Below are positions 1 to 43,929 of a stretch of 43,929 bases of DNA, in pieces. The translations under genes were made by a program, and so were the position numbers. The notes below the pieces were generated by a model. It was not told the origin of the DNA, ran no database searches, and was given only the letters and a program-made list of their open reading frames with translations. The stretch is from positions 1 to 43,929 of the forward strand of contig CALSCO010000855.1 of assembly GCA_943704415.1 (NCBI GenBank), read 5' to 3'. Position 1 is the stretch's first letter. Each line of letters starts with the position of its first letter. Source of the stretch: Parvularia atlantis (lineage: Eukaryota).

Positions 1-88
<88 letters not shown>
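1..88. repeat. (TC)n microsatellite at window start, probably intronic
   Basis: Perfect TC run 1-88, followed by branch point CTGAC and acceptor CAG at 109-111. Confidence 0.98.
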
Positions 89-90
<2 letters not shown>

Positions 91-111
91 GCCTGGCTGA
101 CGGGCACACAG

Positions 112-2781
112 TGCACAACTTCTCGTGCGTCAAGCCGGACCCGCACACCGGCGCGGCCGTGATGTCGCTTGGCGCACGGTGGCTAGCGTTCGCCACAACC
201 GAGCCGCTCAAGGCCGTGGGCGAGATGCCGCGGTACCGTGTCGCCCATGCGAGCGAACGCCGTGCCGCTGACGCGGTGCTGCACCGCTGCTCAGCCACGA
301 CGACGCCGAGGCCGACTCGTCCGAGAACGGCAACGAGGCGTCCATGGGCGCGACGCTGTATAACAAGGCCTGGGAGTACTCGGCGATGCTGGGCACGTGC
401 TCCCGTACGCGCTACAGCACGCCGCTGACTGCGCCGGCTGCGCAGGCGAGCGCGTGGCCAAGCAGGTGGTCAAGGTCATGTCGACGCCCGCGGCCCACGC
501 CGCGCCGCCACCGCCCGAGAGCAGCGACCACGGCACAGTGCGCCCAGGGCCACGCGTGCTCGCGTACGCACGCTCAGCCGGCCGTGACACGTGCGGGCGC
601 GCAGGTGTGGATCGTCGACTTTACCGTGGGTGCGGCGCAGGAGCCGGTGCGCGCGCATCCCAAGGTGGTCATGTTCCAGGCGAGCAAGCAGTCGCTCTCA
701 CGCGTCCAGTTCAACCCGAGCGGCACGCTGGTGCGCCTGCAGGCTGCGTGTGTGTGTGCGTATGTGTGCCTGCTGACGGCCGCGCCCGCCAGCTCGCGAC
801 CGCCACGCACAACGGCAACGACGTGGACGTGTTTGCCGTGGCGCCGTCGACGACGCAGAATGGCACCGCGCGGCACTTGTACCAGCTGCGCTGCGGCACG
901 TCCGACAGGTTGATCACGGTGCGCAGTGGTGGTTCGCAAGGCCCGCCCACGCGTGCGCTCATCGCGGGTGCAGGACATCTCATTCAGCCACGGCAGCCGG
1001 TACGTCGCGGCCACCTCGGCCAACGGCACCACGCACGTCTTTGCGATCAACCCGATGGGCGGCCCGGCCACGATCGACACGCACACGGCGCGCGCCCTCA
1101 CGGTAGCTCCGCGCCCGCCGGCCGAGCGGTTCAAGGTGCGCCGCTTCGCCGTTGCGTGCCCACTCACACGGGCGCGCGCAGGAGCCTCTCGTCCTCGACG
1201 CGACACTTCGCGTCAAGCAGACGCCGCCGCCTGCAGCCGACATGGTCGCCGCGCCGAGCACGCCGCCGATGTCCAGCGCGGCGGCGCAGCACCTGACGCA
1301 CACGATGGCCTTCGCCGGCTTCGAGATGGAGCGGTCGCTGTTTGCGCCGACGCCGAGGGCAGACGCGAGCAGCAGCGGCGGCGACCTGGCCGGCGCGCCG
1401 AGCGAGCAGCTGTTCCAGGGCCTGCTCACGTTCTCGCCCACGGGCATGCTGCAGTATCACGAGCTCTGTGCAGCGGTGCGCCAGCAGCCAGCGCAGCGGT
1501 GACCGTTGACGGCCGCTGCAGGTGTACAAGGACGCGGACGCAAAGAAGCCGCCGTCGCTGAGCGCGACGTACGAGAACGTGCTCGAGTGGCACGTCGACC
1601 GCATGATGGACTGGAACCCGGTGTTCACCGCGTGCGACGTGGTGCGCCCGACCCGGTGAACGCCTTTCGCTACGCAGCTCACGTGCGACACGGCAGCTTT
1701 GGCCTGCCATTGCGAACCGTCGCGTGCCCGACCGCAACCGCGCCGCGCGGTGGAAGGTGTGCGGACAGCCGTGCGCCGGCGCTTGCCCCAACTGACGGCC
1801 GCACCTGGCAGGACAACATCGAAATCCAGACGCACGCCATGCCGGAGCCGCCCATCTGGCGCGGGCCGCAGTTCTCGTTCCACACGTTTGACAGTGCGTG
1901 CAGGCCCGGCGACGTGGCACTCCTGACCCGCCGCGCGTGCGCAGCACAAAGCACGACCGATGCCGTAATCGACGCCGTAGACGAGGACAGCGACGACAGT
2001 GTGTGCGGCGGGCGCGGCGTGTGTGAGCGTCCAGGCTGACACTGCGCGCGACAACAGAGCGCCCTCCGGGGCGAGCGCCCACGCGCACGGTGCACGTTCC
2101 CAACCAGCCGCCGCAGCCGCGGTAGGGTGGGCATGGCGCGACTGGCGCGCCTGATGCGGTGTCGTTTTCGTGCGTGCGCAGGACCGCAACGGGGCCGGCC
2201 GACGTCGACGGCGCCGTGCTGCCCGTGACGCTCGACGGCATGCAGACGCGCCTGGCGTCGTCGCGGCGTGCGTGCGGTGCGCGCTCCTTGCAGCCCTCGA
2301 GTGACGCGCCCGCCCGCCCGCGCAGCCCTGTTTGGCGAGAGCGACATCAACTTTGACGAGGGCGCGGAGATGCCGCAGTCCAACATGAAGTCGCACGCCG
2401 AGCCGCACGACGCGGACGAGTTCTACTCGGACGCGCAGACGTCGCACATCGTGCGTGCACTTGCGCGCACGCGTGCTCTCTTGCTCATGCTCACGACCGC
2501 CTGTCTGCCGCAGTCGGTCGGCATGGCCGTGAGCATGAGCGGCCAGGACGTGTCGCCGATCGACAGCCCGAGCATGTTTGCGCGGTGCGCGTGGGCAGCG
2601 TGCGGCCCAGCGCGGTGCTGACGGACGGCGCTCCAGGCCCGACCCGCCCGCGTACAGCGAGGCGGACGAGGACGGCCAGCTGGTCGAGATGCACGACGCG
2701 CACGACGCCCCCGCCGTCTACGTCTCGCCTGACGGTGACAACGAGCTCGATGCGCCCGGCATGTCGGTGTACCGCGGCTGA
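112..2781 (+). CDS. BCAS3: BCAS3-like WD40/PROPPIN-related protein; multi-exon, 5'-truncated
   Basis: Spliced exons give SLGARWLAFA, SRVQFNPSGTL..LATATHNGNDVDVF, HLYQLRCG, DISFSHGSRYVAATSANGTTHVFAINPMGG and the BCAS3-domain motif WQDNIEIQTHAMPEPPIWRGPQFSFHTF. Stop TGA 2779-2781. Confidence 0.85.
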
Positions 2782-2942
2782 GCCGGCTCGGGCGGGTCGG
2801 TGTGTGAGTATTTGCCATGTTCATCTCCCGGTGGAATTTCTGGCTCACAAGTGCGGGGACAGCGGTCAAGCAGGTCAAGCTGGGTAGGATGCACAAACAG
2901 GCCCGTCACAGTCGGGCCACTGGCAGGCGCGGCGCTCGCCGA

Positions 2943-3504
2943 TCAGCGGCTCATCGGGGCCGCCGCGCCGTAGGCCGGTTGCACCGTCGCGCTGCCGTAC
3001 GCGAGCTTGATCGACTTGGCCGGCACGATGACCTTGCGCATCAGGCACTGGTTCGCGATGACGCCGCAGTAGTGGCAGCACAGCAGGAACGAGACGAACG
3101 AGCTCATGGTCGACGTGACGCCCTGGCGGCCAAAGAGGATGGCCTGGACGCCGACGGCGTCCGACGTGTAGAGCGTGCAGTCGACCGAGCAGTAGCACGA
3201 GGAGCACTGGAGAAACGAGCAGCACTGAGGCGCTGTCGCACGCGCGGTCAACGTTTCATGTTTGTGTCACCGCGCCTGTCGCGGCGAACGCACCAAACTG
3301 CACCAGGAGCGGCTCGCCGGTGTACGCGGCGGCGATGATCGCGATGGCGTCGTCGTCGAGCTGGACGAGCACGCCGTTGGTCGACCAGACGATCTTGGCC
3401 GGCTCCGGGTTCCAGAAGCCCGCGTGCTCGTGCGGCGTGCAGCGGCCAATGTTGAGCCGCGTTTGCGGGTCGAGGACGACGAGGGCTGCAGCGGGCGTAC
3501 ACAT
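2943..3504 (-). CDS. hypothetical Cys-rich protein (~165 aa, 2 exons)
   Basis: ATG at 3504 (MCTPAAALVVLDPQ..LLVQF). A GTGCG..TTGAC..ACAG intron joins in frame to APQCCSFLQCSSCYCSVDC..LLCCHYCG..PMSR*. Coding-like codon usage. Confidence 0.6.
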
Positions 3505-3672
3505 CTTGCAGGGCGACGGTTCCTGGCTGGCGGTGGCCGCGGAAGCCTGTCTTCGACGAAACGTGTAACATGTCCAGTATTCCGAGAGCAGAGTACTAAC
3601 CGCTCTGTACACCGGCGCTGCTCGGATCGGCCACTGACGCGCGCTTCCCTGCCCTGTCCAACCAGGCCCCAC

Positions 3673-3720
3673 CAGGCCCGCCCGCTTGCCCGCCTGCCCG
3701 CCTGCCCGCCTGCCCGCCCC
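3673..3720. repeat. short tandem (GCCCGCCT)n repeat in divergent intergenic region
   Basis: About 5 imperfect 8-mer copies just upstream of the ATG at 3731. Confidence 0.7.
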
Positions 3721-3730
3721 TAGCACCGCG

Positions 3731-6370
3731 ATGCCTATCTACAGCTCGCCGCGCCGCGACGTCGCCATCCCCGCGACCGACCTGTACTCGTTCCTGCTAC
3801 AGCAGCCGCACAAGGCGCAGCTCGACGACAAGGTCGCGTCGGTCGACGGCCTGACGGGCGAGTCGTACACGTTCGCGCAGCTGCGCCAGCGCACCGACCA
3901 GCTCGCGGCGGGCCTAGCCCAGCTCGGCCTGCGCCAGGGCGAGGTGCGTGCTGCGCGCTGCGCACACTGCTGCTGCGGCACCCGTTCACGCGCACCACCC
4001 AGGTGCTTGCCGTCTTCGCGCCCAACTGCGTCGAGTACGCCATCGCCGTCCTCGCCGTCGCGCGCCTGGGCGCATTCATCACGACCGGTGCGCCTGCAAG
4101 CCCCGCGCCGCACGCGCCGCCGTGCTCACGGACCCCGCAGCCAACCCAACCTACACGGCCGATGAGCTCAACTTCCAGCTGACCGACACGGGCGCCAAGG
4201 TGCGCGCGAGACGGCGGTGCCCCGATGCGGCGCTCAGCAGATGCGGGACGCGACGTGCAGTACCTCTTCACCCTCGCCGACCTGCTGCCGCTCACGTCCA
4301 AGGCCATTCAGGGCTCCAAGGTGCGCGGTGCGCGTGCTCGTTTACAGCACGCTCACGTGCGCGCTCGCGACGCCAGATCGTTGAGACGTTCGTCTTTGGC
4401 AACATCGGCACGGCCGGCGCGCGCACCGTGCGCTCGCTGTATCGGTGAGCCGGCCACGCGACCGTCACCGCGCGCTCACACAAACGTGGCGTTCTTAGCT
4501 ACACGCCGCCGCCGCCCATCCCCGCCTTCGACCCGAGCACGCACGAGCTCGTCATCCCGTACTCGTCCGGCACGACCGGTGCGCGAGCCGCGCCCCGGCG
4601 AGACGCGCGAGAGCTGACCACGCACCGACAGGCCGGCCAAAGGGCACGCAGCTGACGCACCGCAACCTCGTGCGCCGCGCAGCCCGTCGTGCGCTCGCAG
4701 CACGGCTTGCTGACTTTCCCGCGCACGTGCGTGCGGGGCGGCAGATCGCCAACCTGCTGCAGATGGAGGACTTTGAGTTCACGGCCAACGGGCTCGACCC
4801 GACGCGCGACACCCTGCTCTGCGTGCTGCCGCTGTGCGTGGCCGCGCGCCCGGCTCGCGTGCCGTCTCAGACCCCGCTGCCGCCGCGCGCAGCTTCCACA
4901 TCTACGGCATGGTCGTGATCATGCTCGGCGGCATCCACATGCGCCAGACGATCGTGTACATGGTGCGCTGCGCCGTCTGCGCCTCTGGCCGACCGCTCAC
5001 ACGACGTGCAGCCCAAGTTTGAGCTGCAACAGGTGCACGCGCCGAGGCCGCGCGCTGCTCGCGCACTGACGCAGGCCGCCGCAGTTTGTGCAGCTTATCG
5101 CCAGTTACCGCGTCACGATCGCGTACATTGTGCCGCCGATCGTCATCGGCCTGATCAAGGTGGCGCACGCGCGTATCGCGCGCATCACAGCCGGACGCTC
5201 ACGCAGCGCGCAGTCCGGCATCGCAAGCAAGTTTGACCTGTCCTCGCTGCGCATGGCCTTCTCGGGTGCGGCGCCGCTGTCGGCCGAGGTGCGGCGCGGG
5301 CGGCGCGTGTGTGTGATCACGAACGCTGACTGCGGCGCGCCAGACTGAGGCGGCGTTCAAGACGGCGCCGGGCCTGGCCAAGGTGGTGCTGAAGCAGGGC
5401 TACGGGTGCGCGCACGTGCACGAACGCTCGTCGGTGCTGCCACTCACCGGCCCGCGCAGCATGACCGAGCTGTCGCCGCTGTCGCACCTGAGCCCGACCG
5501 GTCGCATCAAGACGGGTGCATTGCTGCGTGCGGCGGAACGCTGCCTTGCCTGTCTTACCCTCGCGCCAGGCTCGATCGGGCAGCTGGTGCCCAACTGCCA
5601 AGCGCGCATCGTCGACCCCGAGACGGGCAAGGACGTCCCCAAGGGCGGCGAGGGCGTGCGTGGCCCGCAAGTGCCACGTGTAAGGCGTCCACGGTCTCAC
5701 GCAGTACCGCAGGAGCTGCTTGTGCGCGGGCCAAACGTGATGAAGGGCTACCTCAACAACCCGAAGGCCACCGCCGACACGATCGACAAGGACGGCTGGC
5801 TGCATACGGGTGCGCAACGGGCGCACGCAAGGTCCTGTGCTGAGGCCGCGTTTTCGCAGGCGACATCGTGCGCGCCGACGAGGACGGGTACTTTTACGTC
5901 ACAGACCGGTGCGCAATCGCACGCGTTGCGGCGCCCGGGCGCAACTCACGGGCGCCGCGCACAGCCTCAAGGAGCTCATCAAGTTCAAGGGTCTGCAGGT
6001 CGCGCCGGCCGAGCTCGAGGGCGTCCTGCTCTCGCACCCGTCCGTGCAGGACTGCGCCGTGATCCCGCAGCCCGACGCCGACGCGGGCGAGGTCCCGCGC
6101 GCGTACGTCGTGCTCAACCCGGGCGTGGCCGCGACCGCCACCACGGCGAGCGACATCGCGACCTTTGTCGAGGGCAAAGTCGCGCCGCACAAGGCACGCG
6201 CCGCGCCACCTGTCCCGAGCCATCTGCACTCACGCCCGCGCCCCGTCTGCCCACAGAAACTGCGCGGCGGCATCGAGTTCATCGACGTTATCCCCAAGTC
6301 CGCCTCGGGCAAGATCCTCCGCCGCACGCTCAAGGCCAAGAACGAGGAGCGTCTCAAGGCGCGCCTGTGA
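3731..6370 (+). CDS. 4-coumarate-CoA ligase/luciferase-like acyl-CoA synthetase (ANL family) with PTS1
   Basis: [13 protein letters not shown]-loop, [69 protein letters not shown]. Ends KARL*. Confidence 0.93.
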
Positions 6371-6433
6371 GCGCACCCGCTGCTCCGGTTGTGCACGCGC
6401 GCAACGGCCCATATGCTCTCAATTCCACATGCA

Positions 6434-9400
6434 TCACACAGCAGCCTTACGCGCGAGCGACGGCGCGTCCGGGCTCGTCGCAACGGCCCGTGCCTTGCCT
6501 TTCCCCGTCGGCGGCGGTGCGGCCGGGGTCTGCTCCGCCAGGACGGTCGACGACAGCTCTGTGGCGGCGGCGATGTGTATCAGTCGAGGCTGCTCGCGCT
6601 TGCGCACCCTTGCCGCACCGAGATCGGTGTCGGTCTCCAGCGCCGTCTCCTCGCCTTTGTCGTCTCCGTCGTCGTCACCGTCATCGTCGTCATCTGTGCT
6701 CACGCCGTCGTCCGAGTGCGCGGGCGCGGCAGCAGCGCGCAGCGGGATCTGCGGCCCGCGCGCATCAGCGGCACGCATGGCATGCGGGCGAGCGGGACCT
6801 GTTTGTCCAACGAGCCCGCGTCGCTCGTGCTCGCGCTCGTGGCCGTGCTGACGACCGGCGGCGGCCGCACGCGCACGCGCATCTTGTTCAGCGCGACCTG
6901 GTCAAAGTTGTTGGCGGGCGCGATGGCCGAGGCGATGCGCTGCGTCGACAGCGTCTGCACCACCAGTCAGCACCCGCCCGCCCGCCCGCCGTCCGTCCAT
7001 GCGCCGCGCACCGCCTGGTGGGTGTCGTAGGACGGCGGGTATGCGTAGGCCGGCGGGCGCATCGTGAGCAGCGTGAGGTTTTCTGATGCGCCGTCGTTCG
7101 TAAGCGCTCGCTTGGCGCGCGCTGAATCGAAAGCGCGCGCACCGCGCAGGTCGCTCATGTTGGTCGTGAGCGGCGCCTGGCTGTCGATGTTGCTGAGCGA
7201 GGCGTCCTCGGCGGGCGCGCCTGCGTGTCGTCGTAAGCGAGCGCACATGCGCGAGCACCGCACGCACGAGGCTCAACCATGACCGCACCCGAGCCGACCT
7301 GGGCCATCTCCGGCGCGTCCTCGCTGGCGCGCCCGTCAGCTCCCAAGCTGCACGCACACCTCACGGCTGCACGCACCGAGGCTCGGCCGCACGACGCGCG
7401 CGCCGCCGCCGCCGCAAGATCAGGAAGATGATGAGTGCGATCAGGGCGAGCAGGAGCAAGCTGCCGACGACGATCACGGCGATGGCCCAGCCCGGGAAGC
7501 CCGACGCCGATGACGCTGTGCGCGCCGTTAGGGCGGCCCGGCCTGGCAGCATTGCGCACGCACCGGCAGATGTGGGCGTGCCAACGGCGTCGCTCGGCGG
7601 CAGCACGGCCACGACGGCAAAGTCCGTCAGGTGGTTCGTGCGGCACGCGGCACCGGTCAACGTCGTGCCGCTCGAGCTCACGCCGCTGGTCGACCACAAC
7701 GCCGTCGTGTTGTCGTAGAACGCGCAGGTCACTGGCGCCGTGCACCGCATCAGCTGCTGCAGCGCCTCATCGCCGCGTGAAGCATTACGCACGTGTCGCG
7801 TTGCCCGGACCCGTGAACGGCGGCGCCCAGCTAAACGAAATGCCCAGGGGCGACGCGGCCAGGTCGGTGATCGGCGCGTCCGGCACGGGCAGCGGGCCGC
7901 CAAACACCTGCGAGCCGGCGTGAGACGCGTTTGCGCGCGCGTGGCGCGCCGCACTTGCGAGCAGCCCTGCATGCGGATGCTCGTGGGTGGTGTCGCCACG
8001 ACGACGGTACTGCCGGCAGCAAACTGCCTGCGGACACGTGTGCGGGCTCAGCGACTCGGCACTGGCACCGCACTGCACGCACCACGATGGACGCACGAAG
8101 GCATACATCTGCGGCGGGAGCACGATCGACGAGACGCACACGCAGTTGGCGCCCTGCGACGCGATGCGCGCGCTGTGCATCAGCCGCCGCGGCCCATGCG
8201 GTAGCGCGCGCCGCTCTCACTCCGATGTTGCTGCTGCCAAACGTGAGCGAGCGTCCCGTGCCCGGCATCGTCAGACTCTTGCCCGCGTACGACGTCCGTG
8301 CGCTCGCGAGCGACACCAGCGAGCTGCCAGAGCCGAGCTGCACCGCGGGCTCGTTGCAAAAGCGCGTCGCGAGGTACATGTCCGACAACGACGTGAAGGC
8401 CGCCTGCAGCGCACGGCATGAGCGCCCGCGCATGCAAGGCGTCGGCTTGTGCCGCACTTCCACGTTCTGCACCAGCCCTGGCGTGCCCACACCCGACACG
8501 GACGCGAAGAACTGCGCCGCCGTGCTCGAGACACGCTGCAGGCACGACGCGTAGCGCGACAGCGTGCTGGCCTGGGTGCGCCTGCGTCGGTCGCTCGCGA
8601 CCGGCAGACGTGCGAGCGCGCGCACCGAGATGAGGCCCGAAGCCTTCACAGCGGCGCCGTTGGCCGCCAGCATCGCAAACATGGTCCTGCCCGCGCACGC
8701 GCGTCAAGACATGACTCACGTGCGTCCGAGCACGCCGCGCACGTCAGCGTGCCGACCGACGGCGCCACGAGCGGGGTTGTGGCGAGGATCGCGTCAAGGG
8801 CGCACGTGCTCGAGATGGCATCTGGCGAGCGCGAGGGGGTGAGCGTTCCAGGGTGACGCAGCCGGGCGTGTGCACCGGCCGAGGACGCGAGCGGCTGGGC
8901 GGTCGCGGCAATGGTCGACGCCGCGGTCTGCACGAGCGACGCGACCGCGTTGCCGTCCAGCTCGGCCTTCTTGGCGGCGGCGCAGCTGCGCGCGTCGCGC
9001 GCGCGACTTGTGAGCACACGGTAGAGCGCCGGCTGCACGCCACCTCGCCGCGCCCGTAATCAGCGCCATCAGCTGCTGCCAGTCCTGGCGCGCCGACACC
9101 GCGGCGATGGCCGCCTTGAGCGTGTCGACCACGTCGGTGACGTTGCTCGTGCACGGCGCCACGGCAACGCTCAGGCTCTGCGACGCTTGCGCTCCTGGGC
9201 ACGCATGCGCATCAGCCCACGCGAGGGCCTGCGCGGCTCGCACCATCACGCTGTGTCACGACCACGGCGACCGTGATCGAGCTCGTTCCGCCAGTGTCCA
9301 TCGGCAGCACGGCCGTGCGCATGCGCGAGTACGAGTCCTGAATTGCGGATGGTCAGCACGCGTCGACTCCGTCGGCTGTGCTCACAAGCAGGAGCATCCG

Positions 9401-12400
9401 GCGCGGCAGCGGGTCGTACGCGGCCGTGAACGAGTAGCGCAGCGGCTGCGCACCCGGTTCGGTCGTCCACCAAGCCGCTTGCATGGCAAAGGGCCTGTGC
9501 GCGCGCGTCAGAACTCACCGACACCCACACGCGGGTGCAGCGCACGAGATGGCGGCCGTGTTTGCACCGGCGACGACGGGCGCGACAGTGAGCGTGCCGG
9601 ACGACGGCGCCGACTTGACCTGCATCGCCAAAGTTGCGTGTTTGGCGCACAGCCGCGCAGAACAAGGCAGACGCACCTGCACGCGCCACTGCGCGTAGCC
9701 AAGCCACCGGTCCTGCGCGCCCGGCACATAGACGTCGACGCGCACGTGGTACACCTGCAGCGGCTTGATCTTGGCGCCGTCGATGCGGAGCAGCGTGCCT
9801 GCAGTGTGCGTGCGTGCATGCATGAGCAAACGAAGCCAATCGCGCGCACCGCACGTCACCGTCAGCCATCGCCGATCCGGACAGGTCCAGCGTCGAGTAA
9901 GGGTACGCGCCGAGCTCTTCGGACGGCTCGGAGCCGCTCAGCGTGCGCCAAGTGAAGCGCAGCGACGACGGCGACACGGACGCCTGCGAGGCGCGCACGG
10001 CACGCATGAGCACCGCGCAGCCGCTGCCCGCGCACAAGCAAGCACGCACCTGCGCGAGACTCGCGACGACGCGCATCGGCTCGCCGGGGCTCACAAGCAG
10101 GTCGCCGTTGAGCATCACGCCCACCTGGGTGTCGTTGGCGACGACAAGCAGCGCCGTGACGGTGGTGATAGACTGCGTGCTGTTGACCAGCTGGACGGCC
10201 GTGCGCGTCGGGTCAGCTGCACCACGCCACCGGCCCGCGCATGCACGTTGTCTGAGACGACAAAGGTGAAGAGGTACTGCGCACCGCTCGCCAGTGCCCC
10301 GCCGGCCACGTTGGTGGTGAAGAAGGCTGCCGTGCCCTGCGCGCAGTGGCGGGGTGAGCTCCGTCGAGTCGCGTGTCGCACCGCGCACATCGCTCGGCGG
10401 CTGCAGCGTCGTTCCGGCGGTGGTCGAGAACGGGCACGGTGAGCCGCTCTGCAGCGGCATCGTGCACGCAACGCCGACCTGCGCCAACCGGCCGAGACGA
10501 TCCTGCGCGCGGGTGAGCATGCGCCAGGGCGCGAGCGAGCGCGGCCGCACCGGGTCGAGGACGCTGACTGTGAGGTTGACGGCGTCGTTCGCCCCGACCG
10601 ACCGCTCATAGCCGCCGACGACGTGCACGCCGAGCGGATTGGAGCGCGCCGTGACGAAGATACTGGCGCTGGTGGGGTTGCCTAGGCGTTGCGCCTCAGG
10701 GCCAGACGTTGAGTCGCCCAGCGCGCACGAACCGGAAGAGCCCGTGCTCGCGACGGTGAAGGCGTAGGTCGTGCCGGGCCTGAGCGAGTACGGCGACACG
10801 ACCAGTGTCGACGTCGTCGCGCCGCGCACGTCCACACCCAACGGCACGTCCCACTGCGTCCGCCATTGCAACGTCAGCCCGCGCATCGACCCGCCCTGTT
10901 TGCGCGTGTACGCGCCTGGAACGTGAGCAACTCGGTGGCGCTGCAGGGCGACGACTCGGCAATGGCGTGGAGCGTCAGCGGCTGATCGCGCGGGATGCTC
11001 GTCGGGCCTGTGTGCGGACGCGCGGGTCAGTCGGGCCTGCTGCAACAGAGCCGCTTGCCGTCGATGTGCACCACGGCCACGGGCGCGGTCGTCACCTGCA
11101 CCTTGATCTGCGCCGGCGGCGTCAGCCGAACGGGGGCGCACGTGCTGCGCGCGGCGCGCACCTGCGAGATGGACGACGTCTGGCCGAGCCAGTTGGTCAC
11201 CGAGAGCGCAAACGTGTACGTCGTGCCGCCGTCGAGCACACCCACGGGCACGGTCAGCACGGGCATCTTTTTCGACCTGCGGTGGCGCCGTCAGCCGCAC
11301 CCGCGCGCTCGCCGGGCGCGCACGCACGCCGAGAAGATGGTCGAGATGAAGTTGGTCACGCTCAGCGTCGGCGGGAGGATGTTCCAGTTGTAGGTCAGCG
11401 CGCGGCCTGCACTGGTGTTAGCTCGCGGCCGCGTGGCATGTTGTGCGCGCACCGCCGTGGTTGTACGAGGCCGAGGCGTCGACGACGAGCGGGGCGCAGG
11501 ACGGGTGCACACTGGGTGCGGTCATGACCACGACGGGGACGACGGGCGCGACTGGGCCCTGTGCGCCATCGCAGTCAGCCGCGCCGCTGTTGCACGACGC
11601 GCGCACACCTGCACAATCACGGACGAGGCCGACGCGCCCGAGGTCAGCCCAAGCAGCACCATGTCGTCCTGCGGCTTGATGGTCGCGTCGGGCGTCTGCC
11701 ACGGCGTGGTCAGCCGGGGGTGCACGGCGCAGCCGGCCGCCGCACCAGCGTGACGGTCAGGAGCGACTCGGCCGTGAGATCGCACGTGGCGCCGGTGCCC
11801 AGCTTGGCGACGGTGCTCGCGTCGAGCAGCGTTGAGCACGGCACGCTGGAGCCGCTGCTGCCGGCCGAGCCCGCGTAGACGACCTGGATCTGCGCACACG
11901 CGATGAGCACTTGCCGCGCGAGATATCGCCCGGCACGCACCTGCGCGGCTGAGCGGCGGAAGCGCGTGGCAAACTGCGCCACGGCCACAAACTGCACCGA
12001 CGCCGTGCCGGTCACAAAGGTCTGCCGCGCGGTTCCCCTGAGTACACGTGCGCACGCAGCAGCGCGAGACACGCACCTGGCCGCCGTCGACAGAGACGCG
12101 CATGGTGCCGCTACCCGTGGCGCTCAGGCTCGGCACCGGGCAGGTCACGCTGAGTGGCGCGGTGACGACCGTGCCTGTGGTGTCTGCGCGGCGCGTAAGC
12201 ACCGCACGCCGGGCCGGCAGCGCGCTACCGCACCGTAGTTGGTGCCGCCCACGGTGAAGCGGCAGGTCACGGATGCTGTGGGCCAGCTGCCGCGCGCCGG
12301 GACAACGAGGTTCTGGCTGGCCGTGTTGACGCGGAACGAGTACGTGCCCGAGGGCTCGATCGCGGGCGTGAACGAGCTCGTCGTCGGCACACCGGTCGGG

Positions 12401-13273
12401 GCGTTGGTCGGGGCGTTGGTGGGCGGCGTCCTGCGTGTGCGGCTGTGTCGGTGCGCGGCGAGGGTGTAGGGCGCGAGCAAAACGCACGTGGGAGACGAGG
12501 TCGCACTCGGCGTGGCCGTCGGCGTGGGCGAGTTGACGATCACGGTCGGAAAGAAGACGACCTGTACGCAAGGCGCTGCGTCAGCCGTGGGCGATCACTG
12601 TGACGCTGCGCGCACCTCGCTGTCGGCGCGGCGCAGACGCGTCGTCTTCAGCAGGTCACCGTCGTCGTCCTGCTGGGCATGTGGGTTCTGCGCCGTGCAT
12701 GTCAGCGAGCCGTGTATCCAAGGCCGCGATCGCAGCGCGCCACCTCGTCGGCTGTGGTCTCGTCGTCGATGATCTCGACCAGGGCGCTGAGCCGCCACGC
12801 GTCGTCCACGTCGTGCAGGACGACCTCAAGGATGCGCTTGCCGTCGCGCCACGTGTTGTCGTACACGGGAATGGCGATGGTGGCCGTGTCCGTGCCGGGC
12901 GCGAGCGTGACCTGCGCCCCCCGCGCCGCGCGTCAGCAGGCTGCGCGCACACGGCGACCCGCGCGGACGGCACCAGCAGGTTCTTGGTCGGTTGAAAGTC
13001 AAAGCCCTCGATGGCCGTGCCCTCGTACACGTCCACGAGCATCTCGAGCACCGTGGCGCGGTCGTCGTCCTCGGGCGCAGCACCCGCATGCAGCACGCGA
13101 TGCACGGTCACGACGACGCGCTCGTCCTGCTCGCTCACGCTGTAGAGCGTCTGGTCGAGCGCGACGGGCGCGATGGCCGTTGTCGTCGTCGTCGTCGCCA
13201 CGCCGGCGCGCACGAGGCTCCCGCCCGCCAGGAGCGCCAGCACGATTGGCACGAGCGCCGCTCGCGCAATCAT
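6434..13273 (-). CDS. large single-pass receptor-like protein: signal peptide, Calx-beta, PT repeat, IPT-like, REJ (PKD1-like), GPS/GAIN, one TM, cytoplasmic tail
   Basis: N-terminus [18 protein letters not shown]. Calx-beta [35 protein letters not shown]-like [15 protein letters not shown] and [76 protein letters not shown]. An upstream exon is possible. Confidence 0.8.
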
Positions 13274-13571
13274 CTGCGCCGCGCCGCGCCCGCACGTGAG
13301 GGGGTTCTGAGCATCGGCACGGCGCGCGCACGACGCCGGCCATCCGCACCGTTCAGGCCGCAGTCGCACACGCCCGGGCGGTCGGATGCACGGCTTGGGC
13401 ACACGCAGATTCGCAGAGGAAACAAAGCACGCACGCCACGCCACGCCACGCCGACGTCGCGCGGGGGGGGGGCGCGCCGCACAGGGCGGGAGGGGGCGTG
13501 CGCACGCCCATCATCGACGGGTCCCGCTAAGGAGGCCGCCATTCGAACGTCGACGAAGTGTGACAGCCGCG

Positions 13572-16500
13572 ATGAAGCGCCACGTGGCCGCGGCAGAGTT
13601 GGACGGCGACCTGACCGACCTGGAGGCGGAGGACGAGCCGGAGGACGCGGGGGTGTCGGCCGTCGCGGGCGCCGTGCCGGGCTTCGGCGTGGGTGGCGGT
13701 GCGCGCGCGCCTTGTGCTCGCAAAGCGGCTGAGACGAGACGGACGCAGACGCGCTCGGGCTGGACGACGACGGCATGGCGCTGCCGCACCGCAAGAAGAG
13801 CGGCAAGTCGGGCGGGTTCCAGTCGATGGGTGCGCGCGCACGTGCACGTGCACGTGGCTGGCGCGGGCACTGACTGGGCGTCGGGCCGCAGGCCTGTCAA
13901 TGGCCGTCCTGCGCGGCGTGCTGCGCCAGGGCTTCAAGGTGCCGACGCCGATCCAGCGCCGGTGCATCCCGCTCGTGCTCGAGGGGCGCGACGTCGTTGG
14001 CATGGCGCGCACGGGCAGCGGCAAGACGGTGGCGTTTGTGGTGCCGATGCTTGAGAAGCTCAAGGCGCGCCGCGGCTCGCGGTTTGTGCGCACCCGCCTT
14101 GACGGCGCGCTCGCAGGCGCACTCGGCCAAGGTGGGCGTGCGCGCCATCGTGCTGTCGCCCTCGCGCGAGCTCGCCTTCCAAACGCTCAAGGTGCGCACG
14201 TCGGGTCGTGCGGCGCGCGGCCCCCTGACGCCGCGTCGCCAGGTCGTGAAGGAGATCGGCCGGTTCATGGACCTGCGCGTGGTCGGGCTCGTGGGCGGCG
14301 ACTCGATGGACGACCAGTTTGCGGCGCTGACCAACAACCCGGACGTGCTCGTGGCCACGCCCGGCCGGCTGATGCACCTCTGCGTGGAGATGGAGCTGTC
14401 CCTGTCGACGGTCGAGTATGTGGTTTTTGACGAGGCTGATCGGTGCGCGGCTGCCGTGCGCGCGGCTGTCGATGTGCGCTGACGCGCAGCCGCATCAGCC
14501 TGTTTGAAATGGGCTTCGAGGTTCAGCTGCGCGAGATCCTGCACCGCCTGCCGTCGTCGCGCCAGACCCTGCTGTTCTCGGTGCGCGCGTGCGCCAGCCG
14601 GTCGGCCCGCCCCGGTGCCGTGACGCGTCGCCGCTAGGCCACGCTGCCAAAGCTGCTCGTCGACTTTGCCAAGGCCGGCCTGAGTGACCCTGTGCTGATC
14701 CGCCTCGACGCCGACACGAAGATCAGCTCAGACCTCGAGGTGCGCGCCGCGAGGTGCTGCTCGAGCTGGTGCTGACCGGCAGCGCGCCAGCTCGGTTTCT
14801 TCACTACAAGCTCGCACGCCAAGACGGCGCTGCTCATGTACCTGCTGACCGAGATCATCCCGACCGAGAAGCAGGTGGCTGCCGCGTTGTGCTCGCGCTG
14901 GCAGCTCACGCGCTCGTGCGCGGCGCAGCTGACGATCGTGTTCACGTCGACCAAGCACCACGTTGAGTACCTGAGCATGATCCTCGCCAAGCTGCGCATC
15001 TCCTGTGCGGCTGCAGCCCGCTGCGCTGTGCCGCGTGCGCGCTGACGTCGGTGTGGCACGCAGGCGCTCCCGTTTACGGCACAATGGACGCCGAGGCGCG
15101 CAAGCTCAGCGTGGCGCGGTTCCGCGCCGGACAGAGCCGGGTGCGTGTGCGCGCGCCCCCCTCGTGCCGCCGCGCGACTCACCCCCGCGGCGGGCCAGGT
15201 GCTGCTTGTGACAGACGTGGCCTCGCGCGGCATCGACATCCCGCTGCTGGACAACGTGATCAACTACGACTTCCCGCCGCGGCCGAAGCTGTTTGTGCAC
15301 CGCGTGGGCCGCGCCGCGCGCGCGGGACGCCACGGGCGCGCGTTCTCGTTCGTCGCGCCAGACGAGGTCAGGCATATGCGCGCGGGCATCGCAGCCAGCG
15401 CTGAGCAGCGCCACGCGCAGATGCCGTTCTTGCTCGACCTGCAGCTGTTCCTCGGCCGCCAGCTCGTGCTCGGCAGCTCGCCGACGACTGAGACGGACGA
15501 GGGTGCGCGCGCCGCGTGAGTGCCCTGCGCGGCTGCCGGCCCTCATGCCCGCGCTCAGCCAAGACGTGCATTGTCCTCGGCTCAGTGCCGCAGCCCGTGA
15601 TCGAGGCCCTGCAGGACGAGCTCAAGACGCTGCACCAGGGCAGCGTGGACATTGTGCGCACGCGGACGCCCTCGCCGTGCCGTGCTGATGCTCGCGCAGA
15701 GCAACATGGAGCACGTCGTCAACAACGCGTACAAGATGTACCACAAAACACGGCCGGTCGCGACGCCGCCGTCGTACACGCGCGCCAAAGAGGCGCTGGC
15801 AACGATGATCCCCGTGCACCCTTGGTTCGGTGCGTGGCGTTGGCGGCTTGCTCACGCCGCTTCGCTTGACGACGGTCGCGCGTGCGGCAGCCGACAAGGT
15901 CGACCGCACGGAGGAGGAGCGGCTGCGCTTCCTCACGTCCATCCGCTCGTTCAGGCCGTCCGACGTGCGTGCCGTTGTGCGACCGGGTGAGTGCACGTCG
16001 CTGATGCCGCCGTCGCAGGCCGTGTTCGACATCGGCAAGAACGGCAAGAAGGGGCGCATGGTGCCGCGCACGCGCAAGGTCGCCCGCCCCGCCGCGGCCA
16101 CGTCTGGCAGCGAGGACGAGGCCACGCGGCACCAGGCACTGCCGTCGGCGAGCGAGGCGCAGCTCAAGGCACGACGCATTGTGTGCGGGTGCGGCGCGGG
16201 CTGACGTCCTGCCGCCGTCGCAGTCGTCGTTCCGGACGATCTTTGGCGGCGACGAGGGCGGGCGCGCGGGCGAGGAGCCCAAGCCAGCGTACCGCGACGA
16301 GGAGCACTACATCGCGTACGTGCCCAAGGGCGTGCACGGTGAGATGGGCTACGCCATGTCCAAGGACGCGAGCTTTGTGGAGCAGGCGCGCGACGCCGCG
16401 CTCGACCTGGACGGCGAGGACGCGAGCTCGATGCGGCGGAGCAAGGCGGCACTCAAGTGGGACACGAAGAAGCGCAAGTGCGCGCGGCGAGGCCGTGGCG

Positions 16501-17192
16501 CGCCAGCGGCTGCACCTCACGCGGGCCGTCGCGCAGCTTTGTGCGACCCACGGTCGGCTCGGACAACGTCAAGCGCATCCGTACCGAGTCGGGCGCGCTC
16601 ATTGCGGCGTCGTACAAGACCAACAAGTGCGCGCGCAGACGTCGCAAGGGTGCGGCACGGGCGCTCACAGCACGCACAGGTACACCGAGTGGCGCGAGAA
16701 AAACAAGATTGCGCTGTCGCACACGGGCGCGATCGAGCCGCCGCAGCTCATCCGACGCAAGGACGGGCGGTGGGTGCCGAAGCGGTCGCTCGCGCCCGAC
16801 ACGAAGTCGGACTGGCGGCGGGTGCGCGCCGTGCGCCGTTGTCACGCTGGCCTCCCCCTCAGCCTTGGCGCCAGGGCAACGTGCTCGAGGACGACGGCAA
16901 CGCGGGCGGCGAGCGCGAGGTCGCGGCGAAGGCCAAGGGCAAGGACAAGCGCAAGGGCCAACCGGCGTCGGGCGGCAAGGGCGGCAAGGGCGGCGCACGC
17001 AAGCCGCGGAGCGAGCTCAAGTCGCCCGAGCAGGTGCGTCCGGCCGCAGCCTGTGGCGCATGGGCGCTGATGCGGCGCGTGCCGCCGCAGATCCTCAAGC
17101 AGCGGCGCATCAAGAAGCGCCGCGACGACCACGCCAAACGTCGCCAGGCCGAGCGCGCGCGCAAGAACCGTGGCGGGGCGGGCAAGAAGTGA
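13572..17192 (+). CDS. DBP10: DEAD-box RNA helicase DBP10/DDX54
   Basis: [60 protein letters not shown], and the C-terminal DBP10 motif [22 protein letters not shown]. Confidence 0.95.
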
Positions 17193-17207
17193 GCGGACAT
17201 GCCACAG

Positions 17208-18114
17208 TTAATGAAAGCGATACGCCTTCAGTGGTCTCAGCTGCGCGGGGCCACCTGCGTCAGCGCCGCGGCGGAGCGTGCGCACGCGCGTACGTGGACG
17301 TAGGTGGCCTTCATGCCCGCGTCCTCCTCGGCCTTCTCGACGACCTCGCGCTCGCCCCGCGTCGAGACAACCTTCTGCGTGCGCGTGTCCGCGGGTCAGC
17401 ACGTCGCAGGGCATCGCCTTCGGCGGCGGCGCACGTTGTCGCGGTAGCGTGTGCTCTTCTTGTCGTCATTGAGGCGCAGCGTGGGCCTGGGCCACGCTGC
17501 CCAGTCATTCGCGGTGCGACAAGAGAGCGCGCGCGATCGTGCACCGGTGCGTCTGCTCCTCGCCGTTGACGAGCCGCACGGTCTCGACAAAATGCGCGCT
17601 GACGATGCGCTTCTTGACCTCGTCGTCCAGCGGTGCCGCGATCGCGCCGCCGGTGCCACGCGGCGCGGCGGTCGCCGGGCCGTCGACGCTGCTTCGCCCG
17701 GCGGCGTCGTTCTCCTTGCCGTGCAGTGGCACAACGCTGACCGTTACGGCCGGCGCCGGTGCCGTGGCCTGTGCGGCGGCCCACGTCTCGCGCAACCACG
17801 CGAGTACGTCCACGTCCGTCTGCTTGCGCGCTCAGCCGAGGCGCGGCGTGCGCAGGCGCGCGCAGCACGCACCGCGACGTCGTCCACGCCCACGACGCCC
17901 GCCACCGCCTCGAGCCATTCGGCCGCGTCGTCCGGCCCGGGCTCGGCCGCGGCGTGCGCCACGTCGTCGAGCAGGCGCGCGAGGAACTCTTGCTGTGCGC
18001 CGTCGAGCGCGTCCCTGTGCGCGGCCGCACCGTCAGGCCGCCGCGCACGGGACGCGGGCACAACGAGCGCGCGCGCCAGAGTGACGGCCCAACAACGGCT
18101 CGAAGCGTCACCAT
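17208..18114 (-). CDS. CUEDC2: CUEDC2-like protein
   Basis: Spliced C-terminus DEVKKRIV..QTHRPTL..RYRDNKVVSTRGER..MKATYV..LRPLKAYRFH* resembles the recalled CUEDC2 end (RYIDNQVVSTKGER..MKATYINLKPARKYRFH). Confidence 0.8.
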
Positions 18115-18158
18115 ACGCGCTCGTAGTGTTTGATTTCTAAGTGGGACGCGCAACCAGC

Positions 18159-19743
18159 TCAAGGCTTCTTCGCGAAGAGGTAGTGCGAGACGCCCCACTC
18201 GTCCTTGTGAAAGTTCCACATCTCGGCGCTGCACACCCGGTGAGCGGCCGGTGGAGCGGTGCGACAAAAAGACGACGCACCAGGCCAGGAAGAAGATGCG
18301 CCAGCGCGCGAGCCACATCGTCGCCTTGTCCGGGCCGTACGTGTCGCCCTGGTCGCGCGCGGCGTGAGCAGCGGCGGGCAGCGTGCTCGCGCGCGCGCGC
18401 GCGCACCATGATCTTGAGCACGGCCTTCGTGTGCTTGTCCGTGTTTTGCAGCCAGTGCTCGGCCGTGCGGCCTGCGTCGCGCGCCAGCGGTGAGCGGCTG
18501 CCGCACGACCGCGAGCGCGCGCGCACACGCACCGTAGTGGCTGCCCTCGACGAACCACTTGTTGACAATCGTCACGTGGTCCTGCGCGGGCCGGGCGTCA
18601 GGGAGGCCAGACACGCGCGCGCACGCCGCACACCTGGAAGTACAGCAGGAGGTCGTCCGAGGGCATTGTGCCGCCCGTGAAGAAGTACTTGGCGATCCAG
18701 CTGGCCTCCTCGCCCGCGTCAAAGTCGTAGGCGTACTGGCGCGGCGGGCGCGTGAGCCGCGCAGACGCAGCGGCGCAGGGCACAAGCGCACACCTTGGGG
18801 TGCGTGAAGATGTGGATGAAGAGCATGCCATCGTCCTTGAGCCACGACGAGACCTTGGCCAGCAGCTTCTGGTAGTTTTTCATGTGCTCGAACATCTCGA
18901 TCGACATGACGCGGTCAAACCTGCGCGGCGGGTGAGCGGGCCGCGCGAGACCCCGCTCGCGTGCGCACGCACGCACTTCTTGGGCTCGAGCTGCGCGTCG
19001 TTGATGTCCTTCGTAATGATCGTCAGGTTCCTGAAGCCCTTGTCGGCCGCGACCTTCATGATGTGCTCGCGCTGCGTGGCCGAGTGCGAGAGGCCGGTGA
19101 TGCGCGAGTTGGGGTACTTCTGCGCTCGCTCGCACGGGCCGCGTGAGCGAACACACGCCGCACGGCTCGTGCACGCGCGCCGCACCTCGGCCAGGTACAG
19201 CGAGAGCGAGCCCCAGCCGCAGCCGAGGTCGAGCACGTCGAGGCCGTCGCGAAGCTGCGCGCGCTCGCAGTACAGCGCGAGCATGTTCTCCTCGGCCGTG
19301 TCGAGCGAGTCGTTCGCTGCGCACGTACGCGTGCACGCTCAGCGCGGGCCACCACATGCGCGTGCGCGCGCGCCGCACCGGTCTTGTAGTAGCAGCCCGA
19401 GTACTTGAGGCGCTTGCCGAGGCAGAGCTTGTAGAACTCGGTCGGGACCTCGTAGTGCTGCTCCTTTGACTCGGACGTGTTGATGGCGATCGGCAGCGTC
19501 TTGAGCTTCTGCACGTAGGCGACCTTGGCCGCGGCCTCGGCCTGTGCGTGGGCGGGCAGGCGGGTAAGCGAGCGAGCGCTGTGGCTGGCCCAGGCCGCGC
19601 AGCCGACCTCGAACGAGCCCTTCTTGCACCCGTTGAGTACGTCCTGCAGGAACTTGCGCATGGCGAGGCGCACGAGCGTGTCCGGCACGACGTTCATGTC
19701 GACCAGGGTGTAGATCTGCTGCATGACGGCCGCGTACGCCATG
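18159..19743 (-). CDS. CMAS-family SAM methyltransferase, coclaurine N-methyltransferase-like subtype
   Basis: PIAINT..EQHYEVPTEFY..LGKRLKYSGCYY, LDLGCGWGSLSLY, FDRVMSIEMFEHMKNY, YFFTGGTMPSDDLL, WRIFFLA, EWGVSHYLF. Confidence 0.92.
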
Positions 19744-19925
19744 GTTCGAGGCGCGACTGCCGGCGAAGCAAAGGAAAGCGCTGCGGTTGGTGCGATTCGG
19801 CCTGCGTCACCGGCGGATCGCGCCAATCGGGACGCCCCGAACGACGTTCCGCGCCGTTCAAGAACAGCGAGCATTTCCGTCCCGTTCAAAGCCGCCGCTC
19901 GCCCGCCGCCCCGACCCACACCCAG

Positions 19926-21891
19926 ATGGACGTCGTCTCGACCCTCGCCGTCGCCGTGCGCACGGGATTCTCGCTCACGGCGCTCGGTGTGCACAGCCTC
20001 CCGCGTCAGCGCGCGCGATCTGCTCACGCTGTGGGGCAACGCGCTCAGGCCAGCACGTCTTCCTGGGGCTGCTGGCCAACATCGCCGAGGGCCACATCAA
20101 GGTCGTGCTGCCCGACAAGAGCGAGTGCGTGCGCCCAGCGCGGGCGGGATGCGCGCCGCCTGACGCCGCCCTTCCCCCCCTGGATTCGCAGGAGGACGTT
20201 TGGCCCGGCCGACGCCAAGCTCCGCGCGACGCTCACCGTGCACGAGGCCGACTTCTGGGCGCGCCTGATCCGCAGCGCCGACCTCGTGCGTGATGGCCGC
20301 CTCGGGTGCGCGTGCGCGCGTGCTCACGCCGACCGCAGGGCTTCGCCGAGGCGTACATGGCGGGGGAGATCACGGTCGACAACCTGACGACACTGCTGAA
20401 GGCACGCCGTTGGCGCCCTTGCGACCACGCACGCGCGCATTCTGACCGCTCGGCTGGCGCACGCGTGCGCATAGATCTTCATCTTCAACCGCGAGCGCAT
20501 GGGCGGGCTCGACACCAACTACGCCTGGTTCGGCCACCTCGTCGACAAGGCACGGGCGCGCCCACCCGCCAGTCTCGTGCGCGCGCGCGCTGACACACAC
20601 GCGCAGATCTCGCACTGGCAGCAGGCCAACAGCCTTGGCCAGGCGCAGGACAACGTCGCGGCGCACTACGACCTGAGCAACGAGCTCTTCCAGGCGCGCA
20701 GGCGTTGCGCAGGGATCGCGGTAGCCTGCTGACGCCTCCGCGCGCGTGCACAGACCTTCCTCGACCCGACCATGTCGTACTCGTGCGCCATCTACCGCTC
20801 CGAGAAGGAGACGCTCGAGCAGGCGCAGATGAACAAGATTCGCACGATCATCGAGAAGGCCAAGGTCAAGAGCACCGACCACGTGCTCGAGATCGGCTCG
20901 GGCTGGGGCGCGCTGGCGATGGAGGCCGTGCGCATGACCGGCTGCCGCGTCACGTCCATCACGCTCAGCAAGGAGCAGAAGCAGGTACGCTTGCGCACGA
21001 ACGCGCGCGCACTCGTACTGACACCCGCGCGCAGCTCGCTGACGAGCGCATCGCCGCGGCTGGCCTCAGCGACCGCATCGAGATCAGGCTGATCGACTAC
21101 CGCCAAGTCGAGGGCCAGTTTGACAAGATCATCTCGGTCGAGATGGTCCGTGCGGCCGCACCGCCCTCGCGCATGAACGCTAACGGGGGCCACGCCACGC
21201 CCCGCAGATCGAGCAGGTCGGCCACGAGTTCCTCCCCGTCTACTTCAAGACGATCGAGCGCCTGCTCAAGCCGTCGGGCATCGCCGTGGTCCAGGTGCGG
21301 CCGCGCAGTGCCGCGCCTGCGACGCTGAGCCCCGTCGCCCAGGCAATCACCATGCCCGACTTCCGCTACGACGCGTACCTCAAGAGCTGCGACTTTATCC
21401 AGAAGCACATCTTCCCGGGCACGGTGCGTGTGTGTGCGTGCGCCGCTGTGTCTGAGCCGCGCGCGCGGCGTGCCAGGTCTGCCCGTCGATCACCGCCATG
21501 ATCAACGCCCTTACGGGGCACACGCAGCTGGTCGTGCACGACCTCGAGAACATCGGCGCGCACTACGCACGGTGCGCCGCCCTCCCGTGCTTGCCCGCCC
21601 GCCAGCGTGCCGAGCGTCGCCGTTGCGCGCCCAGCACGCTCCGAACATGGAACGACAACCTCAAGGCCAACGCCAAGAAGGTCGCGCAGCTCGGCTTTGA
21701 CGACAAATTCATGCGCACGTGGGACTACTACTTCTGCTACTGCGAGGTGCGCGCGCGGTGGCCCGTATCCGCGGCGTGCTGACGGCTTGGCCGGCGCGCA
21801 GGCGGGCTTCGCGACGCGCACGCTCGGCGACGTGCACCTCGTCCTGTCGCGGACGGGCAACCTAGCCATGTCTGAAGGCGTGCCGGAATGA
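19926..21891 (+). CDS. cfa: cyclopropane-fatty-acyl-phospholipid synthase-like methyltransferase
   Basis: GFAEAYMAGE, NVAAHYDLSNELF, LDPTMSYSCA, VLEIGSGWG, SITLSKEQ, FDKIISVEM, DFIQKHIFPG, RTWDYYFCYCEAGF. Confidence 0.93.
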
Positions 21892-22016
21892 CGCCGCCTC
21901 CGCCAGTCGTACGCACTTTGGCTGCCATCTTTTACTCTTTTTCTTTCGCGCCGATGATGTCTCGTCTGTGCATCTGATCCGGGTTACTTTTTGCGGTGCG
22001 ACAAGGGTGGGGAAGG

Positions 22017-23178
22017 TCAAGCGGTGGCGGTGCGGCCGCGCCACTCGTCAAACAGCTTCTGCAGCTGGTCGACGGGGTCGGCCGCGCCCGCGGGCTGGAA
22101 CGGCACGTTCAGGTCGAGGTAATAGCGGCCGCGCGCGCAGCCGTTGGTATCGCAGCTGCGGCGCCGGTTCAGCGACACGGCACAGACCGCTGCCGGCACG
22201 TAGCACGCACCGCTCGTCGTTGATGTCGGTGGCGCGCGCCGCGATGGTAAAGCCGATGTGGCCGCACTTGGCGAAGCTCGCGGGCGGGCAGCCGCAGCTG
22301 GTCGGGCGCGACTGCGAGCACGAGCAGCGGCCGTCGCCGCCGCCCTCGCGCGCCACCTGATTGCGCGGTGGTGAGCCGTCTAGCGCGCGCGCAACGCGTC
22401 CGGCCGCGCACCTGCAGGCCGTCCATCAGCAGCTGCGGAATGTCGCCGTCCATGCGGCGGATCAGCGCCTCGACTGCGCTGACGACGCACGGGCCCGTGA
22501 GTATGTTGCCCTGGACGGCGTACGTGAGGTTGCCGATCTGGCCCGTCACGCCGCCGGCCCAGTCCTGCGCAACGCGGCGGCCCGCTGAGCAACGGCCACC
22601 CGCGTGCGGCAGCGACCAGCGGCGCACCGACGTCGACGTGCCGGTGAAGGTCATCGCGCGGCCCAGCGTGTCAACCAGGCCGTACTGGCGCGACTGGTGG
22701 CCCGACAGGCGCGCCAGGTCCGTGAGGATGTCGTCCGGGTCCTTGCCGGCCTCGAGGCCCGCCTGCATCGTCTGGCGGCGCGTCGCATCCGAGTCGACCG
22801 ACGACTGCGCCGGGTCAATTGTCAGCGCACACGCTCGCTGCCGTTTGCGGCGCGCACGCACCTGGCTGCAGCCGACGCCCTTGCCGATGACGATCACCGG
22901 CAGTAGCGCCTTGAGGTCTGTGCGCGTGCATACGTGTCAGCCGCCTGCACGCAACGCGTCCCCGCGCGCCCGACGTGCCGTAGGTGGTCACACACGTGAC
23001 CGCGGCGACGCCGACCTCCTTCGTGGCCGTGTTGACGATCTGCGGCCGTGCTCAGCCCCGAACGCGTCACGGCCTCCGCAGTGCATCGTGAACGCACGAC
23101 GATGCTCCACGTCGCGCGGGCGGGCGCGGCGGCCAGCGCCGCCAGCAGGACGATCAGCACAATGACAGGCTTCATCAT
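22017..23178 (-). CDS. secreted DUF1028-family (Ntn-hydrolase-like) protein
   Basis: Signal peptide ending APARA, then [69 protein letters not shown]. Confidence 0.85.
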
Positions 23179-23232
23179 CGAAAAACTGCTCTTGGTTCTG
23201 CATCTTCATCCTCACTGCTGCTGCTGCTGCTG

Positions 23233-23263
<31 letters not shown>

Positions 23264-23354
23264 CGGTGGCGGCTGGCTTGCGCACGATGCCGAAGGTGAC
23301 CTTGCGCACAAAGCCCTTTGTCGTGGCGCTGGCCAAGCCCGCCGCGACCTTGGC

Positions 23355-24812
23355 CTACACCTTGGCGAGCTTGGCGAGCTTCGCGCCGTTGCCGCCGTTG
23401 GTGCCGTTGGAGCCGTTGGTGCTGGCGTGTGCGGCTGCCAGTCTGGCTGGCTGGGCCGGCGCAGGCGCATCGTGTTGATGTGTCGCGGCCCGGTTCTGGT
23501 GTCGCTTGCCCTTGACGTGCTCGTTGAGCTGTCCAACAGAGACAGCCGTCTGGCAGACCGGGCACATGACGACACCGCTGCTCGTGCCAGCGCTGCTGCT
23601 CGTGCTGACGCTGACGCTGCCCGTGCTGCCCGTGCTGCTGGTGCTACTAGTGCTGTTACGGCGGGCGCTCGTCGCGGCATGCTCGCGCCGCCGGCGCTGG
23701 TGCGGCTTGTGCTGCTCTGCTGGCCTCGCCGGCTCGAGCGTCGACGGCATGGTGCTGTAGTGCACCGGAGGCCGCAAGCCGTGCGGTGCGTGCCCGTAGT
23801 CGACCTGCTCGGGCCGGTCGTAGCCGCCGTAGAGCGGCGGGACGTGCCGCTGGTCGGGCGGGCCGTGCTGCGCGTAGTACGGCTCGGGCCAGCCAGCGGG
23901 GGCGTGCCAGGCGGGCGGCGCGTAGCCGAGCTGCTCCAGGCGGCTCGGATGGATGTGACCGTGCCGGTCGGGCGACGGGTAGGCTGGCTGCCCGTGCGTG
24001 TGCTCGTGCGGTACGAAGCCGTGCTCATGCGGTGCATAGCCGTGCTCGTGCCCGTGCTCGTGCAGCGTGTAGCCGTGCCCGTATGGTGCGTAGCCGTAGC
24101 CCGGGTCCGCGTGCCACGCCTCGCCGTAGTGCTGCTGCTGCGGCGGCGGCGCGTACCCGTACATCGGTGGCGCGTGGCGAGCCTGCGACCACGGCGGCGG
24201 CGCATGGCCGTGCCTGGTCGCGTTCGCAAACGCCCGCGCAGACGGCGGCGGCGGTGGCGGCAGCGGCGGCGCGGCATAGCCCATGTTTGCGAGCCGGCTC
24301 GGGTGGATAAAGCCGTGGCGGTCCGGCGACGGCGCAGGCCCCGGCCCTGCGTGCTGCTCGCGCTGCTGCTCACGCCGCTTGGCCATGCGTTCCAGCTCGC
24401 GGTGGTGCACCGTCACGTCGAGGCCGGCGCGCGTCCCGACGAGGTACTCGCGCAGCAGCTCCACGAACGAGACCGAGCGGTGCATGCCGCTCTTGCACCC
24501 GACAAACACGTGCGCCTCGGTCGCGTACGAGCCGCGCAAGCCGTCCAGCAGCGCGTTGACGCGCGCGCACAGCTCGTCGAACCGCGCGCGCGCCTGCGGC
24601 ACGTCCATGAGCGCCGCGCGCAGGCGCTGGTCCAGGCCGGTGATGAACTTCTGGCTGCGCAGGAACTCGCGCGGGTGCGGCACGTCGCGCACGTCCAGCA
24701 CGAGCGTCGCAGGCGCATGCTGCGCCTGCTCGGCCACGGCGCGGCTCTCCGGGTGCTTGAGGCCGAGCGTGGCGAGGTGCACGCGCAGCTGCGGCCACGC
24801 GGCGGGCTCCAT
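23355..24812 (-). CDS. intronless protein: RapZ C-terminal-like domain, His/Pro/Tyr/Gly low-complexity region, U1/matrin-type C2H2 zinc finger
   Basis: [47 protein letters not shown] fits the RapZ-C consensus (SFG.K..DvR..TGlD..GC.GG.HRSV..HR). [14 protein letters not shown] fits a U1-like finger. Confidence 0.8.
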
Positions 24813-24852
24813 CCGCCGAAGCGCGCTGTGAGCAGCCGGTACGACGCAGATA

Positions 24853-26333
24853 ATGTTCCCGCCGCTGTTGAACAACATCGTGCTGCGCGCGGCCCGGCGC
24901 GAGCCGACCGAGCGCGTGCCCGTGTGGATCATGCGCCAGGCCGGGCGCTACCTGCCCGAGTTCCTCGACGTGCGCAAGACCGCCGACTTCTTCACGATGT
25001 GCCGCACGCCCGCCCTCGCTGCCGAGGTCACGCTGCAGCCCGTGCGCCGCTTCGCGCTCGACGCCGCGATCATCTTCAGCGACATCCTCGTCGTGCCGCA
25101 GGCGCTCGGGATGGAGGCGCGCGTGGCCGCACGCTGCGCCCGCCCCCGATCGGCTCATGCCCGCGCCCGATGCAGGTCCAGATGCTGCCCGGCTCGGGGC
25201 CGCACTTCCCGGCGCCCCTGCGCGGCCCAGAGGACATCGACCGCCTCAATGCGGCCGTGGACGTCGACCGCGAGCTCGGCTACGTGTTCGAGGTGCGACG
25301 GCGCACGGCCTGCACCGGGCGTCGCTGCAGCCCATCGGCGGTCCCGCAGGCGATCACGCTCACGCGGCACATGCTCGAGGGCCGCGTGCCGCTCCTCGGC
25401 TTCTGCGGCGCGCCCTGGACGCTGATGGCGTACATGATTGAGGGCGGCGGCAGCAAGTCGTTCAGCAAGTGTGCGTGCGCGTGGCCTGCATGTGTGCGCG
25501 GCTGAGCCGCCGCCGCAGCCAAGGCGTGGCTCTACCGCGAGAAGGCCGCCAGCCACCGCCTGCTCTCGATGCTGACCGACGTGTCCGTCCGGTACCTGGT
25601 CGGGCAGGTCCGGGCCGGGGCGCAGGTGCGTGCGCGCACACATATACACGCGCGCACGCACGCAAGCACCGACCGGCTGCTGCAGATGCTGCAGGTGTTT
25701 GACTCGCACGCGGGCGAGCTCGCACCGGACATCTTTGACGAATTTGTGCTGCCGTACCTGCGCCGCATCAGCCGCGAGGTGACGGCCGGTGTGCGCGCCG
25801 CCGGCCTGGACCCCGTGCCGCTGGTGGTGTTTGCCAAGGGTTCGTGCGGTGGCCGTGTGCACAGCACGCGCATGCAGCTGAACGGCGGCCTGTCAGGCGC
25901 GCACTACGCGCTCGAGCAGCTGGCCGACAGCGGCTACGACGTCGTGGGGCTTGACTGGACAATCCCGCCGCGGATCGCGCTCGCGCAGGTGCGCGCGTCC
26001 GTTGCCGCGTCGATCAAGCGCGCCGACTGACACGACGCGCGACGGCAACCGCAGACGGGCGGCAAGGTTGCGCTGCAGGGCAACCTCGACCCGTGCGTGC
26101 TGTACGCCTCGGAAGACGAGGTGCGGCGGCAAGTGCGGCGGTTGCTGAGCGAGTGCGCCTCGCGCCCGCGTGCGCAGCGTGCACAACGTGACGCGCGGCG
26201 CAGGAGCTGCACGCACGGCTGGATTGCCAACCTCGGCCACGGTATGAACCCGGACCACGACCCGGCCATGGTTGCGGTCTACCTCAAGGCCGTGGCCGAC
26301 ATCAGCACCGAGCTGAACGCGGCTGTGGTGTGA
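24853..26333 (+). CDS. hemE: uroporphyrinogen decarboxylase
   Basis: [71 protein letters not shown]. Confidence 0.97.
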
Positions 26334-26373
26334 CACTTTTGTTGCAAGCAAGAAGAAACGGCAACGTGAGCGC

Positions 26374-28153
26374 TCAGCTGGTTTTGGCGTCGCCGATCGC
26401 GCGAAGCCGCTCGACGAGGGGCGGGTGCGAGTGGTGGTAGGTGCTGTACCACTTGTCCGGGTTCTGCACGGCCCGTATTCAGCGCGTGATGCATGCACAT
26501 GCACGCAGCGCGCACGCACCATGTTGCCCAGGTTCTCGATGTGCAGCTTGATCAGCCCCGAGCGCAGCGGCGCGGCGTACCCGAGCCTGCACGCAAACTG
26601 CGTGCGCCCATCAGCGGCGTGGTCGCGGCCATGGCGCGGCAGGCGCGCGCGCACCGCGTCGGCCTGGAACTCAAACGTGCGGCTGAGGATGTTCATCGCG
26701 AACGAGAGCACGTGCCCGATCGGGCTGCGGCGACGTGCCGTGAGCCGAACCGGCCGCGCGCACAACGGATGGGGGCCGCACCTGTACACGAGCGAGAACA
26801 GGAGCAGACCAATCACCGCCGGGTGCTCGCCCGCGAAGCCAAAGCTCTCGTACAGGTCGCCATCGTTGAGGAAGCGGCCGAAGATCCACAGCATCACAAA
26901 CAGATTTGAGAGGCTGCGCGTCGTCGTGCGGGTGCACGCGTCTCAGACCGCTGCGCCACGGCACGGCACGGCCGGCGCACCTGATGACCACGTTCTTGAC
27001 GACGTGGTTGAGCGCCCAGTGGCCGAGCTCGTGTGCCAGGACCGACACAACTTCCTCCTCGTCCATCTGCTTGAGCAGCGTGTCAAACAGGACGATGCGC
27101 TTGTTGTTGAAGAAGCCGTAGTAGTATGCTGGCGGGCTTGCGTCGCTTAGCCGCCGGCGCGAAACGCCCGCCTGGCCGCACGCACCGTTCGAGTGCGAAC
27201 TCCGCCGCGACCCGTCAATCAGGTACAGCTGACGGAGCGGGAAGGCGAGCCGCGCCGCAAGCGCCTCGATCTTGGCCTTGAGCGGCGAGTCTGGCAAGGG
27301 CTCGACCTGCGCGGGGTGCCTTCAGACGGGCAGGCCGCGTGCGCCGCGTGCGACTGCGCGCCTTGTTGAACAGCGGCTGGATCAGGTTCGGGTACAGCGC
27401 GAGCATGACCAGCTGGACAACGGCCATGAAGACCCAGACGTAGAGGTAGAACAGCTCGCCGCCCCATCGGATCAGGTACAGGGTCGCTGCGCGCGCGCTC
27501 AGCACGCCTCCGGCGACGGGTGCCCGGCGACGACGCACCCGCCAGCACAGGGCCGCCGATGACCACCGTCAGCGCGCACGTCTTGAGCAGGTCGGACGCG
27601 TACAGCGCGAGCGTCTGCTTGTTGAACCCGTGCTGCGTCGGCGGCCCATCAGCGCGTCAGTCCGGCGGCCGGCCTTGTGCCGTGCCTTCTGCTCGATCAC
27701 GAACGTCGACCACAGGCTGAAGGGCAGGTCAAACACGAGCTCGGCGAGCCAGTACACGAGCATGAAGACGAGCGAGCGCACGATCTGCGGCGGCCCGGCC
27801 GATCAGCGGACAGCCGCATCGTCGGCCGCAGAAGCCGCGCGCGCCTCGCTGCTGCTCTCGAGGCCGATGCGCTCGAGCATCGCGCCCGACAGCGCCCACA
27901 GCGCCGGGAAGGCGCCGAGCCAGAGCATGGCCAGGCCCTTGGTCTCGTTCACGGCCGAGCTGACGAGGCCAAAGGTCGACTTGTCGAGCGCGTACGCCTG
28001 CGCCTTGACGAAGCGCTCATCGTCGACGATGCCGTCGAGCTCGACCGGGCGGCGCTTCTCCTGCGCCTTGCGGTGCTGTCGCACGTCCAGCCACGTCTCG
28101 AGCACGTACACGCCGACGAAGAACGCCGTGCACAGCTGGAGGTAAGGGATCAT
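26374..28153 (-). CDS. STE24: CAAX prenyl protease 1 (M48 zinc metalloprotease)
   Basis: ETWLDVRQ, FVIEQK-HGFNKQT, IQPLFNK, DGSRRSSHSNA, KRIVLFDTL, AHELGHW, EFQAD, HYSHPPLVERL. Confidence 0.97.
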
Positions 28154-28172
28154 CGTGCAGTGGCCGTTACAA

Positions 28173-29041
28173 ATGTCGCCGCGCACGTCTGCCCGCGCTG
28201 CTGCAGTCAAGGCGTCGACCGCGCCGTCTGCCACGCCCACCAAGCCGGCCTCGGCGAGCCGCGCGGGCAAGAAGCCGGCCACTGCTGCAGCAAAAGCCGC
28301 GCCGGCGAAGAAGGGCGCTGCTGCACCCAAGGCCGCGCCGAAGAAGGCCGCTGCTGTGCCGAAGAAGGCTGCTGCTGTGCCGAAGAAGGGCGCTGCTGCT
28401 GTGCCGAAGAAGGCGACCGCGCCCAAGAAGGCCGCTGCTGCGCCCAAGAAGGCCGCCAAGAAGCCCGCCAAGCCCGCCGCCGCCGCCGCCGCCAAGAAGC
28501 CCGCCAAACCCAAGGCCGCACCGAAGCCCAAGGCCGCGCCGGCAGCGAGCCCGAAGGCCGCCGAGCTCGCCAAGAACCGCGACCTGGCTGCGGCGATGAC
28601 GCAGCAGCAGCTGGTGGTGCGTGCCAACACCGCCTGTCCGGTCGTGCACGTGCGCTCATCGATGCGCAACGCCAGGCGCAGCTCCGCGCCAACAACATGC
28701 TCGTCGGTGGGAAGAAGAACGAGCTGGTGGCGCGCGTGGCCGAGGCGATGACGAACGGCGCCGTGCCCAAGTGCGCTCACATCGCCGCCGCAACCTCGCG
28801 CACGCCGCTCACGCACGCGCACATGCCAGGTGCAATGTGTGCTACGGCGGCTTCCTGCACGTCAGCAGCGACGGCTTGTACGCCTCGTGCCGGGGGTTCT
28901 ACGACGAGGTGACGCCGCGTCGCGCCCGGCGACGTGCATCGCGGTGCTTAGTCGCACAAGCGCGCACAGGACCACATGGTCTTCTGCCGCAACACCGTCT
29001 CGCCCGTGCCGCGCGTGCCCTGGCGGCCCGTCGCTGCGTGA
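28173..29041 (+). CDS. Lys/Ala/Pro-rich (histone H1-tail-like) protein with C-terminal PADR1-like zinc domain
   Basis: About 130 aa of PKKAAA/KKPAK repeats, then spliced LRANNMLVGGKKNELVARVAEAMTNGAVPK-CNVC..SCRGFYDE..FC, resembling PARP1 PADR1/Zn3. Confidence 0.72.
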
Positions 29042-29100
29042 CAAGTCTGCCGCGCTCCCTCACACACACATTTTTTTTGCTTGTCTCCTCCTTGCTCTCG

Positions 29101-30082
29101 ATGACAAATGCGCGCGCCTGGCGCAAGCGGCAGGCGCTGCTGAGCCACGACGATGTGCGGCAAAGGCACGGCGCACGCGAGGGTGCTCGCAGATGCGCGC
29201 AGCGTGGGTGCTGACCGCGCGCGCCAGGTTGCGCGACCGATGTCTCGCCAGGATACGCGCGGCGCGTGTCGCGCAGCACGACGCCGCGCGCGGGCTCTCG
29301 CCGATCAGCGGCAGCACCGTGCACCGCATCACGACCGAGGAGCTCATGGCGTGGGACGCGGAGGCGGACGGCGAGGCGGACACGAACGCCGATGGCATGA
29401 ACGTCGACGGCATGAACGACGACGACGGGCTCGATGCCGTCGTCCTGGTCGACAGTTCGGGCAGCATGTCGCGCGAGGACTTTGAGCGCGCCACCTGGCT
29501 TGCGTGGCAGCTGCAGCTGGAGAGCGAGATCGAGGCCGAGCTGCGCGCGGAGGGTGCGTGGCGTGGCGCGTACGCTCGGCGAACGCCTGATGTGGCAGGC
29601 ACAGAGGACGAGCTGCTGCGTCAGATGCTCGAGTACGAGCAGCGCGAGCTCGACAACACCGTGCAGACGCATCTGGGTGGCGACAGCGACGACGTCGTCG
29701 TATGCCCGTTGTGCATGCGGCGCGTCGTCGGCATGACGCCCAGCCGCACGCTGCTGTGCCCCTGCGGCTTCCGGCTTCCGCTACGTGTGCGCCGCGCACC
29801 TCTGTCCGCTGCGCCGTGCCGCTCACATGCGGGCCGCCCACCGCTAGCACGCCGACTGGACGATGGCCATGGTCCGCAGACAGATCGAGGGCGTCGCAAG
29901 GGACCACAGGTGCGCTTACAACCACCACCGCGGCGGTCTCTCTGACGTTGCGCCGCGCACGCAGTGAGCATTGCGCCGCGCTGCCGACCTTTGCCGTTGC
30001 TGAAGAGGGGCGCGACAGCAGCCTGTGGCACTTCCTGACGCTGCACTGCGATGCGTGCGGCTCGCATGCCCTTGTACTATAG
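29101..30082 (+). CDS. RPAIN: RPA-interacting protein
   Basis: RLRDRCLARIR N-motif, acidic middle, and C-terminal CPLC..CPCG..HSEHC..P.F..CDAC..LVL*. Confidence 0.85.
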
Positions 30083-30086
30083 TGCA

Positions 30087-31539
30087 TTACAGCGCAACGC
30101 TCTGAATGTGCTCGGCCACGGCGACGAGCGCGCCGGCGGGCGCAGTCATGGACGACGCGACGATGCCAGCGAGCACGAGCAGGCCGTAGTCGCGGTTCGA
30201 GCGGAACTTGGCCATGCAGTCGTCCCTGCCCGCGCGCACACAGGCGTCAGCGCCCATTCGAGCACGCGCGCGCAGACGCACCGGTCGTCCAGGCGCACCG
30301 TGCGTATCTGCCACAGCAGGTGGGCGTAGCCCGCCGCTACGCCGGCGTAGAACGGCAGCGTCTGCGCGTTCGGGCGCGTGTCTGAGCGCGACGTGCCCCG
30401 TGCGGGCGAGCGAGCGACCGTGCACCATGCCTGCCTGTGCGCCCGCGACCGCCAGCAGCACCGTTTGCGCGCTCGCAAAGCCCGTCAGCCACGGCCGCGT
30501 GTGCGCGCCGAAGCGCAGCGCCGTCGACTTGACGCCGATCTTGACGTCGTCGGCCTTGTCCTGGTGCGCGTAGATGGTGTCGTACACGAGCGTCCAGCAC
30601 ACGCCCGACGCGTACAGCGGCAGGACCACGCCCCAGTCGCACGTGCCGTGCACCGCGGCCCAGCCGAGCAGCGCGCCCCAGTTGAACGTGAGGCCTGGAC
30701 AGCGCCGGCTCAGCTCACACACGCGCACGCGCGCCGCAGCGCACCCAGGAACGCCTGCGGCCAGTACGTCACGCGCTTCATGAGCGGGTAGGTCACAACG
30801 AGCGCGAGCGACGACGCGCCGAGGGCGATGCTGGGTGGGCGTCAGCGACCGCTTACAGAGTAGAGAGCAGGCAGGCTCGGCGCACCTGTACCAGTTGAGC
30901 GTGGTCAGCACCGCGAGCCCAACCGACAGCTGCGCGCCCAGGAAGATGATCGCCTGCGTCGGCGTGATGGTGCCGGCCGCCAGCGGCCGCGTCTTGGTGC
31001 GCTCGACCTGGCGCACACGGCCGATCAGCACAACTCGGTGGCACACGGGCGACACTGCGCGCCTTGGTATCAAAGTCGCGGTCCCACAGGTCGTTGACCG
31101 TGCAGCCGGCGCCGCGCATGACGACCGCCCCGACCGCGAATGTCCTGGGCAGCGCCGTCAGCTTGCTTGCAGTTAGCGCGCCCACCGATCGCGTCGTCGG
31201 CGCACGCGAGCAGCTGCATGCTCGGCGGCCCCGGATGCCCCGCCAGCGCGATGCTCCATGCGCCCGGCAGGTACAGTAGCCACGTGCCTGCGCCGCCGCG
31301 CGCGGGTCAACGCGATGCGGGCGCACCGGGACGCGCGGCACTGCACCGATCGGCTTGTCGAGGCGCACCAGCTCAAGGTACGGCCACGCGGCGCGCGCCA
31401 CGGCGCCGAACCACCGCGGGCGTGCTGCGGGGCGCTCTGGTGGCGGCGGCGGGGCGGCCGGCGGCGGAGCGGCCGTGGCCAGCGCCCGCGCCAGCAGCGT
31501 GACGCTGCGGCTGCGGATTGATCGGCCGGCGCACAGCAT
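30087..31539 (-). CDS. COQ2: 4-hydroxybenzoate polyprenyltransferase, mitochondrial
   Basis: Transit-like N-terminus, [68 protein letters not shown]. Confidence 0.96.
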
Positions 31540-31552
31540 TTTCAGCCTAAAG

Positions 31553-31894
31553 ATGTCGCGCTCGGTCTCGCGCGCCTGGAACAACATCAGCTACGGGATC
31601 CTCGTCGTCGGCTGTGTGGCCACATTCGGCATGCTCGGGCTGTACTCGTACGCGCGCGCAAATGGGCTGATCGGTGCGCCTGTGCGCGCGCGGCCACGGG
31701 CACGGCGAGGCCTCACGCGCGTCTCGTCGCGCATCGTGTGCCCAGAGTCGCGCACGGAGAAGCTCGCGCGCCGCCAGAGCGAGAGCCCGCTCTTCCAACA
31801 GATGCTCGCCATGCGCGAAGAAGCGCGCGCGTTCGAAGAGGCCAAGCGGAGCGCGCGCGCCGCCCCCGCCGCGAAGCCCGCCGGCCCGTCGTGA
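31553..31894 (+). CDS. small single-TM hypothetical protein (~90 aa, 2 exons)
   Basis: MSRSVSRAWNNISYGILVVGCVATFGMLGLYSY.., an intron GTGCG..CTCAC..CCAG, then a charged helical tail. Confidence 0.6.
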   Translation: MSRSVSRAWNNISYGILVVGCVATFGMLGLYSYARANGLIGAPVRARPRARRGLTRVSSRIVCPESRTEKLARRQSESPLFQQMLAMREEARAFEEAKRSARAAPAAKPAGPS

Positions 31895-31945
31895 TACGCG
31901 CTTCTCCTCAGGCTCCTGTACACACATTGCACGCCCTGCCCCCGC

Positions 31946-33039
31946 TCACTTCTTGCGCTCGGCCGCCCAGCGGTACACGGGCAGGCCGAGGCTGTCGGTG
32001 CCGACCTTTCTCCTGCGGCCCTTGGCCTGCACGCGCGTGTGCCCGTGTGAGCTGCCGCGCCGACCGGCCGCGTGCGCACCATCAGGTGCCGCTGCGTCTC
32101 GAGCTCGTGCCCAGCGCGCTCGAGCGCCTGCACGCGCTTGCTGCGTTGTTCCAGCTCTTCGTACGACTGCGCACGCAGCTTCTCGACGCGCTGGGCAGAA
32201 ACGTGAGCGGCACGGCGCGGCAGACAGCGCGCCCGGCACACCTTCAGCTCGCGCGCCGGCACGCCCGCCACCAGCGGCTTGGCGGCCAGCGCTGCGACGC
32301 GCGGCCGGTTCGACCGGCGGTTGACGAGCTCCGGCAGCGTGTCAAAGTGCTTGGCCGCGTCAAACTTCTCCACTGCGCCGCGAGCGTTACGCCTCGCAGG
32401 CAACCGCGCGGCACGCACCCTCGTCGTCCGAGTCGACAAAAACGAGGTGCCTGGCGCGCGGCACGGCGCTGGCCGCCGCGCTGGTCCCGTCTGCCTGGCC
32501 GTCCTCATCGTCGTCCTCATTGTCGTCGTCCATCTCTTCGTCGTCCGCGTTCTCGTCGCCGGTGCCGTTGCACGTCGCGAGCCGCCGACTGGTCGACGCG
32601 TCGCTCTCGCGGACACCGTGCAGGCTGGCGCGCAGGCGCTCGATTTTCTGCGTGCGCGGCCCGGTTACGCGTCCGTCCCCGCGCGGTCTCGTGCCTTGCG
32701 CGCCTTCTTCTCCTGCGTCGTCTTGAGCGTGATGTAGTTGGCGTCCTGCGTCTTGAGCAGCTTGATCGTCTCGGGCGGGAAGGCGTCGTTGCGCTCGCTC
32801 ACGTGCACGCCGCCGCGCGTGCGCGTGCTCGACATGCGGTGGTAGAACTCGTCCGGGTTGCGCAGCCGCGCCTTCTCGCGCAGCGCCTGCAGCCGCTTGG
32901 TCTTGGCGTGGTACTGGCGAGCGCGCACGACGTAGTCCTTGTGCTTCTCGAGCAGGCCCAGCCGCTCGCGCCCGGCCACCTGACCGCGCTCGCGGTACGG
33001 CCGCCGCGCCGCCTTGATGCGCTTGTCGACCTTCGGCAT
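31946..33039 (-). CDS. UTP11: U3 snoRNP/SSU processome protein UTP11
   Basis: YRERGQ..RLGLLEKHKDYVVRA..RNPDEFY..LLKTQDANY, FDTLPEL, and C-terminal VYRWAAERKK*. Confidence 0.95.
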
Positions 33040-33088
33040 GCCCGCCACGTGGCCCTCGCGGCGACAGTGTCAGGATACTATCGCCGCC

Positions 33089-34589
33089 ATGTTGGCCGAG
33101 GCTCGTCTGGCGCGCGTGGCACGGGCTGCGCCGAACGACGCGCTGCGGTGCGCGCTGGCCCTGTTGGGGGGCCGTCGCTTGACGCACGGCATTGGGCGAC
33201 AGCGATGCGCTCGTGCCGGCCGTGCTGCTGCCGGGCGACGCACGCATCGAGGCCGTCGTGCGCGCGCTGTGTGCCGAGCTGGCCGCGACGGGCGAGGGCG
33301 ACACGGCCGAGACGGTGCTGCAGACGACCGTGGCCGACGCGCTCGAGCCGTTCAGTGCGTTGCCGCGGGCGGTGGCGGGCGATGCTGCGCTCACGCATCC
33401 GGCGCGGTTGCAGACCTGGGCGGCCTCAAGCGCCCGATCGCCTGGACCGACGTTGTGGCGGCCTCGCCCGCTGCGCGCCTTCGCCTGCTCGGTGCCGCGC
33501 GCTCCCTGCGTTCGATCGCGCGGCCACTGACAGCCCGCTGGCCGCAGAGCACCTCGTCAGCGCCGTGCAGGCCGAGCACATGATCGCCCGGCGCGCGGTG
33601 CGCGGGCGTGTCAGATTGGCGCGCACGGTCTCAGACGCGCGCGCACGGCAGGACGACGCCGCGAGCCCGCAGCGCCTGCTGGCGCGCCTGCTGGCCGACG
33701 CCGCGCCGGCGCTGGGCGTGCACGCCGACGTCGGCAGCCCCGCGGTCGTGGCCGCCGTGCAGGAGACGGTCGCGAGCCTCCCGCCGCGCTGCTACCCCGA
33801 GCGGCTGCTGCCTGCGCTGACGCTGACGCCCAGGCAGGCCGTGCGTGTGGCCAGCCGCAGTGCCGGCGTGTCGTGTGCTCACAGCCGGCACAGGAGACCG
33901 TAAAGCAGATCAATGAGATGATGCAGGCCGAGTACAGCGTGCGCCGCGCGATGCAGCTGCAGCGCCTCGACGTCACAGTCGAGTCGTTTGGGTGGCACGA
34001 GAAGCTGGCGGACACGCCTCGGCTGGCCGACGCGATGGACACCGCCGCGGCCGCGGCACACTCGCGCGCGCAGCGCATGCAGGCCAAGTACACACGGTTC
34101 CGCGCGCAGCTCTCGGACCGCGTCCAGTTTGGCCTGCACGACGTGGCCTGCGCGCGCACGGACCTCGCGCAGGAGAACGAGCGCCCCGTGTCGCAGACGC
34201 GCGTGGCCACGGCCGTGCGGGACATCATGCTCGGGAGCGTGCCGGACCGCGGCGGGCGCGTGACGACGGCGGCCAAGAAGGCGGCGGCCGAGGCGAGTGC
34301 GGCCGCATCGGCATCGGCGGCCTCGTCGGCGTCGTTGGCGTCCTCGCCCGCTGCGCCCGGCCGGGGCGGCGCCCGCGGCGGCGCAGGTGCGTCGGTCTGT
34401 CTGCGCTCGCGATCACCCACGCTGACGCCGCCCGTTGTGCCAGGCCGAGGCCATCGCGGACGCGGCGGACGCGGCGGCGAGTCGTCGGGCGGACGTGGGC
34501 GGGGCGCAAGGGGCGGTGGCGGCGGCGGTGGCGGCGGTGGCTCGCCCGCCGGGCAGCCGGCCAAGAAGCTGCGCCCGTCCGAGTCGTGA
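33089..34589 (+). CDS. FAM98: FAM98-family protein with RGG tail
   Basis: EYSVRRAMQLQRLDVTVESFGW and MLGSVPDRGGRV motifs plus a C-terminal RGG/Gly tract. 5' exons are uncertain. Confidence 0.85.
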
Positions 34590-34626
34590 AGCGTGTAGAA
34601 GGTTCTCGAAGGCCAGACCCACGAGG

Positions 34627-36792
34627 ATGCTGCTCGTGCGGGCTCGGACGTCTCTGCGCGCGGCCGCGGTGGCCGGGCGGGTGCGCGGCGGCCGCGGCGT
34701 GGCCGTGGTGCGGCAGGGCGTGACGGTGACGGTGCCGGCGCCAGGCATACGCATCCAGCGCCGTCGTCGCGCTCGACAAGCCGCTGGACGAGATCCCGGC
34801 CCTCGCCGTCTGCCTGCCTGGCCAGGCCGCCGAGCCGGTCACGACCGTGACGACGCTGAGCAACGGCGTCAAGGCGCGCGCGCTCTCTGCGAGTGTGAGG
34901 GAAGGCGTACGGGCCGGCTGACATGGCGGCGCGCAGGTCGCGACGTACGAGAACTTTGGCCCGGCGTCGTCGGTCGCGGTCGTGGTCAAGGCCGGCGCGC
35001 GCCACGAGGACAGCAAGACGCTCGGCGCGGCGCAGTTCCTCAAGCACTTTGCGCTGCAGGCGCGTCCCGCGGGCCTCTCCGCCATCAGTGCCGCGCACTT
35101 AGCCGCGTGACGGCACGCAGAGCACCTACAACCGCACGCACGTCCGCCTCACGCGCGAGGTCGAGCTGCTCGGCGGCGACATTGTCGCGACGGCCACGCG
35201 CGAGAACGTCATCTACGCCGCGCAGTTCCTGCGCTCGGATCTGTGCGTGCGCCGCCGGCCGCGCGGCCCAATCCCCGAGGGGGGCACTCAGCCGCGCCGC
35301 GCACGCAGCGCCACGACGCTCGACGTCGTCGCCGACCTCGCCAGCGCCGCGCGCTTCCACGACTTTGAGGTGCACGACGTCGCGCACAAGATCGAGACCG
35401 AGTCGGCCACGGCCCTGGCGAACCCGCACGTCGCCGTCTTCGAGGCGCTGCACCGCGCGGCCTTCCGCGGCACGCTGGTGCGCGCACAGATGCCCTTCGC
35501 GACCGATGCTCACACCGTGCGCGCAGGGCAATCCGCTCTACGCGTCCGACTCGACCCTGCACCACATGTCGGCGACGACGCTCAAGCAGTACGCCGCGAA
35601 GAACCTCAACGGCGGCCAGGTGACGATCGTCGGCGCGGGCGTGAACCACGACGACCTCGTGCGCCTCGCGGCGACCGCGTTCGACAAGATCGGCGCGGCG
35701 GGTGCGGCGCTCGTCGGCACCGTGGCCGCATGCGACAAGCTCACACGCCCGCAGCGTCATCTGCCCAGCCGGCCAAGTACGTCGGCGGCGAGCTGCGCCT
35801 GGAGAACGTGCACGACCCGGTCAACCGCTACGCGCTCGCGTTCGAGGGCGCCGGCTACGCGTCGCCCGACTTTGTGCCGCTGCTCGTGCTCAGCAAGGTC
35901 CTCGGCGGTGCGTGCCCACCCGCGCCCGAGCTGCGCGCCTGGCCCGCTCACGCAAACGCAATAGGCGGCAAGCATATCAAATACGGCTCGGGCGTGTCGG
36001 CCCTGGCGCGCGCCTCGGCCAAGCTCGGCCGCGACACATCGCTCACCGCGTTCAACATCAGCTACAGCGACGGTGGCGTGCACGGCCGCGCCCCACGCAC
36101 TGCTGACCCGGCTGGCCAGCCGGCCTGTTTGGCGTGTACACCGAGTCGAGCGTCGAGAAGCTCAACGAGGCGGTCGATGCCGGCGTGGCCGAGCTGAAGA
36201 AGGTGCGTGAGGGCCGGCGTCAGCCGTTTGCTGTCACTGACCACACGCGCGCGCGCGCCAGACCGCCTCGACCGTGAGCGCGGACGAGCTCGCGCGCGGC
36301 AAGGCCCAGGCACACTACGCCCTCAAAAGCGCGTACGAGACGCGCACGGGCGCGGTGGAGGACGTTGCGCGGCAGGTGCGCTGCGCCGTGTGGTGCTGCG
36401 TGCGCCGGTGCTGACGCCGCGGCGCAACGTAGGCGGCTGCTGGCTACAAGTCGCCGAACGAGCTCGCGCAGGCCGTGGAGAAGGTCAGGGCCGACGACCT
36501 CACGCGCGTGGCCAAGAAGGTGTGCCTCCGACGGGGGGGGGGGGGGGGGGNNNNNNNNNNNNNNNNNNNNNNNNNNNNNNNNNNNNNNNNNNNNNNNNNN
36601 NNNNNNNNNNNNNNNNNNNNNNNNNNNNNNNNNNNNNNNNNNNNNNNNNNNNNNNNNNNNNNNNGGGGGGGCAAGGTAGAGGCGGGCGCTGATGCCACGG
36701 CGTCCCACGCGCAGCTGCTGGCGAGCAAGCCGTCCGCGGTGGCCTATGGCGACGTGATCAACGCGCCCTTCGCGGCCGGGCTCAAGCTCTAG
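34627..36792 (+). CDS. UQCRC2: cytochrome bc1 core protein 2 / M16 family non-catalytic subunit
   Basis: Transit peptide, TTLSNGVKVA, VKAGARHE..GAAQFLKHFA (no HxxEH), REVELLGG..ATRENVIY, GKHIKYGSG, AFNISYSD.GLFG. The last intron spans an assembly gap. Confidence 0.85.
36551..36663. other. assembly gap (113 N) flanked by poly-G
   Basis: N run with G homopolymers on both sides, inside an intron. Confidence 0.99.
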
Positions 36793-36912
36793 ACGGCGCA
36801 ACGGGCGCCTGACCGCGCGCCCCCTTTGATTTGGACGGCGGCTTGAGTTGTGTCTGTGTGTGCGGCTCAAACGTCCGTGGCATACAGCATGTCCAAGGCA
36901 GAGCCTGACAAC

Positions 36913-39900
36913 TTATTTCAGCGTGGCAGCAGGTAGAAACGGCTTGGCAGGGATTGCCGGCTGCGTGGCCCGTTGGCGTGAGCTGTGTAGCGCGTGCGAG
37001 CAGGCACGCGCGCACCCTGGACCCCACAGACGGGCTCGCCGAACCGGCCGGCGAGCCCTGGCGCAGCAGGTCCATCGACATGCGCTTCGTGTTGACGCGG
37101 ATCTCCTCGGCTTCGAGCTTGGCCTTGGTCACCGCCAGCCGCGCCTCCTCAGCCTCGCGCCGCGCCCGCTCGGCCTCGAGGCGCGCCTGCTCGAGCTCGG
37201 CGCGAGCGCGCTCGATCGCCGCCAGGTGCCGCGCCTCCTCGGCCTCGCGTCTCGCGCGTTCAATCTCGATCTCGGCCTCGCGTCGCGCCTTCTCGGCGGC
37301 GGCCCGCGCCTCCTCGGCCTCGCGCCGTGCCTTCTCGATCTCGAGCTCGACGTCGCGGCGTGCCTTGGACGCCTTTGCCCGCGCCTCCTCGGCCTCGCGA
37401 CGCACGCGCTCAAGGTCGTCGCCGCCCAGCGACTTGGACGCCTGCAGCGGCGCCGGCCGAGCACCGCCACTCGGCATACGCGGCTTGGCGGCGATCGCGG
37501 GCTTGGCGCTAGCAGGCGCGGGCTCGGGTGCGGGCTCGTCGGAAAGCGCTGGCACAGGCGCGGGGGCGGGTGGGCGGATCGGCGTGCTGCTCTTGGACGG
37601 CGGGACGGGTGGGGGCGGGCGCCCGCTCCCGGTCGGCCGGCGCGGTGCAAAGTCGGCCGCCGCGCTAGCTGCAGCCGCCACGGCCACGCTCGCGCTGACG
37701 CTATCCACGCCGACCGAGAGCGAGCGTCGCCGGCGCACGGCCGGGCCAGCCACGGCGTCGCCCAGCGCGGAAAGTGGCTGAGCAGCGGTGGGCGGCGGTG
37801 GAGCGGGCCGCATGGACGCAGGCAGTACCTTGCCCGGCGGGGCGACTAGCACTGGCGCGCTGATGGTGGGCCGCGTCGAGGGCGCGGCGCTGTCGGCAGG
37901 CTTCGCTGCGGGCACGGCGCCGTCGGCTAGCTGCGTCGTGACGTACGTCCGCGACGGCACGGGCGGCTTGGGCTTCGATCGCCCCTCGCTTGCGCCTGTC
38001 TGGCCAGGCGGCAGCGGCGCAGGCCGGCTCTGCGGCGATCGTGGCGCGGGCAGCGGTCGTGATGCCACGCCCGAGGCTGGTGGCCGCGCCGGGACGCCGT
38101 TGGAGGCGTTCTCGTGGTAGTAGCTGCGCTGCGGCACCGTCGGCTTCGCCTTTGGCCCGGACGACTTGGCGATGTTGGCGCGGATCGCCTGCACGACCGT
38201 GAGTCGCACGTTGACACTGCAGCTCGTCGCACACGCACCTGCAGGCGCTCTTGGTGCATGCGGTCCTCCTCCATCGCTCCGTTGTCGCTCATAGACGGGC
38301 GGTCGACCAGGCGGATCTCGACGCGCGGTGCACTGCAGGCGCTTGCGCGGTGAGTACGTGCACCGATCGAAAGCACGCACGGGCGCACCTCCCGGGCGGC
38401 TCGGGCAGCATCTTGGCCGCGCGCGTCGCCTCGAACTCTGCCCGCTCGGCCTTGAGCCGCTCTTTCTCCTGCGGTGCGCACGCAGCACGGTCGGCCGCGT
38501 CCGCGCCGTGCGGCCGCGTGCACACACGCGCACCTGCTTCTGCAGCGCCGCGGCGCGCTTCTCGCCCTCCTTGGCCAGCCGCGCGCGCTCCGCCTCCTCC
38601 TCCTTGGCCAGGCGCGCGCGCTCAGCCTCTTTCTGCTGTTTGCGCGCCTGCGCCTCTTGTGCTGCAGTGCAAGCGGGTCAGGCGGGGGCATGCGAATGGG
38701 CGCAGCGCACCCTCACGCTCGCGCTGCAGCTTGAGCTCCTGCTCGCGGCGGTACTTCTCGAGCGGGTCCTCGTACACCGCGCTCGCGGCTTGCTGCAGCA
38801 AGGGGCGCGCGCGGCCGGCGTCAGCGGCGCCCACGCGCCAGTCCGTCACGCACCTGCAGCAGCGCCGCGAGCATGTCCTCCTTCTCGCTCGTATTCTGCA
38901 CGGTGACCGTCTTGTTCCGCGTGATCTTGAGCTTGTCAAACTCGGCGATCCATTTGTCTGCGAACCGCGCGGCACAGTCAGCCCGTCGCGCGCTGTGCCG
39001 CGCGCGCACGCACAGGCTTCCGTGCCGGCGTCCACGCGATAGCTCGGGCTCTGCGCGTACTGCGACTTGGCCAGCTTGATCAGGTCAAACATCGTCTCAG
39101 GGTCTGCGCGCGCGCGCGCGCGACTGTGAGCAAAACGTCGCGAGGCTGCAGTCGCCAGCACGCACTGAAGATCGGGCTGTTTGGCGGGCTCGTCTCGGTC
39201 GTGCCATGCGCCCCGAGCGCCTGCGCGTCGACGTCGTTGACGGCGAGCGTGACCAGCGGGCTGCGTATGCGCGTTGCGGGTGAGCGACGAGGCGAAGCGA
39301 GCGCAGCGTGCTCACATCTCCACGATGAGCTTGTACTTGGCGTCGCCGACCAGGTTGCGCTGCGGCTTGGCCAGCAAGATCTGCGCAAGCCCACACGCAC
39401 ACCGCACGTCAGCACTGGAGGCACCGGCGGCGACTGGGCGCGCCTTGTCGTTGAACAGCCACGCGTAGCGCTCGCCCGCTGGCTTGCCGTTCTCGATCGC
39501 CGTGAGCGGGCCCTCAAGGATCAGCCGGCGCGAGATGTCGACGATGTCGAGCGGCTGTGCGCGTGCATGAGGCGTGCAGACCCTCGCGAGCTCGGCGGGA
39601 GCCGCACCTCGTCCGCCTTGATGCGCGAGTTGATCTCCTGCAGCTTGTCGAAGCGCTCAGCGTCCTTCATCCGGTCGTTGACCTCGGTCACGACGGCCTG
39701 GGCGCCATCTTCAGCCGCGGCAGCAGCGCACACAGCCAACGCGCAGCACCTCCATCTTCTCCATCGCGCGTTGCAAATCGGCGTAGTCGGCGCTGCCATC
39801 GTAGCTGTTGCGCAGCAGCTCGCGGATGAGCAATGGGTACCTGCCGCCGGGCGCGGTCGGTCAGCGTGCTTGTGCTGGGCGACGACGCGGCGGAGCGCGG

Positions 39901-42449
39901 CACACTTGCAGATACGCTGGATCGGCTTGATGAGGAAGCTCTCGAGCGTGAGGCCCTTGCACTCGGGCTTCGCGGCGCACTCCTGCGTGCCGCGTTAGCG
40001 CACGCGCACGCACTCTATCGGACGCACCTTGAGAAACTTGGCAAACGAGTCCTTCTCCATCTTACGCTTGAGCAGCTGCACGGCCTCGGGGTGGTTGCAG
40101 CAGTACTCGGTGTAGTGCGGGAAGTAGTCCATCTGCCGCAGCGCTGGTTCAGCTACCGCGGGCCGCCGTGGCCGCCGCCGCACGCACCGCGGCCAGGAAC
40201 GCGCCGCTGATGCGCTCGATCATCGGCCAGTGCGACGTGTCGTCCATCACACGCTCGAGCTCGCCCAGGAAGAACTGGGTCGCGCGTGAGCCGCACAGTC
40301 TCCCGCGCGCGGACGGCGCCGTCCGCACCTCGTTCACGCCGAGGAGCGTCTCAATGTTGGAGAAGAGCGACTCGATGTTCTTGGCCTTGAGCACCTGCTG
40401 CTCCGTCATGCCCTTCATAAACACCTGCGCAGCGGGCGATCAGCGCGCGCCCGGGCGTGCCGGCAGCGCGCGCGCACCTCGATGATCAGCTTCAAGTTCT
40501 CGACGTAGTCCAGCTCGGTCGTGTAGATCTCGTATGCGGCCTGCTGGAAGTGCTTCTCCTCCTTCGTGAGCGAGTTGAGCAGCGCCGCCTTTTCCTCCGG
40601 GTTCTCGATGCGGTCGAACCAGTACTTGATGAACGGCTTGGTCGGTGGCGGCGCCATCTGTTGCGCTCCCTCAGCCGCTGGCGGCGTTGCCGCCGCGGTC
40701 GCTGCGCACCATAACACCGTCGGCGGACCCGGAGCCTGACTGCGTCCCGAGCATGACCGTGATCGGCCGCGACGCATCCGTCCTCGACTGCAGCGCGGCT
40801 CAGCGCCAGGTGCGCGCCACCACACCGCCACCAGACCTTCTCGATCGTCTGCTCAAAGTCCAACGCAAAGCTGTCGTCGCGCTTGTCCTTGTACTTGACG
40901 TACCATGACCGGTACCCGTCCTGCGCCGTGGACACGTCACTCTGGCTGCTCTCGGCGTCGCTGGTGGGCGTGCCGGCGGCGTCGGGCAGCGGCTGCTCCT
41001 TGTTCTGCGCGCGCACAGTGTGAGCACGCACGCCGAGCAGCCGCAAATGGAGCGCACCGCGTCGCCAAACATCTTTTGGAGCCACTTGCGCGACTTGGTC
41101 CCGGCCGCGCCCTCGGGCGGGCCATCGCCAGCGCTAGCGTCGGCCTCGTTGGCGATCACGGCCTTGAGCTCGCTCTGGTTCATGCTGCGCGAGCGACCTG
41201 CCACGTCGCTGTGAGCGCGTGCCCGCGGTGCGAGAGCGGCCGCACACGTTTCTGCGTCGGCGTGCGGTTCGGCGACACGTTGGCACCGGCTGCTGCGGCC
41301 GTCGTGGACGCGGAGGACGACGACGAGACCGACGCCAGCGACGCCGACGAGCGGTCGCCCTCGCCAAAGTCGGCGCTGTTGGTGTGGGGCAGCTCGCCCG
41401 CGGTGCGCTTCATCTGCAGCATCTTGGACAGGGCGAAGGTTGAGCCCTTCTGCGCCTTGATCTTCTTATCTGCAGTCGGCTGTGAGCGTGCGTGCGCGCA
41501 CGACCGCGCACCGCTCGCACCGTCCAGCGCGTCTCCGGAAGGCAGGCTCGTGGCCAGCACTGCCCCGCCGTCGTCGATGCCGAGCGTCTGCGCGAGCGCG
41601 CACGCGTCAGCCGCGGCGTCCGCAGCGGCGCGCAAGGTGACCTGCTTGCTCTTGGACGAGCGGAACCACGAGCGCTTCTGCTGCTGCTGCTGCAGCAGGG
41701 TGCGCGTCAGCCGCGTGTGCTCAGTGGACCGCCGTGCGTGCTCACCGAGTCGCTCCCGCCCGCCTGCTCCTCCATGTTGTCGCCCGAGATGCTGCGGCGG
41801 ACGGGCGCGCCGGCGTCGTCGGCCGCCGCGGCCGCCTGCTCAGCCGCCACCGCCGCCACCGCGGCCGCCGCGGCCGCCTTGTCCTCGTCGGTCACACGGC
41901 TGCTTGTCCGCTGCGGGCGCCCGGGGGGTCAAACGTGCGTGCGCCATACGACGACGACGACGACGACGCCGCGACACGCCTTGAACAGCGAGAAACCGCT
42001 CTTGTGCCCGACCGACGACTTGCCGCTCTGCGCCGGCGCGGGCGCGTCCTGCGGCGCCTCGGCCGCTGCGGACGACGACGACGACGACGCGCTCCGCGGG
42101 ACGCTCGGCAGCGGCTCGCGCGGCCGTTGCTGGACGGCGCGGCTGAGCGGCCGCCCCCTCTCCGCGCCGCCGTACGCACCACGGCCTCGACGTACGCCTG
42201 CGGCACGAAGCCCGCCGCGCCCTCGCGCTGCACCGGCCTGATGTAGACCCAGCCCTCGGACGGCGCGGGCAGGCCGGCGGCGGCGCAGTCGATGACCTCT
42301 ACCAGCTGCGTGCACGCGCGCGCGCACACGTGAGCCACCCGGCGGGACGCAGGCCCGGGCGCGCGCGCCCCATCAACCTCGCCCTCGACCAGGTCGGCCT
42401 CGTCCCACTCTGAAGGCGCGAAGTCGTACAACGCGCGGGCGCGTGTCAT
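36913..42449 (-). CDS. SH3-DH-PH Rho guanine nucleotide exchange factor with coiled-coil and Pro-rich C-terminus
   Basis: SH3 ARALYDF..EGWV..GFVPQAYVE. DH EIYTTELDYVENL..LFSNIE..YTEYCCNHP..LTLESFLIKPIQRICKYPLLIRELL. PH-like region follows, then EAEEAR coiled coil. Stop TAA 36913-36915 after the last intron. Confidence 0.88.
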
Positions 42450-42467
42450 CGTGGCCAACTCAAGCCT

Positions 42468-43075
42468 GATCCAAACAGTTGAGATTCCCTCACTAACATT
42501 CGCAGCAACTATACGTATACGTCGTGTATTGACATGAAACTCACTGCGGCGGCCGCCGCTGCCGCCGAAGCGCAAAAAGGACGCCACCGGACGCCGGCGA
42601 CTACGAGACCAAGCACTCGACCGTCGTGATGTCGGTGCACCAGGCGCTGGAGAAGGCCGCTCGTCACTTCACCGGACACTCGTTCACATCATCGTGATGG
42701 CAGGCCGCCTTCCTGCTGAGTTCGTGCGGCAGGTCGACGCCAACGCCCGCCCTCGGCGTCCTCGCGTCGTGGTTCATGGCTTCCAAGCACTGCAAAAGTG
42801 TCTGTAACTGGACGTGGAACCGCGACGTCAACGGGGCGCGCAACATCGGCACGCTCTTCAACTTGAAGGCGCACATGCCAGTGGCCGGCCTCGAGTTTTT
42901 GCGGCAAGGAACACGCATTGCACAACCGCGTGTCCGACCCGCATCGGGCTCTCTATACCTCTGAAACACGGTGCTCGCAGTTTGCTGACTCGAACGACTG
43001 TTGACTCGTTGTGAAATGAATGCTGAGTGAACTGAACCGGCGAATGTTAGTGAGGGCATCTCAACTGCTTCGATC
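42468..43075 (+). mobile_element. ~600-bp non-autonomous TIR element carrying a Fanzor/TnpB remnant
   Basis: 42468-42503 GATCCAAACAGTTGAGATTCCCTCACTAACATTCGC matches the reverse complement of 43040-43075 at 33/36. The ends are less GC-rich than the flanks, no introns are evident, and an internal RuvC-III motif is present. Confidence 0.85.
42534..42964 (+). pseudogene. Fanzor (eukaryotic TnpB-like) remnant, internally deleted and frameshifted
   Basis: VVVHG(frameshift)KHCKSVCNWTWNRDVNGARNIGTLF..LEFLR. This is the second half of the Zn ribbon plus the RuvC-III RD.N.A.NI motif. RuvC-I/II are absent, and upstream fragments lie in other frames. Confidence 0.78.
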
Positions 43076-43095
43076 TTGAGCGTACTCATCACGCA
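42965..43095 (+). ncRNA. candidate omegaRNA scaffold plus flanking guide
   Basis: Lies between the remnant's stop and the right end, as in TnpB/Fanzor loci, and has short nested complementary segments. There is no expression evidence. Confidence 0.35.
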
Positions 43096-43158
43096 CACAC
43101 ATCACACCACACACGCTCGTCTGCCGCCACGCGGGCGACCACCCCACCGCGACGCCAC

Positions 43159-43895
43159 TCACGCCTTGTGCTCGACAAAGTGCGTCACGAACTTGCCGCC
43201 GTCCCACTTGGCGATGGCCTGCTCCGGCAGCGGCGTCTCGCGCATGTCGTCGTCCTCGTTCTTGCCCGGCACGAGCACGTTGAGCTCGCTCGACTTGGCG
43301 TAGAGCACCTCGGTCTCGAGTGAGTCCTTGGATAGGTACAGCTGGAAGCCGTCGGTCTTGTCGATGTTGACCGTGGGCGCCTTGCCGAGGATCTGCGCCT
43401 TGCACGACTTGGAGTTGACGACGTCGAGCGACGAGATGAGCGAATCGAAGACGATGTCGGTCTTGACGCAGCCGTCTGGCGCACGCGCGCACGTGCGTGT
43501 GAGCGAGCGCAGCCGACCGCGGGGTGCGCCCGGACGCGCACCGAGCGTGATCTGGTTGATCTTGCCCTTGATGATGACGACCGAGTTGACGCAGCCAAAG
43601 ATGTAGACCGTCTGGTTCTGAGCCGTGTTGTCGATAACGAGGCTCTTGTTGTCCTTCTGGTACTCGACCACCCACTTGTTGTTCTCGAGCGCAAACTTGG
43701 GCGTCGCGTTGGCCTTGGTGCCCGGGGCGGACGCCTTGGACGATGCGATCACGTCGGCTGCTGTGCAGTCAGCACACAGTGCCCCCACGCACGCGCACGG
43801 GCGCGCACCGTTGACTTCCTTCTCGACGACCGTCGCGCCCGCACGCAGTGCCGGGTTCTTGTGCGTCTTTTGGTCGTCGCTAACCTTCTTGAGGC
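43159..43895 (-). CDS. CAP: adenylyl cyclase-associated protein, C-terminal exons (5'-truncated)
   Basis: GLKKVSDDQKTHKNPALR, KWVVEYQ, VYIFGC..IKGKINQITL, PTVNIDKTDG.QLYLSKDSL..KSSELNV..E.PLPEQ. Confidence 0.96.
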
Positions 43896-43929
43896 CTGCG
43901 TGAGCGTGTGTCAGCACAGGCGCCCCCCC

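What the first reader, a model, noticed from the sequence alone, without database searches (positions are those of the whole stretch)
42534..42964. Fanzor/TnpB RNA-guided nuclease remnant in a protist genome
Seen: a short ORF reads KHCKSVCNWTWNRDVNGARNIGTLF, and a 1-nt frameshift near 42781-42784 joins it to RPRVVVHG. Upstream fragments (YETKHSTVVMSVHQALE; RTLVHIIVMAGRL) sit in other frames. Known: [H/R]GL..C.x2-5.C...WNRD.N[AG]A.NI is the Zn-ribbon/RuvC-III end of TnpB and Fanzor, and the WNRD form is typical of Fanzor1. Inference: this is an internally deleted copy of a Fanzor family that may have intact members elsewhere in this genome, i.e. a possibly undescribed eukaryotic OMEGA system.
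Basis: partly seen in the sequence, partly recalled or inferred. Interest (0 to 1): 0.88.

Follow-up and report, generated by a model that had tools for sequence, protein, structure and literature searches.

The report
Gutted Fanzor1 transposon, possibly spliced guide
This is a 0.6-kb piece of jumping DNA with inverted ends that keeps only the start and the tail of a Fanzor1 gene (a eukaryotic RNA-guided DNA cutter) and is likely dead; its family has full-length relatives in environmental data and may possibly make its guide RNA by splicing.

Summary
The locus is a ~608-bp element with 36-nt terminal inverted repeats (42468-42503 / 43040-43075). It holds the first ~76 codons of a Fanzor1 gene, broken by three frameshifts and fused in frame at 42781/2 to the last ~35 codons. 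About 524 codons are gone, including RuvC-I and RuvC-II. Full-length relatives (570-696 aa, from Logan, JGI and ENA only) carry DPG, the shifted E, a zinc finger and RD. A model of one of them matches SpuFz1, PpFz1 and GtFz1 far better than Fanzor2 or TnpB. A covarying omega-RNA-like scaffold follows the gene, but this copy lacks half of one stem. Other copies with different flanks lie in the best-holding run; an intact copy in this organism was not shown. Verdict: a likely dead, non-autonomous copy from an unannotated Fanzor1 subfamily, a known kind of system. One lead goes further. A spliced-RNA contig leaves the element exactly at a GT that matches donor-like motifs in three related families, whose ends are YAG next to the target duplication. 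That suggests a spliced guide RNA (about 20%); viral relatives argue against it.

The parts
42468..42503 (.). Left terminal inverted repeat (36 nt core; may reach 42459 if a 4-nt insertion is allowed)
   Evidence: I1, 92%; blastn E 7e-9; X1 record 2 (2449 nt, another flank) begins matching at 42468; outer extension seen
42559..42585 (+). Fanzor1 N-terminus, PPKRKK (NLS-like, inferred); CTG stands where relatives have ATG
   Evidence: relatives begin MPPKRK or MAPKRK (P0021-P0023); also matches L004
42587..42685 (+). First strand and helix of Fanzor1 (ETKHSTVVMSVHQALEKAA ~ P0021 residues 18-36); frameshifted against the preceding segment
   Evidence: (profile E 2.8e-4; blastx to P0021 E 4e-9); secondary structure E16-26, H27-38 in the P0020 model
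42712..42750 (+). REC helix fragment RQVDANAR (P0020 RQVDANAR), in another frame after a short deletion; ends at a 1-nt insertion near 42750
   Evidence: tables 4 and 8 (records 4 and 14 are 10 nt longer over 42644-42751; 42750 left out in one contig)
42752..42781 (+). LGVLASWFM (P0021 residues 68-76) up to the in-frame internal deletion of ~524 codons (removes TDG, RuvC-I DPG, RuvC-II E and the first zinc-finger Cys pair)
   Evidence: X7 record 15 has a loose end before 42781 that encodes the undeleted linker (table 7)
42782..42877 (+). C-terminal zinc-finger half and RuvC-III (HC..C, WNRD; Asp codon 42824-42826), with private small insertions after TLF
   Evidence: (96% identity over 26 aa to L004)
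42895..42970 (+). Predicted omega-RNA scaffold: a covarying hairpin, a second 6-7 bp hairpin whose 3' strand (11 nt) is deleted in this copy, and a TAC strand
   Evidence: (86% to L001/L004 over 56 nt); another X1 copy keeps the missing strand (loose end at 42952)
42971..43080 (+). Subterminal region, poorly conserved between families; starts GTGC and is a candidate intron (inferred)
   Evidence: X7 record 15 leaves the window exactly after 42970
43040..43075 (.). Right terminal inverted repeat
42130..42449 (-). Neighbour (not part of the element): 5' exons of an SH3/RhoGEF gene; its ATG lies 18 nt outside the left repeat
   Evidence: searches (SH3_9; RhoGEF at 39998-40219), spliced joints
43159..43929 (-). 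Neighbour (not part of the element): 3' part of the cyclase-associated protein (CAP) gene, converging on the right end
   Evidence: (CAP_C E 3.5e-56), spliced joints

Best explanation
The locus is an internally deleted copy of a Fanzor1 gene between terminal inverted repeats, and it is likely a dead non-autonomous DNA transposon that was moved by a transposase encoded elsewhere. Shown: inverted ends, the 5' and 3' ends of the gene, the in-frame loss of ~524 codons with two of three catalytic residues, three frameshifts, and 11 nt missing from a conserved hairpin. Inferred: full-length members of the family work like SpuFz1. The protein would bind an omega-RNA made from the element's 3' end, use the flank beyond the right end as guide, and cut the empty site left by excision so that repair copies the element back. 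Deleted copies like this one would arise when that repair is interrupted. This copy probably makes neither protein nor a usable guide scaffold.
For: Inverted repeats of 36 nt, 92%. Segment map onto P0021/P0020. In alignment A2 of 15 relatives, D-P-G, the E six residues before the zinc finger, three zinc-finger Cys and RD are invariant; these are the Fanzor fingerprints in PMC10711439 (Results parts 1-2 of 3 read). The AlphaFold model of P0020 (pLDDT 80) matches SpuFz at E 2.7e-16 (TMq 0.56), PpFz at 6e-15 and GtFz at 5e-12, against 1.9e-3 for mimivirus Fanzor2 and 5.5e-4 to 1.1e-3 for TnpB. Relatives sit in TIR elements: family C has a left end in L012 and matching right ends in L020/L024/L025, flanked by TTAA/TTAN; L003 has TA-flanked ends. 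The scaffold has 3 of 15 pairs with compensatory change and 100% of cells paired, against at most 58% in slid controls. X1 records 2 (2449 nt) and 3 (2888 nt) share parts of the element but run on into other sequence, so other loci exist. Eukaryotic context: four GT-AG joints in the neighbouring genes.
Against: No target-site duplication could be found for this copy; the best candidates are asymmetric 4-5-mers. No transposase family was found in 108 long ORFs of the window at E<=1e-4 (254 frames of >=110 aa existed and shorter exons were not scanned). The window's repeat (<=7 mismatches) was not found in any of the 76 loci then held, so the carrier superfamily is unassigned. No intact gene was read in this organism. 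The covariation rests on 5 sequences from about 3 lineages, and the structure was derived from them. The local fold z-score for the window scaffold is only -2.0, and +1.0 with the full 3' region. X1 may be the sample the window came from, and its summed depth is not a copy number.
Confidence: 0.8

Rival explanations
1. In this Fanzor1 subfamily the guide RNA is made by spliceosomal splicing. An intron starts right after the scaffold and ends at the last bases of the transposon. Splicing would remove the subterminal and inverted-repeat sequence, join the scaffold to the target duplication and flank, and give a compact ~75-nt scaffold with a 4-6 bp terminal stem.
For: X7 record 15 (6393 nt; the run has spliced host joints) follows the window over 42781-42970 and leaves exactly before GT at 42971. 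That is the only GGTGC, and 1 of 13 GT, in 225 nt. The homologous site is G|GTATG in family A, G|GTACG in B, B2 and C, and T|GTACG in L003. The motif occurs in 3-7% of dinucleotide shuffles per family. Of 11 host intron starts picked by eye from flanking genes of those loci, 6 begin GTAC or GTAT, while 3 of 4 spliced introns of the window's host begin GTGCG, like this element's GTGCT. Right ends of A, B, B2 and C are YAG followed by 1-2 G and the duplication. In B, B2 and C, joining donor to acceptor is predicted to pair a TAAC strand with GTTA from the terminus plus duplication: 0.8-3.6 expected pairs against <=0.12 unspliced. The region between the two sites is much less conserved than the scaffold in A-B, A-window and B-window (z 0.4-2.1 against 6.7-9.9).
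Against: Giant-virus Fanzor1 elements have the same order (TATAC strand, AGGTATG, terminal AG, GTATA). There the GGT pairs with a downstream ACC with compensatory change, so structure alone can explain the motif. Terminal YAG may simply be part of the inverted repeat. Branch-like motifs lie 84-148 nt from the acceptor, too far for typical use. In family A the unspliced hairpin is stronger than the spliced one (4.3 against 1.0 expected pairs). For the window copy the acceptor would be GAG and no terminal stem is predicted. The letters after the X7 junction start CG like the window's end but do not fit an NTAN duplication or pair with TAC. It is one contig, and a truncated genomic copy could give the same picture. 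For A-C and B-C the 'intron' aligns better than the scaffold (z 2.4 and 5.1 against 0.7). Xu 2024 (section 5 read) reports omega-RNAs of 75-150 nt with an unconstrained region beyond SL1, so a long unspliced loop is tolerated. The stem half of my shuffle test was too lax to add anything.
Confidence: 0.2
2. The copy is a 'ghost'-like guide donor: it has lost the protein but still makes an omega-RNA, with the CAP-side flank as guide, for full-length Fanzor1 acting in trans.
For: Size (~0.6 kb), inverted ends and a retained 3' scaffold resemble ghost Spu-1 elements, whose RNAs support SpuFz1 editing (PMC10432273 passages). The first hairpin is intact and carries a compensatory change.
Against: The second hairpin, likely the protein-bound 7-bp SL1 of solved Fz1 RNAs (assignment inferred), has lost its 3' strand here, while another X1 copy keeps it. 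The copy also carries several private indels, a sign of decay.
Confidence: 0.1
3. A Fanzor fragment (about 42555-42970) was captured or inserted into an unrelated miniature inverted-repeat element, so the repeats do not belong to the Fanzor family.
For: X1 record 3 matches only from 42555 and X7 record 15 only to 42970. X1 loose ends at 42506 and 42511 show that some repeat copies continue with other sequence. The repeat is absent from related loci.
Against: The window's 3' region aligns loosely with the subterminal region of family A out to the end, and both are followed by GTAC (z 2.1). The window repeat shares TCTCAACTG with family C's repeat. Fanzor1 capture by TIR elements is the normal case (PMC3627910 passages).
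Confidence: 0.15

Closest known systems
Fanzor1 of Spizellomyces punctatus (SpuFz1, Spu-1 elements) with its partial and ghost loci
   Same: Best structural match of a full-length relative; single gene between ~30-nt inverted repeats; no transposase in the element; partial and ~550-nt gene-less copies coexist (PMC10432273 passages).
   Different: Only 15-16% identity. Here the remnant keeps both gene ends. The scaffold lies 110-170 nt upstream of the right end in the window and families A-C, whereas Spu-1 has ~80 nt from stop to end. SL1-like hairpin broken in this copy.
Non-autonomous Fanzor1 TIR elements with TTAN duplications (SfAV/HVav-1 group) and Mariner-type Fanzor1 elements with TA duplications
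   Same: Related loci have CC...GG ends with TTAA/TTAN flanks (family C) or TA-flanked ends (L003) and encode Fanzor1 only (PMC3627910 passages; PMC10711439).
   Different: The window copy shows no duplication and its repeat differs. Membership of those named clades was not tested by a tree.
IStrons (group I intron plus IS605/IS607 TnpB)
   Same: Splicing and guide-RNA production share one RNA at a transposon end (review PMC13565253 passages; original preprint seen only in search listings).
   Different: IStrons are bacterial, self-splicing and remove the whole element, which competes with guide production. The idea here is a spliceosomal intron that removes only the right end and would create the guide. 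No group I intron match in Rfam.
Fanzor2 / IS607 TnpB
   Same: DPG and shifted-E active site (PMC10711439).
   Different: Much weaker fold match (E 1.9e-3), TDG-type motif and 570-700 aa size, TIR carrier, no serine recombinase seen.

Membership tests
Fanzor (Yoon 2023 fingerprints) | RuvC-I DPG motif | tested here: met
   Invariant in 15 of 15 rows of A2. Holds for the family; the window copy has lost it by deletion.
Fanzor (Yoon 2023 fingerprints) | RuvC-II Glu six residues before the zinc finger | tested here: met
   E585 and C592 of P0020 invariant in A2. Deleted in the window copy.
Fanzor | C4 zinc finger followed by RD (RuvC-III) | tested here: met
   Window keeps HC..C and WNRD. Relatives have three invariant Cys; the fourth is His in P0020, P0006, P0024 and L003.
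Fanzor1 | TDG motif in WED and enlarged REC; fold like SpuFz1/GtFz1/PpFz1 | tested here: met
   TDG at P0020 338 and P0021 331, TDS/TDA in two rows; Foldseek ranks 1-7 are Fanzor1. Tested on a full-length relative, not on the remnant.
Fanzor1 | Encoded in a eukaryotic (non-IS607) transposon | tested here: met
   36-nt inverted repeats in an intron-rich locus; TIR and duplications in relatives.
Fanzor1 | Monophyly with described Fanzor1 in a tree | not tested
Fanzor1 | Structured omega-RNA at the 3' end, expressed past the right end | tested here: inconclusive
   Covarying hairpins predicted; one stem broken in this copy; no small-RNA data.
Fanzor1 | RNA-guided DNA cleavage next to a TAM | not testable with these tools
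   Needs biochemistry on a full-length member.
Active full-length Fanzor1 gene (this copy) | Open frame with D-E-D triad | tested here: not met
   ~524 codons deleted, three frameshifts, CTG at the start position.
Cut-and-paste TIR superfamily (piggyBac-like TTAN, Mariner TA, others) | Characteristic target-site duplication and termini | tested here: inconclusive
   No symmetric duplication in this copy; relatives show TTAN, GTAC/CTAT or TA.
Ghost element (Saito 2023) | Inverted repeats and intact omega-RNA, no Fanzor gene | tested here: not met
   Gene ends are retained and the second hairpin is broken.
IStron | Group I intron and TnpA | tested here: not met
   Rfam gave one chance-level hit, E 0.28, not an intron; no transposase family.

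The most novel reading that the evidence does not exclude
This Fanzor1 clade builds its guide RNA with the host spliceosome: an intron holds the transposon's right end, and splicing joins the scaffold to the target duplication and flank. That frees the inverted repeat from RNA-folding constraints, lets one nuclease ride different transposon superfamilies, and puts guide production under splicing control.
Probability: 0.2. Interest if true: 0.85.

Novelty: new member of a known kind. Interest (0 to 1): 0.45.

Why it matters
As it stands, the locus points to an unannotated Fanzor1 subfamily of protists. All close relatives came from Logan, JGI or ENA, none from NCBI; names, where given, are 'hypothetical protein' or 'transposase'. 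It has candidate full-length proteins of 570-696 aa with an intact triad (for example P0021, P0022, P0009), a predicted scaffold and predictable target motifs, which are usable leads for compact genome-editing enzymes. That extends a known system. If the splicing lead holds, it would be a new way to make a guide RNA in eukaryotes and would answer how Fanzor1 reconciles transposase-binding ends with RNA structure across many carriers. It would also mean that scaffolds for such enzymes have to be designed from the spliced form.

Tried and rejected
The RPRVVVHG frameshift join was rejected. RTLVHIIVMAGRL was rejected as a conserved peptide. My early idea that the upstream part was transposase was rejected: it is the Fanzor N-terminus. 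X7 has no cover over 42975-43104, which is not counted as evidence. Summed X1 depth over most of the element (1400-5200, one bin 363) against ~172 on the flanks is not a copy number. Only one read-laying result was obtained, so the ends and duplications of other copies, and the catalytic core in this organism, stay open. P0002 alone found nothing in viral contigs. The repeat pattern found 0 viral contigs. The scaffold pattern gave 47 scattered viral hits that I did not examine and take as chance. Hexamer enrichment did not cleanly give host donor consensus: GTGCGC ranked 2 of 256 in the window, GTACGT 24 and GTATGC 172 of 256 in the JGI loci. The left end of family A was not found. PDB sequence search with P0001 gave only E>=0.15. 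The atlas placed P0021 near unnamed PF07282/DUF8286 clusters of giant viruses and eukaryotes (score 0.98, recognition 2280, below the tool's 2300 mark). The search of protein representatives never ran, and the atlas look-up of CAP did not complete, so the host lineage is not determined; RhoGEF and GPS domains only hint at an amorphean protist (inference). Earlier findings: none. Literature searches for spliced Fanzor guide RNA listed no such report among the rows shown; the library lacks most subscription papers, and no supplements were read.

Full report
Observation. The frame 42698-42964 contains SKHCKSVCNWTWNRDVNGARNIGTLF. It hits PF07282 at E 1.2e-4, below the curated cut-off, and NF040570 at E 0.045. 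The tail found two database proteins at 86% and 81% identity. Searches with these gave 12 near-length and 11 longer relatives, ten of them 570-696 aa. The neighbours are CAP and an SH3/RhoGEF gene, both spliced, in 70% GC DNA. The host is an intron-rich eukaryote; its lineage was not determined.

Anatomy. Between them the gene maps onto P0021/P0020 as follows: PPKRKK (42559-42585, with CTG where relatives have ATG); a frameshift; ETKHSTVVMSVHQALEKAA (42587-42685); a short deletion; RQVDANAR (to 42750); one extra base; LGVLASWFM (42752-42778); then, in the same frame, SKHC. So 42781/2 is an in-frame deletion of about 524 codons (P0021 residues 77-600) that removes TDG, RuvC-I, RuvC-II and half the zinc finger. 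RPRVVVHG is the wrong frame of LGVLASWFM. Run contigs agree: one lacks the base at 42750, two are 10 nt longer over 42644-42751, and one carries the undeleted linker upstream of 42781. A profile of 12 full-length relatives picks only these two window fragments out of 904 (E 1.5e-10 and 2.8e-4; next 0.61).

Family. D-P-G, the Glu six residues before the zinc finger, and RD are invariant in 15 of 15 aligned rows. These match the Fanzor fingerprints, and TDG the Fanzor1 mark, in PMC10711439 (Results parts 1-2 of 3 read). The model of P0020 (pLDDT 80) matches SpuFz, PpFz and GtFz at E 3e-16 to 5e-12, and Fanzor2 and TnpB only at about 1e-3. No tree with named Fanzors was built. Cluster members come from Logan, JGI and ENA only; the one NCBI hit is a distant algal protein at 25%.

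Other copies. No genome is held. In run X1, which may be the source sample, two long contigs share the left end or the 5' gene part and then run into other sequence, and many variant contigs cover the element. The family therefore has several loci. An intact gene in this organism was not read. In metagenome loci (27 found) related elements end sharply against variable flanks. Family A ends in CAGGG before GTAC (3 of 4 distinct sites) or CTAT; families B and C end in TAGG before TTAN; a family C left end mirrors its right end after TTAA; L003 has TA-flanked ends. This fits Fanzor1-only TIR elements as described in PMC3627910 (passages). The window copy shows no convincing duplication, and none of 108 long ORFs scanned carries a transposase family.

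RNA. Downstream of the coding tail, 42897-42952 is 86% identical to non-coding DNA of L001/L004. Five sequences fold into two hairpins with 3 of 15 pairs changed on both sides and all cells paired; the sample is small and related. The window copy lacks 11 nt, the 3' strand of the second hairpin, which another X1 copy keeps. By position and size that hairpin is likely SL1, the stem bound by all three solved Fz1 proteins (PMC11423790 section 5; the assignment is my inference). This copy is therefore probably dead as a gene and as a guide source, unlike the ghost loci of PMC10432273 (passages).

Mechanism. Shown: structure of the remnant, family identity of relatives, TIR carriers. Inferred from the known family (review PMC13565253, passages; PMC10530073, passages): full-length members cut the empty donor site with a guide taken from the right flank, which restores the element, while a transposase in trans moves it. 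Interrupted repair would give deleted copies such as this one and the inverted or chimeric copies seen in L004-L026. Confidence 0.8.

The splicing lead. X7, whose contigs show spliced host introns, has one 6.4-kb contig that follows the element to 42970 and leaves exactly before GT, the only GGTGC in 225 nt. Families A, B, B2 and C have G|GTAYG at the same place and YAG one or two bases before the duplication, 120-169 nt apart. Donors resemble each host's own introns. In B, B2 and C the joined RNA is predicted to close a terminal hairpin with the duplication. Against this: giant-virus Fanzor1 elements have the same motif order with GGT held in a covarying hairpin; the terminal AG may be dictated by the repeat; branch-like motifs are far from the acceptor; family A folds better unspliced; the window's acceptor would be GAG; the X7 letters after the junction do not fit a duplication; and conservation contrasts are mixed. 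I put this at 0.2. Searches listed no report of spliceosomal guide maturation in Fanzors; IStrons are the nearest idea and were seen only through a review and listings. Supplements were not read and could hold such data.

Verdict. A real, internally deleted, likely dead Fanzor1 TIR element from an unannotated protist subfamily: a new member of a known kind. Interest 0.45, raised above a plain relic by the candidate full-length enzymes and the testable spliced-guide hypothesis (0.85 if true).

Noticed in passing
L004 9461-10520; also L005-L007, L012-L018, L020, L024-L026: Many metagenomic copies carry internal inversions plus deletions, and L004 is a chimera: its RuvC-I stretch is 97% identical to family B (L023) inside a family A element. 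This suggests template switching during break repair.
   Followed up: partly
window 42559-42561; L004 near 10513 (minus strand): Near-cognate codons stand at the expected start: CTG in the window and ACG in L004, before PPKRKK, where P0021-P0023 have Met. Decay or non-AUG initiation; not resolved.
   Followed up: no
window 42447-42468: The left repeat lies 18 nt upstream of the ATG of the SH3/RhoGEF gene, so the element sits on or replaces that gene's promoter or 5' UTR; an X7 contig of the gene ends at 42456.
   Followed up: no
L029-L074, 3' ends: A large AT-rich Fanzor1 element family in giant-virus contigs ends in GTGTATA or GTGTAAA, with an upstream TATAC or TTTAC strand that changes along with it and an AGGT/ACCT or GGGT/ACCC hairpin (read by eye in 17 of 49 loci).
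   Followed up: partly
L003 289-2354: A complete-looking Fanzor1 element: 655-codon frame with DPG/E/RD, TA-flanked inverted ends, GTACGT after a 3' hairpin and CAG at the terminus.
   Followed up: partly
window 23358-24947 (-) and 22172-22936 (-): A RapZ C-terminal domain (PF22740, E 1.4e-15) and DUF1028 (E 1.7e-10), families I recall as mostly bacterial, lie in this eukaryotic window.
   Followed up: no
window 18722-19693 (-) and 20594-21325 (+): Two methyltransferase frames with cyclopropane-synthase (CMAS) hits on opposite strands.
   Followed up: no
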